DNA of 64,000 nt, from the sequence record PX421306.1. One strand, given 5' to 3'. Position 1 is the first letter of the stretch, and every line of letters begins with the position of its first letter. The notes under the pieces were generated by a model, which worked only from the letters and a program-made list of their open reading frames with translations, was not told the DNA's origin and made no database searches. This stretch comes from a phage. The position numbers were made by a program, and so were the translations under genes. Positions 1 to 64,000 of this stretch are shown here, one piece after another.

Positions 1-537
1 AAATGACACTCTAATAAAATTTCTGGATTATAAATCGTGTACATCAAATTACCTGTTGCTCCACGATATTGGCAGATTTCTACTGATTGAGCATCATTCC
101 ACAATTTTGTTAAGACTAAATCACCTACTTCTAATTTCGGAAAGCTCACATTATTCACCAATTAAAGTTTCAATTAATTCTCTTAACTTAAAAGCTTGTT
201 CATTTGTCATTACATACTCCTTTGAATAATATCAATAATGTTGTTCACTAGATTATAAGTAAACATTGGGTAATTATATTGAATCATCACATACACAACA
301 AACAAAATTTTCATTCTCTTCTCCTTGGCAGTTGACAAGATTACTATACCATAACCTTGCCAACTTGTAAACCATTAAATGACGTTTTCAATAAAATTCT
401 GAAGCTTTGTGTGAGCATCAACCATGATTTTCATTTCTTCCTTTGCGAAAGCTGTACCTCTTTCACGAGAAGAATACTCATAGTCAGAAACTGCATTAGC
501 ATATTCTTCAATTAGCTTCATTAAAAACATCTGCTTT

Positions 538-732
538 TCAGTTTTCATTATTCCACCTAATCATTTCAAGATATTGAACTAACTTAGCTTTGGATTTATC
601 CAAATCCTTTTTAGCTGCTTCTATACCATCGTATGAATATCCTTCACAATGCTCAACTGCCAATTGGTATGAATCTATTTCAATATCACGTGCTAATTTA
701 ATGATTTTTTCAAACTGTTCACGTGTTAGCAT
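538..732 (-). CDS. hypothetical small early protein
   Basis: 64-aa ORF in tightly packed minus-strand early array; no recognisable motif. Confidence 0.4.
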   Translation of the reverse strand: MLTREQFEKIIKLARDIEIDSYQLAVEHCEGYSYDGIEAAKKDLDKSKAKLVQYLEMIRWNNEN

Positions 733-734
733 AC

Positions 735-938
735 TTAAACTCTCGTATTATGATCGATAATTTCATCAAGAAACATATCTAAAGCTTCTACAGCATTATC
801 AACTTTAGCTTCAAGTTCTTCAGCGCCTTTATTTGCAATGCCTGCCGAAAACCAAGCAAAGTCACTAAGTTCCTCGTCTGCTTTGCGAATTAAAGCTACC
901 AATTCTTTAATTTTATCTGCTTGTTCGATACTAATCAT
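735..938 (-). CDS. hypothetical small acidic protein
   Basis: Start moved to internal ATG (MISIEQ...) whose ATG overlaps the upstream stop in a TAATG junction at 936-940. Confidence 0.45.
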   Translation of the reverse strand: MISIEQADKIKELVALIRKADEELSDFAWFSAGIANKGAEELEAKVDNAVEALDMFLDEIIDHNTRV

Positions 939-1126
939 TATTCCACCACATATGAAAGAGAGAATATTGCACACGCCATATGAGTTGCAGCTTCATCACA
1001 CATATCATAACGTTTCTTAAGAAGTTTTTCAAGTTCTTCACTGGTAACTTCATCCATGTCGACGAAAAAATCACCATTAATGATGACGTAGATATTTCCT
1101 TCTTGATTAAGTGCTTCAATTTTCAT
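938..1126 (-). CDS. hypothetical small protein
   Basis: Start moved to ATG at 1126 (MKIEALN...) preceded by AAGAGGAG RBS; early-promoter-like motif lies just upstream. Confidence 0.45.
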
Positions 1127-1149
1127 GATGTTCTCCTCTTTATCCGATA

Positions 1150-1190
1150 GTTGTATAGTATCACAGCTCAAATGGAAAGTAAACCGGTAA
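1150..1190 (-). promoter_or_regulatory. early-type promoter (GTTTAC -35, 18-nt spacer, TACTAT -10)
   Basis: Minus-strand GTTTAC (plus gtaaac 1179-1184) and TACTAT (plus atagta 1155-1160). Confidence 0.5.
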
Positions 1191-1192
1191 AA

Positions 1193-1216
1193 TGAAAAAA
1201 GTCTCCCGAAGGAGAC
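1193..1216 (-). terminator. intrinsic terminator
   Basis: Hairpin GTCTCCCGAAGGAGAC followed on minus strand by U-run. Confidence 0.6.
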
Positions 1217-1221
1217 TAATG

Positions 1222-1608
1222 TTATTCGAGGGAAAGAAGATATTTACTTTGATAAAACATCCCAGTAATATCATCTATCGTGCTTTGAATGGCTGGAGGC
1301 ATTTCTTTATAAATGCTGTTAGATTGGTCTAGTATGCGATCAATCATTTTAATTGTGTCGGTAGGAAGTTTACTAGCATCTGGAATTGAAGGTGTATATT
1401 TTCTACCAGAATACCCTAAATATTGCTCACCAAATTTATCAATCAAATCTGGCAACTCAGAGAAAATAAAATCGTATGCCTTGTGTCTAGCATAACTTTT
1501 AGTTTCAAAATGCGCAGAATGAAAATAAGCTTGTGCAGCCATTAATAAACCTAAGTATTCATCTGCCTTTGAAGGTTTTCCACTTTGTGAAAAGTCGCTG
1601 AATTTCAT
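1222..1608 (-). CDS. hypothetical protein downstream of rI
   Basis: 128-aa ORF; stop followed by hairpin-T terminator at 1193-1216; 4-nt overlap with rI. Confidence 0.6.
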
Positions 1609-1898
1609 TCAGTCTCCAATTTAATGTTCATAATTCTAGCGTATGATTGTGCCATCTCCGCGCCTCGCTCTATACATTCAAAATCGGAAGAGCACGGGTC
1701 ATTTTTATAAGTCGTTCGCATAAAACTATAGAACTGTTCAGATGATTCTACGCTTTTATTTTCAAAAAGCATATAAACATGTCTAATGCCAGATTCCATA
1801 AATTTATCAAAATGAGGATCGACATTTGCTTCAATCGGTGGAGATAAAGCAAACGCTAATCCTAGCATGGCAAATAGTGCCGTTGCTTTTAAGGCCAT
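1605..1898 (-). CDS. rI: lysis inhibition regulator RI (periplasmic antiholin)
   Basis: 97 aa with N-terminal signal/SAR segment MALKATALFAMLGLAFALS; matches T4 RI as I recall it, in length and sequence. Confidence 0.88.
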   Translation of the reverse strand: MALKATALFAMLGLAFALSPPIEANVDPHFDKFMESGIRHVYMLFENKSVESSEQFYSFMRTTYKNDPCSSDFECIERGAEMAQSYARIMNIKLETE

Positions 1899-1910
1899 AA
1901 AGGCCTCCTA

Positions 1911-2123
1911 TCATTTTTGTCCTGTATTTACTTTGTGCCGATGCACGGCCTTAACTTTATCAAGGTATTTTTCAAAATTTCGCAATCTAGTATAGTCTGC
2001 CGGAGATTGGTTGAGTGATACTTCTCGACGCAAAGCTGAAATGATATTTCCAACTTCCCTACGAATTTCATCTAATTGAAGAACAGTAAGATTGCGAAGT
2101 TGCTTTTCAGTTAATTGTAGCAT
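1911..2123 (-). CDS. hypothetical protein between rI and tk
   Basis: 70-aa basic ORF in the position of T4 rI.1. Confidence 0.55.
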
Positions 2124-2165
2124 ATATACCCCTTTAGTTAGATAAACCTATTTATAACTTTTGCA

Positions 2166-2747
2166 CTAACCGAGCTTTTTAGTTAATTCATTCCAATGTT
2201 TTCTGCACAAAGAAACATAAATTTCATCACCAATACAGATTTGATTACCTTCTTTAACTGGTGTTCCATCTTCCATTAATCGAGCTGTCATAATCGCTTT
2301 TTTACCACAATGACAAACTGCTTTTAGTTCAATAAGTTTATCTGCAATCGCCAAAAGTTCTTTAGAACCTTCAAATAATTTTCCAGCGAAATCAGTCCTT
2401 AGTCCATAAGCCATAACAGGAACATTGTATGTATCGACAATTCGGCTTAATTGATGCACCTGTTCAGTTTTTAAAAACTGAGCTTCATCTACAAATACGC
2501 AATGAATATCTTTTTGTGCTTCAGCCCATTTATAGAACTCAAAAATATCCATATCATCCGTAATAATATTCGCTTCCTGTTTAATTCCAATGCGAGAAAC
2601 GACTTCACAGACAGAATCGCGAGTATCAATAGCAGGTTTAAGAACTAATACACCCATTCCGCGTTCTTTATAATTATGCGCAGCAGTCAAAAGAGAAGCA
2701 GATTTTCCAGCATTCATTGCTGCATAAGTAAAAATTAAACTCGCCAT
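2166..2747 (-). CDS. tk: thymidine kinase
   Basis: 193 aa; P-loop NAGKSASLL, FVDEAQF and C-terminal CxxC...CxxH zinc ribbon typical of type II thymidine kinase. Confidence 0.95.
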   Translation of the reverse strand: MASLIFTYAAMNAGKSASLLTAAHNYKERGMGVLVLKPAIDTRDSVCEVVSRIGIKQEANIITDDMDIFEFYKWAEAQKDIHCVFVDEAQFLKTEQVHQLSRIVDTYNVPVMAYGLRTDFAGKLFEGSKELLAIADKLIELKAVCHCGKKAIMTARLMEDGTPVKEGNQICIGDEIYVSLCRKHWNELTKKLG

Positions 2748-2756
2748 ATCACCTTC

Positions 2757-2942
2757 TTAAAGCGTATTCACATAATCTATTAATTCGTTTTCTTTCTTAT
2801 CAAACCGGTCAGCAAATTCTTCTTGCTGTTCGGGAGATAGCGGGCCGTATTCATCATAAAAGGTGTTTGCTTCTGTATGCTCATCTAGAAGTTCATGGAT
2901 AAGCTCAAACAATTTATCTTTTTGTTCTTTGCTTAGGCTCAC
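2757..2942 (-). CDS. hypothetical acidic protein
   Basis: 61-aa ORF immediately downstream of tk. Confidence 0.5.
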   Translation of the reverse strand: MSLSKEQKDKLFELIHELLDEHTEANTFYDEYGPLSPEQQEEFADRFDKKENELIDYVNTL

Positions 2943-3111
2943 AGTATGTTAATCCCCAAAAGTTTTAAAATGACTCGTTTCTGATTCATAACCGCTACGA
3001 TTGAATGACCGTTGGGGTCTTTTTGACCCGATCCAATTATAAATCCTTTTTGTGCAGAAAGTTCAATCAAAACATCAAGTTCACGTAATAATTGATATTT
3101 TAAATCATCAT

Positions 3112-3318
3112 TCATTTTGGTTTACCTTCTTTAACGAAATCAGGATAAGGATAAAATCCTGAATAAAATCCTTCACCTTTATGATTGATGCATCCTTTAT
3201 TAGAACAATAGCACCAATAATCGAAATCACAAGCCATTTCATCATTACATAAAGCAAAAACAACAGGCCATTTACACTTTTCACAATGGGCATTTTTAAG
3301 AATACTAGTTTGGCTCAT
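3112..3318 (-). CDS. hypothetical Cys-rich small protein (possible zinc binding)
   Basis: Start set at ATG 3318 (MSQTSIL...) forming ATGA overlap with upstream stop; many Cys/His (HCEKCKW...CNDEMACDFDYWCYCSNKGC). Confidence 0.5.
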   Translation of the reverse strand: MSQTSILKNAHCEKCKWPVVFALCNDEMACDFDYWCYCSNKGCINHKGEGFYSGFYPYPDFVKEGKPK

Positions 3319-3527
3319 AACCATGTAACCTTTAAGCAATATTCTTCTACATGTTGTTTACGACCTTTCCTATCAATAAAGGTATATTCAACGAATGTTC
3401 CAATATAGTCTTTATCTACATCATGAGGACTATTAATTGGGCATTTAGTACGGCAAATGCGTTCCCATTGACGAATAATTTCTGCTTTGTTTTTAGGATC
3501 AAACGGATGCGGGTAATGTACTTTCAT
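3315..3527 (-). CDS. hypothetical protein
   Basis: 70-aa ORF, overlaps neighbours in the polycistronic early array. Confidence 0.5.
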   Translation of the reverse strand: MKVHYPHPFDPKNKAEIIRQWERICRTKCPINSPHDVDKDYIGTFVEYTFIDRKGRKQHVEEYCLKVTWL

Positions 3528-3978
3528 AATCCACCACTATCAAATCAATATCAGGAGTAAACATGTCGATTAATTTAGAAACCTTATCCCAATCACCGCC
3601 AGCAATACCACAACCTATGCGTGGAATGTAAATTACTGGTTTAAACAAAAGGGTCTCTGCCTGTAGATTTAATTCTATCATGCAGTTTACTAAAGCACCA
3701 TAATCAAGATTAGGACCCGGTTCGTATTGCGTATAAAGGTTATAGCATATACCAAATCCTGTAGGACTGTGTTTAAAAACAATAGACATATCGCCTAATT
3801 TATCACGAGAACCGTACTCGGTAGTGGTTTTATCTATTTCTAAAATTTTGGGATAGGCTTTTGCTAATTGACCTGCTACGCCAGAGCCCATTGTGTGGAA
3901 GCAATTGCACCCGTGCGCAATAATATTACCTTGAAGAAATAGGGCGACAATATCGCCCTTGATATATTTTACAATCAT
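3499..3978 (-). CDS. macro-domain protein (putative ADP-ribose binding/hydrolase)
   Basis: 159 aa; motifs IKGDI, HGCNCFHTMGSGVAGQL and IPRIGCGIAGG resemble macro-domain signatures; ATGA overlap with upstream gene. Confidence 0.65.
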   Translation of the reverse strand: MIVKYIKGDIVALFLQGNIIAHGCNCFHTMGSGVAGQLAKAYPKILEIDKTTTEYGSRDKLGDMSIVFKHSPTGFGICYNLYTQYEPGPNLDYGALVNCMIELNLQAETLLFKPVIYIPRIGCGIAGGDWDKVSKLIDMFTPDIDLIVVDYESTLPASV

Positions 3979-4316
3979 CTAGTACTCAATCCTCGATTAT
4001 AAGAATCTACTAAACGGTCAACCATTGAATGACAAGCGGCTTTATCTTTCTCCTCCGCAACTGAACATTCTAAGGTATTCCACTTTTTAGCATATCGTTT
4101 TAATAAAGTATCGTTCTTGTATCTGCTTGATTTATCTCTTTCTCCGTCTTTATATGCATATATTAATTTCTGCGCAAATTCAGCTTGGCATGCTTTATTT
4201 TTCCCACAATAATCCGCGGCAGTACGGTTTACATACTCTCTAACTTCAGAATATGATATATCTGCTAACGCAGAAAATGAAATTAATCCTACACATAAAA
4301 CCAAAATTTTAGTCAT
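3975..4316 (-). CDS. secreted small protein (signal peptide), function unknown
   Basis: 113 aa; N-terminal MTKILVLCVGLISFSALA signal-like segment, several Cys. Confidence 0.6.
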   Translation of the reverse strand: MTKILVLCVGLISFSALADISYSEVREYVNRTAADYCGKNKACQAEFAQKLIYAYKDGERDKSSRYKNDTLLKRYAKKWNTLECSVAEEKDKAACHSMVDRLVDSYNRGLSTR

Positions 4317-4854
4317 TTACTATTTCCAACAGTTTATTATTTTTAAGGTAGTTAGCCTTTTCTAGGACTTCAGAAGCATATTTAGAACCTGCTTTAACAT
4401 TCCATCCCGAATTATAAGAGGATATTGCCTTTCTTATATCGCCCTTATGTATATTTAACCAATAAGAAAGTTCAATGTACGCCCAGGAAGCTGAATTGGA
4501 CCGTTTATTCAACATTCTTTTTATTTCGGCATCGGTCATATTATAACCAAGTTCCTTAACTCTTGCACGCATGGTTGGCAAATAATTTTGGAACATTCCG
4601 TAGGCATGATGTTTTGGTTTAGATTTTAAATTAACTCCGGCAGAGCTTTCTTGCCATAAAATGGCAGCCATTATATGACCTAATCCGCTCTTGTGGATAT
4701 TTTTGTGTGTTTTATATTTTCCATCCTTAGAAAATTGTTCCCCGAATTGATACGCGTAACGCATGTTATCGAGTTGGACATTACTGAAAGTATGCTCGGA
4801 GCTATGTGCCATCATAGAAATGGCCAATAGACCAGCGAGTAGTGCTTTTCTCAT
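4309..4854 (-). CDS. secreted lytic-transglycosylase-like protein
   Basis: 181 aa; signal peptide MRKALLAGLLAISMMAHS; ES...GMFQ...YNSG motif arrangement like SLT-domain murein transglycosylases. Confidence 0.6.
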   Translation of the reverse strand: MRKALLAGLLAISMMAHSSEHTFSNVQLDNMRYAYQFGEQFSKDGKYKTHKNIHKSGLGHIMAAILWQESSAGVNLKSKPKHHAYGMFQNYLPTMRARVKELGYNMTDAEIKRMLNKRSNSASWAYIELSYWLNIHKGDIRKAISSYNSGWNVKAGSKYASEVLEKANYLKNNKLLEIVND

Positions 4855-4861
4855 GCTTACC

Positions 4862-5323
4862 TCATTGAGTTTTAATTACTGCTTTAGAAGCCTTTCCTGG
4901 TAAACGACGACTGTTAATAATTGCCATCCTGCACTGAAGCGACGGGTCTTTGAACTTCGCATTAGGTTTACAAACTGTAAATCCAAGCCAAAGATTTCCA
5001 TCTGTGATTTCTAAACGTCCAGGACGATATTCAATCCCATCAATAAAATCCTCGTCAATGTCAGGACGCGGAGGCATACTCAGGAATTCATTAACTTCTA
5101 AAACATGGTCTTTTATTTTATGGAATAATTCAAAAACATATGTCTCATCAATCTCCCGTTGAATTGCACGATCAAGAAGATGTTGAGAATATTTTAGATG
5201 AAACGATGAGACCCCTGCTGCTTTTGATGCCTCACGAATCTCATTGTTAATTTGACGAAACTCCGACTCAAAGTGACGACGGAGCTTATTTCGACGGATA
5301 AAAACTTCTGTGTTGATAGTCAT
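4862..5323 (-). CDS. regB: RegB site-specific endoribonuclease
   Basis: 153 aa; translation matches T4 RegB as I recall it (MTINTEVFIRRNKLRRHFESEFRQ...). Confidence 0.92.
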   Translation of the reverse strand: MTINTEVFIRRNKLRRHFESEFRQINNEIREASKAAGVSSFHLKYSQHLLDRAIQREIDETYVFELFHKIKDHVLEVNEFLSMPPRPDIDEDFIDGIEYRPGRLEITDGNLWLGFTVCKPNAKFKDPSLQCRMAIINSRRLPGKASKAVIKTQ

Positions 5324-5344
5324 GTTATTCTCCTCTTAACTGAT

Positions 5345-5385
5345 AGAAAAATTATACCACAGTCAAGAGGAAAAGTAAACAGTTA
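5345..5385 (-). promoter_or_regulatory. early-type promoter upstream of regB
   Basis: Minus-strand GTTTAC (5375-5380) and TATAAT (5351-5356) with 18-nt spacer. Confidence 0.55.
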
Positions 5386-5661
5386 TTCTTTAAATCTAAT
5401 CAATTTATTCATAGACTTTGAAACTTCTGCACGAACCTCATGTAGGTTTTTGAGCTGTTCAAGACGTTGCTCATAGTAAGCAATTTCATCTTCTTCGAGA
5501 CAGTCCTGTGAATCTTCTTTTAGATAACGCGCATAGTCCTGGAAAGCTTTACGGACTACTTCCTGGAAGTCATCAAGACTTTGAATTTTCTTAGGAGCAA
5601 CAGATACACGACGAGGGGCAGTATAATACTCATAACCAAACCCTGCGCTTAATTGAGCCAT
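5383..5661 (-). CDS. hypothetical protein
   Basis: Start moved to ATG 5661 (MAQLSAG...) giving TAATG overlap with upstream stop. Confidence 0.5.
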
Positions 5662-5927
5662 TAATATTTTTCCTCTGGTTGGAACACAGCACGACAAGCC
5701 CACATACTGGCTTCTTTGAGTTTCGTTTTAGCAATAGTTAACTGATCAAGACTTTCAGCATAATTCTTCGCGAATTCACAGTCTTCACAATTATCTAGTG
5801 CTTCCCAGAATTCATCATATAAAGCATCAAAGATAAGTCCTAAACGAACTTCAGCATCTTTGATAGCATTCACTTTACCGATTTTCTCTTCAGTGTGCGG
5901 CTTATAACCCTTAATATCTTCAATCAT
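5661..5927 (-). CDS. hypothetical protein
   Basis: 88-aa ORF in coupled early array. Confidence 0.5.
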
Positions 5928-6141
5928 ATTCTACTTCCTCACCAGTACATAAATCATATTCAACTAAACGAATAGGTTCATGAATGCCATATCCCTGAAC
6001 AGAAATTTCTGTCGTAGGATAAATTCCATCAATATCACCCATATTCCATGCTTCATTAAATTGCTGTTCGCCTGAATTACTAAACCACTCGGCGAAAGCA
6101 TTTAGCACATCTTTAGAACCTTCAATAATTATCTTTGCCAT
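5920..6141 (-). CDS. hypothetical protein
   Basis: 73-aa ORF; start overlaps stop of upstream gene by 1 nt. Confidence 0.5.
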   Translation of the reverse strand: MAKIIIEGSKDVLNAFAEWFSNSGEQQFNEAWNMGDIDGIYPTTEISVQGYGIHEPIRLVEYDLCTGEEVEYD

Positions 6142-6515
6142 TACAGACTCTCGGTAAAGGTACGAGCGATAACGTCGCGCTGCTGTTCCGGAGTCAGAGA
6201 GTTAAAGCGAACTGCATAACCGGATACACGGATGGTCAGCTGCGGATATTTTTCTGGATGCTTAACTGCATCTTCCAGAGTTTCACGGCGCAGAACGTTA
6301 ACGTTCAGGTGTTGACCACCTTCAATTTTAACTGTAGGTTGTGTTTCAATTTCAATTTCACGGGCATGCAAACCGTAGAAAATTTCTGGGTCTACAAAAG
6401 AGTCCTCTTTAAAGGTTTTAGAGACAATAATTCGTGCTTGAATACCGTCTTCAAAATAAATAGTACCTTTATGCGTGCCTTCAAGAATTTGATATGCTTT
6501 CATATAACCTCTCAA
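6141..6515 (-). CDS. autonomous glycyl-radical cofactor (GrcA/YfiD-like, T4 Y06I-like)
   Basis: 124 aa; C-terminal RVSGYAVRF glycyl-radical motif as in pyruvate formate-lyase C-terminus and GrcA. Confidence 0.75.
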
Positions 6516-6838
6516 TTAGAAAATAAATTTATCCAAGACTGTTCTTTAATTAAAAATGGCTCAGAATCATATGCCATTAAACTTTGGGTGATTAGTCCTT
6601 TAAAAGGTCCATCAATAAATTCCATGGTAAAATATGGAATTTTATTCATTAATCTTGCATTAGGAGCAGTGCACAAAACTCTGCATCCTTTGAATACGCC
6701 TTTTTGTAATTTGTATTGCTTAGGATAAAATTCGCTCAAGACGTTATTATTTGCCAAAATTTCAAAATGATTCACCAATTTATTTTTAATAGTTTTTGGC
6801 GAAAAATAAAGATATTCGAAAAGTTGCGTGTCTGTCAT
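6512..6838 (-). CDS. hypothetical protein
   Basis: Start moved to ATG 6838 (MTDTQ...) overlapping upstream stop (TAATG); ATGA overlap with downstream gene. Confidence 0.5.
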
Positions 6839-7377
6839 CATTGCATTCCGATTATGAAAAACTGTGGACGAGTAATACCACCAATGCAGCATTTACTATT
6901 GCAACAGTGGTGCACAGTTTCAATATGAATATCGTAAATTTTATCCATATCAGGAGATTTAACAGGCTCATCGATTATATACAAAATCCGCGAAAGCGAT
7001 AAACCTCTGAACTTGCTTCCTTTATTACCGATAAAACTACGGACAGAATCGGTAAATAAGCGGAATCGAATATCATCGCCAGAATAACGAGAAAATTCTT
7101 TTTTAATGTGGCCCGCAGAAATTTTAGCGTAAGCTGAAGTATTAGAAAGAACAATAACTGTTCCACCGTCATATAACCAATTAGCGGCAAAATTAGTTAC
7201 TGCAGTTGATTTACCGGATTGACGTCCACCATCTAAACGAAGTGTGCAATACTGCTTAAGTAAGTCTTCAAATGGTGGGATATAATCGTTTTTACAAATT
7301 TCTTCTACTCTAGCATCAGAATGGTGTGTAAAAGCATTCATCAGGGATAGATAAGGACCAGTTAAAAATGTTCTCAT
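6838..7377 (-). CDS. P-loop NTPase-like protein
   Basis: Walker A-like GGRQSGKST; start set at ATG 7377 (MRTFLTG...) with purine-rich RBS; 5' extent uncertain. Confidence 0.5.
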   Translation of the reverse strand: MRTFLTGPYLSLMNAFTHHSDARVEEICKNDYIPPFEDLLKQYCTLRLDGGRQSGKSTAVTNFAANWLYDGGTVIVLSNTSAYAKISAGHIKKEFSRYSGDDIRFRLFTDSVRSFIGNKGSKFRGLSLSRILYIIDEPVKSPDMDKIYDIHIETVHHCCNSKCCIGGITRPQFFIIGMQ

Positions 7378-7517
7378 TTTATTCTCTCTAAATTTGGGCC
7401 ATTCCATGGCGCATGAATTGTCCATTTCTGTATTTACCCATTACCGCACTTGGGCTCGACCTTATTACAGGTTGGCGGAATCCCTCACAGAATCATGAGG
7501 TCCAGGTTGTTCCCATA

Positions 7518-7991
7518 TTATTTGAATGATTTGACGTACTGAATAGAACCTTTACTATTCACGAAAGCGATTTTACCATTCTTATTATACATGGTAGCAG
7601 TACGCTGATAGCCATAAGTTTGCTTACCGGATTGATAACCAACTAATGCGAAATTATCTTCACCCATTTTATTCTGTTTAGCACGAATACGTTCATGACC
7701 GTGTGCCATAAGAACCTTAGCATCACCAGTTGAAATTGATCTACGAGTTTTTTCATCTTCAACTGTATTAACAAAGTCGTCAAATGAATCAAATTTAGCA
7801 TGGGATTTATTATACAGTTTTCCATCTACTGCATAATTATATCCCTGTACATCCATCTCAACTTCTGTACCATCATCCAATACAGCAGTGATTTTTTGAC
7901 CTTTTTTAAATTTCAAAAGATCAGTAAAAGATTCAGCAATAATTTGAGAATTAATAGCTGCTTCAGTAATAAATTCTTGATATGTTTTCAT
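7518..7991 (-). CDS. internal head protein (IPIII-like, capsid-targeted)
   Basis: 157 aa; N-terminal MKTYQEFITEAA leader matching the T4 capsid targeting sequence cleaved by prohead protease after E. Confidence 0.75.
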   Translation of the reverse strand: MKTYQEFITEAAINSQIIAESFTDLLKFKKGQKITAVLDDGTEVEMDVQGYNYAVDGKLYNKSHAKFDSFDDFVNTVEDEKTRRSISTGDAKVLMAHGHERIRAKQNKMGEDNFALVGYQSGKQTYGYQRTATMYNKNGKIAFVNSKGSIQYVKSFK

Positions 7992-8005
7992 GTGTATCCT
8001 TTAAT

Positions 8006-8323
8006 TTATTCTTTAGGGAAGTTTTTAGAATATGCATCATAAAGCTTATTTCCAATACGGCGGAAAACTCTAGCCGCAAAACGATTTTCTGGGTTTTTAA
8101 TCATGATTTGCATCATATAAGTACCCGCGTCAGAAAGAGCTTCTTCATAGTACCCATTAATTTCTTTAAGAGTCCTACGTTTACCACCAGGACCATCAAC
8201 AGTAATTTTCCATTTACCTGTAGAAGTGCGGCTCGGTGGCTCAACTTGTTCAATCCAAATATAACCTCCTTCTACACGTTGTCCTTGGGCAGATTCTGCA
8301 ATAAATTCTTTATACGTTTTCAT
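8006..8323 (-). CDS. internal head protein (IPII-like, capsid-targeted)
   Basis: 105 aa; N-terminal MKTYKEFIAESA targeting leader. Confidence 0.75.
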   Translation of the reverse strand: MKTYKEFIAESAQGQRVEGGYIWIEQVEPPSRTSTGKWKITVDGPGGKRRTLKEINGYYEEALSDAGTYMMQIMIKNPENRFAARVFRRIGNKLYDAYSKNFPKE

Positions 8324-8332
8324 ATGTTTCCT

Positions 8333-8749
8333 TTAAATGTAAATATTTTTGCCGTAATACTTGTACCAGTGTGGCTTCATTAAAATTTTTTCATCGAGTC
8401 GTTGTTGACTCAATTTAATAGCTGATTTGCATGGATTATAATCATTTTTCCATTCTGCTGGAATATCACTGATGTCAGGAACTTCAGTATCTTTTATACT
8501 AAACCCACGTTTTAAGCATTCCGTTATAATGTCTGATTGACGCTTTCGCAAAAATTCTAACTTATCGTAAAAGAACGTAACATGACCAGAACCTAAAATA
8601 AACTCGGAAGATATTTTAAAATCTTTAACCCGCTTACCATTTGCCACGTGTTTACGAACTATACCAAAAACACGTGGCAATTCACGGTATTCTGCGATTA
8701 AATGCTGATCAGCAAGTTCAGATACTAAAGTCAAATTAATACGAGTCAT
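8333..8749 (-). CDS. denV: endonuclease V (pyrimidine dimer DNA glycosylase)
   Basis: 138 aa; [17 protein letters not shown]... closely matches T4 endonuclease V as recalled. Confidence 0.92.
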
Positions 8750-8769
8750 TTTATCCCTCCAAGTAACTG

Positions 8770-8805
8770 TGAATATACTATCACAATTCTAGGAGAAAGT
8801 AAACC
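8770..8805 (-). promoter_or_regulatory. early-type promoter upstream of denV
   Basis: Minus-strand GTTTAC (8799-8804) and ATAGTAT-like -10. Confidence 0.45.
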
Positions 8806-8808
8806 ACT

Positions 8809-9339
<531 letters not shown>

Positions 9340-9795
9340 TTAAAAGAGGCTGTTCATTATTCGGTAAAGTGAAGGACCCATCACATATTGCCACTGAGTA
9401 CGAGGAATAAGGGCAAAAGCATCCATCTCTGGAATCATAACACCATCTTTATTTTCAAAATAAGACTCGCAATGGCAATTTCTAAACATCTCATGCTCTA
9501 CTGGAATCGTATAATAAAATAACTGTAAGTCTTTATTACTAGAATATTTAAATACACCTAGGTCTTCTAGAAGGTCTGGACTATAATTGCTAAAACCGGT
9601 CTCTTCTAAACATTCTCTTCGTGCTGCATCTAGTGCGCTTAAATCAGAATTTTCTACGCGCCCCCTTGGAATATCCCAGCGATGTGCCATCATTCCAGGC
9701 TTACGAGAACCAGTAACTCGTCCCATAAATAAATCTTTATCTTCTGTCATAAAGATAATACCAGCTGATAATGTTTTCATTTTAATTTCCTGCAT
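9340..9795 (-). CDS. nudE: Nudix hydrolase
   Basis: 151 aa; Nudix box GRVENSDLSALDAARRECLEETGF; position downstream partner of e as in T4. Confidence 0.85.
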   Translation of the reverse strand: MQEIKMKTLSAGIIFMTEDKDLFMGRVTGSRKPGMMAHRWDIPRGRVENSDLSALDAARRECLEETGFSNYSPDLLEDLGVFKYSSNKDLQLFYYTIPVEHEMFRNCHCESYFENKDGVMIPEMDAFALIPRTQWQYVMGPSLYRIMNSLF

Positions 9796-10265
9796 TCGGT
9801 GATAAAATTATTTAAATTTTGAGTATATTTCTTTTCATCAAAAATCTTTTGCTGCCTACGTAACCGCCATGGCATTTCAATGAACACGCACCATATTCCT
9901 GATAGTACTGCTGCTGTAAAAATATTAACAAGTATAATTAAAAGAATCCAATCTTCCGTTCTGCCTACTGGACTTTCTCCAAAGAAGCAAAATACAAATG
10001 ATGTCACAGGAAAACTAATAATATACCACAGAATAACCTTCTTATCTGTGAACCAATCAGCGTTCGTTAACTTAGCGCGACCATTTCGAATACACACGAA
10101 TTTATCATCTGTTACAGTAGATGGCTTAACTGCTTGATATCCCATTCTAAACTCCCTAATCAGCAAATTTTTCATATCTTCGGAACAGCCATTCCAGTCA
10201 ACTCTATCGACTGAAATGCCATCGTCCCCATCATCTAAATCATACCAGCGAGTTTTTAAAATCAT
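9777..10265 (-). CDS. small membrane protein (2 predicted TM helices)
   Basis: 162 aa; hydrophobic segments VILWYIISFPVTSFVFCFFG and WILLIILVNIFTAAVLSGIWCVFI; C-terminal ...ECRKLK tail. Confidence 0.55.
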   Translation of the reverse strand: MILKTRWYDLDDGDDGISVDRVDWNGCSEDMKNLLIREFRMGYQAVKPSTVTDDKFVCIRNGRAKLTNADWFTDKKVILWYIISFPVTSFVFCFFGESPVGRTEDWILLIILVNIFTAAVLSGIWCVFIEMPWRLRRQQKIFDEKKYTQNLNNFITECRKLK

Positions 10266-10516
10266 TTAATTTTCCTACAATCACTCACAAACTCTTCCAT
10301 TGATTCTTTTTCAATATAAGACATGTAGTTATTATATTCCTTTAATTGTATTTTGTAATCCTTTTTTCTTTGCCAATTTATTTTAAAATTATCATAATGA
10401 AAATATAACATGGTACCAAAGAATGAAAATAATGAAATCGCTATAGTATAACGAAGTTCACTCCAAACCTCTGTTATAATTACTGTGCCGTCGATGTTTA
10501 AAATAATACAGTCCAA
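10262..10516 (-). CDS. small membrane protein
   Basis: 84 aa; one hydrophobic helix; C-terminal ...DCRKIK tail similar to neighbour. Confidence 0.5.
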   Translation of the reverse strand: MDCIILNIDGTVIITEVWSELRYTIAISLFSFFGTMLYFHYDNFKINWQRKKDYKIQLKEYNNYMSYIEKESMEEFVSDCRKIK

Positions 10517-10606
10517 TTAACAATCCAATAAGACTACCAGCAAGAGCTGCAAATACTGACACGGCAAGAATTAATAGTGCCTCAGGAAACGAATATTTGA
10601 CTTTAT

Positions 10607-11020
10607 TTAGTTTTGGCTTTTGCATCGTGATTCCTTAACAAATTTCATAATTTCATTAAATTCATGCATATCAAGTTTAAGCTGGTGTTCCTTTTTAATC
10701 TTTTTACACTGAGCTTTCCATTCGCGTACGCGTTTACGATAATGTCTTCCTTGATACCAGTATCCTACCCAATTTACAGGTACTAATAAAAGTGGAACTA
10801 TTAATGGAAGAATTAGCATTAACACAAGTATTTCGCCAGAATCAATATCAGTCATAACATCTAAAACACCTCCAATAATCAATAGAATTACAAATGATAT
10901 GAGTATAACAGGACCTATTAATACATCAGTAGAAATTAGCTGACGCTTTGGTTCATACTTCACAGGTTTACTTGGAAGGTATAGTGATGGCTTTGACATA
11001 TTCTCTACATTCCTTAACAA
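10607..11020 (-). CDS. small membrane protein (2 predicted TM helices)
   Basis: 137 aa (true start may be internal ATG at 10999); hydrophobic helices; C-terminal ...ESRCKSQN. Confidence 0.5.
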   Translation of the reverse strand: MLRNVENMSKPSLYLPSKPVKYEPKRQLISTDVLIGPVILISFVILLIIGGVLDVMTDIDSGEILVLMLILPLIVPLLLVPVNWVGYWYQGRHYRKRVREWKAQCKKIKKEHQLKLDMHEFNEIMKFVKESRCKSQN

Positions 11021-11573
11021 ATTTTTCTAATAATAAATCGCTTTCAAAATTAGGATTTTCCACGAATTTATCAAAAAGATCATCAACGATAGTTAAGATA
11101 TTCTTTTTACTAAGAATACGCTTATTTTCATATTTTGTTTCAGAGTCAACTATAAGAGTAAAGAAATATTTCTTTCCCTGAAATTTTACCGTAGTATCAA
11201 TATAGAACAAATTTGACTTTTGTAAATTACGTTTAAACCATGCGTCACTTAAACTGTAAACGCCAAGATAATCATAATCGTCATTTAAATAACAAACTGT
11301 CCATTCAGGAGAAATGAAATCAGTAAATTCAACATCAAAATCACACGTCAATGAATGAATTGATTCAATACTTTTAATGAGTATTCCAGGACGTATTAAA
11401 GACTTTTTACCTTTATAAAATCCAGAAAGACTTTCATCAGTTTCATATGAAGACCCCCAATAGTAATTACGTCCTTCTGCCATACGTTTAAGAGCATTTA
11501 GTAATTGGTCTGGAACATCAATCTGTCTTTGGAACTCTTCAAACATTGAATTGAAATCACTTTGCATTTTCAT
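10968..11573 (-). CDS. hypothetical protein
   Basis: 201-aa ORF; no recognisable motif; overlaps downstream gene. Confidence 0.55.
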   Translation of the reverse strand: MKMQSDFNSMFEEFQRQIDVPDQLLNALKRMAEGRNYYWGSSYETDESLSGFYKGKKSLIRPGILIKSIESIHSLTCDFDVEFTDFISPEWTVCYLNDDYDYLGVYSLSDAWFKRNLQKSNLFYIDTTVKFQGKKYFFTLIVDSETKYENKRILSKKNILTIVDDLFDKFVENPNFESDLLLEKFVKECREYVKAITIPSK

Positions 11574-11594
11574 TCCTATTTACTCCAAGTAATA

Positions 11595-11620
11595 GGGGCC
11601 GAAGCCCCTTATCATTATTT
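11595..11620 (-). terminator. possible intrinsic terminator
   Basis: GGGGCCGAAGCCCC tetraloop hairpin in intergenic gap; flanking T-richness moderate. Confidence 0.4.
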
Positions 11621-12208
11621 CAGAGAATTAATGTATTCCTGAACATCGGCAGAGGTAGTTTCAACCCCAGAAATATTGCCGTTAAAAGTTTCAACTCGAG
11701 CAAGGGTATCTTCAATATCAACCTTAGTCAGTGCTGCAATTTCAACTACATCATCGGCAGTACTAATTCCAAGGGCATTTGCCGCACGAGTTTCACGGAT
11801 ATATTCCAATTTAACTGCAAGTTCTTGGCGAGCATCATCTAACTCAACTACTTTCTTGGCGATTTCAATTCGCATTTCAGCATAACCGTCAGCTTTAGTA
11901 GTCAACTGCTCAGCTGTTCGACGATATAGCAAACCGAGTTTAGCATGCATTGTTACATCTTGACCTTCGGAAAGAAGTTTACGAATTTCACGCTCTTTTG
12001 ATTCGGCCTGTCGATTCTTTTCGATAACAAGTTCACGAATACGTTTTTCTTCATTAATAGATTTAATAGAAGCAGTTTTTAGATCTTTAATTTTATCAAG
12101 TAATTTTGCTGCTGCAGCAGTATACTGTTCTTCGACAGATAGATTTTTAGCCATAGCAGAACCAAGTTTAGTGCGAATAAACTCAACAATTTTCTTCAGT
12201 GTGTTCAT
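11615..12208 (-). CDS. coiled-coil protein, possibly PspA/IM30-like
   Basis: 197 aa, almost entirely helical heptad-like K/E/R-rich sequence; early-type promoter upstream, hairpin downstream. Confidence 0.55.
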
Positions 12209-12244
12209 AGTATTTCCTTAGGTTGATTGAAATTTAAAATCCAT

Positions 12245-12280
12245 GGAAGTATTATATCTTGTTCTCCAAGGGATGTAAAC
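12245..12280 (-). promoter_or_regulatory. early-type promoter
   Basis: Minus-strand GTTTAC (12275-12280) and TATAAT (12251-12256), 18-nt spacer; upstream of coiled-coil gene. Confidence 0.5.
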
Positions 12281-12283
12281 ATG

Positions 12284-12679
12284 TTATTTCATTTTTGCGA
12301 GGCAGATTTCATTGGCTTCCCATTGGGCTTGCTTAATAATAGCTTTGGATACAGGAACCTTTTGACCATAAGTTTTTGATGTTGAGAGAACAATATATTT
12401 GTTTGCCTCATTATGCCAACCCCACGATTTTTCACCATGAGTACCTTTAACTACAGCTGACACCTCAACAGAACAACCATCAGCTCCAATCTTGGTATCC
12501 ACAATCCATTCATTTCTCTCGGCAGCTTCATTTTCCGATCTCATTTTTTCTTCATACACGGCGGCCCAATCAGTTTTTGTCAAGCTTAAACTAAGAGCTT
12601 TCTCTAATTCTTTGGCAGCTTTTTGTTGTTCGGGTGTTAATGAATTATATAACTCTCGCATTTCTTTATCTTCACTCAT
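12284..12679 (-). CDS. hypothetical protein
   Basis: 131-aa ORF with its own upstream promoter-like motif. Confidence 0.55.
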   Translation of the reverse strand: MSEDKEMRELYNSLTPEQQKAAKELEKALSLSLTKTDWAAVYEEKMRSENEAAERNEWIVDTKIGADGCSVEVSAVVKGTHGEKSWGWHNEANKYIVLSTSKTYGQKVPVSKAIIKQAQWEANEICLAKMK

Positions 12680-12704
12680 AACAGTTTCCTCATATTGGCA
12701 TAAT

Positions 12705-12740
12705 TAGATAATATCACGTTTCCAATAGATTGTAAACTTA
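12705..12740 (-). promoter_or_regulatory. early-type promoter
   Basis: Minus-strand GTTTAC (12732-12737) and TATTAT (12708-12713). Confidence 0.45.
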
Positions 12741-13073
12741 TTCTTCGTCTAGTTCATCGATAAAGGCGTCGATGGCCTCGACAACGGCATCATTGATAGC
12801 CAATAAAATAAAATCATCGTCAGTACCTTTAGAAGATTCTAAAGCATTGATATATGCTTGGTTGGCGAGTTCCCAAGCCTTTTTAAAATAAGGAGCTTCA
12901 TCATCAGGACAAATATCCCGCACACCTTCAAAGATACGATTGGCATAATCTAACACCCATTGTACAGGCATGTTTTGAGAACGTTCATTAAACTCTTTAA
13001 AGTCCTTAGATTCAAAAAGCTCTTCAGGATAATCATTTCTATTACAAAAATCTTTGCTAAAGTTACGTTTCAT
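12738..13073 (-). CDS. hypothetical acidic protein
   Basis: 111-aa ORF, acidic C-terminus; promoter-like motif upstream. Confidence 0.55.
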   Translation of the reverse strand: MKRNFSKDFCNRNDYPEELFESKDFKEFNERSQNMPVQWVLDYANRIFEGVRDICPDDEAPYFKKAWELANQAYINALESSKGTDDDFILLAINDAVVEAIDAFIDELDEE

Positions 13074-13097
13074 ATTGTTTTCCTTTGTGATGATAAG

Positions 13098-13132
13098 TCT
13101 ATAGTAACGCCTTCATACTTAGATGTAAACTA
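13098..13132 (-). promoter_or_regulatory. early-type promoter
   Basis: Minus-strand GTTTAC (13125-13130) and TACTAT (13101-13106). Confidence 0.45.
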
Positions 13133-13283
13133 TTTTAACGTCGCCTTTTGCTGCTTTATAACCTTCAGCCCAAGATATAACCGACTTCTTATCTGAAGAT
13201 TCAAAGTCAGGCATTGGACTTTCATCAATGTTCACACAGTATGTTTCTTCATTTTCGTCAAACCAAATAGTTAAAGTAGTCAT
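13119..13283 (-). CDS. hypothetical small protein (54 aa)
   Basis: ORF below the 60-aa track cutoff found by eye: ATG at 13281-13283 preceded by GGAG RBS, MTTLTIWFDENEETYC...; stop overlaps promoter motif. Confidence 0.35.
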   Translation of the reverse strand: MTTLTIWFDENEETYCVNIDESPMPDFESSDKKSVISWAEGYKAAKGDVKIVYI

Positions 13284-13351
13284 TTATTTCTCCGCTTCTG
13301 TGATTGTTTTGATAAATCTATAATAACACCATCCTTGGTGTTTGTACACAT

Positions 13352-13615
13352 TTATTTCATATTATTGAAATATTCTTCTGCGATTTCGTCGTTATCATGA
13401 TAAACTTTAGAAGACAGTTTAACATAACCTTCTGCTGTGAACATGTTAATCACAACCTTTACAGTATACCACTGACCGTCTTCATTACCCATTACTGCGT
13501 AAGTTTCAAACATCGGATGATCAGGACCGATAACTTTAATATCATTCACTGTACGACCGAAATCTTCTGAAACGCATTTCATAAAGAAGTTGAACAGTTC
13601 GCCGTAATTATCCAT
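13352..13615 (-). CDS. hypothetical protein
   Basis: Start set at internal ATG 13615 (MDNYGELF...) with GGAGAATGAA RBS, downstream of early-type promoter at about 13655-13695. Confidence 0.5.
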   Translation of the reverse strand: MDNYGELFNFFMKCVSEDFGRTVNDIKVIGPDHPMFETYAVMGNEDGQWYTVKVVINMFTAEGYVKLSSKVYHDNDEIAEEYFNNMK

Positions 13616-13654
13616 TTCATTCTCCAAGTTGTTTTTCTGTATCAGTAGTTGATA

Positions 13655-13695
13655 GTTGTATAGTACCATGGAAGAACAGGGATGTAAACAGTTTT
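13655..13695 (-). promoter_or_regulatory. early-type promoter
   Basis: Minus-strand GTTTAC (13684-13689) and TACTAT (13660-13665). Confidence 0.5.
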
Positions 13696-13822
13696 GTGAA
13701 AAATTTTTTAAAAAGTTTTAGGGAATTCTAGGGAAGGGAGGGGCAATTAAAAGGTAGGATAATATATTATAAAGGGTATAAACTAAATGATGCCTAGAGA
13801 GATCCAGAAAGGCCTAGATGCC

Positions 13823-13847
13823 AAAAAGCCCTATCATTTAGATAGGG
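13823..13847 (-). terminator. intrinsic terminator after internal-protein-like gene
   Basis: Hairpin CCCTATC...GATAGGG followed on minus strand by CTTTTTGG. Confidence 0.55.
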
Positions 13848-13855
13848 ATTTAAAA

Positions 13856-14419
13856 TTATTTATCTAGTTTAGTTATTATAGCTTCTGCGGCAGCTTTTAG
13901 CTTAGATGCGGTGTTAATACGATTTTTAATTTCAGTATACGCATCGCCAAGAACATCAAGGCTATCAGAATAAACACTTACGCTATTGCGTTCGCTATTT
14001 GAAATAGAACCTTTAGTTTTACGATCAAAATCGGTGTACACGTCTTGAAGATCACGGGCTGCCTTCTTTGCATCATCCAATGCATCAAGAGCTTTATTCA
14101 AAGCATTAACGTATTTTTTAGTGTCGAACATATTCTTAGAAATTTTAACAGGTGCGCGTTCAGGAGTAGCTAATGCAGATTTAGGAACCTGAGCGCCAGA
14201 TGCCAATTTCTTAGAAATTTTGAAAAACGCTTTATTGAATTTATTTTCTTGACTCATCGTAAAAGAACTATTATCGATGTTGTACATTTCAATAGCTTTA
14301 GCTTTCCACTTAAGAAAATCGCCGCGGTCTTTTGGGTCCAAGTGGAAGAATACTTTAGTAAGATCTGCTTCAGATGGTAATTTTGCTGCTTCGGTTAAAA
14401 ATTCGGCATAGGTTTTCAT
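13856..14419 (-). CDS. internal-protein-like capsid-targeted protein
   Basis: 187 aa; N-terminal MKTYAEFLTEAA capsid-targeting leader; flanked by terminator hairpins. Confidence 0.7.
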   Translation of the reverse strand: MKTYAEFLTEAAKLPSEADLTKVFFHLDPKDRGDFLKWKAKAIEMYNIDNSSFTMSQENKFNKAFFKISKKLASGAQVPKSALATPERAPVKISKNMFDTKKYVNALNKALDALDDAKKAARDLQDVYTDFDRKTKGSISNSERNSVSVYSDSLDVLGDAYTEIKNRINTASKLKAAAEAIITKLDK

Positions 14420-14507
14420 TTAAAATCCTTGAAATAATCTATCGGTTGGTTATTAATTATTTATTACTTTGTTATTATCCGTAACAGCATTCTCTATGTG
14501 ATTCAAA

Positions 14508-14536
14508 CTAAAAACCCCAACCTTTCGGTCGGGGCT
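14508..14536 (-). terminator. intrinsic terminator
   Basis: Hairpin CCCCGACCGAAAGGTTGGGG then UUUUU on minus strand; duplicate copy at 15065-15094. Confidence 0.65.
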
Positions 14537-14543
14537 AAGAATG

Positions 14544-15017
14544 TTATTTGATTTGTTTAGCAGACCAAATGCGGTCTTTGATGATTTTTTGGATGTCTTC
14601 AACATACTCTAGGTCATGAGCATGTGGGTTATCTTTGAAACTATAAGCACGAGCTAGTTTTTGGCCTTCAGTTTTGATTACTAAAAGCTCTTTAAGGATA
14701 GCTTCATATTTAGCGATAATTCCTTTAACAATATTTTTTTCTTGTGCAGCTTTAGGATCTGCTTTAGGAGCAGGTTTACCCGAAGCCTTTGCAAAAGCAG
14801 CACCAGTAGCAACTAAACTTTTCCAGGCCATACTAACCGCATTTCCTGTAAATCCTTCTGCTTTCATGTCGCGAGCAAACTGGAATCGTGATTCGTCAGA
14901 AGCATCTTTATAGGAATATTTACCCGCTGCAATGGCTGCTTTTGCGACAGCTTGAATTTCGGTGCTAGATGCTTCATTTAACACCGCTTCATTTAAAAAT
15001 TGAGCATATGATTTCAT
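14544..15017 (-). CDS. internal-protein-like capsid-targeted protein
   Basis: 157 aa; N-terminal MKSYAQFLNEAV leader of same type; Ala/Lys-rich body. Confidence 0.7.
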   Translation of the reverse strand: MKSYAQFLNEAVLNEASSTEIQAVAKAAIAAGKYSYKDASDESRFQFARDMKAEGFTGNAVSMAWKSLVATGAAFAKASGKPAPKADPKAAQEKNIVKGIIAKYEAILKELLVIKTEGQKLARAYSFKDNPHAHDLEYVEDIQKIIKDRIWSAKQIK

Positions 15018-15064
15018 CTTATTTCCTGTTTTAATTCGTGATTTAATATACTACTATATTTATA

Positions 15065-15094
15065 CTAAAAAGCCCCAACCTTTCGGTCGGGGCT
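15065..15094 (-). terminator. intrinsic terminator
   Basis: Same AGCCCCGACCGAAAGGTTGGGGCT hairpin + U-run, upstream of the IP-like gene. Confidence 0.65.
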
Positions 15095-15097
15095 AAG

Positions 15098-15240
15098 CCT
15101 TGCGGCAACCTTGTCGGGGTTCCACCTGCTAAGGCAAGTGTTTGTACGAAACGCCGGGATTCGAACCCGGTTATTAAGCAGTTGACGCTACTTAATATTT
15201 TTAAAAGGCCATATCTCGACCATATCCGAACGTTCCGTCA
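15098..15240 (-). ncRNA. tRNA-like stable RNA candidate
   Basis: Perfect T-arm-like CCGGGTTCGAATCCCGG (minus strand, 15154-15170) with pairing 7-nt acceptor-like strands, but non-canonical D/anticodon region; boundaries approximate. Confidence 0.3.
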
Positions 15241-15405
15241 AAAACGCTACTCGGCTTACGGCAAAGATATTTCCTCGAATCGATAATTCGGTGCGCCGTT
15301 TCTGCTGTGATGTAAGAGGGCATCAACAAATCATAAAGATTTATTAACACAATTCCTTACCCAGGGAACATCAGTCCGACGACTTACCGGTAGCGACCCG
15401 GTTTC

Positions 15406-15756
15406 TTAATATTCTTTTAAAGCATCAATCTGTTCACGGCGTTTACGCCATAAATCAATTGCTTCATACGCAGATTCAGCATTTCGAATTGGACGGCATT
15501 TATATAAAGACTTATGATTTTGATATTGTGTAGATAACGGAATTTTATCTAAAAGGTCTTTACGTTCAAAGTATTCGTAACCATCTAAGCCAAATGAACG
15601 ATTTTTGAGAAATTGCCAATGACCGTATTCGTTTTCGACATAAACATAATCTGCGTGCTGATAAAGCAAATTAATTACGCGTTCAGAAATAACAGTGTCA
15701 TTATGATTAAAATAGAATGTTAAATCATGAACTACTAAATAAACATTACCTTTCAT
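15406..15756 (-). CDS. hypothetical protein within tRNA region
   Basis: 116-aa ORF between tRNA-Arg and the tRNA-like element. Confidence 0.5.
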   Translation of the reverse strand: MKGNVYLVVHDLTFYFNHNDTVISERVINLLYQHADYVYVENEYGHWQFLKNRSFGLDGYEYFERKDLLDKIPLSTQYQNHKSLYKCRPIRNAESAYEAIDLWRKRREQIDALKEY

Positions 15757-15772
15757 ATTTTCCTCACTTAAT

Positions 15773-15848
15773 TGGTCGAGGCAGTAGGGATCGAACCTAC
15801 GACCTAGGACTTAGAAGGTCCTTGCTCTTCCTTCTGAGCTATGCCTCG
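15773..15848 (-). tRNA. tRNA-Arg (anticodon UCU)
   Basis: Hand-folded cloverleaf: acceptor CGAGGCA/TGCCTCG, D-stem GCTC/GAGC, anticodon loop CUUCUAA, T-loop TTCGATC, encoded CCA. Confidence 0.8.
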
Positions 15849-15852
15849 GATT

Positions 15853-15927
15853 TGGCGGACGTGATAGGATTCGAACCTATAACCAATCGCTTAACAGGCG
15901 ATCGCTCTGCCATTGAGCTACACATCC
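15853..15927 (-). tRNA. tRNA-Asn (anticodon GUU)
   Basis: Hand-folded: acceptor GGATGTG/CACGTCC, anticodon loop CUGUUAA, T-loop TTCGAAT, encoded CCA. Confidence 0.7.
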
Positions 15928-15931
15928 AAAT

Positions 15932-16018
15932 TGGTGGGGAGTGATGGAGTCGAACCACCCGAGTCGCAATGACAATGGATTTACAGTCCACACCGCTACC
16001 TCTACGGGATAACTCCCC
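15932..16018 (-). tRNA. tRNA-Tyr (anticodon GUA), long variable arm
   Basis: Hand-folded: acceptor GGGGAGT/ACTCCCC, anticodon loop CUGUAAA, long variable arm, encoded CCA. Confidence 0.7.
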
Positions 16019-16031
16019 TTAATTCTTAATT

Positions 16032-16106
16032 TGGTGGCCCTGGGTGGAATTGAACCACCATCTGGCGATTATGAGTCGCTTGCTTGAACCTTCCAGCTAC
16101 AGGGCC
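16032..16106 (-). tRNA. tRNA with CAU anticodon (Met or lysidine-modified Ile)
   Basis: Hand-folded: acceptor GGCCCTG/CAGGGCC, anticodon loop CUCAUAA, T-loop TTCAATT. Confidence 0.7.
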
Positions 16107-16107
16107 T

Positions 16108-16183
16108 TGGTGCTGATTGACGGAATCGAACCGCCGACCTTCTCATTACAAGTGAGTTGCTCTACCTACTAAGCTAAATCAGC
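16108..16183 (-). tRNA. tRNA-Thr (anticodon UGU)
   Basis: Hand-folded: anticodon loop CUUGUAA, T-loop TTCGATT, encoded CCA. Confidence 0.75.
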
Positions 16184-16188
16184 AAAAC

Positions 16189-16278
16189 TGGCGGAGGCGA
16201 TAGGATTTGAACCTATGAGTCGCCGGAACGACTGCCGGTTTTCAAGACCGGTGCATTAAACCACTCTGCCACGCCTCC
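16189..16278 (-). tRNA. tRNA-Ser (anticodon UGA), long variable arm
   Basis: Hand-folded: acceptor GGAGGCG/CGCCTCC, anticodon loop CUUGAAA, long variable arm. Confidence 0.75.
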
Positions 16279-16281
16279 AGT

Positions 16282-16354
16282 CTCCATACAAGGATTTGAA
16301 CCTTGGACCTCCTGATCCCAAATCAGGCGCTCTACCAAACTGAGCTACACGGAG
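16282..16354 (-). tRNA. tRNA-Pro (anticodon UGG), CCA not encoded
   Basis: Hand-folded: D-arm TAGCTCAGTTTGGTAGAGC, anticodon loop UUUGGGA; abuts 5' end of tRNA-Ser (dimeric precursor arrangement). Confidence 0.7.
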
Positions 16355-16364
16355 TAAATTAAAT

Positions 16365-16438
<74 letters not shown>

Positions 16439-16443
16439 AAATT

Positions 16444-16530
16444 TGGTGCGAGAAGTGGGACTCGAACCCACAAGGAAATCATTCCGCAGCATTTTAAGTG
16501 CTGTGCCTTTACCAATTTGACCATTCTCGC
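16444..16530 (-). tRNA. tRNA-Leu (anticodon UAA), long variable arm
   Basis: Hand-folded: GCGAGAATGGTCAAATTGGTAAAGG..., anticodon loop CUUAAAA, T-loop TTCGAGT. Confidence 0.8.
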
Positions 16531-16531
16531 G

Positions 16532-16604
16532 CTGGGAATAAAGGACTCGAACCTTTGCATCCTGGAATCAAAATCCAGTGCCTTACCAACTTGGCTAATT
16601 CCCA
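16532..16604 (-). tRNA. tRNA-Gln (anticodon UUG), CCA not encoded
   Basis: Hand-folded: TGGGAATTAGCCAAGTTGGTAAGG..., anticodon loop UUUUGAU; directly abuts tRNA-Leu (dimeric precursor). Confidence 0.75.
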
Positions 16605-16701
16605 ATTATTAACAAAGGCTCTCAAGCAAGAACCCTTGATGATAGAGGGTATTAATCAGTGCGATATGAGTTAATAATAACAAATAATTCTTAAAGCATA
16701 T

Positions 16702-16989
16702 TTACCATTTATGATAATACATATTTACGATGCATTCAAGACCCAAAGGATTCTTGAAAATATCATATTCAAGAGGACCTTTTTCCGTTTCAATAAAGAA
16801 ATCAAAATTTACTGTATTAAATTTACGGTCTTCCTTCACTAATTTAACTTGAGAAGATGAACGATCAATGTAAACCTTTTCAACTTCAAAACATGTTAAA
16901 ATGCCATAATCATCAATCAAGGCTTTAGCTGCTTCTTGATCATATTTATATCCATTTTTAATGGATGATACTTTCGCATAAAGAATCAT
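16702..16989 (-). CDS. hypothetical protein
   Basis: 95-aa ORF between tRNA cluster and ipI. Confidence 0.5.
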   Translation of the reverse strand: MILYAKVSSIKNGYKYDQEAAKALIDDYGILTCFEVEKVYIDRSSSQVKLVKEDRKFNTVNFDFFIETEKGPLEYDIFKNPLGLECIVNMYYHKW

Positions 16990-16991
16990 TA

Positions 16992-17369
16992 TTAACCTTT
17001 ATCAACAATAGTATGTGTATGGGCATTTACGATTTGCCACCAGTCAAAACTATCGCCAAATCGTTTTGATTTATTGTCTTCAATAATTTGGCGTAATTCA
17101 TCTTCTGTTTCAGCATACGCAATCAAATCATCATATCCACCACGAGGATAATAATTATCACCTGCAAAAAGTAAAAAGTTTGGTTTAATATTATTGAACT
17201 CTTCAAGAGTAATAACTTTTCCTGATGGTAGTTGAACAATCTCTACATATTTATATCCTAATTTTTGAGCAGCATCTACTGCTTCAAGCAAAGTATCATG
17301 AGCCCATCCAATTTGACAACCTGGCTTTTCAGATGGATTAGCCTGATAATCCGCATACACTTTATACAT
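16992..17369 (-). CDS. hypothetical protein
   Basis: Start set at ATG 17369 (MYKVYADY...) preceded by AAAGGTG RBS; the longer track ORF appears to use a non-ATG start. Confidence 0.5.
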   Translation of the reverse strand: MYKVYADYQANPSEKPGCQIGWAHDTLLEAVDAAQKLGYKYVEIVQLPSGKVITLEEFNNIKPNFLLFAGDNYYPRGGYDDLIAYAETEDELRQIIEDNKSKRFGDSFDWWQIVNAHTHTIVDKG

Positions 17370-17370
17370 T

Positions 17371-17556
17371 CTATTCACCTTTAGAAATTTTATCCATAAC
17401 GATAGCAATTAAACCAATTAAAAATGCTACTACAAGTGAAAACACATTTTCTGCTGTAGTCAATAATCCGCATATAAATCCAACAAACATTGAAAAACTA
17501 AAAGCAGAAGCAGAAATTGCAATAGCAACATTTCGAATTAATTCACAGCGTTTCAT
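17371..17556 (-). CDS. small hydrophobic membrane protein
   Basis: 61 aa, mostly hydrophobic (two helices); early-type promoter upstream at about 17580-17620. Confidence 0.45.
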   Translation of the reverse strand: MKRCELIRNVAIAISASAFSFSMFVGFICGLLTTAENVFSLVVAFLIGLIAIVMDKISKGE

Positions 17557-17579
17557 TTTATTCTCCTCGGTAGTTGATA

Positions 17580-17620
17580 GGGTAATAGTATCACAACTAA
17601 AACCCTATGTAAACAACTTT
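17580..17620 (-). promoter_or_regulatory. early-type promoter
   Basis: Minus-strand GTTTAC (17609-17614) and TACTAT (17585-17590). Confidence 0.5.
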
Positions 17621-17632
17621 GTGAAATATTTA

Positions 17633-17920
17633 TTACAAAAGATTTTTAGCAATAATCTTGAGATGTGCCGCAGAAATGTGTTTAGCTTTAAACAACGCAG
17701 TTTCTTCAGCAGGAGAGATAATGATTGTAGCACCATCCTTTTTAGCAGACCACCCATCACCTAGGTAAACAGTACCTTTGATTTCTTCGCCATCAACCAA
17801 ACTAATCATTGGTTTACCTTCTCGTCCTTTATTTGCTTTAATAACTTCAGAAGTAAGAGTAGCTTCAGTAATAGTAGAAACCGGGGTAGTTGTAGAAGTA
17901 AATTCTTTGAAAGTTTTCAT
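17633..17920 (-). CDS. ipI: internal head protein I (injected, anti-restriction in T4)
   Basis: 95 aa as in T4 IPI; 19-residue leader MKTFKEFTSTTTPVSTITE then A, consistent with the IPI prosequence. Confidence 0.8.
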   Translation of the reverse strand: MKTFKEFTSTTTPVSTITEATLTSEVIKANKGREGKPMISLVDGEEIKGTVYLGDGWSAKKDGATIIISPAEETALFKAKHISAAHLKIIAKNLL

Positions 17921-17944
17921 TTTATTTTCCTAATTAATTTTGAT

Positions 17945-17985
17945 GAGATAATAGTATCACTACCTCATCAACGTGTAAACAACTT
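17945..17985 (-). promoter_or_regulatory. early-type promoter upstream of ipI
   Basis: Minus-strand GTTTAC (17975-17980) and TACTAT (17951-17956); near-duplicate of the 17580-17620 element. Confidence 0.5.
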
Positions 17986-17992
17986 TGTGAAA

Positions 17993-18689
<697 letters not shown>

Positions 18690-18690
<1 letters not shown>

Positions 18691-19403
18691 TATAGTACCT
18701 TTAGTGTATTTTTAATTTTAGAAAAAAGTTCTTCAAGAGAACCATCATTTGTAATTACTAAATCACCATCACGAATTGGCAATCCAGCTTCTGTAATATG
18801 AGTATCATTGGATTTTTGACCAGGACGAACTACATGAATTACTGTAGCACCCATCGCCCTAGCCGCATCCATTTCATGATCTTGACGAGTATCAGGAACG
18901 ATATAATAATCATAACCTGAATTAAATTTATCAAGATAATCTAAAGCAAATAATTTTACCCAATACATGCGGTCGAAGTTATTAACAATCAAATCCGTAC
19001 CTAGGGCTTGCATCAGACGACGGACTGACCATTGATCTTCAATATTATTTATAACGTCAGCAATCTTGTTAAATGCTACGAAATTAACTGCGTCATCAAA
19101 AACAAACACACCTTTAATTGGGCTTTTACTATTAAGATAGCAAAATGCTTGTTCCATAATCGTAATTACTTCTAATTTAGTCAGATTTAAATTAGTCTCA
19201 CGATCATAGTCAATTCCTTCAAACTCTTTACGAGTTAAGCAAGGATAGTCAGTGTTTGCTGCAAATACACCCCATGCATAAGCCAATGCATCCTTAATAG
19301 GACCAGCAAGTTGATATTTAACTGCAGAATAATTATTCATAATAAAATCTGCAGTAGTATCTTTTCCACTACGCTTTACACCACTTAAAAAGATTAGTTT
19401 CAT
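18690..19403 (-). CDS. 1: deoxynucleoside monophosphate kinase
   Basis: 237 aa; P-loop LSGVKRSGKDT; synteny 57A-1-3-2-4. Confidence 0.92.
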
Positions 19404-19452
19404 ATGTTTCTCCTCAAATTTAGTTAAGATTATAACACATGAAACTGAAGCA

Positions 19453-19983
19453 TTAAACTTCTGCTATAATTTTGCCATCTTTTTCTACTTGAAAATACGT
19501 ATAAGGAATCGTTGCTGTACATACTAAAGCTGGGTCTGAATCTTCCGTGTAGCTAAATTCTACTTCAGACAGGTCAGAAACCCAAGGCTTATAAAAATTT
19601 ATTGACATCACGATTTCAGTTTTACTGTTATCTAAAATGTAAAGCGTAATGTATTCAGGACCTGTTTTTTGGGCAGTATTTTCGCCTGTAAGATAGTTAC
19701 TAGTTCCTAGCATCCATTCATACATTCCTATCCACGACTTAAGCTCTTCATCAACTATAAATCTCACAATGAGTGGGTCGTACTCAAATGTAACTCCTGG
19801 ACGCTGTGCTCGGCCTAGTCCAAACGGCCCAGTCACGGTATCAGTAACAGGTATCCTAATTCCCGGAATAGGAACTGACTGAGCATTTAAAGTAAAAGCA
19901 GATGTAGTATTACTATGTGGTATTGATACTACAAAGTTAGTTGTATTTGCTTGGTTAAAAATTTGTTGTAGTGCTTGCGACAT
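19453..19983 (-). CDS. 3: gp3 tail tube terminator/completion protein
   Basis: Start set at internal ATG (MSQALQQ...) giving 176 aa, the T4 gp3 length; synteny. Confidence 0.85.
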   Translation of the reverse strand: MSQALQQIFNQANTTNFVVSIPHSNTTSAFTLNAQSVPIPGIRIPVTDTVTGPFGLGRAQRPGVTFEYDPLIVRFIVDEELKSWIGMYEWMLGTSNYLTGENTAQKTGPEYITLYILDNSKTEIVMSINFYKPWVSDLSEVEFSYTEDSDPALVCTATIPYTYFQVEKDGKIIAEV

Positions 19984-20089
19984 ATATTCCTCATAATGCT
20001 TCATAAATGTTGGTGGTATAATGGGTCTAAGTCCCTTCCATTCAATTCCAATTAGAACAAACAATAGAAAAGAATGGAAGATAATAGAA

Positions 20090-20914
20090 TTAGATATTTG
20101 ACCAGACTTTGTTTGCAGAGAAACGTTTTCCTTTTGAAACGAACTGCTGAAGTGGCATTAATACAACGTTCGCCCAGTCTTTCGGGGCGATTTCAACAAG
20201 GCTACCCATAATATTACCAGGTATATATGCCTTAATCATTTGGTCTGCACCCCTAAATCCTTTCACTTGACTCCAATCAATTTTTAATTTCGTTTTATTA
20301 GTAATAGTAGGTGTATTTGAATATTGCTTTAAAAGCTCTTCTAGAAATTGCTGACGAGCTTTAGGTGGAATATAGTGCAAGTTCAATCCATACATTAAAT
20401 TATGTTTACCTAAACCGAGGTAAATTATCAAAGGAAATTTATCCCAATAAGGAAGAGTTTCCTTGTGTTTAGCATCATAAGCAAAAGCATATATTCGTCC
20501 CGGCTGCGGGCGAACAACTTTATGTCCTTTTACTTGCTTAATAGTTTCAGCAAACCACTTTCTGGTTTTATTATTAATTGCTGCACCTTCATTACGAATT
20601 TTATCACGCAACGTTTGCCTGAATGAATTTATCATAAGCAGTTGTCTTTCTTGCTTATTGAGTTTATTCATTGGTTTTGATTCAAGCTTTTGAATCTTTT
20701 CAGCCGTTTTAATTCCTGAAGCATATTTTGACATTGCCGAAGTAAACGTAGAATATTTAATTCCTCTTTCTTCAGCAAATTGCTTTCCTGTCATTCCTTT
20801 TGCTTTGGCCTTTTTGTATTCAAGACCTATCTGAATCCATTTCTTTTCGTTTAATGATTGCTTAACCTTTGGAACTTGGGGAGTGCTTTCATTAATTATT
20901 TGAAAAATAGCCAT
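20090..20914 (-). CDS. 2: gp2 DNA end-protector protein
   Basis: 274 aa as T4 gp2; synteny; 1-nt overlap with gene 4. Confidence 0.88.
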
Positions 20915-21366
20915 TATGCCCCCTTAAAGCCAAGAGCTCGTAATCCATCTTCTGTTAGAATTCTAAATTTTATTCCACGCTTTTCAGCTAAAGCTTGCGC
21001 TGCTTTCCATTTATCAGTGTTAACAGAATATGTATAAATTTCATTCATAAATCTTTTCTTCGCTGCGGTTGTTAGATGTGCTGGTTTAACTGGTGGTTGT
21101 GTTTCTTTTTTAGGTTTTATTTCAATAAAAAATTCTTGTCCAGAAGAATCTTTCATCCAAATATCCATGAAGTATCTACGTTTTTTCCCTTCTGCATTAC
21201 AAAAATAAGGAATTACTGCTGTTTCACTACCCCATGCAATAATTTCTGGATTTTTATCTAACCATTCAAAAAAGAATTTTTCCCAATTTGATCTATACGT
21301 AATTTTTTTAGGGTCACCTCTGTATTTTGATATATTTTTAGGAACCCATTTTCCAGAATATGCCAT
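20914..21366 (-). CDS. 4: gp4 head completion protein
   Basis: 150 aa as T4 gp4; divergent from gene 53 with late-promoter motif upstream. Confidence 0.88.
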
Positions 21367-21377
21367 TGGATTCTCCT

Positions 21378-21400
21378 TATAAATAGATAATATATTTATA
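21378..21400. promoter_or_regulatory. divergent late promoters (TATAAATA) for genes 53 (+) and 4 (-)
   Basis: Plus TATAAATA at 21378-21385; minus-strand TATAAATA at 21393-21400. Confidence 0.6.
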
Positions 21401-21413
21401 AACAGGAGGGCCC

Positions 21414-22004
21414 ATGCTCTTTACATTTTTTGATCCGATTGAATATGCGGCCAAAACGGTGAATAAAAACGCGCCGACTATTCCTATGACAGATATTTTT
21501 AGAAACTATAAAGACTATTTCAAACGCGCTCTTGCGGGATATCGCTTACGTACTTATTATATTAAAGGTTCACCACGCCCGGAAGAATTAGCAAATGCTA
21601 TATATGGAAATCCGCAGTTGTATTGGGTTTTATTGATGTGTAATGATAATTATGATCCGTATTATGGATGGATTACTTCGCAAGAAGCTGCTTATCAAGC
21701 ATCTATACAAAAATACAAAAACGTAGGTGGAGACCAAATAGTATATCACGTGAATGAGAATGGTGAAAAATTTTATAATTTAATATCATACGATGATAAT
21801 CCATATGTTTGGTATGATAAAGGCGATAAAGCTAGAAAATATCCTCAATATGAAGGAGCACTTGCTGCGGTCGATACGTATGAAGCTGCTGTTCTTGAAA
21901 ATGAAAAACTTCGTCAAATAAAAATAATAGCAAAATCAGACATCAATTCATTTATGAACGACCTTATACGTATAATGGAGAAATCTTATGGAAATGATAA
22001 GTAA
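21414..22004 (+). CDS. 53: gp53 baseplate wedge protein
   Basis: 196 aa; synteny at head of late baseplate operon; TATAAATA and GGAGG upstream. Confidence 0.9.
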   Translation: MLFTFFDPIEYAAKTVNKNAPTIPMTDIFRNYKDYFKRALAGYRLRTYYIKGSPRPEELANAIYGNPQLYWVLLMCNDNYDPYYGWITSQEAAYQASIQKYKNVGGDQIVYHVNENGEKFYNLISYDDNPYVWYDKGDKARKYPQYEGALAAVDTYEAAVLENEKLRQIKIIAKSDINSFMNDLIRIMEKSYGNDK

Positions 22005-23715
22005 TAACCTCAACTGGTTTGTTGGTGTTGTTGAAGATAGAATGGACCCATTAAAATTAGGTCGTGTTCGTGTTCGTGTGGTTGGTCTGCATCCACCTCA
22101 AAGAGCGCAAGGCGACGTAATGGGTATTCCAACCGATAAATTGCCATGGATGTCAGTTATTCAACCTATAACTTCTGCAGCAATGTCTGGAATTGGAGGT
22201 TCCGTTACTGGACCAGTAGAAGGAACTAGAGTTTATGGTCATTTTTTAGACAAATGGAAAACTAACGGAATTGTCCTTGGTACTTATGGCGGAATAGTTC
22301 GCGAAAAACCTAATAGACTTGAAGGATTTTCTGACCCAACTGGTCAGTATCCTAGACGTCTAGGAAATGATACTAACGTATTAAACCAAGGCGGAGAAGT
22401 AGGATATGATTCGTCTTCTAATATTATTCAAGATAGTAATCTAGACACTGCGATAAATCCTGATGATAGACCGCTATCAGAGATTCCAACTGATGATAAT
22501 CCAAATATGTCAATGGCTGAAATGCTTCGCCGTGATGAAGGATTAAGACTAAAAGTTTATTGGGATACCGAAGGATATCCGACAATTGGTATTGGTCATC
22601 TTATCATGAAGCAGCCAGTTCGTGATATGGCCCAAATTAATAAAGTTTTATCAAAACAGGTTGGTCGTGAAATTACCGGAAATCCAGGTTCTATTACAAT
22701 GGAAGAAGCGGTAGCTTTATTTGAACGTGATTTGGCTGATATGCAACGTGACATTAAATCACATTCTAAAGTTGGCCCAGTTTGGCAGGCAGTTAATCGT
22801 TCTCGTCAAATGGCGTTAGAAAATATGGCATTTCAAATGGGTGTTGGCGGTGTAGCTAAATTTAACACAATGTTAACTGCTATGTTAGCCGGAGATTGGG
22901 AAAAAGCATATAAAGCCGGACGCGATTCATTGTGGTATCAACAAACAAAAGGCCGTGCATCCCGTGTTACCATGATTATTCTTACAGGGAATTTGGAATC
23001 ATACGGTATTGAAGTGAAAACACCGGCTAGGTCTTTGTCTGCAATGGCTGCTACTGTAGCAAAGTCTTCTGACCCGGCTGACCCTCCTATTCCGAATGAT
23101 TCAAGAATTTTATTCAAAGAACCTGTTTCTTCATATAAAGGTGAATATCCGTATGTTCACACAATGGAAACTGAAAGCGGTCATATTCAGGAATTTGACG
23201 ATACCCCGGGACAAGAACGATACAGATTAGTTCATCCGACTGGAACATATGAGGAAGTATCACCGTCAGGAAGAAGAACAAGAAAAACTGTTGATAATTT
23301 GTATGATATAACAAATGCTGATGGTAATTTTTTAGTAGCCGGCGATAAAAAGACTAACGTCGGTGGATCAGAAATTTATTACAACATGGATAATCGTCTT
23401 CACCAAATAGATGGAAGCAACACAATATTTGTGCGTGGCGATGAAACTAAGACAGTTGAAGGTAATGGAACTATCCTAGTCAAAGGTAATGTTACTATTG
23501 TAGTTGAAGGTAATGCTGACATTACAGTTAAAGGAGATGCTACTACTTTAGTTGAAGGAAATCAAACTAATACAGTAAATGGAAATCTTTCTTGGAAAGT
23601 TGCTGGTACAGTTGATTGGGACGTTGGTGGCGATTGGACAGAAAAAATGACATCTATGAGTTCTATTTCATCTGGTCAATACACAATTGATGGATCGAGG
23701 ATTGACATTGGCTAA
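21988..23715 (+). CDS. 5: gp5 baseplate hub cell-puncturing protein with lysozyme domain
   Basis: 575 aa; internal T4-lysozyme-like domain (MLRRDEGLRLKVYWDTEGYPTIGIGHL) and C-terminal VxGxxxxx beta-helix repeats. Confidence 0.95.
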   Translation: MEMISNNLNWFVGVVEDRMDPLKLGRVRVRVVGLHPPQRAQGDVMGIPTDKLPWMSVIQPITSAAMSGIGGSVTGPVEGTRVYGHFLDKWKTNGIVLGTYGGIVREKPNRLEGFSDPTGQYPRRLGNDTNVLNQGGEVGYDSSSNIIQDSNLDTAINPDDRPLSEIPTDDNPNMSMAEMLRRDEGLRLKVYWDTEGYPTIGIGHLIMKQPVRDMAQINKVLSKQVGREITGNPGSITMEEAVALFERDLADMQRDIKSHSKVGPVWQAVNRSRQMALENMAFQMGVGGVAKFNTMLTAMLAGDWEKAYKAGRDSLWYQQTKGRASRVTMIILTGNLESYGIEVKTPARSLSAMAATVAKSSDPADPPIPNDSRILFKEPVSSYKGEYPYVHTMETESGHIQEFDDTPGQERYRLVHPTGTYEEVSPSGRRTRKTVDNLYDITNADGNFLVAGDKKTNVGGSEIYYNMDNRLHQIDGSNTIFVRGDETKTVEGNGTILVKGNVTIVVEGNADITVKGDATTLVEGNQTNTVNGNLSWKVAGTVDWDVGGDWTEKMTSMSSISSGQYTIDGSRIDIG

Positions 23716-23749
23716 TATACTTCCAATGAGCGCTGATTTAGGAGAATCC

Positions 23750-24244
23750 ATGGAAGGTTCTTCTATCGACGTCACCTTTACCGCTCAATTAGAAACAGGT
23801 GAAACGTTAGTATCTATAAATATAACTAGTTACGAAGAAACTCCTGGGGTTTTAGTAGAAGAAAATCGTTTATATGGAACGTATGAATCTGTATTTGGAT
23901 TTGGAAATGACGCATTGAAATATCGTTTAGATAATGAATTTAAAACTGCTGCTTCATGGGAAGACCTTCCAACTGATTCTAATACTCAGTTATATCTATG
24001 GAACGCTCCTCAAAACCTCCAGAAGACATTCACTTACGAAGTAACATTAATATATGACTACCAAGAACAAAGTGAATCTGGAGGTTCTGGCAGTAATTCT
24101 AGGTCATCTTCTGATACTACTGAACCAACGAATCCTCCAGCTCCAATAAGAAAAACTCTTGTTAAAAATTATACAAAAACTATAGTTGGAAATTGGAGTC
24201 GTTGGGCTAATAAATTGAGAAGCTATGTGTATGAGAGGCCATAA
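23750..24244 (+). CDS. hypothetical protein between gp5 and gp5.4 (5.1-like)
   Basis: Start set at ATG 23750 preceded by AGGAGAAT RBS (track ORF begins 23687 inside gene 5); Ser/Gly-rich C-terminal part. Confidence 0.55.
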   Translation: MEGSSIDVTFTAQLETGETLVSINITSYEETPGVLVEENRLYGTYESVFGFGNDALKYRLDNEFKTAASWEDLPTDSNTQLYLWNAPQNLQKTFTYEVTLIYDYQEQSESGGSGSNSRSSSDTTEPTNPPAPIRKTLVKNYTKTIVGNWSRWANKLRSYVYERP

Positions 24245-24538
24245 ATGTCAGGATTAAGTTACGATAAGTGTGTTACTGCTGGCCATGCTTCATGGCCTCC
24301 AACAGTTGTGAATGCCACACAAAGTAAAGTATTCACTGGAGGAATTGCTGTTCTCGTAGCAGGTGATCCAATTACAGAACATACAGAAATTAAAAAGCCA
24401 TATGAAACACATGGCGGAGTGACACAACCTAGAACTTCTAAGGTATATGTCACTGGAAAGAAAGCTGTTCAAATGGCTGATCCAATATCATGCGGTGATA
24501 CTGTGGCTCAGGCATCATCTAAAGTATTCATTAAATAG
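24245..24538 (+). CDS. 5.4: gp5.4 PAAR-repeat spike-tip protein
   Basis: 97 aa; PAAR-like motifs (PITEHTE, GGV, CGDTVAQ); position immediately after gene 5. Confidence 0.85.
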
Positions 24539-24546
24539 GATTTAAA

Positions 24547-26529
24547 ATGGCAAATACCCCTGTAAATTATCAATTAACAAGAACAGCAAATGCTATTCCC
24601 GAGATATTCGTCGGGGGTACATTTGCTGAAATAAAACAAAACCTCATTGAATGGCTTAATGGTCAAAATGAATTTTTGGATTATGATTTTGAAGGCTCGA
24701 GATTAAACGTTCTATGCGACCTTTTGGCTTATAATACATTGTACATTCAGCAGTTTGGTAATGCTGCCTTGTATGAAAGCTTTATGCGTACTGCTAACTT
24801 ACGTAGTTCAGTAGTTCAAGCGGCACAAGATAATGGATATTTACCTACTTCAAAATCGGCTGCTCAAACTGAAATTATGCTAACTTGTACAGATGCATTG
24901 AATAGAAATTACATTACTATTCCTCGTGGTACTCGCTTTTTAGCATATGCAAAGGATACTTCTGTTAATCCTTATAACTTTGTATCTACCGAAGATGTTA
25001 TTGCTATTCGTGATAAAAATAACCAATATTTTCCGCGTTTAAAATTAGCCCAGGGACGTATAGTAAGAACTGAAATCATTTATGATAAATTAACACCTAT
25101 TATCATTTATGACAAAAATATAGATAGAAACCAAGTTAAACTATACGTTGATGGAGCAGAATGGATTAACTGGACAAGAAAGTCAATGGTTCATGCTGGT
25201 TCTACATCAACAATTTACTACATGCGTGAAACTATTGATGGAAATACTGAATTTTATTTTGGTGAAGGTGAGATTTCTGTTAACGCGGCAGAAGGAGCAT
25301 TGACCGCTAATTATATTGGAGGTCTTAAACCTACTCAGAACTCTACGATTGTTATTGAGTACATCAGTACTAACGGTGCAGATGCGAATGGCGCAGTCGG
25401 ATTTTCATACGCAGATACATTAACAAATATAACTGTCATCAATATTAATGAAAACCCAAACGATGACCCAGATTTTGTTGGGGCAGATGGCGGCGGCGAC
25501 CCAGAAGATATTGAACGTATTCGCGAATTGGGTACTATTAAACGTGAAACCCAGCAACGCTGCGTAACTGCGACTGACTATGATACATTCGTTTCAGAGA
25601 GATTTGGTTCTATTATTCAAGCAGTTCAGACTTTCACTGATTCTACTAAACCTGGTTATGCATTTATTGCTGCTAAACCTAAATCAGGTCTGTATTTAAC
25701 TACTGTACAACGCGAAGATATTAAAAATTATCTCAAAGACTATAATTTAGCTCCTATTACGCCATCAATTATTTCTCCTAATTATCTTTTTATTAAGACT
25801 AATTTAAAAGTCACATATGCTTTAAATAAGCTGCAAGAATCTGAGCAGTGGCTCGAAGGTCAAATAATTGATAAAATTGATCGTTATTATACCGAAGATG
25901 TAGAAATTTTTAACTCATCTTTCGCTAAATCTAAGATGTTGACATATGTAGATGATGCAGATCATTCTATCATTGGCTCATCCGCGACAATTCAAATAGT
26001 ACGTGAAGTACAAAACTTCTATAAAACGCCTGAAGCAGGTATTAAATACAATAATCAAATAAAAGATCGTTCTATGGAATCTAATACGTTTTCATTTAAT
26101 TCTGGACGAAAGGTTGTAAATCCTGATACTGGTTTAGAAGAAGATGTATTATATGACGTTCGTATAGTATCAACAGACCGAGATTCTAAAGGAACTGGTA
26201 AAGTTATTATTGGTCCATTTGCTTCTGGCGATGTTACAGAAAATGAAAACATTCAGCCATATACAGGCAACGATTTTAACAAATTAGCAAATTCTGATGG
26301 ACGCGACAAATACTATATTATCGGTGAAATAAATTATCCAGCTGATGTGATTTATTGGAATATCGCTAAAATTAATTTAACATCTGAAAAATTTGAAGTT
26401 CAGACTATTGAATTATATTCTGACCCAACAGATGATGTTATCTTTACTCGCGATGGTTCACTGATTGTATTTGAAAATGACTTACGTCCACAATACTTAA
26501 CTATCGATTTGGAGCCTATATCACAATGA
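24547..26529 (+). CDS. 6: gp6 baseplate wedge protein
   Basis: 660 aa as T4 gp6; synteny. Confidence 0.93.
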   Translation: MANTPVNYQLTRTANAIPEIFVGGTFAEIKQNLIEWLNGQNEFLDYDFEGSRLNVLCDLLAYNTLYIQQFGNAALYESFMRTANLRSSVVQAAQDNGYLPTSKSAAQTEIMLTCTDALNRNYITIPRGTRFLAYAKDTSVNPYNFVSTEDVIAIRDKNNQYFPRLKLAQGRIVRTEIIYDKLTPIIIYDKNIDRNQVKLYVDGAEWINWTRKSMVHAGSTSTIYYMRETIDGNTEFYFGEGEISVNAAEGALTANYIGGLKPTQNSTIVIEYISTNGADANGAVGFSYADTLTNITVININENPNDDPDFVGADGGGDPEDIERIRELGTIKRETQQRCVTATDYDTFVSERFGSIIQAVQTFTDSTKPGYAFIAAKPKSGLYLTTVQREDIKNYLKDYNLAPITPSIISPNYLFIKTNLKVTYALNKLQESEQWLEGQIIDKIDRYYTEDVEIFNSSFAKSKMLTYVDDADHSIIGSSATIQIVREVQNFYKTPEAGIKYNNQIKDRSMESNTFSFNSGRKVVNPDTGLEEDVLYDVRIVSTDRDSKGTGKVIIGPFASGDVTENENIQPYTGNDFNKLANSDGRDKYYIIGEINYPADVIYWNIAKINLTSEKFEVQTIELYSDPTDDVIFTRDGSLIVFENDLRPQYLTIDLEPISQ

Positions 26530-29500
26530 CAGTAAAAGCACCTTCAGTCACTAGTCTCAGAATTTCCAAGTTATCCGCAAATCAGGTGCAAGTACGCTGG
26601 GATGACGTTGGTGCTAATTTCTACTATTTTGTAGAAATTGCTGAGACAAAAACAAACTCGGGGGAAAATCTCCCGAGTAATCAATACAGATGGATTAACT
26701 TAGGATATACTGCAAATAACAGCTTCTTTTTTGATGATGCTGACCCATTGACATCATATGTTATTAGAGTAGCTACAGCTGCGCAAGATTTTGAGCAGTC
26801 TGATTGGATTTATACCGAAGAGTTTGAAACTTTTGCTACAAATGCTTATACATTTCAAAACATGATTGAAATGCAATTAGCTAATAAATTCATTCAGGAA
26901 AAATTTACTCTTAATAATTCTGATTATGTCAATTTTAACAATGACACTATAATGGCTGCATTGATGAATGAATCGTTCCAATTCAGCCCGTCATATGTTG
27001 ATGTTTCATCAATAAGTAATTTTATTATTGGTGAAAATGAGTATCATGAAATACAAGGTTCTATTCAGCAAGTATGTAAGGATATTAACCGAGTTTATTT
27101 GATGGAATCAGAAGGGATTCTATACCTTTTTGAGCGTTATCAACCTGTAGTTAAAGTATCCAATGATAAAGGACAAACTTGGAAAGCTGTAAAGCTCTTC
27201 AATGACCGCGTAGGATATCCTTTATCTAAGACAGTATATTACCAATCTGCGAACACAACATACGTTCTAGGATACGACAAGATTTTCTATGGCCGCAAAT
27301 CGACTGATGTTAGATGGTCAGCTGACGATGTCAGATTTAGTTCACAGGATATAACATTCGCTAAACTCGGTGACCAATTACATCTAGGATTTGATGTAGA
27401 AATTTTTGCCACTTACGCAACTTTACCAGCTAATGTATACCGTATTGCAGAAGCTATTACTTGCACCGATGATTACATTTACGTTGTCGCCAGAGACAAA
27501 GTTAGATACATAAAAACGAGTAATGCACCTATAGATTCTGATCCATTATCTCCGACATATTCGGAAAGACTTTTTGAACCTGATACAATGACTATAACCG
27601 GAAATCCTAAAGCAGTATGCTATAAAATGGATTCTGTCGGTGATAAAGTTTTTGCTCTTATTATTGGTGAAGTTGAAACATTAAATGCTAATCCTAGAAC
27701 ATCAAAAATAATTGATTCTGCTGATAAAGGAATATATGTTTTAAATCACGACACAAAAACATGGAAAAGAGTTTTTGGCAACACTGAAGAAGAAAGAAGA
27801 CGTATTCAACCAGGGTATGCGAATATGTCAACTGATGGTAAATTAGTTTCTCTATCATCGAGTAATTTTAAATTTTTAAGTGATAATGTTGTTAATGACC
27901 CTGAAACTACAGCAAAATATCAGTTAATCGGTGCTGTTAAATATGAATTTCCTCGTGAATGGTTAGCTGATAAGCATTATCATATGATGGCATTTATAGC
28001 AGATGAAAAGTCTGATTGGGAAACTTTTACTCCTCAGCCGATGAAATACTATGCAGAACCATTCTTTAACTGGTCTAAAAAATCCAACACACGTTGTTGG
28101 ATAAACAACTCTGATAGGGTTGTAGTAGTTTATGCTGATTTAAAATACACCAAAGTTATAGAAAATATTCCGGAAACATCACCAGATAGATTAGTTCATG
28201 AATACTGGGACGATGGCGATTGCACTATAGTAATGCCAAATGTTAAATTCACTGGATTTAAAAAATATGCATCTGGGATGCTTTTCTATAAAGCCTCTGG
28301 TGAAATAATTTCTTACTATGATTTTAACTATCGTGTTAGAGACACCGTAGAAATTATTTGGAAACCAACTGAAGTATTTTTAAAAGCATTTTTACAAAAC
28401 CAAGAGCATGAAACTCCTTGGTCGCCTGAAGAAGAGCATGGATTAGCTGACCCTGATTTAAGACCATTGATTGGCACAATGATGCCTGATTCTTATTTGC
28501 TACAGGATTCAAATTTTGAGGCATTTTGCGAAGCATATATTCAGTATCTTTCTGATGGATATGGAACTCAGTATAACAATTTACGAAATTTAATTCGTAA
28601 CAAATATCCACGAGAAGAGCATGCATGGGAATATTTGTGGTCAGAGATATATAAAAGAAACATTTATTTGAATGCTGACAAACGCGATGCTGTTGCAAGA
28701 TTTTTCGAATCACGCAGCTATGATTTTTATTCCACTAAAGGAATTGAAGCATCATACAAATTTCTTTTTAAAGTTCTTTATAATGAAGAAGTTGAAATTG
28801 AAATTGAATCTGGGGCTGGTACTGAATATGATATAATCGTTCAATCTGATTCTTTGACTGAAGACTTAGTAGGACAAACAATTTATACAGCTACAGGAAG
28901 ATGTAATGTTACTTATATAGAAAGAAGCTATTCTAATGGTAAATTGCAATGGACTGTAACTATTCATAATCTTTTAGGAAGATTAATTGCCGGTCAAGAA
29001 GTTAAAGCAGAAAGACTCCCTAGTTTCGAAGGCGAAATTATTCGTGGTGTTAAAGGAAAGGATTTGCTTCAAAATAATATAGACTATATTAATAGAAGTC
29101 GATCATATTATGTAATGAAAATTAAATCCAATTTGCCTTCTTCCCGCTGGAAATCTGACGTTATTCGTTTTGTTCATCCAGTAGGATTCGGATTTATAGC
29201 AATTACTCTTTTAACAATGTTTATTAATGTTGGTTTAACTCTTAAACATACAGAGACTATAATTAATAAATACAAAAACTATAAATGGGATTCTGGATTG
29301 CCTACTGAATATGCTGATAGAATAGCTAAATTGACTCCAACCGGTGAAATTGAGCATGATTCGGTAACAGGCGAAGCAATTTATGAACCTGGCCCAATGG
29401 CTGGTGTAAAATATCCTCTTCCTGATGACTATAATGCTGAAAATAATAATTCAATATTTCAAGGTCAATTGCCATCTGAACGACGTAAATTAATGAGTCC

Positions 29501-29624
29501 TTTATTCGATGCATCTGGAACAACATTTGCACAATTTAGGGATTTAGTTAATAAACGTCTAAAAGATAATATAGGAAATCCAAGAGACCCTGAAAATCCA
29601 ACACAGGTTAAAATAGATGAATGA
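26526..29624 (+). CDS. 7: gp7 baseplate wedge initiator
   Basis: 1032 aa as T4 gp7; synteny. Confidence 0.93.
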   Translation: MTVKAPSVTSLRISKLSANQVQVRWDDVGANFYYFVEIAETKTNSGENLPSNQYRWINLGYTANNSFFFDDADPLTSYVIRVATAAQDFEQSDWIYTEEFETFATNAYTFQNMIEMQLANKFIQEKFTLNNSDYVNFNNDTIMAALMNESFQFSPSYVDVSSISNFIIGENEYHEIQGSIQQVCKDINRVYLMESEGILYLFERYQPVVKVSNDKGQTWKAVKLFNDRVGYPLSKTVYYQSANTTYVLGYDKIFYGRKSTDVRWSADDVRFSSQDITFAKLGDQLHLGFDVEIFATYATLPANVYRIAEAITCTDDYIYVVARDKVRYIKTSNAPIDSDPLSPTYSERLFEPDTMTITGNPKAVCYKMDSVGDKVFALIIGEVETLNANPRTSKIIDSADKGIYVLNHDTKTWKRVFGNTEEERRRIQPGYANMSTDGKLVSLSSSNFKFLSDNVVNDPETTAKYQLIGAVKYEFPREWLADKHYHMMAFIADEKSDWETFTPQPMKYYAEPFFNWSKKSNTRCWINNSDRVVVVYADLKYTKVIENIPETSPDRLVHEYWDDGDCTIVMPNVKFTGFKKYASGMLFYKASGEIISYYDFNYRVRDTVEIIWKPTEVFLKAFLQNQEHETPWSPEEEHGLADPDLRPLIGTMMPDSYLLQDSNFEAFCEAYIQYLSDGYGTQYNNLRNLIRNKYPREEHAWEYLWSEIYKRNIYLNADKRDAVARFFESRSYDFYSTKGIEASYKFLFKVLYNEEVEIEIESGAGTEYDIIVQSDSLTEDLVGQTIYTATGRCNVTYIERSYSNGKLQWTVTIHNLLGRLIAGQEVKAERLPSFEGEIIRGVKGKDLLQNNIDYINRSRSYYVMKIKSNLPSSRWKSDVIRFVHPVGFGFIAITLLTMFINVGLTLKHTETIINKYKNYKWDSGLPTEYADRIAKLTPTGEIEHDSVTGEAIYEPGPMAGVKYPLPDDYNAENNNSIFQGQLPSERRKLMSPLFDASGTTFAQFRDLVNKRLKDNIGNPRDPENPTQVKIDE

Positions 29625-30621
29625 TTCAAGTGTTATCTATCGTGCGATAGTTACTTCAAAATTTAGAACAGAAAAAATGTTGAATTTTTATAATTCAATT
29701 GGAAGTGGTCCGGATAAAAACACTATCTTTATCACATTTGGAAGATCAGAACCATGGTCATCAAATGAAAATGAGGTGGGATTTGCCCCACCTTATCCTA
29801 CCGATTCTGTATTAGGTGTAACTGACATGTGGACTCATATGATGGGAACCGTGAAGGTTCTTCCATCAATGCTTGATGCAGTTATTCCTCGCAGAGATTG
29901 GGGAGATACTAGATATCCTGATCCATACACATTTAGAATTAACGATATTGTAGTGTGTAACTCAGCTCCTTACAATGCTACTGAATCAGGCGCAGGCTGG
30001 TTAGTATATCGCTGTTTAGATGTTCCTGATACTGGAATGTGCTCAATTGAGTCTTTAACTAATAAGGATGAATGCCTTAAGTTAGGTGGAAAATGGACTC
30101 CTTCTGCTAGGTCAATGACTCCTCCTGAAGGTCGAGGAGATGCTGAAGGAACAATTGAACCCGGAGACGGGTATGTGTGGGAATATCTATTTGAGATTCC
30201 GCCTGATGTATCTATAAATAGATGTACGAATGAATATATCGTGGTTCCTTGGCCTGAGGAATTAAAAGAAGACCCGACTAGATGGGGATATGAAGATAAT
30301 CTCACTTGGCAACAAGACGATTTTGGATTAATTTATCGGGTTAAGGCAAATACTATCCGTTTTAAAGCATATTTAGATTCAGTTTATTTTCCTGAAGCTG
30401 CATTGCCAGGAAATAAAGGATTTAGACAAATATCAATAATCACGAATCCTCTTGAAGCTAAAGCTCATCCAAATGACCCAAACGTTAAAGCTGAAAAGGA
30501 TTATTATGATCCGGAAGATTTAATGAGGCATTCGGGCGAAATGATTTATATGGAAAATAGGCCACCTATTATCATGGCAATGGATCAAACAGAAGAAATC
30601 AATATTCTGTTTACATTTTAA
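29617..30621 (+). CDS. 8: gp8 baseplate wedge protein
   Basis: 334 aa as T4 gp8; terminator hairpin follows. Confidence 0.93.
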   Translation: MNDSSVIYRAIVTSKFRTEKMLNFYNSIGSGPDKNTIFITFGRSEPWSSNENEVGFAPPYPTDSVLGVTDMWTHMMGTVKVLPSMLDAVIPRRDWGDTRYPDPYTFRINDIVVCNSAPYNATESGAGWLVYRCLDVPDTGMCSIESLTNKDECLKLGGKWTPSARSMTPPEGRGDAEGTIEPGDGYVWEYLFEIPPDVSINRCTNEYIVVPWPEELKEDPTRWGYEDNLTWQQDDFGLIYRVKANTIRFKAYLDSVYFPEAALPGNKGFRQISIITNPLEAKAHPNDPNVKAEKDYYDPEDLMRHSGEMIYMENRPPIIMAMDQTEEINILFTF

Positions 30622-30626
30622 ATTAA

Positions 30627-30653
30627 GGGAGCCCATGGGCTCCCTTTTTCTTT
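30627..30653 (+). terminator. intrinsic terminator after gene 8
   Basis: GGGAGCCCATGGGCTCCC hairpin followed by TTTTTCTTT. Confidence 0.75.
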
Positions 30654-30660
30654 ATAAATA
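30653..30660 (+). promoter_or_regulatory. late promoter upstream of gene 9
   Basis: TATAAATA immediately after the gp8 terminator. Confidence 0.6.
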
Positions 30661-30684
30661 CTATAAACTCATAAGGAAACCGCT

Positions 30685-31551
30685 ATGTTCATTCAAGAAC
30701 CAAAGAAATTGATTGATACCGGCGAAATTGGTAACGCTTCTACTGGTGATATCTTATTCGACGGTGGTAATAAAATTAATAGTGATTTTAACGCAATTTA
30801 TAATGCGTTTGGCGATCAACGTAAAATGGCAGTAGCAAATGGAACTGGAGCAGATGGCCAAATTATCCATGCTACTGGATATTATCAAAAGCACTCTATT
30901 GCAGAGTACGCAACTCCAGTAAAAGTTGGCACTAGACATGATATTGATACCTCTACTGTAGGTGTTAAAGTTATCATTGAAAGAGGCGAACTTGGCGACT
31001 GCGTTGAATTTATTAACTCAAATGGATCAATATCAGTTACTAATCCTTTAACGATTCAAGCTATTGATTCAATTAAAGGTGTTTCGGGTAATTTAGTAGT
31101 AACTAGCCCATATAGTAAAGTAACTTTACGCTGTATTTCATCTGATAATTCTACATCGGTGTGGAATTATTCTATTGAAAGTATGTTTGGCCAAAAGGAA
31201 TCACCGGCCGAAGGTACATGGAATATTTCTACATCTGGGTCAGTTGACATTCCATTATTTCATCGTACTGAATATAACATGGCTAAATTGTTAGTTACAT
31301 GCCAATCGGTAGATGGAAGAAAAATTAAAACGGCAGAAATAAATATTCTTGTGGATACTGTTAATTCAGCGGTCATTTCTTCTGAATATGCTGTCATGCG
31401 AGTTGGGAATGAAACCGAAGAAGACGAAATCGCTAATATTGCATTTAGTATTAAAGAAAATTATGTAACGGCGACTATAAGTTCTTCAACTGTCGGTATG
31501 AGAGCAGCAGTTAAAGTTATCGCTACGCAGAAAATCGGGGTGGCTCAATAA
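30685..31551 (+). CDS. 9: gp9 baseplate long-tail-fiber connector
   Basis: 288 aa as T4 gp9; TATAAATA late promoter upstream. Confidence 0.93.
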   Translation: MFIQEPKKLIDTGEIGNASTGDILFDGGNKINSDFNAIYNAFGDQRKMAVANGTGADGQIIHATGYYQKHSIAEYATPVKVGTRHDIDTSTVGVKVIIERGELGDCVEFINSNGSISVTNPLTIQAIDSIKGVSGNLVVTSPYSKVTLRCISSDNSTSVWNYSIESMFGQKESPAEGTWNISTSGSVDIPLFHRTEYNMAKLLVTCQSVDGRKIKTAEINILVDTVNSAVISSEYAVMRVGNETEEDEIANIAFSIKENYVTATISSSTVGMRAAVKVIATQKIGVAQ

Positions 31552-33359
31552 TGAAACAAAATATTAATATCGGTAATGTTGTTGATGATGGTACCGGTGA
31601 CTACCTGCGTAAAGGTGGTATAAAAATAAATGAAAACTTTGATGAGCTTTATTACGAGCTTGGTGATGGAGATGTTCCATATTCAGCCGGTGCCTGGAAA
31701 ACTTATGATGCTTCATCTGGTCAAACACTAAAAGCCGAATGGGGAAAATCATACGCTATTAATACCTCTTCTGGAAGAGTAACTATAAATCTTCCAAAAG
31801 GAACTGTCAATGATTACAACAAGGTAATTAGAGCTAGAGACGTATTTGCTACATGGAACGTCAACCCAGTTACACTAGTAGCTGCTTCCGGCGATACGAT
31901 TAAAGGGTCTGCAGTACCAGTTGAAATTAATGTTCAATTCAGCGATTTGGAATTAGTGTATTGCGCCCCAGGACGTTGGGAATATGTCAAAAATAAACAA
32001 ATTGACAAAATTACCAGTTCAGACATTAGTAATGTAGCTCGTAAAGAATTTTTAGTCGAAGTCCAAGGACAAACAGACTTTTTAGATGTTTTCCGTGGAA
32101 CTAGTTATAATGTAAATAACATCAGAGTAAAACATCGTGGTAACGAATTGTATTACGGCGATGTATTTAGTGAAAACAGTGATTTTGGCTCTCCGGGCGA
32201 AAATGAAGGCGAATTAGTTCCTCTTGATGGATTTAATATTCGATTAAGACAGCCTTGTAATATTGGTGACACTGTTCAAATTGAAACATTTATGGATGGT
32301 GTATCACAATGGAGAAGTTCATATACAAGACGTCAAATTAGATTGTTAGATTCAAAATTAACGTCAAAAACTTCTTTAGAAGGAAGCATTTACGTTACTG
32401 ATTTATCAACAATGAAATCAATTCCATTTTCAGCTTTTGGATTAATTCCAGGTGAACCTATTAATCCTAATTCTCTTGAGGTCCGTTTTAATGGAATTTT
32501 ACAAGAATTGGCTGGAACAGTTGGAATGCCATTATTTCATTGTGTTGGTGCTGATTCAGACGACGAAGTAGAATGCTCTGTTTTAGGTGGAACTTGGGAA
32601 CAGTCTCATACCGACTATTCAGTTGAAACTGATGAAAACGGCATACCAGAAATTTTACATTTCGATAGAGTATTTGAGCATGGCGACATTATCAATATCA
32701 CCTGGTTTAATAATGATTTAGGCACATTATTAACAAAAGATGAGATTATTGATGAAACTGATAATCTCTATGTATCGCAAGGACCAGGAGTAGATATTTC
32801 CGGTGATGTAAATTTAACAGACTTCGATAAAATTGGTTGGCCAAATGTAGAAGCAGTTCAATCTTATCAACGCGAATTTAACGCTGTTTCAAATATCTTT
32901 GATACGATTTATCCTATTGGAACTATATATGAAAACGCTGTTAATCCAAATAACCCTGTTACATATATGGGATTCGGCTCATGGAAATTATTTGGGCAAG
33001 GAAAAGTTTTAGTTGGATGGAATGAAGATATTTCGGACCCTAACTTTGCTCTAAATAACAACGATTTAGATTCGGGTGGAAATCCTTCACATACTGCAGG
33101 TGGAACAGGTGGTTCTACTTCTGTTACATTGGAAAATGCTAATCTTCCTGCAACTGAAACAGATGAAGAAGTTCTAATAGTTGATGAAAATGGATCAGTC
33201 ATTGTTGGTGGATGTCAATACGATCCAGATGAATCTGGTCCAGTTTACACGAAATACCGTGAAGCTAAAGCATCTACTAACTCTACTCACACTCCGCCAA
33301 CATCAATAACTAACATTCAACCATATATTACAGTTTATCGTTGGATAAGGATTGCATAA
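31551..33359 (+). CDS. 10: gp10 baseplate wedge/short-fiber attachment protein
   Basis: 602 aa as T4 gp10. Confidence 0.93.
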
Positions 33360-34018
33360 TGAGTTTACTTAATAATAAAGCGGGAGTTATTTCCCGCTTA
33401 GCCGATTTTCTTGGTTTTAGACCTAAAACTGGTGACATCGATGTAATGAATCGTCAATCAGTTGGGTCAGTGACAATTTCTCAATTAGCGAAAGGATTTT
33501 ATGAACCAAACGTAGAATCAGCTATTAATGACGTTCATAATTTTTCTATAAAAGACGTTGGTACAATTATTACTAATAAAACTGGTGTTTCTCCTGAGGG
33601 TGTTTCTCAAACTGATTATTGGGCATTTTCAGGAACTGTGACAGATGATTCGCTTCCTCCTGGTTCTCCTGTTACTGTATTAGTATTTGGTCTTCCAGTT
33701 TCAGCAACAACTGGAATGACAGCTATTGAGTTTGTCGCCAAAGTTCGTGTTGCACTGCAAGAAGCTATTGCGTCATTTACTGCTATCAATTCATATAAAG
33801 ACCATCCAACCGATGGTAGTAAATTAGAAGTTACTTATTTAGATAATCAAAAACATGTATTAAGCACATATTCTACGTATGGAATAACTATTTCCCAAGA
33901 AATTATTTCCGAATCTAAGCCTGGATATGGCACATGGAATTTGCTTGGTGCACAAACTGTAACTTTAGATAATCAGCAAACTCCAATAGTACTTTATCAT
34001 TTTGAGAGAACAGCATGA
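33359..34018 (+). CDS. 11: gp11 baseplate wedge protein
   Basis: Start at ATG 33359 ([10 protein letters not shown]...) overlapping gp10 stop (TAATG); 219 aa as T4 gp11. Confidence 0.92.
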
Positions 34019-35598
34019 GTAATAATACATACCAACACGTTTCTAATGAATCTCGCTATGTGAAATTTGATCCAACTGGCACAAATTTTCCAGCAGAGAT
34101 TACTGATGTTCAGGCTGCTATAGCAGCCATTTCTCCTGCTGGTGTAAATGGAGTTCCTGATGCATCATCAACAACAAAAGGAATTTTATTTCTTGCCACT
34201 GAACAGGAAGTTATCGACGGAACTGATAATACCAAAGCAGTTACACCCGCAACGTTGGCAACAAGATTATCTTATCCAAACGCAACTGAAACTGTTTACG
34301 GATTAACAAGATATTCAACAGATGATGAAGCGATTGCTGGAGTTAATAATGAATCTTCTATAACTCCTGCTAAATTTACCGTTGCCCTTAATAATGCCTT
34401 TGAAACTCGTGTTTCAACTGAATCAAAGAATGGAGTTATTAAAATTTCATCTCTACCGCAAGCATTGGCAGGTGCTGATGATACTACTGCAATGACTCCG
34501 TTAAAAACACAACAGTTAGCTATTAAATTAATTGCGCAAATTGCTCCTTCTGAAACCACAGCTACCGAATCTGACCAAGGTGTTGTTCAATTAGCAACAG
34601 TAGCTCAAGTTCGTCAAGGAACTTTAAGAGAAGGCTATGCAATTTCTCCTTATACATTAATGAATTCTACTGCTACTGAAGAATATAAAGGCGTAATTAA
34701 ATTAGGAACGCAATCAGAAGTTAACTCGAATAATGCTTCTGTTGCTGTTACTGGTGCAACTCTTAATGGTCGCGGTTCTACAACGTCAATGAGAGGCGTA
34801 GTTAAATTAACTACAACCGCCGGTTCACAGAGCGGAGGCGATGCTTCATCGGCATTAGCTTGGAATGCTGACGTTATCCACCAAAGAGGTGGTCAAACGA
34901 TTAATGGAACACTTCGCATTAATAATACGCTTACAATAGCTTCAGGTGGAGCAAATATTACCGGAACAGTTAACATGACCGGTGGTTATATTCAAGGTAA
35001 GCGTGTTGTAACGCAAAATGAAATAGATAGAACTATTCCTGTCGGAGCTATTATGATGTGGGCGGCTGATAGCCTTCCTAGTGATGCTTGGCGCTTCTGT
35101 CATGGTGGAACTGTTTCAGCATCAGATTGTCCGTTATATGCTTCTAGAATTGGAACAAGATACGGCGGAAGCTCATCAAATCCTGGATTACCTGATATGC
35201 GTGGTCTTTTTGTTCGTGGCTCTGGTCGTGGCTCTCACTTAACAAATCCAAACGTTAATGGTAATGACCAATTTGGTAAGCCTAGATTAGGTGTAGGTTG
35301 TACCGGTGGATATGTTGGCGAAGTACAAAAACAGCAGATGTCTTATCATAAACATGCTGGCGGATTTGGTGAGCATGATGATTCTGGAGCATTCGGTAAT
35401 ACCCGTAGATCAAATTTTGTTGGTACACGTAAAGGACTTGACTGGGATAACCGTTCATACTTCACCAATGACGGATATGAAATTGACCCAGCATCACAAC
35501 GAAATTCCAAATATACATTAAATCGTCCCGAATTAATTGGAAATGAAACACGTCCATGGAACATTTCTTTAAACTACATAATTAAGGTAAAAGAATGA
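34015..35598 (+). CDS. 12: gp12 short tail fiber
   Basis: 527 aa as T4 gp12. Confidence 0.93.
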
Positions 35599-37058
35599 CA
35601 GATATTGTACTGAATGACTTACCATTCGTTGACGGCCCTCCTGCAGAGGGCCAGAGCCGCATTTCCTGGATTAAAAACGGCGAAGAAATATTAGGAGCTG
35701 ACACACAGTACGGAAGTGAAGGCTCAATGAATAGACCTACAGTTTCTGTACTAAGAAATGTTGAAGTTCTCGATAAAAACATCGGAATACTCAAAACATC
35801 TTTAGAATCCGCGAATAGTGATATTAAAACAATTCAGGGCATCTTAGATGTATCTGGTGATATTGAAGCTTTGGCCCAAATAAGTATCAATAAAAAGGAT
35901 ATTTCTGACCTTAAAACGCTAACCAGTGAACATACAGAAATATTAAATGGGACTAATAGTACGGTTGACAGCATTCTTGCTGATATTGGTCCATTTAACT
36001 CCGAGGCTAACTCTGTATACAGAACAATCAGAAATGATTTATTATGGATAAAGCGTGAACTTGGACAATATACAGGCCAAGATATTAATGGTCTTCCTGT
36101 TGTAGGAAATCCTAGCACAGGAATGAAGCATCGCATTATTAATAATACTGATGTCATTACTTCACAAGGAATACGTTTAAGCGAATTAGAAACAAAATTT
36201 ATTGAATCTGATGTAGGTTCTTTGACTATTGAAGTTGGTAATCTCCGTGAAGAGCTTGGACCAAAACCACCATCGTTTTCACAAACTGTTTACAGTCGCT
36301 TAAATGAAATTGACACTAAACAGACAACAGTTGAATCTGACATTAGTGCTATTAAGACCTCAATAGGATATCCAGGAAATAATTCGATTATTACGAGTGT
36401 TAATACAAACACTGATAATATTGCATCTATTAATTTAGAGCTAAATCAAAGTGGAGGTATTAAACAGCGTTTAACCGTTATTGAAACTTCTATTGGTTCA
36501 GATGATATTCCTTCGAGTATTAAAGGTCAAATCAAAGATAATACAACTTCAATCGAAGCTCTAAATGGAATCGTCGGCGAAAACACTTCATCTGGTTTAA
36601 GAGCGAATGTTTCGTGGTTAAACCAAATTGTTGGGACTGATTCTAGTGGTGGACAACCTTCTCCTCCTGGGTCTCTTTTAAACCGAGTTTCTACAATTGA
36701 AACTTCTGTTTCAAGCTTGAACAACGATGTTCAAAACCTACAAGTAGAGATTGGTAATAACAGCACAGGAATTAAAGGGCAAGTTGTAGCGTTAAATACT
36801 TTAGTAAATGGAACTAATCCAAACGGTTCAACTGTCGAAGAACGCGGATTAACCAATTCAATAAAAGCTAACGAAACCAACATTGCATCAGTTACACAAG
36901 AAGTGAATACAGCCAAAGGTAGTATATCTTCTCTGCAAGGTGATGTTCAAGCTCTACAAGAAGCAGGTTATATTCCTGAAGCTCCGAAAGATGGCCAAGC
37001 TTACGTTCGTAAAGACGGCGAATGGGTATTACTTTCTACCTTTTTATCACCAGCATAA
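35595..37058 (+). CDS. wac: fibritin (whisker antigen control)
   Basis: 487 aa; coiled-coil body and C-terminal foldon [27 protein letters not shown]. Confidence 0.96.
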
Positions 37059-37061
37059 CAT

Positions 37062-37090
37062 GGGGCCGCAAGGCCCCAAAGGATTTTTAA
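37062..37090 (+). terminator. possible terminator after wac
   Basis: GGGGCCGCAAGGCCCC hairpin; weak T-tract. Confidence 0.45.
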
Positions 37091-38792
<1,702 letters not shown>

Positions 38793-38833
38793 TAAATATT
38801 ATAAACTAATTAAAGCCCAGATTAGGAGAAATC

Positions 38834-41974
<3,141 letters not shown>

Positions 41975-42002
41975 TATTAAAGCATATTAAAGAGGATTAA
42001 AA

Positions 42003-43982
42003 ATGACTTTATTATCTCCGGGCATTGAGCTCAAAGAAACTACGGTTCAAAGCACCGTGGTTAATAACTCTACTGGTACAGCAGCTTTGGCCGGTAAATT
42101 CCAGTGGGGTCCTGCTTTTCAAATTAAACAGGTTACAAATGAAGTAGATTTAGTTAATACTTTTGGTCAACCTACAGCTGAAACTGCTGACTATTTTATG
42201 TCTGCAATGAATTTCTTACAATACGGAAATGATTTGCGAGTTGTGCGTGCTGTCGATAGAGATACCGCTAAAAACTCATCTCCAATTGCCGGTAATATTG
42301 AATACACTATTTCTACCCCAGGTAGTAACTACGCGGTTGGAGATAAAATCACGGTTAAGTATGTTTCAGAAGACATTGAAACAGAATGTAAAGTTACCGA
42401 AGTAGATGCTGATGGAAAAATTAAGAAAATTAATATTCCTACCGCAAAAATTATCGCTAAAGCGAAAGAAGTAGGCGAATATCCAGAATTAGGTTCTAAC
42501 TGGACCGCGGAAATTTCTTCGTCTTCCTCTGGTTTAGCTGCAGTAATAACTCTTGGAAAAATTATTACTGATTCTGGTATTTTATTAGCTGAAATTGAAA
42601 ATGCCGAAGCTGCTATGACAGCGGTTGAATTTCAAGCAAATCTCGAAAAATATGGAATTCCAGGAGTAGTAGCTCTTTATCCAGGCGAGTTGGGCGATAA
42701 AATCGAAATCGAAATCGTATCTAAAGCTGACTACGCAAAAGGGGCTTCTGCATTACTCCCAATTTATCCAGGTGGCGGAACACGCGCATCTACTGCCAAA
42801 GCAGTGTTTGGATATGGACCACAAACTGATTCACAATACGCTATTATAGTTCGTCGCAATGATGCTATTGTTCAAAGCGTTGTTCTTTCAACGAAGCGTG
42901 GTGAAAAAGATATTTACGATAGTAACATTTATATTGATGACTTTTTCGCAAAAGGTGGTTCAGAATATATTTTCGCAACTGCACAAAATTGGCCAGAAGG
43001 CTTCTCTGGAATTTTAACTCTGTCTGGTGGATTATCGTCAAATGCTGAAGTAACAGCAGGAGATTTGATGGAAGCCTGGGACTTCTTTGCTGACCGTGAA
43101 TCTGTTGACGTTCAGTTGTTTATTGCGGGTTCTTGCGCCGGCGAATCTTTAGAAACAGCATCTACTGTCCAAAAACACGTCGTTTCAATTGGTGATGCTC
43201 GCCAAGATTGCTTAGTATTGTGCTCACCGCCGCGCGAAACTGTAGTTGGAATTCCTGTAACTCGTGCTGTTGATAACTTAGTCAATTGGAGAACTGCAGC
43301 AGGTTCATACACTGATAATAACTTTAATATCAGTTCAACCTACGCAGCAATTGATGGTAACTACAAGTATCAGTATGACAAATATAATGATGTGAATCGT
43401 TGGGTTCCATTAGCAGCTGATATTGCTGGTTTGTGTGCAAGAACTGATAACGTTTCTCAGACTTGGATGTCTCCAGCTGGTTATAATCGTGGTCAGATTC
43501 TTAACGTTATTAAACTTGCTATTGAAACTCGCCAGGCGCAGCGCGACCGTTTATACCAAGAAGCTATCAACCCGGTAACCGGTACAGGTGGTGATGGTTA
43601 CGTATTGTATGGTGATAAAACAGCTACTTCTGTTCCTTCTCCATTTGATCGTATTAACGTTCGTCGTCTGTTTAATATGTTAAAAACGAATATCGGACGT
43701 AGTTCAAAATATCGTTTGTTCGAATTAAACAACGCGTTTACTCGTTCATCGTTCCGCACAGAAACTTCCCAGTACTTACAGGGAATTAAAGCTCTCGGTG
43801 GAATTTATGAATATCGTGTAGTTTGCGATACAACAAATAACACTCCGTCAGTAATTGATAGAAATGAGTTTGTTGCAACATTCTACATTCAACCGGCTAG
43901 AAGCATTAACTACATTACCTTAAACTTCGTAGCAACTGCTACTGGTGCAGATTTCGATGAGTTAACTGGTCTTGCAGGTTAA
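42003..43982 (+). CDS. 18: gp18 contractile tail sheath
   Basis: 659 aa as T4 gp18; TATAAATA upstream. Confidence 0.95.
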   Translation: MTLLSPGIELKETTVQSTVVNNSTGTAALAGKFQWGPAFQIKQVTNEVDLVNTFGQPTAETADYFMSAMNFLQYGNDLRVVRAVDRDTAKNSSPIAGNIEYTISTPGSNYAVGDKITVKYVSEDIETECKVTEVDADGKIKKINIPTAKIIAKAKEVGEYPELGSNWTAEISSSSSGLAAVITLGKIITDSGILLAEIENAEAAMTAVEFQANLEKYGIPGVVALYPGELGDKIEIEIVSKADYAKGASALLPIYPGGGTRASTAKAVFGYGPQTDSQYAIIVRRNDAIVQSVVLSTKRGEKDIYDSNIYIDDFFAKGGSEYIFATAQNWPEGFSGILTLSGGLSSNAEVTAGDLMEAWDFFADRESVDVQLFIAGSCAGESLETASTVQKHVVSIGDARQDCLVLCSPPRETVVGIPVTRAVDNLVNWRTAAGSYTDNNFNISSTYAAIDGNYKYQYDKYNDVNRWVPLAADIAGLCARTDNVSQTWMSPAGYNRGQILNVIKLAIETRQAQRDRLYQEAINPVTGTGGDGYVLYGDKTATSVPSPFDRINVRRLFNMLKTNIGRSSKYRLFELNNAFTRSSFRTETSQYLQGIKALGGIYEYRVVCDTTNNTPSVIDRNEFVATFYIQPARSINYITLNFVATATGADFDELTGLAG

Positions 43983-44017
43983 TACGGTGCATTCTAAAGG
44001 CCTGTTTCGGCAGGCCA

Positions 44018-44084
44018 TATAAATACACTATATCCTTAATTCTTTAATTCTATATGCCCTAGGTTAAACATAGGGATATAAATA
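44018..44084 (+). promoter_or_regulatory. two late promoters upstream of gene 19
   Basis: TATAAATA at 44018-44025 and 44077-44084. Confidence 0.55.
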
Positions 44085-44098
44085 CTACAGAGGCTAAT

Positions 44099-44590
44099 AT
44101 GTTTGTAGATGATGTAACACGAGCGTTTGAATCTGGTGATTTTGCTCGACCTAACTTATTCCAAGTAGAAATTTCTTATCTTGGACAAAATTTTACGTTT
44201 CAATGTAAAGCCACTGCTTTACCAGCTGGTATTGTAGAAAAAATTCCAGTCGGATTCATGAACCGTAAAATTAACGTAGCAGGCGATCGTACATTCGATG
44301 ACTGGACTGTTACAGTAATGAACGATGAGGCACATGATGCTCGCCAGAAGTTTGTTGATTGGCAAAGCATTGCTGCTGGGCAAGGGAACGAAATTACTGG
44401 TGGAAAACCAGCAGAGTATAAAAAGAGCGCTGTTGTTCGCCAATATGCTCGTGACGCTAAAACTGTAACAAAAGAAGTCGAAATTAAAGGCTTGTGGCCT
44501 ACCAACGTGGGTGAACTTCAATTAGATTGGGATTCAAACAATGAAATCCAAACCTTTGAAGTAACTCTCGCTCTCGATTATTGGGAATAA
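44099..44590 (+). CDS. 19: gp19 tail tube
   Basis: 163 aa as T4 gp19; two TATAAATA motifs upstream. Confidence 0.95.
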   Translation: MFVDDVTRAFESGDFARPNLFQVEISYLGQNFTFQCKATALPAGIVEKIPVGFMNRKINVAGDRTFDDWTVTVMNDEAHDARQKFVDWQSIAAGQGNEITGGKPAEYKKSAVVRQYARDAKTVTKEVEIKGLWPTNVGELQLDWDSNNEIQTFEVTLALDYWE

Positions 44591-44622
44591 AATGAATGGG
44601 GAGAAATCCCCATCCTGCTTAA

Positions 44623-46247
<1,625 letters not shown>

Positions 46248-46248
<1 letters not shown>

Positions 46249-46493
46249 TGGAAGGTTTAATTGAAGCTATTAAATCAAACGACCTCGTAGCCGCTCGTAA
46301 ATTATTTGCTGAAGCCATGGCTGCAAGAACGATTGATTTAATTAAAGAAGAAAAAATCGCTATCGCTCGTAATTTCTTAATCGAAGGTGAAGAACCTGAA
46401 GACGAGGATGATGAAGACGAAGATAGTGATGATAAAGACGACAAAAAAGACAAAGACTCTGACGAAGATGACGAAGACGAGGATGATGAATAA
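46248..46493 (+). CDS. 67: gp67 prohead core protein (acidic)
   Basis: 81 aa; highly acidic C-terminus; position after portal. Confidence 0.88.
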
Positions 46494-46918
46494 TGCTTCT
46501 GATCCCTGAAACTCATGAATTAGTTCTCGAGAATGTCGAAGCACTTATTCCTGAAGCACAGGGTCGCTTTGACGAATTGTCTTCTGCTTTAAATAAAGAC
46601 GATATAAATACAATTATCGAGAATATGCTTGATGATGAAACTGATTTAGCAGTTGCATTAGCTTCTATTAATGAAAATATGCCGTTAAATGAATTCATTG
46701 TTAAGCATGTTTCAGCTCGTGGTGAAATTACACGTACTAAAGACCGCAAAACGCGCGAACGTAATGCATTTCAAACCACTGGGCTGTCTAAAGCAAAACG
46801 TAGACAAATTGCTCGCAAAGCTACCAAAACGAAGATTGCCAATCCAGCAGGTCAATCTCGTGCTCAGCGTAAGCGTAAAAAAGCTCTTAAACGCCGTAAA
46901 GCATTAGGATTAAGCTAA
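46493..46918 (+). CDS. 68: gp68 prohead core protein
   Basis: 141 aa as T4 gp68; basic C-terminus. Confidence 0.88.
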
Positions 46919-47556
46919 TGAATGAACCCCAATTACTAATTGAAACTTGGGGTCAACCTGGCGAAATTATTGATGGCGTGCCAATGCTTGAATCTCATGA
47001 TGGAAAAGACTTAGGTTTAAAACCTGGTTTATACATCGAAGGAATATTCATGCAAGCGGAAGTCGTCAATAGAAATAAACGTCTTTATCCAAAACGCATA
47101 TTAGAAAAAGCGGTAAAAGACTATATTAATGAGCAAGTTTTAACTAAACAAGCTCTCGGAGAATTAAATCATCCTCCACGCGCTAATGTTGACCCGATGC
47201 AAGCCGCTATCATTATAGAAGATATGTGGTGGAAAGGAAATGACGTATACGGACGAGCTCGTGTTATTGAAGGTGACCACGGTCCTGGAGATAAATTAGC
47301 AGCTAATATTCGTGCCGGATGGATTCCAGGAGTTTCTTCTCGTGGATTAGGTTCATTGACTGACACAAATAAAGGTTATCGTATCGTAAACGAAGGATTC
47401 AAATTAACTGTAGGTGTTGATGCAGTATGGGGTCCAAGTGCTCCAGATGCATGGGTAACTCCTAAGGAAATTACCGAATCACAGACGGCGGAAGCCGATA
47501 CAAGTGCCGATGACGCCTATATGGCTCTCGCAGAGGCCATGAAAAAAGCGTTATAA
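46918..47556 (+). CDS. 21: gp21 prohead core protease
   Basis: 212 aa as T4 gp21; synteny 68-21-22-23. Confidence 0.93.
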   Translation: MNEPQLLIETWGQPGEIIDGVPMLESHDGKDLGLKPGLYIEGIFMQAEVVNRNKRLYPKRILEKAVKDYINEQVLTKQALGELNHPPRANVDPMQAAIIIEDMWWKGNDVYGRARVIEGDHGPGDKLAANIRAGWIPGVSSRGLGSLTDTNKGYRIVNEGFKLTVGVDAVWGPSAPDAWVTPKEITESQTAEADTSADDAYMALAEAMKKAL

Positions 47557-47559
47557 ATA
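47552..47559 (+). promoter_or_regulatory. late promoter upstream of gene 22
   Basis: TATAAATA overlapping gp21 stop. Confidence 0.55.
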
Positions 47560-47586
47560 TTATTATCTAAACAACAGGACTACAAA

Positions 47587-48396
47587 ATGCTTAAAGAACA
47601 ACTGATTGCTGAAGCGCAAAAAATTGATGCTTCCGTTGCTCTTGATAGTATTTTCGAATCAGTTAATATTTCTCCGGAAGCAAAAGAAACTTTCGGCACT
47701 GTATTCGAAGCTACCGTCAAGCAGCACGCCGTTAAATTAGCTGAATCTCATATCGCTAAAATTGCTGAAAAAGCAGAAGAAGAAGTAGAAAAAAATAAAG
47801 AAGAAGCCGAAGAAAAAGCTGAGAAGAAAATCGCTGAGCAAGCTTCTAAATTCATCGACCATCTTGCGAAAGAATGGCTCGCCGAAAATAAATTAGCAGT
47901 TGATAAAGGCATCAAAGCCGAACTGTTTGAATCCATGCTTGGTGGATTAAAAGAGCTCTTTGTTGAACACAACGTTGTTGTTCCAGAAGAATCAGTTGAT
48001 GTTGTGGCTGAAATGGAAGAAGAGCTGCAAGAACATAAAGAAGAATCAGCTCGTCTGTTCGAAGAACTCAATATGCGCGACGCATATATCAATTATGTGC
48101 AGCGTGAAGTGGCATTGAGCGAAAGTACTAAAGATCTGACTGAGTCTCAAAAAGAAAAAGTCTCTGCTCTGGTCGAAGGTATGGATTATTCAGATGAATT
48201 CTCAAATAAATTGAGTGCCATCGTAGAAATGGTGAAGAAGTCTAATAAAGATGAAAGCACTATTACTGAGAGTATAAATACTCCTGATACTGAAGCAGCC
48301 GGACTGAATTTCGTCACTGAAGCTGTAGAAGATAAAGCTGCACCTGGTGCAGAAGATATTGTAAGTGTATATGCGAAAGTCGCATCTCGTTTCTAA
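47587..48396 (+). CDS. 22: gp22 prohead core scaffold
   Basis: 269 aa; long acidic helical scaffold sequence. Confidence 0.93.
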   Translation: MLKEQLIAEAQKIDASVALDSIFESVNISPEAKETFGTVFEATVKQHAVKLAESHIAKIAEKAEEEVEKNKEEAEEKAEKKIAEQASKFIDHLAKEWLAENKLAVDKGIKAELFESMLGGLKELFVEHNVVVPEESVDVVAEMEEELQEHKEESARLFEELNMRDAYINYVQREVALSESTKDLTESQKEKVSALVEGMDYSDEFSNKLSAIVEMVKKSNKDESTITESINTPDTEAAGLNFVTEAVEDKAAPGAEDIVSVYAKVASRF

Positions 48397-48414
48397 TTTT
48401 AAAGGTTAACACAA

Positions 48415-49980
48415 ATGACTATCAAAACTAAAGCTGAACTTTTGAACAAATGGAAGCCATTACTGGAAGGTGAAGGTTTACCGGAAATTGCTAATAGCAA
48501 ACAAGCGATTATCGCTAAAATCTTTGAAAACCAGGAAAAAGATTTCCAGACAGCTCCAGAGTACAAAGACGAAAAAATCGCTCAGGCGTTCGGTTCTTTC
48601 TTAACAGAAGCTGAAATCGGTGGTGACCACGGTTACAATGCTACTAACATCGCTGCTGGTCAGACTTCTGGCGCAGTAACTCAGATTGGCCCAGCTGTTA
48701 TGGGTATGGTACGTCGTGCTATTCCTAACCTGATTGCTTTCGATATTTGCGGTGTTCAGCCGATGAACAGCCCGACTGGCCAGGTATTCGCACTGCGCGC
48801 AGTATATGGTAAAGACCCAATCGCTTCCGGTGCTAAAGAAGCATTCCACCCAATGTATGGCCCAGATGCAATGTTCTCTGGTCAGGGTGCTGCTAAGAAA
48901 TTCCCGGCTCTGGCTGCTAGCACAGAAACCACAGTAGGTGATATCTATACTCACTTCTTCCAGGACACTGGTACTGTGTATCTGCAGGCTTCTGCTCAAG
49001 TAACAATTAGTGCAAGCGCAACTGATGCAGCTAAATTAGATGCTGAAATTAAGAAACAAATGGAAGCTGGTGCATTGGTAGAAATCGCTGAAGGTATGGC
49101 TACTTCTATCGCTGAACTCCAGGAAGGTTTCAACGGTTCTACCGATAACCCATGGAATGAAATGGGCTTCCGTATCGATAAACAAGTTATCGAAGCTAAA
49201 TCTCGCCAGCTGAAAGCTGCTTACTCTATCGAATTAGCACAAGACCTCCGCGCTGTTCACGGTATGGATGCTGATGCCGAACTGTCTGGTATTCTGGCTA
49301 CCGAAATCATGCTGGAAATCAACCGTGAAGTTGTTGATTGGATTAACTACTCGGCTCAGGTTGGTAAATCTGGTATGACCCTGACTCCAGGTTCTAAAGC
49401 TGGTGTATTTGACTTCCAGGATCCGATTGATATTCGTGGTGCTCGCTGGGCGGGTGAATCCTTTAAAGCTCTGTTGTTCCAGATTGACAAAGAAGCAGTT
49501 GAAATTGCTCGTCAGACCGGTCGTGGTGAAGGTAACTTCATTATCGCTTCCCGTAACGTAGTTAACGTTCTGGCTTCAGTTGATACTGGCATTTCTTATG
49601 CTGCACAGGGTCTGGCTACCGGCTTTAACACTGATACTACCAAGTCAGTATTTGCTGGTGTTCTGGGTGGTAAATACCGTGTATATATCGACCAGTATGC
49701 TAAACAGGATTATTTCACTGTAGGTTATAAAGGTCCGAACGAAATGGATGCTGGTATTTACTATGCTCCATATGTAGCTCTGACTCCGCTGCGTGGTTCC
49801 GATCCGAAGAACTTCCAACCAGTAATGGGATTCAAAACTCGTTACGGTATCGGTATCAACCCATTTGCAGAATCCGCTGCTCAGGCTCCGGCTTCTCGCA
49901 TCCAGAGCGGTATGCCTTCTATTCTGAATAGCCTTGGTAAAAACGCTTACTTCCGCCGTGTATATGTTAAAGGTATCTAA
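48415..49980 (+). CDS. 23: gp23 major capsid protein
   Basis: 521 aa as T4 gp23 precursor; strong terminator follows. Confidence 0.97.
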   Translation: MTIKTKAELLNKWKPLLEGEGLPEIANSKQAIIAKIFENQEKDFQTAPEYKDEKIAQAFGSFLTEAEIGGDHGYNATNIAAGQTSGAVTQIGPAVMGMVRRAIPNLIAFDICGVQPMNSPTGQVFALRAVYGKDPIASGAKEAFHPMYGPDAMFSGQGAAKKFPALAASTETTVGDIYTHFFQDTGTVYLQASAQVTISASATDAAKLDAEIKKQMEAGALVEIAEGMATSIAELQEGFNGSTDNPWNEMGFRIDKQVIEAKSRQLKAAYSIELAQDLRAVHGMDADAELSGILATEIMLEINREVVDWINYSAQVGKSGMTLTPGSKAGVFDFQDPIDIRGARWAGESFKALLFQIDKEAVEIARQTGRGEGNFIIASRNVVNVLASVDTGISYAAQGLATGFNTDTTKSVFAGVLGGKYRVYIDQYAKQDYFTVGYKGPNEMDAGIYYAPYVALTPLRGSDPKNFQPVMGFKTRYGIGINPFAESAAQAPASRIQSGMPSILNSLGKNAYFRRVYVKGI

Positions 49981-49995
49981 TCTTTGACGATTTAA

Positions 49996-50024
49996 GGGAC
50001 CTTCGGGTCCCTTTAGTTGTTTTT
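49996..50024 (+). terminator. intrinsic terminator after gene 23
   Basis: GGGACCTTCGGGTCCC hairpin followed by TTTAGTTGTTTTT. Confidence 0.75.
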
Positions 50025-50027
50025 ATG
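50020..50027 (+). promoter_or_regulatory. late promoter upstream of gene 24
   Basis: TATAAATA following gp23 terminator. Confidence 0.55.
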
Positions 50028-50063
50028 GTATAAATAAATCATATAAACCAAAAGGAAAGCGCA

Positions 50064-51347
50064 ATGGCTAAAATCAACGAACTTCTGCGCGAATCAACCA
50101 CAACGAATAGCAACTCAATCGGTCGCCCAAATCTCGTTGCTTTGACTCGCGCTACCACTAAATTAATATATTCTGACATTGTAGCAACGCAAAGAACTAA
50201 TCAACCTGTTGCTGCTTTTTATGGTATCAAATACCTTAACCCAGATAACGAATTTACATTTAAAACTGGTGCTACTTACGCTGGCGAAGCTGGGTACGTA
50301 GACCGAGAACAAATCACAGAATTAACAGAAGAGTCTAAATTAACTCTCAATAAAGGCGATTTATTCAAATATAATAATATCGTTTATAAAGTATTAGAAG
50401 ATACACCATTTGCTGATATTGAAGAAAGCGATTTAGAATTAGCTCTTCAGATTGCAATTGTTCTTTTAAAGGTTCGTCTATTTTCTGATGCAGCATCAAC
50501 AAGCAAATTTGAAAGCTCTGATAGCGAAATTGCGGATGCTAGATTCCAGATTAATAAATGGCAAACCGCAGTTAAATCTCGTAAACTTAAAACTGGCATC
50601 ACAGTTGAATTAGCACAAGATTTAGAAGCAAATGGATTCGATGCTCCTAATTTCTTGGAAGATTTGCTTGCAACTGAAATGGCGGATGAAATCAATAAAG
50701 ATATTCTGCAGTCTTTGATTACAGTGTCAAAACGCTATAAAGTTACAGGAATTACTGATACTGGATTCATTGATTTGAGTTATGCATCTGCACCTGAAGC
50801 TGGTCGTTCATTATACCGAATGGTGTGTGAAATGGTTTCGCATATCCAAAAAGAATCAACTTATACTGCAACGTTCTGTGTTGCTTCAGCTCGTGCCGCT
50901 GCGATTCTTGCTGCATCAGGTTGGTTAAAACATAAACCAGAAGATGATAAATATCTTTCACAAAATGCCTATGGGTTCTTAGCTAATGGTTTACCGCTTT
51001 ATTGCGATACTAACAGCCCATTAGATTATGTAATCGTTGGCGTAGTAGAAAATATTGGTGAAAAAGAAATTGTCGGATCAATTTTCTATGCTCCGTATAC
51101 AGAAGGTCTTGACTTAGATGACCCTGAACATGTAGGTGCATTTAAAGTTGTAGTTGATCCAGAAAGCTTACAACCATCTATCGGTTTATTGGTTAGATAT
51201 GCTTTATCTGCAAATCCTTACACTGTAGCAAAAGATGAAAAAGAAGCAAGAATAATTGATGGTGGAGACATGGATAAAATGGCGGGTCGTTCAGATTTGT
51301 CTGTTTTATTAGGTGTTAAATTACCAAAAATTATCGTTGATGAATAA
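50064..51347 (+). CDS. 24: gp24 capsid vertex protein
   Basis: 427 aa as T4 gp24; gp23 paralogue (shared ...FYAPYT... type motifs). Confidence 0.95.
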   Translation: MAKINELLRESTTTNSNSIGRPNLVALTRATTKLIYSDIVATQRTNQPVAAFYGIKYLNPDNEFTFKTGATYAGEAGYVDREQITELTEESKLTLNKGDLFKYNNIVYKVLEDTPFADIEESDLELALQIAIVLLKVRLFSDAASTSKFESSDSEIADARFQINKWQTAVKSRKLKTGITVELAQDLEANGFDAPNFLEDLLATEMADEINKDILQSLITVSKRYKVTGITDTGFIDLSYASAPEAGRSLYRMVCEMVSHIQKESTYTATFCVASARAAAILAASGWLKHKPEDDKYLSQNAYGFLANGLPLYCDTNSPLDYVIVGVVENIGEKEIVGSIFYAPYTEGLDLDDPEHVGAFKVVVDPESLQPSIGLLVRYALSANPYTVAKDEKEARIIDGGDMDKMAGRSDLSVLLGVKLPKIIVDE

Positions 51348-51353
51348 AACAAA

Positions 51354-51377
51354 GGGACCAAAAGGTCCCTTTTATTT
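51354..51377. terminator. bidirectional terminator between gene 24 (+) and rnlB (-)
   Basis: GGGACCAAAAGGTCCC hairpin with T-runs on both sides. Confidence 0.7.
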
Positions 51378-52380
51378 AACTTACCAATTCAATCCAAGCC
51401 GGACGAAGTACATCTTGTACCATTTTAACTAATTCCTTTTTAATCAAAGAAGGATTATCCGCTTGAGTTAGAGTAATACCTTCACGAGAAGTTTCTTCCA
51501 AAATATCTTGAACAGTTAGCCCCATCACCTTTCCAAAATCTTTTGGACCAATTTCGCCAATTTTAGAAATAACATTATTTACTCGGTTCAGTGTAACGTA
51601 GCAAGCTAAAATTCCCAGCAATTTATTATCAGCTTCTGACAACTCAACTTTAGCTTTAATAGGCTTATCAGACTTTTTCTTTTCGCTAAATTTAGAGTTC
51701 TTGCATTTAATAGCGACACGATTGCCATTAGGCATCCAAGAAGGATAACAAGGTTTCAATACATATCCTTCAGCAGTAAATACTTCGCCTTTTGCTTCGG
51801 CATTCCAAACGCATTTATTTGCATCAACTAATCCAGCATGGTCTACTGTAAAATTATAATCCTGGACGACAGAATCTAAATCATTTGGCAATTTAATAAG
51901 TTCTTCAAATTTACCACGACCCAAAAGTGGAGCCATTTTAAATTTGAATGTATTACAGAATGATTCCATCATATAATCATCGACATAAGTCACATCACCA
52001 CTTTCTGTAGTAACAATAATGTCAAATACATAAAAATCTTTATCACCATAATCGACATTCTTCTGAATGCCAGGTCCAGCGAATTCGCCGAAGACTTGAT
52101 AAGATACAACTGCCGAAGTTTCCATAATATCTTGTACTGCTTTAATGGAATCAGCGTAATTCTTTAGAATAATTTCATACCCAAAGAAATCTTCAGCAGG
52201 AAGAATCGGTCCAGTACGTTTAGCACAAGTTGCTTTATCGCGTTCAATAATCAGTGAGAAATTTGTGCCATGAATCTTTTCACGAGCTACCCATTCGCCG
52301 CCAGTCAATCTTAAACTGTAAAGTTTTTCAATGAACTTAGAATTGTAATGATTTTCAAGACTGCTATACTTTTTAAACAT
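51376..52380 (-). CDS. rnlB: RNA ligase 2
   Basis: 334 aa; nucleotidyltransferase motif I KIHGTN; matches T4 Rnl2 as recalled. Confidence 0.93.
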
Positions 52381-52389
52381 AATTAATCC

Positions 52390-52668
52390 TCAAAATGTAA
52401 TTTCTAACCAATCACCATCACGCTGATCACTATTGACTTTAAAGCTAAATCCTTCTTTTCTCAGCCAATCACCAATTTCTTCAGTAATCAATTTATCGCG
52501 AGCAGTACAATAATAACTAAAATATGTTTTACCTTGTTCAGCTGCTTTATTAGCAAGTTCCGAAAAATCTTTAATAAAACACTCTAGTTTAAACTGTTTA
52601 CTTTTAAGTGCTTTTTCGCGTAATTGATTAGCAAAAGATTCATTTTCATAAAGATCATACTGTTCCAT
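52390..52668 (-). CDS. hypothetical protein (24.2-like)
   Basis: 92-aa ORF; synteny downstream of rnlB operon position. Confidence 0.6.
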   Translation of the reverse strand: MEQYDLYENESFANQLREKALKSKQFKLECFIKDFSELANKAAEQGKTYFSYYCTARDKLITEEIGDWLRKEGFSFKVNSDQRDGDWLEITF

Positions 52669-52870
52669 TTTTCACCTTTTTATTAATATGTCTTTTTCTA
52701 TAGACAACTTTTTCTCGAGTCTCAAATTTATTCTTAGCAGTCATAGCTCGAGCCCATAATATAGCCACTTCTTTCGCCTGTAAGTTCAATTCACGAGCAA
52801 TTTCAATGAATGACTTTCCAGACTCATGGAGTGTAAACACCACAACCTCAGTTCTCATAATCAATCTCAT
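52655..52870 (-). CDS. hypothetical protein with helix-turn-helix-like segment (24.3-like)
   Basis: 71 aa; SFIEIARELNLQAKEV resembles an HTH; basic C-terminus. Confidence 0.55.
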   Translation of the reverse strand: MRLIMRTEVVVFTLHESGKSFIEIARELNLQAKEVAILWARAMTAKNKFETREKVVYRKRHINKKVKNGTV

Positions 52871-52924
52871 GTTATCGAGTTGGTGCCATTATATACATCA
52901 TTTTCTGAGTGTGTTTTATTTGCT

Positions 52925-52953
52925 TTCAAAATGAAGAAAGGGGCCGAAGCCCC
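52925..52953 (-). terminator. intrinsic terminator after hoc
   Basis: GGGGCTTCGGCCCC hairpin followed on minus strand by TTTCTTCATTTT. Confidence 0.7.
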
Positions 52954-52958
52954 TAAGA

Positions 52959-54089
52959 TTATGGATAGGTATAGATGATACCAGTTTCTAAAGCAGTTTT
53001 ATGAATGATGTATCCATTGCGTGATTCTTGAACATCAACTTCTGGATAGTCTTTCATCATCTTCTGAAGAGTGTAACGATGCAAGTAGTACTTACTATCT
53101 GGGTCGTCAGTTTTCCAATCTTTACCTTCTTCAGTCATTTTTTGGATTTCATCCATAACCCACCAACCGCACCAGATATAAGCTGAAGTACGATGTGGAA
53201 GAGGATGAACATAAGGTAATTCACCTTCTGGTTCCGGAGCAACTTTATCAGTTACCTGAACTTGACCTTCTGCTGTGATAGTTTTGCTATCATAGTCAGT
53301 AGCGGTAACAGTTGCAGTAACTTCAATAGTTTGACTTCCAATAGATGATGTATCAACAGTGTATACATTAGTTGACCCTTCTACTGGAGAAGAATCTTTC
53401 TTCCATGAATACGCAATTTGTGCTTCTTCCGGAGCATCCGTAACGTTAGCAGTAAATGTAGCCGAAGCATCTTGCTGAACGTTAATAGAAGGAGGAGTCA
53501 ATGTAACCTGTGGATTCATTGTCTTCTTATTAACAGTCAGTGATACTTCATTAGAAGTAACTTCCTTTGCATCATAATCTGCCGCAGTTACTTGAGCTAC
53601 ACACTTAATTGTTTTAACTCCGCTTGTGGAAGGAGTGTAATTGAATGTAGCAGAAGTTGCTTCGCCCACAGGAGAACCGTCAACGTACCATTGATACGTA
53701 GCAGATGCGCCTGATGGTTGAGAAGCTAAAGCAGCAGTAAATTCAACAGGAGTTCCAATCACTCCAGCAGCAGGACTATCAGGAGTTACAGCTAAGGTAG
53801 TTGTTTGTGTCTTATTTTGAACTGTGATAGTTGTACTAATTTCAGCTGTTTCGGGACTACTATCGGCAACTTGATTGGTTGCAACTACTTTAATAGTCTT
53901 TTGACCGGCAGGTCCTTTTAGTACATAACTAAAAGTTGCTTCAGTTCCATCTTGTGGAACATCGTCTACAGTCCAAGCATATGTAATAGGTCCATCTCCA
54001 GTTTGACCACTGGGTGTAGCAGTAAACTGCTGAGTCTGATCTATAACTCCAGTAGGTGTTTTAGGAGTTATATCAACTGTAAAAGCCAT
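52959..54089 (-). CDS. hoc: highly immunogenic outer capsid protein Hoc
   Basis: 376 aa as T4 Hoc; repeated Ig-like Thr/Val-rich modules. Confidence 0.93.
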   Translation of the reverse strand: MAFTVDITPKTPTGVIDQTQQFTATPSGQTGDGPITYAWTVDDVPQDGTEATFSYVLKGPAGQKTIKVVATNQVADSSPETAEISTTITVQNKTQTTTLAVTPDSPAAGVIGTPVEFTAALASQPSGASATYQWYVDGSPVGEATSATFNYTPSTSGVKTIKCVAQVTAADYDAKEVTSNEVSLTVNKKTMNPQVTLTPPSINVQQDASATFTANVTDAPEEAQIAYSWKKDSSPVEGSTNVYTVDTSSIGSQTIEVTATVTATDYDSKTITAEGQVQVTDKVAPEPEGELPYVHPLPHRTSAYIWCGWWVMDEIQKMTEEGKDWKTDDPDSKYYLHRYTLQKMMKDYPEVDVQESRNGYIIHKTALETGIIYTYP

Positions 54090-54098
54090 AAGTTATCC

Positions 54099-54779
54099 TT
54101 ATTTTAATGTTACGAAAGAAGAATTACGTGTTTCACGAATTAGAACTGATCCGTCACGATTAATGTAGTAAATTAAGCTAAATAAAGTTTGGTGTGCCGA
54201 CGCATGTTCAAAACTAGTTGGGTGAGATTTCCAATCCGGAGTTTCAGCAATCCACTGGTAAATCCACCAAGGAACAGTACAGAATCCTGGATTTTTTCCA
54301 ATCAGCTGAAGATTCGGACTAAAGTTTTCCGGAAGAGTAAATACAGACGGCTTTTCAGATTCAATAATCTCAGCTACAGCCTGCTCGAATTTTTCTTCAA
54401 CAAAAGGAGTATCTTCAATCAAAACATCGGTATTTTCAGGAATTTTATCCATTTCTACTACTTCAATTTTAATGTCAGATTTAACCGGAGAATCAATCAG
54501 AAGTGCTGCCTCTGGATTGACTTCTTCATCGTCATATTTTAATCCCTCTGCGGCATCAGCAGCATTGATTAAGTCTTTAATAGATAACCCATCAGTCTCT
54601 GGCATAGGTTCACTAGCGAGCTTCTGGAGGGCTTCTTCAATATCATTAACGATATTATCAAAAGATTTATTCTTTTTAACCTTTATACCAAACTGTTCAG
54701 CATATTCAGCTAATTTAGCTTTAGCTTCTTTATTATCATCAAGAGCCTTCAGCTCTGCAATATAATCTTTATCTATCAT
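54099..54779 (-). CDS. inh: Inh, inhibitor of prohead protease
   Basis: 226 aa as T4 Inh; synteny between hoc and uvsW. Confidence 0.85.
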   Translation of the reverse strand: MIDKDYIAELKALDDNKEAKAKLAEYAEQFGIKVKKNKSFDNIVNDIEEALQKLASEPMPETDGLSIKDLINAADAAEGLKYDDEEVNPEAALLIDSPVKSDIKIEVVEMDKIPENTDVLIEDTPFVEEKFEQAVAEIIESEKPSVFTLPENFSPNLQLIGKNPGFCTVPWWIYQWIAETPDWKSHPTSFEHASAHQTLFSLIYYINRDGSVLIRETRNSSFVTLK

Positions 54780-54792
54780 AATATTTCCTCAG

Positions 54793-54800
54793 TATAAATA
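54793..54800 (+). promoter_or_regulatory. late promoter upstream of uvsW
   Basis: TATAAATA about 30 nt upstream of uvsW ATG. Confidence 0.55.
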
Positions 54801-54829
54801 TAGATATATTTATTACATGGTATTTAGAC

Positions 54830-56341
54830 ATGACTGACATTAAAGTACATTTTTATGATTTTAGTCACGTGAGAATTGATTGTGAAGAAAGTACATTTCA
54901 TGAACTCCGTGATTTCTTTAGCTTTGAAGCTGATGGGTATCGTTTTAATCCGAAGTACAAATATGGCCATTGGGATGGACGAATCCGTCTTTTAGATTAT
55001 AATCGCCTTCTTCCGTTTGGCTTAGTCGGGCAAATTAAAAAGTTCTGTGATAACTTTGGCTATAAAGCTTGGATTGACCCACAGATTAACGAAAAAGAAG
55101 AATTATCAAGAAAAGATTTTGATGAATGGCTTTCTAAGTTAGAAATCTATTCAGGAAATAAAAGAATTGAACCACACTGGTATCAAAAAGATGCAGTGTT
55201 CGAAGGATTAGTTAATCGTCGTAGAATTCTTAATCTTCCAACATCCGCAGGTAAATCTTTAATTCAAGCTTTGCTTGCTCGATATTATTTGGAAAATTAT
55301 GAAGGTAAAATTCTTATCATTGTTCCAACAACTGCTTTAACAACTCAGATGGCTGATGACTTTGTTGACTATCGTTTATTCAGTCATGCAATGATAAAGA
55401 AAATCGGTGGTGGAGCATCAAAAGATGATAAATATAAAAATGATGCACCAGTCGTTGTTGGTACATGGCAAACTGTAGTAAAACAACCGAAAGAATGGTT
55501 CTCACAGTTTGGAATGATGATGAATGATGAATGCCATCTTGCTACAGGAAAAAGTATTTCATCTATCATATCAGGTTTAAATAACTGCATGTTTAAATTT
55601 GGTTTGTCCGGTTCATTGCGTGATGGCAAAGCTAATATCATGCAGTATGTTGGAATGTTTGGTGAAATATTTAAGCCAGTAACGACTTCTAAATTAATGG
55701 AAGATGGACAAGTAACTGAGTTAAAAATTAATAGTATTTTTCTTCGCTATCCTGATGAGTTCACTACTAAATTAAAGGGAAAAACTTACCAAGAAGAAAT
55801 AAAAATTATTACTGGGCTCAGTAAAAGAAATAAATGGATCGCTAAATTAGCTATTAAACTTGCACAAAAAGATGAAAACGCTTTTGTCATGTTTAAACAC
55901 GTATCGCACGGTAAAGCTATTTTCGATTTAATTAAAAATGAATACGATAAAGTTTATTACGTATCAGGGGAAGTTGATACCGAAACACGCAACGTAATGA
56001 AAACCCTAGCTGAAAACGGTAAAGGAATAATTATAGTAGCTAGTTATGGTGTATTTTCTACTGGTATTTCAGTTAAAAATCTGCATCACGTTATTTTAGC
56101 ACACGGTGTTAAATCTAAAATTATTGTATTGCAAACAATAGGTCGCGTATTACGTAAGCATGGTTCTAAAACAATCGCAACGGTCTGGGACCTCATTGAT
56201 GATTGCGGTGTTAAGCCAAAATCTGCTAATACGAAAAAGAAATACGTTCATTTGAACTATCTTTTAAAACACGGCATTGATCGTATTCAGCGCTACGCAG
56301 ATGAAAAATTTAATTACGTAATGAAAACAGTTAATTTATAA
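54830..56341 (+). CDS. uvsW: UvsW DNA/RNA helicase
   Basis: 503 aa; SF2 helicase motifs (PTSAGKS, DECH, QTIGRVLR); late promoter upstream. Confidence 0.95.
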   Translation: MTDIKVHFYDFSHVRIDCEESTFHELRDFFSFEADGYRFNPKYKYGHWDGRIRLLDYNRLLPFGLVGQIKKFCDNFGYKAWIDPQINEKEELSRKDFDEWLSKLEIYSGNKRIEPHWYQKDAVFEGLVNRRRILNLPTSAGKSLIQALLARYYLENYEGKILIIVPTTALTTQMADDFVDYRLFSHAMIKKIGGGASKDDKYKNDAPVVVGTWQTVVKQPKEWFSQFGMMMNDECHLATGKSISSIISGLNNCMFKFGLSGSLRDGKANIMQYVGMFGEIFKPVTTSKLMEDGQVTELKINSIFLRYPDEFTTKLKGKTYQEEIKIITGLSKRNKWIAKLAIKLAQKDENAFVMFKHVSHGKAIFDLIKNEYDKVYYVSGEVDTETRNVMKTLAENGKGIIIVASYGVFSTGISVKNLHHVILAHGVKSKIIVLQTIGRVLRKHGSKTIATVWDLIDDCGVKPKSANTKKKYVHLNYLLKHGIDRIQRYADEKFNYVMKTVNL

Positions 56342-56358
56342 GGGCTTCGGCCCTTTGG
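56342..56358 (+). terminator. possible attenuator/terminator after uvsW
   Basis: GGGCTTCGGCCC tetraloop hairpin followed by TTT. Confidence 0.4.
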
Positions 56359-56597
56359 AGAAAAAGATGTTACTAGAATTTAAACAATTTCTTTATGAAG
56401 CTTCTATTGATGAATTTATGGGTAAAATTGCATCATGTCAAACATTAGAAGGTCTAGAAGAACTTGAAGCTTATTACAAGAAAAGAGTTAAAGAAACTGA
56501 ATTAAAAGACACTGATGACATCTCTGTGAGAGATGCTTTGGCAGGAAAAAGAGCTGAATTAGAAGATTCAGACGATGAAGTAGAAGAAAGCTTTTAA
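56355..56597 (+). CDS. uvsW.1: UvsW.1 small acidic protein
   Basis: 80 aa; directly downstream of uvsW. Confidence 0.75.
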   Translation: MEKKMLLEFKQFLYEASIDEFMGKIASCQTLEGLEELEAYYKKRVKETELKDTDDISVRDALAGKRAELEDSDDEVEESF

Positions 56598-56652
56598 ATT
56601 AAAAAAGGCCCAACCAAAAAGGAAGGGCCAAAACTATAGACTAAAGGTCACA

Positions 56653-56820
56653 CTATAGCAAAAGTTGTGTTTCATTTAATTGTTCTTCCGAACTTTCTGA
56701 AACTGGTAGTTCTTTAATGTAATTATAGCAAGGCCCAGGATGTACAGGACCTTTGTCTGTTTCAACAACCAATGCAGAATCGATTGGAGTTTTACAGACA
56801 ACACAAATCTTATCTGACAT
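56653..56820 (-). CDS. hypothetical small Cys-containing protein (55 aa)
   Basis: Found by eye below track cutoff: ATG 56818-56820 with GAGGAG RBS and TATAAATA (minus) at 56848-56855; MSDKICVVCKTPIDS... Confidence 0.4.
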   Translation of the reverse strand: MSDKICVVCKTPIDSALVVETDKGPVHPGPCYNYIKELPVSESSEEQLNETQLLL

Positions 56821-56850
56821 GATTGTCTCCTCTAAATTATATATATCTAT

Positions 56851-57075
56851 TTATATAACTCTCATATGCATATCAATGCCCATATCTTTAGAATAAAAAT
56901 ATTCATCAAGATATCCGGCAAATTTTCCTTTAATATAAAGTACATCTTCACCGCATGGGTGGTCGGCCAGGATACGAATATCCTGACGTTTGAGATTATA
57001 CTTTTTCATTAAGAATTGAATTTCCGTTTCGAATTCTTCTTCATAATTAAAAGCATCATCAATGCTATATCTCAT
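56851..57075 (-). CDS. hypothetical protein downstream of uvsY
   Basis: 74-aa ORF; 1-nt overlap with uvsY stop. Confidence 0.6.
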   Translation of the reverse strand: MRYSIDDAFNYEEEFETEIQFLMKKYNLKRQDIRILADHPCGEDVLYIKGKFAGYLDEYFYSKDMGIDMHMRVI

Positions 57076-57488
57076 TATTTTCCAGCCTCAAATGCTCGCA
57101 TGTCTTGAATATGCTTAATAGCAAATCCACGTGATTTAATAGCATCAAGAGCTCCGCTACAGAAATCCAATAAAATTCCCCAATATTGTAATGAAGTATC
57201 AACTTTTAAAACATCCTTATCAGCTGATAGAACTGTCTTCATTTCTGATTTCTCATAACGGTCCATACTAAATTCATCACCATCTCCTCGTCCCGAGTAG
57301 TAGTCTAATTTAGCTTTAAGAGCAACTTTTTTCTGTGCGTCAATTCTAAGCATTTCCTTTTTAATACTTGAATGCTTATTGAGCCATTTACTATATAACA
57401 TCACATTATTAGCTGCTTCATACTGTAATTTAGTCGAATCTATAAACACATCTTTCTTCAATTCTTCTTGAAGATCTTCTAATTTCAT
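57075..57488 (-). CDS. uvsY: UvsY recombination mediator
   Basis: 137 aa as T4 UvsY. Confidence 0.92.
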   Translation of the reverse strand: MKLEDLQEELKKDVFIDSTKLQYEAANNVMLYSKWLNKHSSIKKEMLRIDAQKKVALKAKLDYYSGRGDGDEFSMDRYEKSEMKTVLSADKDVLKVDTSLQYWGILLDFCSGALDAIKSRGFAIKHIQDMRAFEAGK

Positions 57489-57554
57489 ATTGTTCTCTAT
57501 TCAATTGTTATTGGATGGACTTAGATTCATTATACCACGTTTATACGTGAAGCA

Positions 57555-57953
57555 TTATACTCTGTTACTGGAAGCCAGTTGTAGTTTTATCTGCTCAATA
57601 TCATCAGGATTATCGATGACCGAAAAGCGTATTTCTACTATCAGAGTATAATCATCATAAACTGGTATTACATTAACTGCTAATTTATCAATACGTGGCT
57701 CGTAGTTTCTTACTGCGCTTTCAATGTTACGCTCAACAGTATCAGCAGTAAGAGGAGTCATATTCTCAAAAAGCTGATCAGATAAATCGCATCCAAATTC
57801 TGGGTCAAATGGCCTTGACCCTTTCCTGGTTGTAATAATTCCTAAAAGACTATTTTTAATTGACCTTAATCCAAGAGATCTGGAAACGTCTTTGTCCCAA
57901 TCCATTTTCATTTCTGGGTCAATGTCAGAATAAAGCTTATTAATATTTGCCAT
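57555..57953 (-). CDS. 25: gp25 baseplate wedge (gpW/lysozyme-like fold)
   Basis: 132 aa as T4 gp25; synteny 25-26 divergent from 51-27-28-29-48-54. Confidence 0.92.
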   Translation of the reverse strand: MANINKLYSDIDPEMKMDWDKDVSRSLGLRSIKNSLLGIITTRKGSRPFDPEFGCDLSDQLFENMTPLTADTVERNIESAVRNYEPRIDKLAVNVIPVYDDYTLIVEIRFSVIDNPDDIEQIKLQLASSNRV

Positions 57954-58579
57954 TACAATAGCTCAAAGAATTCTTTGAGTCCTCTTATTACATGAGCGTG
58001 AGATTTTCCACACTCTGGACATTTAATTGGAACAGCCAAATAAACAGTAGGCTTTAAAAGCATATCTTTTATAGCTACAATATCTGACTCTGTGATGATA
58101 GAATATAAATCTTCCAACTCTTTTTCATTCAAGTCTTCAATTGGAATGCTTTCACCGTTAGCATGAATTGTTTCTATACATGATACTATCATGTGGGCTA
58201 TGTTTTTATCATCAAAAATTTTAGGGTAATGGAACTTAATTTTAATGTCGCCCAGTGTATACCAGAGGTCTTCTGGTGCATCTATTTGTGTATGTAATAG
58301 ATTTATATGGGTTGGTATTTCAGTTCCACAGGTGCACTTCCAGGAGTTTTCGTGATTAACTTCTCCAAGAGAATGTGCCCATAAATGAATCAGCAGTAGT
58401 TCTGATTCTTGACGGTTTAAATCTTTTGCATTTGTACAGTCTTTAATTAGCTTTTTAACGATCTCTTCTACTGAACCGTTCTTTTTAGCAGTAATAAGTT
58501 CTAGATATTCTTTAAGAGTAAATGCGCGACAGTTGATTATTTTAGAACCAACTCTCACATCAAATTTGTATTCATACAT
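57953..58579 (-). CDS. 26: gp26 baseplate hub protein
   Basis: 208 aa as T4 gp26. Confidence 0.9.
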
Positions 58580-58600
58580 ATTTAGCTCCTTTATTTATCA

Positions 58601-58612
58601 TATTTATAAATA
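58601..58612. promoter_or_regulatory. overlapping divergent late promoters for gene 51 (+) and gene 26 (-)
   Basis: Plus TATAAATA 58605-58612; minus-strand TATAAATA 58601-58608. Confidence 0.55.
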
Positions 58613-58629
58613 GAATAAAAGGAGCATCT

Positions 58630-59379
58630 ATGGCAAACATTATTCGTTGTAAATTACCAGATGGTGTTCATCGTTTTAAACCATTTACGGTAGAAGATTA
58701 TCGAGATTTTTTGTTAGTTCGAAACGATATAGAACATCGGTCACCACAAGAACAAAAAGAAATAATTGCTGATTTAATTGCCGATTATTTTGGAGACTAT
58801 CCGAAGACTTGGCAACCATTTATATTTTTGCAGGTATTTGTAGGGTCAATAGGTAAAACTAAAGTACCGGTCACATTTGTATGTCCAAAATGTAAAAAAG
58901 AAAAGACAGTTCCATTTGAAATATATCAAAAAGAATTAAAGGAACCTGTTTTTGATGTAGCTAATGTTAAAATTAAATTAAAGTTTCCTTCTGAGTTTTA
59001 TGAAAATAAAGCAAAGATGATTACTGAAAATATTCATTCTGTTCAAGTAGATGAAATGTGGTATGATTGGAATGAAATTAGCGAATCAAGTCAAATAGAA
59101 CTTGTTGATGCCATCGAGATAGAAACATTAGAAAAAATTCTCGATGCAATGAATCCTATTAATTTAACATTGCATATGTCATGTTGTAATAAGTATGTAA
59201 AAAAATACACTGATATAGTAGATGTGTTTAAGCTATTAGTTAACCCAGATGAAATATTTACTTTTTATCAAATCAATCACACGCTCGTAAAAAGTAATTA
59301 TAGCTTAAATTCAATAATGAAAATGATTCCTGCTGAGCGCGGATTCGTATTAAAACTGATTGAGAAGGATAAACAATAA
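58630..59379 (+). CDS. 51: gp51 baseplate hub assembly catalyst
   Basis: 249 aa as T4 gp51. Confidence 0.9.
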
Positions 59380-60554
59380 TGAGTATGTTGCAACGCCCAG
59401 GATATCCAAATCTCAGCGTTAAATTATTTGATAGCTACGACGCTTGGAGTAATAATAGATTTGTTGAATTAGCTGCTACTATTACCACATTAACTATGCG
59501 GGATTCTCTTTATGGCCGAAATGAAGGAATGCTGCAGTTTTATGATTCTAAAAACATCCATACAAAAATGGATGGAAATGAAATAATTCAGATTTCTGTA
59601 GCTAATGCAAACGATATTAATAATGTTAAAACACGAATTTATGGATGTAAGCATTTTTCTGTATCTGTAGATTCAAAGGGTGATAACATCATTGCTATTG
59701 AATTGGGAACTATTCATTCTATAGAAAATCTTAAATTTGGCAGACCGTTTTTCTCTGATGCAGGTGAATCTATAAAGGAAATGCTTGGTGTCATTTATCA
59801 GGATCGCACGTTATTAACTCCAGCAATAAATGCTATAAATGCTTATGTTCCTGATATTCCATGGACTAGCACATTTGAAAACTATTTGTCGTATGTTAGA
59901 GAAGTTGCTCTAGCTGTAGGAAGTGACAAATTTGTATTTGTGTGGCAAGACATCATGGGAGTTAACATGATGGACTATGATATGATGATAAATCAAGAAC
60001 CATATCCAATGATTGTCGGTGAGCCATCTTTAATAGGTCAATTCATCCAAGAATTAAAATATCCATTAGCATATGATTTCGTTTGGTTGACTAAATCGAA
60101 TCCTCACAAACGTGACCCAATGAAAAACGCTACTATCTATGCGCATTCATTTTTAGATTCTTCATTGCCAATGATTACTACAGGAAAGGGCGAAAACTCT
60201 ATTGTAGTATCAAGGTCAGGTGCTTATTCTGAAATGACTTATAGGAATGGATATGAAGAAGCTATTCGTCTTCAAACTATGGCACAATACGATGGCTATG
60301 CTAAATGTTCTACTGTCGGTAATTTTAACTTGACTCCTGGCGTTAAAATTATTTTTAATGATAGTAAAAACCAATTTAAAACAGAATTTTACGTTGATGA
60401 AGTTATCCATGAATTATCAAATAATAATTCAGTAACACATCTATATATGTTCACTAATGCAACGAAACTGGAAACAATAGACCCAGTTAAGGTTAAAAAT
60501 GAATTTAAATCTGATACTACCACTGAAGAAAGTAGTTCTTCCAATAAGCAATAA
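59379..60554 (+). CDS. 27: gp27 baseplate hub
   Basis: 391 aa as T4 gp27. Confidence 0.93.
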
Positions 60555-61032
60555 AGAAGTTTCTATTCCTAAAATGGGTCTTAAACACTATAACATTTTA
60601 AAAGATGTTAAAGGTCCTGATGAAAATTTAAAACTTCTTATTGATTCTATTTGTCCGAATTTATCACCGGCAGAAGTTGATTTCGTTTCTATTCATTTAT
60701 TGGAATTTAATGGAAAGATTAAATCTCGTAAAGAAATAGATGGTTATACTTATGACATTAATGATGTTTATGTATGCCAAAGATTGGAATTTCAATACCA
60801 AGGAAATACATTTTATTTTAGACCGCCTGGAAAATTTGAACAATTTTTAACTGTGAGCGATATGTTATCCAAATGCTTGCTTAAGGTCAATGATGAAGTT
60901 AAAGAAATTAATTTTCTTGAGATGCCAGCATTCGTTTTAAAATGGGCAAATGATATTTTTACAACTTTAGCAATTCCTGGCCCTAATGGTCCAATAATCG
61001 GAATTGGCAATATTATTGGATTATTTGAATGA
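60499..61032 (+). CDS. 28: gp28 baseplate hub distal subunit
   Basis: 177 aa as T4 gp28; overlaps gene 27 end. Confidence 0.88.
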
Positions 61033-62801
61033 AAAAGCCACAAGAAATGCAAACGATGCGTAGAAAAGTTATTTCAGATAATAAACCAACACAGGAAGCG
61101 GCTAAATCCGCTTCTAACACTTTATCTGGACTTAACGATATATCTACGAAATTGGATGATGCTCAAGCTGCTTCTGAATTAATTGCTCAAACTGTCGAAG
61201 AAAAATCGAATGAAATAATTGGAGCAATTGACAACGTAGAAAGCGCAGTGAGTGATACTACTGCCGGTTCTGAGTTAATTGCTGAAACTGTCGAAATTGG
61301 CAATAATATTAATAAAGAAATCGGTGAATCACTCGGGAGCAAATTAGATAAATTAACAAGTTTACTAGAACAAAAAATTCAGACAGCTGGAATTCAACAG
61401 ACGGGAACTAGTTTAGCTACGGTTGAAAGCGCTATTCCTGTTAAAGTTGTTGAGGATGATACAGCTGAATCTGTGGGTCCTTTATTACCGGCTCCTGAAG
61501 CAGTTAATAATGATCCTGATGCTGATTTTTTCCCTACCCCTCAGCCAGTTGAACCCAAACAAGAATCGCCAGAAGAAAAACAGAAAAAAGACGCATTTAA
61601 CTTAAAATTATCTCAAGCTTTAGATAAATTAACAAAGACTGTTGATTTTGGATTTAAGAAATCCATTTCAATTACTGATAAAATATCGAGCATGTTATTT
61701 AAGTATACTGTCAGTGCTGCTATTGAAGCCGCTAAAATGACTGCAATGATATTGGCTGTTGTTGTTGGAATAGATCTGCTGATGGTTCACTTTAAATATT
61801 GGTCAGATAAATTTTCACAGGCATGGGATTTATTTAGTACAGACTTTACTAAATTCTCTAGTGAAACAGGAACATGGGGTCCTTTATTACAGAGCATCTT
61901 TAGTTCTATTGATGAAATTAAAAAATTCTGGGAAGAGGGAGATTGGGGCGGTTTGACGGTAGCTATTGTAGAAGGGCTTGGAAAGGTTCTTTATAATTTA
62001 GGAGAACTTATTCAGCTTGGAATGGCTAAATTATCTGCTGCAATTCTTCGAGTCATTCCTGGCATGAAGGATACCGCTGATGAAGTAGAAGGAAGAGCAC
62101 TAGAAAATTTCCAAAATTCTACTGGAGCATCTCTCAATAAAGAAGACCAGGAAAAAGTTGCAAATTATCAAGATAAACGAATGAACGGAGACCTTGGTCC
62201 GATAGCAAAAGGATTAGATAAAATTGCTAATTGGAAAACTCGTGCATCTAACTGGATTCGTGGCGTTGATAATAAAGAAGCACTAACTACCGACGAAGAA
62301 CGTGCAGCAGAAGAAGAAAAATTAAAGCAACTTTCACCAGAAGAAAGAAAAAATGCTTTAATGAAGGCTAATGAAGCCCGTGCCGCGATGATTCGTTTTG
62401 AAAAATACGCTGATTCGGCTGATATGAGTAAAGACTCAACGGTTAAATCAGTTGAAGCTGCCTATGAAGACCTTAAAAAACGGATGGATGACCCAGATTT
62501 AAATAATTCACCGGCAGTTAAAAAAGAACTTGCTGCTAGATTTTCTAAAATTGATGCTACTTATCAAGAGCTCAAGAAAAATCAGCCTAATGCCAAACCT
62601 GAAACTTCTGCTAAATCGCCAGAAGCAAAACAAGTCCAGGTAATAGAAAAGAACAAAGCACAGCAAGCTCCTGTTCAACAAGCATCTCCTTCGATCAATA
62701 ATACTAATAATGTTGTTAAGAAAAATACTGTCGTTCATAATATGACACCCGTAACGAGCACGACTGCTCCTGGTGTATTTGATGCGACTGGAGTTAATTA
62801 A
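61029..62801 (+). CDS. 29: gp29 tail tape-measure/baseplate hub protein
   Basis: 590 aa as T4 gp29. Confidence 0.93.
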   Translation: MKKPQEMQTMRRKVISDNKPTQEAAKSASNTLSGLNDISTKLDDAQAASELIAQTVEEKSNEIIGAIDNVESAVSDTTAGSELIAETVEIGNNINKEIGESLGSKLDKLTSLLEQKIQTAGIQQTGTSLATVESAIPVKVVEDDTAESVGPLLPAPEAVNNDPDADFFPTPQPVEPKQESPEEKQKKDAFNLKLSQALDKLTKTVDFGFKKSISITDKISSMLFKYTVSAAIEAAKMTAMILAVVVGIDLLMVHFKYWSDKFSQAWDLFSTDFTKFSSETGTWGPLLQSIFSSIDEIKKFWEEGDWGGLTVAIVEGLGKVLYNLGELIQLGMAKLSAAILRVIPGMKDTADEVEGRALENFQNSTGASLNKEDQEKVANYQDKRMNGDLGPIAKGLDKIANWKTRASNWIRGVDNKEALTTDEERAAEEEKLKQLSPEERKNALMKANEARAAMIRFEKYADSADMSKDSTVKSVEAAYEDLKKRMDDPDLNNSPAVKKELAARFSKIDATYQELKKNQPNAKPETSAKSPEAKQVQVIEKNKAQQAPVQQASPSINNTNNVVKKNTVVHNMTPVTSTTAPGVFDATGVN

Positions 62802-62809
62802 GGAATAAT

Positions 62810-63904
62810 ATGGCAATTGTTAAAGAAATAACTGCTGATTTAATTAAAAAGTCCGGTGAGAAAATTTCAGCCGGACAGAGTACTAAATCAGAAGTAGTAA
62901 CTAAAACATACACTGCCCAGTTTCCAACTGGGCGTGCTAGTGGTAATGACACTACAGGGGACTTCCAGGTAACAGATCTATATAAGAATGGATTATTATT
63001 TACTGCATACAATATGTCATCTAGGGATTCTGGAAGTCTTAGATCGATGAGATCTAACTACTCTTCTTCATCTTCGAGTATTTTAAGTACAGCTAGAAAC
63101 ACTATTAGTAGTACAGTATCAAAACTATCAAATGGATTAATATCAAACAATAATTCAGGAACAATAAGTAAAGCTCCTGTGGCAAATATTCTTTTACCGA
63201 GATCTAAATCTGATGTTGATACATCATCACACAGATTTAATGATGTTCAAGAAAGTCTTATCAGCAGAGGCGGAGGTACTGCTACTGGCGTGTTAAGTAA
63301 TATTGCTTCAACTGCAGTATTTGGGGCACTGGAAAGTATAACGCAAGGTATAATGGCTGATAATAATGAACAGATTTATACGACAGCCAGAAGTATGTAT
63401 GGCGGTGCTGAGAATAGAACTAAAGTGTTTACATGGGATTTGACGCCACGTTCAACAGAAGATTTAATGGCTATTATTAATATCTATCAATATTTTAACT
63501 ATTTTTCTTATGGTGAAACGGGTAAATCTCAATATGCTGCTGAAATAAAGGGGTATTTAGATGATTGGTATCGTTCTACGTTAATTGAACCTTTATCTCC
63601 GGAAGACGCAGCTAAAAATAAAACACTATTTGAGAAAATGACATCGAGTTTAACTAACGTTCTAGTAGTTTCAAACCCGACAATTTGGATGGTGAAAAAC
63701 TTTGGCGCAACATCTAAGTTTGATGGAAAAACGGAAATATTTGGCCCATGCCAAATACAGAGCATCAGATTTGATAAAACACCTAATGGTAACTTTAACG
63801 GATTAGCTATTGCTCCAAACCTCCCTAGTACATTTACTCTTGAGATTACTATGAGAGAAATTATCACGTTAAACCGTGCTTCTTTATATGCGGGGACTTT
63901 TTAA
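62810..63904 (+). CDS. 48: gp48 baseplate tail-tube cap
   Basis: 364 aa as T4 gp48. Confidence 0.93.
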   Translation: MAIVKEITADLIKKSGEKISAGQSTKSEVVTKTYTAQFPTGRASGNDTTGDFQVTDLYKNGLLFTAYNMSSRDSGSLRSMRSNYSSSSSSILSTARNTISSTVSKLSNGLISNNNSGTISKAPVANILLPRSKSDVDTSSHRFNDVQESLISRGGGTATGVLSNIASTAVFGALESITQGIMADNNEQIYTTARSMYGGAENRTKVFTWDLTPRSTEDLMAIINIYQYFNYFSYGETGKSQYAAEIKGYLDDWYRSTLIEPLSPEDAAKNKTLFEKMTSSLTNVLVVSNPTIWMVKNFGATSKFDGKTEIFGPCQIQSIRFDKTPNGNFNGLAIAPNLPSTFTLEITMREIITLNRASLYAGTF

Positions 63905-64000
63905 TGTATTCTTTAGAGGAATTTAATAATCAAGCAATAAACGCAGATTTCCAACGTAATAATATGTTTAGCTGCGTTTTTGCGACAACTCCATCAACTA
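63904..64000 (+). CDS. 54: gp54 baseplate tail-tube initiator (5' partial, runs off window)
   Basis: ATG 63904 overlapping gp48 stop (TAATG); MYSLEEFNNQAINADFQRNNMFSCVFATTPST... Confidence 0.85.
   Translation, partial: MYSLEEFNNQAINADFQRNNMFSCVFATTPST

Follow-up and report, generated by a model that had tools for sequence, protein, structure and literature searches.

Two internal-protein-like genes with capsid-targeting leaders in a terminator-bounded cassette of a Tequatrovirus

Results

A two-gene cassette beyond rnaC

The window analysed here is a 64,000-nucleotide stretch of phage DNA (sequence record PX421306.1) from a Tequatrovirus genome. Translation of its open reading frames gives two small internal-protein-like genes on the minus strand, ORF187 (187 aa, 13856-14419) and ORF157 (157 aa, 14544-15017), at the coordinates proposed by an earlier, sequence-only reading of the same DNA. 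All signals around them lie on the same strand. Upstream of ORF157, a terminator scan placed an intrinsic terminator hairpin, AGCCCCGACCGAAAGGTTGGGGCT followed by a T-run, at 15071-15094; alignment with the e.8-rnaC gap of T4 finds the same hairpin there, and this predicted terminator closes the tRNA/rnaD/rnaC transcription unit. Motif search and direct reading located a T4-type late promoter box, TATAAATA, at 15057-15064, 47 nt 5' of the ORF157 ATG, with an AGGA Shine-Dalgarno sequence next. Between the two genes, terminator scan and T4 alignment identified a second hairpin at 14513-14536, which is a copy of the first differing at one base. It is followed by a late-promoter-like box, AATAAATA (14458-14465), recognised by direct reading and from homologous loci, which has one mismatch to TATAAATA and lies 46 nt 5' of the ORF187 ATG, with an AAGGA Shine-Dalgarno sequence after it. 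ORF187's box recurs at equal distance in two other loci (L005 and L010), and homologous loci of other genera carry late-promoter boxes at -36 to -47; from these motifs, late expression of both genes is predicted. A third hairpin, CCCTATCTAAATGATAGGG with a T-run (13829-13847; terminator scan and T4 alignment), stands downstream of ORF187. The three hairpins (15094-15071, 14536-14513 and 13847-13829 as read on the minus strand) fall within a few bases of where the sequence-only reading had put them, and its description of the cassette as terminator-delimited agrees with the scan, in which terminators flank both genes.

Comparison with T4 by BLASTN (window against T4 62000-76000) and by junction alignment showed that the whole cassette, 13848-15061, has no T4 counterpart. 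With T4 as reference, 1.2 kb has been inserted exactly at the terminator after rnaC, between that terminator and sequence 5' of e.8, and collinearity resumes at the T-run of the 13829-13847 hairpin; in T4 the e.8-rnaC interval is devoid of genes. The two genes had been called extra, which holds relative to T4, where neither is found. ORF157 is no rarity: it occurs in 512 phage records, which makes T4 the exception. The cassette had also been placed next to the tRNA cluster, which is true in a loose sense: some 750 bp, with rnaC and rnaD homologues and a 116-aa ORF, separate it from the closest tRNA (Arg, 15773-15848). Published descriptions give two Ip loci, and the cassette on the tRNA/rnaC side is, judged by sequence, a third, which T4 lacks. 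Its layout recalls PeSL-type mobile cassettes or 'morons', in which a single gene is likewise flanked by a stem-loop terminator and a promoter; as in those, the terminator is duplicated at the borders and the junctions fall inside a hairpin and a T-run. By contrast, PeSLs carry early sigma70-type promoters, whereas the boxes of ORF157 and ORF187 are of late type.

Leaders and gp21-type sites

The leaders are those given by the sequence-only reading, MKTYAEFLTE↓AA in ORF187 and MKSYAQFLNE↓AV in ORF157 (arrows mark putative cleavage), and both align with the T4 IPII/IPIII leader, MKTYQEFIAE↓A. Experiments on the capsid-targeting sequence (CTS) have established that positions 4 and 7 matter for targeting and positions 8 and 10 for processing (PMC9026906); both leaders have Y4 and F7, and both keep L8 and E10. 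ORF187 has one gp21-type site, L8-T-E10↓A, and ORF157 has two LNE sites of this type, L8-N-E10↓A and L13-N-E15↓A (MKSYAQFLNE↓AVLNE↓A). The LTE and LNE of the two ORFs match known gp21 sites in Alt, ITE-6 and LTE-619 (PMC5694885). For ORF157, the predicted semi-tryptic peptides that bear on leader cleavage are AVLNEASSTEIQAVAK and ASSTEIQAVAK.

We searched the six-frame translation of the window with the leader pattern MK.[YF].[EQ]F[LIVT].[EST]. Its five matches are exactly the window's five ip-type ORFs; 200 Markov-1 simulations gave a mean of 0.01 and a maximum of 1, so the leader stands far above chance, and the reversed window sequence gave none. Among homologues that are 24-56% identical, drawn from four genera, the critical leader residues are kept while the bodies diverge. 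A literature search for the leader strings returned nothing relevant.

Elsewhere in the window, on the plus strand, lie the genes for the gp21 prohead protease (Peptidase_S77, 46918-47556; Pfam E 1.5e-111), the enzyme expected to take off both leaders, and for the gp22 prohead scaffold (T4_CASP, 47587-48396; Pfam E 1.6e-89; phrog_237), part of the core with which CTS leaders are thought to associate. GP67 and Portal_T4 are also present by Pfam, and gp68 matches phrog_1049.

Virion association of an ORF157 homologue has been reported for phage fD1, which carries ORF157 without ORF187: its g140 product, 97% identical to ORF157, was scored as particle-associated in purified virions by LC-MS/MS. 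The specificity of this assay is low, because 113 of 277 phage proteins were so scored, including DenV, lysozyme and thymidine kinase. The main text of the fPS-65 paper contained no proteome terms.

One family, two distant relatives

Both proteins match phrog_2280, a PHROGs family of unknown function, ORF187 with E 1.4e-53 over profile positions 1-178 of 178 and ORF157 with E 5.7e-60 over positions 1-172 of 178; the same family is matched by two further proteins (P0022 and P0027) and by a 189-aa protein of locus L012. Of the 165 phage records with ORF187, almost every one reaches an identity of 95% or more. More distantly, P0027 (31% identity) and the L012 protein (24%, E 4e-4) are related to it over the full length; an exhaustive HMMER search with ORF187 brought up P0027 as its sole remote match and no cellular protein. 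Phages with both genes include vB_EcoM_G50, RB14 and CrRp10. ORF157 is found in most sequenced Tequatroviruses, conservation of its N-domain extends to T4-like genera of Klebsiella and Yersinia phages, and the ORF157/ORF187 pair is kept in a Tegunavirus-like contig. Among close relatives both genes are polymorphic, being absent from T4 and present in 512 and 165 records, respectively. A UniRef entry named 'Internal head protein' is a distant ORF157 relative (representative P0022, 53% identical over 60% of ORF157); the annotation 'internal protein' for either cluster was absent from 120 sampled of the 677 phage-record matches and from the 15 members listed per cluster.

The sequence-only reading held the two bodies to be unrelated, a view that BLASTP upholds but that the shared full-length phrog_2280 match and a weak C-terminal profile similarity qualify. 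Shallow profiles of ORF157 and ORF187 align only in the leader. With a more diverse ORF187 profile, the comparison reached 93.8% probability over the full length with leaders included, and 9.5% (E 0.0034, score 24.5) with leaders removed, shuffled and reversed controls scoring at most 15.5. Two phrog_2280 genes also stand side by side in another genus, and in several T4-like genera members of the family lie at a conserved position directly after the tRNA/rnaC cluster, where T4 has none. PHROG co-membership, a shared predicted architecture and the neighbouring genes of L012 make it probable that the two bodies are distant paralogues within phrog_2280. The related loci that we fetched contain, in addition, many small ORFs sharing the CTS only.

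Properties of the mature proteins

The mature proteins are small and basic: ORF187 is about 19.7 kDa with a pI of 9.46 and 14.7% Lys, and ORF157 about 16.0 kDa with a pI of 9.40 and 13.6% Lys, compared with 20.4 kDa, 9.65 and 13.7% for T4 IPIII. Structure prediction, a check put forward by the sequence-only reading, yielded all-helical models, with a long helical hairpin and helical parts joined by a disordered Pro/Ala/Lys linker, and gave no informative fold match. Sequence searches of Pfam, NCBIfam and the PDB returned nothing above threshold for either protein; the best Pfam match of ORF187, to cytochrome b562 (17 bits, cut-off 30), was set aside as generic helical noise. Neither protein has a detectable enzymatic domain, and internal [LIV]xE sites number 0-1 per protein, ORF157 having one (LKE110). 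The dN/dS values, 0.04-0.22 for ORF157 and about 0.1 for ORF187, are low enough to mark both as real genes. Strong purifying selection together with cross-genus conservation is unlike what a fast arms-race gene displays, and a structural role fits it equally well.

Comparison with known internal proteins and Alt

With IPII and IPIII, the two proteins share the key residues of a 10-residue CTS, a similar mature size, pI and Lys content, and a genetic setting of small, non-essential, variably present genes on the same strand and genome arm. Homology of the mature proteins to IPI, IPII or IPIII was considered and rejected, as BLASTP aligns the leader alone. IPIII and IPII belong to phrog_5341 and phrog_7857 rather than phrog_2280, and their locus lies between denV and e, whereas ORF157 and ORF187 follow the tRNA/rnaC cluster and, unlike them, are each provided with a separate late-promoter box and terminator. 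The known targets of Ip2 and Ip3 are the GmrSD enzymes from ECOR21 and ECOR17 (PMC12373910). The likeness to the GmrSD inhibitor IPI/IPI* is that of a small, basic, CTS-tagged, gp21-processed and injected protein, for the two ORFs as predicted from sequence. A genuine ipI is present in the window at 17633-17920 (Pfam PF11634), a family that neither ORF157 nor ORF187 matches; the leader of IPI runs to 19 residues and its fold is compact alpha/beta, in contrast to the 10-residue leaders and predicted all-helical folds here.

A parallel in kind is with the variant Ip genes, ip4-ip10 and beyond, which, in the account of Repoila et al. (1994) relayed in PMC12373910, were identified through their signal sequence and are unrelated, polymorphic small ORFs with a shared CTS. 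ORF157 and ORF187 are probably further internal proteins of this sort and, judged by annotation and described loci, probably distinct from ip4-ip10. Alt offers another precedent: its N-terminal propeptide is cut at ITE-6 and the protein is packaged and injected (PMC5694885), and its LTE-type site is identical to that of ORF187; Alt, however, is a 70-kDa ADP-ribosyltransferase, whereas the proteins described here lack an enzymatic domain. Separately, in one locus (L003), a CTS-tagged ART-like ORF adjoins a distant ORF187 relative.

Discussion

An N-terminal head-loading tag makes it very probable that ORF157 and ORF187 encode extra internal proteins, and on sequence evidence both are probably CTS-tagged, packaged and cut by gp21. 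We propose that each gene, insulated by terminators, would be transcribed at late times from a separate TATAAATA-type promoter, and that the 10-residue N-terminal capsid-targeting sequence would direct the protein to the scaffolding core while the prohead assembles. There, gp21 would cut ORF187 at LTE↓A and ORF157 at LNE↓A, in each case behind Glu10, and probably also ORF157 at LNE15↓A; the mature basic, Lys-rich proteins would be retained alongside the DNA in the head and then be ejected into the host, where they would most plausibly counter a defence against the incoming modified DNA, by analogy with Ip1-3. For the phage of PX421306.1 we infer packaging and cleavage, injection and anti-defence activity. 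Taken as a whole, this proposal, that the two are further T-even Ips, late, packaged, gp21-cut, ejected and most plausibly anti-defence, is one in which we have reasonable confidence.

The proteins may instead be packaged for a physical role, in charge neutralisation, in DNA organisation or lubrication, or as an aid to ejection, which is the classical proposal for the T4 internal proteins. Lys-rich basic proteins with a disordered Pro/Ala/Lys linker between helices would suit such a role, as would a dN/dS of about 0.1, the presence of ORF157 in so many records with an N-domain that is retained as far as T4-like genera of Klebsiella and Yersinia phages, and the conservation of the gene pair in the Tegunavirus-like contig; in T4 heads, moreover, only Lys residues of internal proteins touch DNA phosphates (PMC3012670). 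Yet T4 packages its DNA normally without either gene, the restriction of ORF187 to 165 records suggests that the genes are dispensable and polymorphic, and three T4 Ips long considered structural proved to be specific anti-restriction proteins (PMC12373910). We regard a physical role as unlikely.

Two other readings deny injection. As accessory components of the prohead core or scaffold, in the manner of gp67, gp68 or gp22, the two proteins would be targeted to the core, degraded by gp21 and expelled, and the predicted all-helical fold with its long hairpin, the predicted late expression and the internal LKE110 site of ORF157 could all be accommodated in this way. The sequence-only reading had named homology of the mature domains to scaffold proteins as a result that would count against it; we looked for such homology in Pfam and PHROGs and found no match to T4_CASP, GP67 or a scaffold PHROG, whereas the window's own gp22, gp67 and gp68 match, gp22 and gp68 strongly. 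With 0-1 internal [LIV]xE sites per protein, an fD1 homologue seen in mature virions and genes distant from the head-gene cluster, a scaffold identity is very improbable. Alternatively, the leader could be a remnant of cassette shuffling, fused to ordinary cytoplasmic late proteins that are never packaged, given that recombination in the hyperplastic regions of T4-type phages can spread cassettes that have their 5' ends in common (PMC2839356). Retention of the critical leader residues in homologues 24-56% identical across four genera, confinement of the motif to ip-type genes in the window and the fD1 virion evidence all speak against this idea, which we find scarcely credible.

Within the favoured reading, of packaged and injected internal proteins, the anti-defence step taken alone rests on analogy, and we hold it at somewhat less than an even chance. 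Ip1, Ip2 and Ip3 are inhibitors of one GmrSD variant apiece (PMC12373910), and IPIII acts in the cytoplasm even when its CTS is missing (PMC9391042); leaderless IPIII made in the host rescued the host-specific plating defect of a deletion mutant. Against the proposal, seven other ip genes (ip4-10) had no reproducible anti-GmrSD activity (Silas et al. 2025, PMC12373910), and neither the sequences nor the models of ORF157 and ORF187 contain a pointer to a defence target.

A more specific possibility, which we consider rather doubtful, is that phrog_2280 constitutes a conserved, two-paralogue injected module, a third and undescribed ip locus beyond tRNA/rnaC, whose target is not among the GmrSD variants that Ip1-3 block. 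By sequence, the putative module would range over Tequatrovirus, Mosigvirus-like phages and Klebsiella and Yersinia T4-like phages, at the same site downstream of tRNA/rnaC. Their shared architecture, and co-transcription in one genus, suggest that the two proteins might act together, and a target that is either a conserved host factor or a defence other than the GmrSD variants met by Ip1-3 would explain selection that is purifying rather than diversifying.

Work of 2025 established that the T4 internal proteins, all three of them, specifically inhibit different GmrSD-type Type IV restriction enzymes, and several active GmrSD variants are still without a known inhibitor (PMC12373910); given these and the roles of Ip1-3, CTS-tagged proteins that databases call 'hypothetical' make a short, testable candidate list for injected counter-defence. 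If the two proteins are purely structural, the finding is an ordinary one. ORF157 is carried by many Tequatroviruses that are therapeutic candidates, and it has probably escaped study because the model phage T4 lacks it. In addition, the CTS serves as a tool for loading foreign proteins into T4 heads, and the leaders of both ORFs are naturally occurring variants of it.

An insertion of two internal-protein-like genes after rnaC

ORF187 (13856-14419, minus strand) and ORF157 (14544-15017, minus strand) are both intact, and the 1.5 kb around them shares 99.1% identity with Tequatrovirus genomes, for example those of Shigella phage SH-2 and Escherichia phage vB_EcoM_G50. Gene order here is of the T4 type (gene 1, 57A, 57B, ipI; trna.4, trna.3, trna.2; tRNA cluster, rnaD, rnaC; e.8-e.1; e), and all genes of the neighbourhood from gene 1 to e are on the minus strand. 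Because BLASTN matches to T4 cover 13320-13847 (T4 70330-70854) and 15062-15406 (T4 70825-71168), 13848-15061 is an insertion relative to T4, whose e.8-rnaC interval has no gene; the two genes are indeed extra, as the sequence-only reading had proposed. A terminator scan placed hairpins with T-runs, all on the minus strand, 5' of ORF157 (15094-15071), between the genes (14536-14513) and 3' of ORF187 (13847-13829), essentially where that reading had put three boxing terminators. T4 has a single terminator hairpin after rnaC, AGCCCCGACCGAAAGGTTGGGGCT followed by a T-run. Junction alignment placed this hairpin 5' of ORF157 and another copy, nearly identical, on the 3' side of that gene, with T4 collinearity resuming within the T-run of the third, different hairpin downstream of ORF187. 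The rnaC-unit hairpin is duplicated almost exactly on either side of ORF157 (14513-14536 and 15071-15094), and recombination between the copies would cleanly excise this gene. Three states of the site exist: no gene (T4), ORF157 only (phage fD1) and both genes.

On the coding strand, the order is hairpin, TATAAATA, ORF157, hairpin, AATAAATA, ORF187, hairpin. TATAAATA, the T4 late-promoter box, is separated from the ORF157 ATG by 39 nt including an AGGA Shine-Dalgarno, and AATAAATA from the ORF187 ATG by 38 nt including AAGGA. Late-type boxes also lie 36-47 nt 5' of the homologous genes in contigs of other genera, and none was found within 130 nt of the classical ip genes. The cassette layout is like that of PeSLs, terminator-plus-promoter cassettes proposed as drivers of modular shuffling in T4-type phages (PMC2839356), but the promoter box here is of the late type.

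The tRNA region also differs from that of T4, with 10 tRNAs (including Asn and Tyr; cluster 15773-16604) against 8 and without the segB homing endonuclease. A tRNA-His is also present in the close relative G50. In the window, a 116-aa ORF with no assigned function (15406-15756, minus strand) lies between the rnaD homologue and tRNA-Arg.

Leaders, processing sites and mature proteins

ORF187 begins MKTYAEFLTE/AA and ORF157 MKSYAQFLNE/AV (slash, expected cleavage position), and both align with the T4 IPII/IPIII leader MKTYQEFIAE/A. Translated in six frames, the 64-kb window contains five matches to the pattern MK.[YF].[EQ]F[LIVT].[EST], compared with a mean of 0.01 in 200 Markov-1 simulations and 0 in the reversed sequence. 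This is far beyond chance and confirms the observation that both ORFs start with a leader of the T4 capsid-targeting sequence (CTS) type. The other three matches, likewise on the minus strand, are the genuine ipI (17633-17920; Pfam IPI_T4, E 2e-53) and two ORFs at the ipII/ipIII locus (7518-7991 and 8006-8323). Mutational work on IPIII, in the summary given in PMC9026906, assigns targeting mainly to residues 4 and 7 and processing to residues 8 and 10; Y4, F7, L8 (Ile in T4) and E10 are present in both ORFs. The gp21 protease cleaves after Glu in [I/L]-x-E, for example at ITE-6 and LTE-619 in Alt (PMC5694885), and the predicted sites are LTE-10 in ORF187 and LNE-10 plus a second, LNE-15, in ORF157. 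The window encodes gp21 itself (46918-47556; Peptidase_S77, E 1.5e-111), together with the gp22 scaffold (T4_CASP), gp67, gp68, portal and capsid proteins.

Without leaders, the computed values for ORF187 (19.7 kDa, pI 9.46, 14.7% Lys) and ORF157 (16.0 kDa, pI 9.40, 13.6% Lys) are very near those of IPII and IPIII (20.4 kDa, pI 9.65, 13.7% Lys for the latter). The two proteins share every sequence-level feature of the T-even internal proteins, and on these features we read their genes as new, unannotated members of the class, conceivably identical to one of the named ip4-ip12 genes. Membership of the IPI, IPII, IPIII or scaffold families was ruled out, the mature domains showing no scaffold homology; both ORFs fall in the PHROGs family phrog_2280, which carries no assigned function. 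The bodies had been described as resembling nothing recognised, and this stands: the mature proteins have no relative in Pfam, NCBIfam or PDB, and structure searches with the ORF157 model yielded nothing except self-hits or generic helical hairpins in their thousands.

A conserved third locus

By tblastn against 50,697 phage records, ORF187 was found in 165, at 95% identity or more in all but one, and ORF157 in 512. Mosigvirus phages (PhAPEC2- and APCEc01-type) carry ORF157 copies at 71-74% identity, Klebsiella phages, and one Raoultella phage grouped with them, match its N-terminal half only, and a separate protein-database search found a relative in Yersinia phage fHe-Yen9-01. In all 120 records sampled, the gene is a 'hypothetical protein' or equivalent ('Phage protein', 'protein of unknown function') or is unannotated; of the cluster members looked at, a single entry, from a Klebsiella phage, carries the name 'Internal head protein'. 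With pairwise dN/dS values of 0.04-0.22 (ORF157) and about 0.1 (ORF187), both are protein-coding and under purifying selection.

In six related loci scanned for tRNAs, from several genera, the last tRNA is followed, at a distance of a few hundred bases, by an ORF157-type gene. The literature describes 'two Ip loci' (PMC12373910); the site downstream of the tRNAs is a conserved third CTS-gene locus distinct from these, and T4 is the exception in having no gene there. The new point is a modest one, a conserved third ip locus with a probable paralogue pair, both genes of which are missing from T4. The historical ip4-ip12 genes were reportedly described at the ip1 locus, not at this post-tRNA site.

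On one related contig (L010), ARAGORN called a 94-nt 'tRNA-Stop' (4782-4875, plus strand; anticodon UUA) immediately 5' of an ORF157-type gene with 76% identity to ORF157, similar to the Mosigvirus copies. Possible readings are a suppressor-like tRNA and a miscall of a tRNA-like RNA of the rnaC/rnaD type.

Relation between the two bodies

The sequence-only reading held the bodies to be unrelated to each other, which is borne out pairwise, BLASTP and shallow profiles aligning the leader alone, but not by broader comparisons. Both proteins match phrog_2280 over the full length of the family profile (ORF187, E 1.4e-53; ORF157, E 5.7e-60). Three distant relatives match it too: P0027 (metagenome; related to ORF187), P0022 (Klebsiella phages) and a 189-aa protein of L012, a contig resembling Yersinia phage fHe-Yen9-01. 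AlphaFold predicts one architecture for both: the leader is disordered, a small helical N-domain follows, and a disordered linker rich in Pro, Ala and Lys connects this to a long helical hairpin at the C-terminus. On L012, the gene for the 189-aa, ORF187-type protein (24% identity over 190 residues, E 4e-4) is followed after 10 bp by an ORF157-type gene, with a single late box ahead of the pair and a single terminator after it. When the ORF187 profile was made more diverse, hhalign gave 93.8% probability over the full length; without leaders this fell to 9.5% (E 0.0034) over the C-terminal hairpin only. The score of 24.5 is nevertheless above the maximum of 15.5 reached by 20 column-shuffled controls and the 12.1 of a reversed control. 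These lines of evidence diverge, and distant paralogy of ORF157 and ORF187 is probable, not proven.

Packaging and function after injection

In phage fD1 (phiD1, HE956711), the ORF157 homologue g140 (97% identity) was scored particle-associated by LC-MS/MS, as was g129, a 'head protein' (PMC8309999 Table S3) corresponding to the CTS protein of 157 aa at the ipII/ipIII locus. The same study scored 113 of 277 phage proteins in this way, DenV, lysozyme and thymidine kinase among them, and co-purification extended to 672 host proteins (PMC8309999). Detection of g140 is the sole direct evidence for packaging; it concerns the ORF157-type protein only and is weak in specificity.

The sequence-only reading, largely right in its structural interpretation, had proposed candidate injected anti-defence effectors, by analogy a reasonable extrapolation. 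IPI inhibits GmrSD from strain CT596. Work of 2022 showed that IPIII is required on ECOR17 and remains active in the cytoplasm when its CTS is missing (PMC9391042), and work of 2025 that Ip2 and Ip3 specifically inhibit GmrSD of ECOR21 and ECOR17, respectively (PMC12373910). Solely by analogy with these activities, anti-defence would be the likeliest role of additional CTS proteins. Ip4-10 of other phages did not reproducibly affect the GmrSD classes tested (PMC12373910). Strong purifying selection, high prevalence and cross-genus conservation fit a fast-evolving arms-race factor less well; they agree rather better with a target that is itself conserved or with a physical function inside the head. 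Given this pattern, we consider it likely that ORF157 and ORF187 are packaged, processed internal proteins, and an anti-defence role possible but somewhat doubtful.

Other CTS-bearing ORFs

In place of T4 ipIII and ipII, the window has the two CTS ORFs at 7518-7991 and 8006-8323; gene order differs from T4 in that denV (8333-8749) adjoins e, with the ip genes on its far side. The 157-aa ORF (MKTYQEFITE/AA) belongs to phrog_3155, 'internal virion protein'; the 105-aa ORF (MKTYKEFIAE/SA) belongs to phrog_3966, 'unknown function', and is a further internal-protein candidate without PHROGs functional annotation. The related loci L005-L013 hold many other short CTS ORFs of 52-103 aa, whose bodies are unrelated; they occur both at the ip1 locus and outside it (in each, about 1500-3300 and 9600-10100), with leaders including MKTYQEFIAE, MKTFKEFINE and MKSYQEFITE; several reappear, combined differently from contig to contig. 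On the 2.6-kb metagenomic contig L003, P0027 (1419-2033; leader MITFNEFLNE/SEMINE/A) is followed by a 144-aa ORF (2092-2526, plus strand) with the same leader type, MITFKQFLNE/S. Its precomputed Pfam matches to ART-PolyVal and DUF3990 make it look like a small CTS-tagged ADP-ribosyltransferase-like protein, possibly an enzyme that, like Alt, is packaged.

What the first reader, a model, noticed from the sequence alone, without database searches (positions are those of the whole stretch)
15098..15240. tRNA-like element with a perfect T-arm but a non-canonical body
A minus-strand CCGGGTTCGAATCCCGG with a T-psi-C-type loop is flanked by 7-nt strands that can pair as an acceptor stem (CGGAACG/CGUUUCG), but the intervening 60-odd nt do not fold into standard D and anticodon arms. 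It sits beside the terminator at 15065-15094. It could be a stable small RNA like T4 species 1/2 RNAs, an intron-containing tRNA, or a decayed tRNA.
Basis: seen in the sequence. Interest (0 to 1): 0.4.

Follow-up and report, generated by a model that had tools for sequence, protein, structure and literature searches.

The report
T4 species 1 RNA (rnaC) orthologue
The flagged stretch is part of rnaC, a roughly 139-base stable RNA known in T4-like phages since the 1970s; it is shaped like a tRNA with a large insert, is expected in this kind of phage, and still has no known function.

Summary
The window is a T4-like phage (Tequatrovirus). The finding covers the 3' two-thirds of rnaC (T4 "species 1" RNA), window 15145-15283 on the minus strand. 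It is 97.8% identical to the annotated T4 gene and in the same position: tRNA cluster, rnaD, rnaC, trailer, terminator.

The proposed 5' acceptor strand (CGGAACG) is not the conserved partner. Across 33 distinct homologues from about ten phage genera, the 3' strand pairs with the RNA's own 5' end, and CGGAACG sits in an internal hairpin.

The covariation-supported fold has cloverleaf topology:
- a 7-bp closing stem stacked on a canonical T arm;
- a 3-bp "D stem" carrying a ~65-nt inserted hairpin domain;
- a 9-10-bp fourth arm.

The 6-nt loop of the fourth arm (CGUCAA) is exactly complementary to the tip loop of the insert (UUGACG). This pairing holds in 33 of 33 sequences, with two independent compensatory changes, so it is probably a kissing-loop lock.

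In other genera the RNA sits inside tRNA arrays. It is not a decoding tRNA, an intron-containing tRNA or a pseudogene. I found no Rfam family for it, and the papers I could search still call its function unknown. The element itself is already known; the fold details may be new.

The parts
15145..15283 (-). rnaC (species 1 RNA) orthologue, 139 nt, with boundaries transferred from the T4 annotation
   Evidence: Aligned to the T4 misc_RNA rnaC (NC_000866 70908-71046) and the GiZh ncRNA rnaC. There are 3 differences from T4 in 139 nt. Model R1 scores 172.4 bits at 15140-15288, the only strong match in the window.
15276..15282 (-). Closing (acceptor-like) stem H1, 5' strand CGAUUCG
   Evidence: Pairs with 15147-15153. 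At the third pair 23 sequences have G-C and 10 have A-U. Positions 4 and 5 are U.U in 31 of 33 sequences and become U-A and C-G in Tegunavirus.
15147..15153 (-). Closing stem H1, 3' strand CGUUUCG, directly abutting the T stem as in a tRNA. It is followed by U and then ACA where tRNAs carry CCA.
15154..15170 (-). T arm: 5-bp stem CCGGG/CCCGG and 7-nt loop UUCGAAU
   Evidence: 100% of cells are paired and two of the five pairs show compensatory changes. The middle pair is U-A in 17 sequences, G-C in 13, A-U in 2 and U-G in 1. Motif count.
15273..15275 (-). H2 5' strand AGG ('D-stem' equivalent); pairs with CCU at 15206-15208
   Evidence: Invariant and paired in 33 of 33 sequences. The D stem of tRNA-Arg aligns to it in the R1 alignment.
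15213..15268 (-). Inserted hairpin domain H3-H4-H5 (H3 15265-15268/15213-15216; H4 15251-15261/15220-15229; H5 15242-15246/15231-15235).
   Evidence: 17 of 18 pairs in H3-H5 show changes on both sides, and H5 is 100% paired. The stem sequence is entirely replaced in the type-B lineages, yet they fold the same way on their own.
15236..15241 (-). H5 tip loop UUGACG, one partner of the kissing loop
   Evidence: It is the exact reverse complement of 15182-15187. All 6 pairs are standard in 33 of 33 sequences. A-U becomes G-C in the 4 Marfavirus-type sequences, and C-G becomes U-A in the 2 Tegunavirus-type sequences. There are no one-sided changes.
15172..15197 (-). H6 ('anticodon-arm' equivalent): 9-10-bp stem (15188-15197/15172-15181) with the 6-nt loop CGUCAA (15182-15187), the other kissing partner
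   Evidence: 8 of 9 stem pairs show compensatory changes and 97.6% of cells are paired. Kissing pairs.
15209..15210 (-). Unpaired GG just 5' of the H2 3' strand; a candidate equivalent of tRNA G18-G19 contacting T-loop positions 55-56 (15164-15163)
   Evidence: 28 sequences have G with U. The 5 sequences whose T loop is UGCAUKC have C with G instead. This reflects only one or two evolutionary events, so it is suggestive only.
15198..15205 (-). Conserved A-rich single-stranded linker UUUAAAAA between H2 and H6
   Evidence: The AAAAU core is invariant or nearly so in alignment A3.
15095..15144 (-). 3' trailer with small hairpins, lying between the mature 3' end and the terminator. It is part of the precursor, not of rnaC.
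   Evidence: Conserved with T4 and GiZh. Fold. In Dhakavirus VR5 the same trailer follows rnaD directly, with rnaC absent.
15065..15094 (-). Intrinsic terminator of the tRNA/rnaD/rnaC transcription unit
   Evidence: 10-bp stem with 7 G-C pairs, a GAAA loop and a T run. GiZh annotates a terminator at the same place. PMC2330249 states that transcription terminates after the species I RNA gene.
15290..15409 (-). rnaD (species 2 RNA) orthologue, immediately upstream in the same transcript
   Evidence: Aligned to the T4 misc_RNA rnaD. A different fold with no T arm.
15773..16604 (-). Ten-tRNA cluster on the same strand, upstream (Gln, Leu, Gly, Pro, Ser, Thr, Met/Ile-CAU, Tyr, Asn, Arg)
   Evidence: ARAGORN and Rfam.

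Best explanation
The element is this phage's rnaC gene, the orthologue of T4 'species 1' RNA. rnaC is a roughly 139-nt stable non-coding RNA. It is transcribed as the last unit of the tRNA-operon transcript and ends at the terminator at 15065-15094.

Shown here:
- It has the topology of a tRNA cloverleaf.
- Its 5' and 3' ends form a 7-bp acceptor-like stem, with two central U.U pairs, that abuts a canonical T arm.
- A 3-bp stem in the place of the D stem carries a ~65-nt inserted hairpin domain.
- The fourth arm is a 9-10-bp hairpin.

Strongly supported: the 6-nt loop of the fourth arm (CGUCAA) pairs with the tip loop of the inserted domain (UUGACG). This locks the molecule into a compact shape and leaves no free anticodon-like loop.

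Inferred:
- The acceptor/T-arm module makes the host's tRNA end-processing machinery cut the RNA out of the polycistronic precursor, just as it does the neighbouring tRNAs. That machinery would be RNase P or RNase E at the 5' side and exonucleases trimming back to the stem at the 3' side.
- The closed, tRNA-like fold makes the RNA nuclease-resistant, hence 'stable RNA'.
- It cannot decode. It has no 7-nt anticodon loop, and UACA stands where tRNAs have NCCA.

Most likely role, with low confidence: a tRNA mimic that occupies or titrates a factor recognising the tRNA acceptor/T-arm/elbow. The role is probably dispensable under laboratory conditions.
For: Identity:
- The window is 100% identical to Shigella phage SF2-1 over the 381-base stretch searched (15040-15420), and 679 phage records, mostly T4-like phages of enterobacteria, cover at least 80% of that stretch.
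- T4 and GiZh annotate rnaC at the aligned position. There are 3 differences from T4 in 139 nt.

Expression, shown in T4 only: a Northern blot places RNAC among the late RNAs (PMC9697503). It is co-transcribed with the tRNAs and transcription terminates after it (PMC2330249).

Fold:
- RNAalifold on 23 MAFFT-aligned homologues gives the four-way junction, with 27 of 41 pairs showing compensatory changes.
- 94.3% of cells are paired against 37-49% in the slid controls, and 0 of 500 shuffles reach the observed values.
- The same holds on 33 sequences.
- The 12 type-B sequences fold the same way when analysed alone.
- The minimum-energy fold of the window sequence has the same architecture, at -50.1 kcal/mol with z = -4.3.

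Kissing loop: 6 of 6 pairs are standard in 33 of 33 sequences, with two independent double changes and no single changes.

Cloverleaf equivalence: model R1 aligns real tRNAs end to end at 8-18 bits with the 65-nt domain deleted. For tRNA-Arg the D stem aligns to H2 and the anticodon arm to H6.

Context: in Karam-, Gelderland- and Winklerviruses the homologue lies inside tRNA arrays, about 5 nt after one tRNA and 6-9 nt before the next.
Against: - No experiment on this phage is available, and the RNA ends are transferred from the T4 annotation.
- The processing route is inferred. The annotated T4 5' end lies one base upstream of the canonical RNase P position. The 3' end lacks the RCCA that helps RNase P.
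- The closing stem carries two U.U mismatches in 31 of 33 sequences.
- In Kanagawa- and Winklervirus the T-loop consensus is lost (UGCAUKC). A factor that reads the canonical T loop therefore cannot be universal.
- The kissing pairs could form between molecules rather than within one.
- The sequences are related, so the tertiary contacts rest on only two events (kissing loop) and one or two events (GG with the T loop).
- Nothing found here identifies a binding partner. Dhaka- and Gaprivervirus do without rnaC altogether.
Confidence: 0.85

Rival explanations
1. One reading: a ~91-nt tRNA-like unit (15146-15238) closed by CGGAACG/CGUUUCG, with an aberrant body. It could be the real structure or an alternative conformer.
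For: - The two strands are complementary here, and perfectly so in Enterobacter phage CW742. 86% of cells are paired across 23 sequences.
- ARAGORN at a lowered threshold calls a 'tRNA-???' with exactly these boundaries.
- Rfam tRNA-Sec gives 17.3 bits at 15146-15238.
- Some GenBank records annotate 'tRNA-OTHER' or 'tRNA-Lys' here.
Against: - There are no compensatory changes in this helix.
- Its third pair is unpaired in 13 of 23 sequences, exactly where the terminal stem shows a G-C/A-U exchange.
- The helix is broken in Tegunavirus and absent in all type-B lineages, where that segment is replaced.
- Five of the seven bases of CGGAACG form the 3' strand of H5, which is 100% paired with compensatory changes at all five stem pairs; the other two lie in the UUGACG tip loop.
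- The best fold with this stem forced is -37.1 kcal/mol, against -50.1.
- The tRNA-Sec hit has E = 1.9, far below that family's threshold of 47 bits.
Confidence: 0.04
2. A decayed tRNA pseudogene or mere spacer in the tRNA operon, with no function of its own.
For: - It probably derives from a tRNA (cloverleaf topology).
- Its function is unknown.
- It is absent from Dhaka- and Gaprivervirus.
Against: - It is 98.7% identical between this phage and RB69, a member of a different genus.
- It is conserved across about ten genera, with 27-30 compensating pairs and invariant loops.
- The architecture is kept even where the stem sequence of the insert was replaced.
- It accumulates as a discrete RNA in T4.
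Confidence: 0.03
3. A cis-acting processing or stability module. Its job would be only to provide entry sites for tRNA-processing enzymes, or a 3' exonuclease barrier for the tRNA precursor, and the excised RNA would be a by-product.
For: - It is always co-oriented with and adjacent to tRNAs, or embedded among them.
- In T4-type phages it is the last structured unit before the terminator.
Against: - A simple hairpin or any tRNA would serve that purpose.
- The invariant loops, the kissing pair, the A-rich linker and the 65-nt domain are more than a barrier needs.
- Its position varies: at the end of the operon in T4, in mid-array in Karamvirus, and next to protein genes in Marfa- and Kanagawavirus.
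Confidence: 0.08
4. An intron-containing or otherwise functional decoding tRNA.
For: It has a T arm and an acceptor-like stem. Marfavirus homologues even encode UCCA at the 3' end.
Against: - ARAGORN, which handles introns, and Rfam tRNA and intron models find nothing.
- The insert sits in the D-loop position, not at positions 37/38.
- The 'anticodon' loop has 6 nt and is fully paired to another loop.
- The 139-140-nt RNA is itself the mature species in T4 (annotation).
Confidence: 0.01
5. Protein-coding: the short ORFs annotated as 'hypothetical protein' across this stretch in many GenBank records are real genes.
For: ORFs of 34 and 49 codons overlap the stretch. Many records annotate coding sequences here.
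Against: - The substitution pattern is one of paired compensatory changes in helices, not of codon positions.
- The ORFs are not conserved across genera, because rnaD and the flanks differ.
- The RNA is demonstrated in T4.
Confidence: 0.01

Closest known systems
Bacteriophage T4 rnaC (species 1 RNA; NC_000866 70908-71046)
   Same: 97.8% identical over all 139 nt. Same strand, same order (tRNA-Arg, rnaD, rnaC, trailer, terminator) and same loops. It is the same gene.
   Different: There are three substitutions, two of which keep the H6 pairs (A-U for G.U, and U.G for U-A). In this phage a 116-codon ORF lies between tRNA-Arg and rnaD, and tRNA-Tyr and tRNA-Asn replace segB.
Canonical tRNA (Rfam RF00005)
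   Same: Four-way junction. A 7-bp closing stem is contiguous with a 5-bp T stem and a UUCGAAU loop. There is a GG where G18-G19 would lie. The gene lies in tRNA arrays. Real tRNAs align end to end to the rnaC model.
   Different: - A ~65-nt domain sits in place of the D loop, with no 8/9 linker.
- An 8-9-nt linker replaces position 26.
- The 'anticodon' stem has 9-10 bp, with a 6-nt loop that is paired elsewhere.
- The variable region is 1 nt.
- There are two U.U pairs in the acceptor stem.
- UACA stands in place of NCCA.
- It is not detected by ARAGORN or RF00005.
tRNA-like domains of other non-decoding RNAs: the tmRNA tRNA-like domain and bacterial YrlA (Y-RNA-like) RNAs (from my own knowledge)
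   Same: In each, an acceptor/T-arm module is fused to a non-tRNA body. These RNAs are handled by tRNA-processing and tRNA-modifying enzymes.
   Different: There is no tag reading frame and no G3.U70. ARAGORN finds no tmRNA. No Rfam hit to tmRNA or YrlA appears even at E up to 10. The ends form the acceptor stem itself rather than a Ro-binding helix.
Pseudoknot I of dicistrovirus intergenic IRESs, a mimic of an anticodon stem-loop paired to a codon (from my own knowledge)
   Same: A hairpin loop in the anticodon-arm position is pre-paired to a short complementary segment of the same RNA. Here the pairing is CGUCAA with UUGACG, which contains GUC paired to GAC.
   Different: The resemblance is purely formal. 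Here there are six pairs formed loop to loop, in a bacterial phage, and no evidence of ribosome binding.
T4 rnaD (species 2 RNA)
   Same: The neighbouring stable RNA from the same precursor, also of unknown function.
   Different: The sequence and fold are unrelated, with no T arm. Its distribution is independent: rnaD occurs without rnaC in Dhaka- and Gaprivervirus, and rnaC without rnaD in Karam-, Kanagawa-, Winkler-, Teguna-, Gelderland-, Moon- and Marfavirus.

Membership tests
T4 rnaC / species 1 RNA | Sequence homology to the annotated T4 rnaC over its full length | tested here: met
   136 of 139 nt are identical to T4 and 137 of 139 to GiZh rnaC. R1 scores 172.4 bits.
T4 rnaC / species 1 RNA | Position: same strand as the tRNA cluster, 3' of it and of rnaD, and followed by the operon terminator | tested here: met
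   tRNAs lie at 15773-16604, rnaD at 15290-15409, rnaC at 15145-15283 and the terminator at 15065-15094, all on the minus strand.
T4 rnaC / species 1 RNA | Accumulates as a discrete stable RNA of about 140 nt in infected cells | not testable with these tools
   Shown for T4 only, by Northern blot in PMC9697503.
Canonical tRNA | Recognised by tRNA finders or the tRNA covariance model | tested here: not met
   ARAGORN at default settings finds none here. RF00005 gives no hit even at E up to 10. Only a lowered-threshold ARAGORN run gives a 'tRNA-???' call.
Canonical tRNA | T arm (5 bp plus a 7-nt GTTCRANYC-type loop) contiguous with a 7-bp acceptor stem | tested here: met
   T arm at 15154-15170, with covariation. 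The closing stem at 15147-15153/15276-15282 is contiguous with it but contains two U.U pairs.
Canonical tRNA | D arm of normal size and a 5-bp anticodon stem with a free 7-nt loop | tested here: not met
   A 65-nt insert sits in the D-loop position. The fourth arm has a 9-10-bp stem and a 6-nt loop paired to the H5 loop.
Canonical tRNA | 3' CCA end and aminoacylation | tested here: inconclusive
   The encoded 3' sequence is U-ACA, not N-CCA, although Marfavirus homologues have U-CCA. Post-transcriptional CCA addition and charging cannot be tested here.
Intron-containing tRNA | An intron (group I or other) interrupting the anticodon loop, giving a normal tRNA after removal | tested here: not met
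   There is no intron family hit. ARAGORN finds none. Deleting the insert in silico still yields no tRNA call. The insert lies in the D-loop position.
tRNA pseudogene | Neutral decay: loss of pairing and no conservation beyond close relatives | tested here: not met
   93-95% of cells are paired, 27-30 pairs show compensatory changes, and the RNA is conserved in about ten genera.
tmRNA | A tRNA-like domain plus a tag reading frame; detected by ARAGORN or Rfam | tested here: not met
   No tmRNA is found in the window.

The most novel reading that the evidence does not exclude
rnaC would be a self-contained mimic of a tRNA already bound to its codon. It would combine an L-shaped acceptor/T-arm/elbow module with an 'anticodon' loop permanently paired to a codon-like loop of its own inserted domain. 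GUC pairs with GAC in most lineages; this switches to GCC with GGC in Marfavirus and AUC with GAU in Tegunavirus. Such an RNA could dock on ribosomes, or on a tRNA-recognising host factor such as a tRNA-targeting defence nuclease or a processing or modification enzyme, and so modulate it late in infection. That would explain its conservation in about ten genera of T4-like phages. My evidence supports the fold but says nothing about the partner.
Probability: 0.1. Interest if true: 0.75.

Novelty: already known. Interest (0 to 1): 0.3.

Why it matters
For annotating this window the result is routine. A T4-like phage carries rnaC where T4 does, and the finding can be closed as a known gene.

Three points go beyond that.

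- **Function still open.** rnaC is one of the oldest sequenced RNAs that still has no function, according to reviews and studies from 2010, 2022 and 2025. It also has no Rfam family, so it is routinely missed, or mis-annotated as 'hypothetical protein', 'tRNA-OTHER' or 'tRNA-Lys'.
- **Testable structure.** The comparative model built here supplies concrete targets that I did not find described in the searchable literature: the cloverleaf topology with an insert in the D-loop position, the covarying 6-bp kissing loop, and a possible elbow contact.
- **Independent modules.** rnaC sits inside tRNA arrays in other genera, and rnaC and rnaD occur independently of each other. They are therefore separate modules rather than a pair.

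Tried and rejected
**Known RNA families.**
- An Rfam scan of the whole window at gathering thresholds returned only the ten tRNAs.
- A permissive Rfam scan of 14900-15800 returned only chance-level hits. The best at the element was tRNA-Sec at 17.3 bits, E = 1.9.
- ARAGORN at default settings finds nothing at the element. In-silico deletion of the insert does not turn it into a callable tRNA.

**Searches for more distant homologues.**
- Pattern scans of the viral contig collection recovered only enterobacterial T4-like contigs. The looser patterns gave mostly chance matches, and model R1 then rejected the new loci it was run on.
The pattern was too loose and most matches look like chance, so it says nothing about a cellular homologue; I did not screen these loci with R1.
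- The single metagenome scan found two further Marfavirus-type copies and no new lineage.

**Literature.** Searches for species 1 RNA, rnaC and p2Sp1 found no functional or structural study. They returned only statements that the function is unknown. The T4 genome review (PMC150520) is not held.

**Other ideas.**
It is not conserved, so I set it aside.
- I considered base-pairing of the conserved loops with outside targets. I dropped this once the two loops proved complementary to each other.

Full report
**What is in the sequence.** On the minus strand the window reads ...GACGGAACG-60 nt-CCGGGTTCGAATCCCGG-CGTTTCG-TACAAAC..., followed by a 50-nt trailer and a strong hairpin with a T run. The T arm lies at 15170-15154. 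The terminator lies at 15094-15065. The T-loop motif GGTTCRANTCC occurs nine times in the 64-kb window against 0.14 expected by chance. Eight copies are in the ten tRNA genes at 15773-16604, and the ninth is this one. ARAGORN and the Rfam tRNA model do not call a tRNA here.

**What it is.**
- The stretch 15040-15420 is 100% identical to Shigella phage SF2-1. It matches 806 phage records, and 679 of them, mostly T4-like phages of enterobacteria, cover at least 80% of it.
- The reference T4 record annotates two misc_RNAs immediately after tRNA-Arg: rnaD (species 2 RNA) and rnaC (species 1 RNA). Phage GiZh annotates an ncRNA rnaC and a terminator.
- Aligning the three loci places rnaC at window 15145-15283 and rnaD at about 15290-15409.
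- The window differs from T4 rnaC at 3 of 139 positions.
- The finding's interval therefore covers the 3' two-thirds of rnaC plus the 3' trailer.
- According to PMC2330249 (citing Broida and Abelson), T4 transcription runs through the whole tRNA cluster and terminates after the species I RNA gene, and the primary transcript is the precursor of the tRNAs and of both RNAs.
- A 2022 study detected RNAC by Northern blot as a late RNA.
- Papers from 2010, 2022 and 2025 all state that the function is unknown.

**Collecting relatives.** BLAST from this copy and from diverged copies, together with pattern scans of viral contigs, recovered homologues in these genera: Tequatrovirus, Mosigvirus (RB69, 98.7% identical), Karamvirus, Kanagawavirus, Winklervirus, Tegunavirus, Gelderlandvirus, Moonvirus and Marfavirus. 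This gave 23 and then 33 distinct sequences (alignments A3 and A4).

- In Karam-, Gelderland- and Winklerviruses the homologue lies inside a tRNA array, for example between tRNA-Trp and tRNA-Gly. It starts about 5 nt after one tRNA and ends 6-9 nt before the next.
- In Dhakavirus VR5 and Gaprivervirus TH55, rnaD is present but rnaC is missing. In VR5 the trailer and terminator follow rnaD directly.
- rnaC and rnaD are therefore independent modules.

**The fold.** RNAalifold on the MAFFT alignment A3 predicts a four-way junction.
- H1: the 5' end (CGAUUCG, 15282-15276) pairs with the 3' strand (CGUUUCG, 15153-15147).
- H2: a 3-bp stem, AGG with CCU.
- H3-H5: one long irregular hairpin.
- H6: a 9-10-bp hairpin.
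- The T arm.

Counting pairs on A3 gives 94.3% of cells paired, against 37-49% when partners are slid by one to three columns. 27 of 43 pairs change on both sides, and none of 500 column shuffles reaches the observed values. The 33-sequence alignment gives the same picture, although that alignment was fitted to the model. Twelve 'type-B' sequences have a quite different sequence in the H3-H4 region. Aligned and folded on their own, they give the same architecture. The minimum-energy fold of the window sequence alone also has it, at -50.1 kcal/mol with z = -4.3.

- In the terminal stem the third pair is G-C in 23 sequences and A-U in 10.
- The two central U.U positions become U-A and C-G in Tegunavirus, where all seven pairs are standard.
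Its third pair is unpaired in 13 of 23 sequences. It is disrupted in Tegunavirus and absent in type-B sequences.
- Five bases of CGGAACG form the 3' strand of H5, which is 100% paired with compensatory changes at all five stem pairs. The other two bases lie in the UUGACG tip loop.
That probably explains the 'tRNA-OTHER' and 'tRNA-Lys' features some GenBank records place here.

**A tertiary lock.** The H5 tip loop UUGACG (15241-15236) is the exact reverse complement of the H6 loop CGUCAA (15187-15182).
- All six pairs are standard in 33 of 33 sequences.
- Two separate lineages carry double changes: Marfavirus-type sequences have UUGGCG with CGCCAA, and Tegunavirus-type sequences have UUGAUG with CAUCAA. 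There are no one-sided changes.
- I read this as a 6-bp kissing loop that folds the inserted domain back onto H6. An intermolecular contact cannot be excluded.
- A second, weaker signal concerns the unpaired GG just before the H2 3' strand (15210-15209). It co-varies with T-loop positions 55-56. 28 sequences have G with U. The five Kanagawa- and Winklervirus-type sequences, whose T loop is UGCAUKC, have C with G. This resembles the tRNA G18-G19 contact with the T loop, but it rests on one or two events.

**Relation to tRNA.** Run without filters, the covariance model R1 aligns real tRNAs end to end at 8-18 bits with the 65-nt H3-H5 domain deleted. It picks up five of the window's ten tRNAs, as well as those of VR5. 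For tRNA-Arg the D stem falls on H2, the anticodon arm on H6 and the T arm on the T arm.

rnaC therefore has cloverleaf topology with a large insert where the D loop would be. It also has an over-long 'anticodon' stem whose 6-nt loop is sequestered, a 1-nt variable region, and UACA where tRNAs carry NCCA. Marfavirus copies do encode UCCA. It is tRNA-derived or tRNA-mimicking, but it is not a decoder, an intron-containing tRNA or a pseudogene.

**How it probably works.**
- Shown: the identity, the context and the fold.
- Inferred: the acceptor/T-arm minihelix makes the host tRNA-processing enzymes excise the RNA from the polycistronic precursor along with its tRNA neighbours. The closed fold with paired ends explains its stability.
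- Unknown: the trans-acting role. A tRNA mimic that engages a factor recognising the acceptor/T-arm/elbow is my best guess, held at low confidence.
- Against a universal T-loop reader: two genera have lost the T-loop consensus.
- One relevant lead from the literature: a 2025 evolution experiment found a convergent SNP in the neighbouring rnaD of a T4-like phage adapting to a semi-permissive host.

**Limits.**
- No transcript data exist for this phage, and the ends are transferred from T4.
- The sequences are related, so cell counts overstate the number of independent events.
- A4 is fitted to the model, whereas A3 and A7 are not.
- My searches found no homologue outside enterobacterial T4-like phages, but they were pattern-limited.
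- What I recall of the 1970s-80s work on species 1 RNA (sequencing by Paddock and Abelson, and processing studies by Apirion's group) could not be checked in the held library, and I have not used it as evidence.

**Verdict.** Its interest as a discovery is low. The covariation-backed structure and the kissing loop are useful by-products for an RNA whose function has been open for fifty years.

Noticed in passing
window 15290-15409 (-): This is the rnaD (species 2 RNA) orthologue. It is highly conserved, folds differently from rnaC and has no T arm. It occurs without rnaC in Dhakavirus VR5 and Gaprivervirus TH55. Its 3' end reads GCGCACC(G/A), like a tRNA 3' end. A 2025 paper reports a convergent adaptive SNP in rnaD of a T4-like phage (PMC12685909).
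   Followed up: partly
window 15406-15756 (-): A 116-codon ORF lies between tRNA-Arg and rnaD. It matches PHROG 3355 (unknown function, E = 1e-54) and has no Pfam hit. It is absent at this site in T4 and GiZh, so it looks like an inserted accessory gene. Its stop codon overlaps the first bases of rnaD. SF2-1 annotates it, implausibly, as 'Early E3 16 kDa glycoprotein'.
   Followed up: partly
window 15853-16018 (-): tRNA-Asn and tRNA-Tyr occupy the place where T4 has the homing-endonuclease gene segB, as described for T2L, RB1 and RB3, whose tRNA-Asn gene carries the SegB cleavage site (PMC2330249). tRNA-Tyr only just passes the Rfam threshold, at 30.2 bits against 29.
   Followed up: no
window 15095-15144 (-): The 3' trailer contains the motif CCCCGAC twice (AACCCCGACAAGG and AGCCCCGACCGAAAGG). 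The first copy could compete for the GGUUGGGG strand of the terminator. The trailer plus terminator is a conserved module that follows rnaD directly in VR5.
   Followed up: no
L024:495-644, L033:402-551, L035, L037, L358, L359 (Marfavirus-type homologues): These copies encode U-CCA at the 3' end of the closing stem, where all others have U-ACA (or U-UCA in Tegunavirus). They sit next to protein genes rather than inside a tRNA array, and GenBank annotates a 'hypothetical protein' coding sequence across them.
   Followed up: no
L003, L010, L022 (Kanagawavirus CIP9 type); L004, L026 (Winklervirus): The canonical T loop UUCGAAU is replaced by UGCAUGC, UGCAUUC or UGCAUCC while the T stem is kept. 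The upstream GG becomes CG in the same sequences. L038 has the Winklervirus-type H6 but keeps GG and UUCGAAU.
   Followed up: partly
window 14544-15017 (-): The first gene downstream of the terminator is a 157-codon ORF in PHROG 2280 (unknown function, E = 6e-60) with no Pfam hit.
   Followed up: no
window 15231-15238 versus 15275-15282 (-): The RNA holds two segments able to pair with the same 3' strand: the terminal CGAUUCG and the internal CGGAACG. In CW742 the internal one is a perfect 8-bp match. Only the terminal pairing is conserved, but a transient alternative fold during transcription is conceivable.
   Followed up: partly
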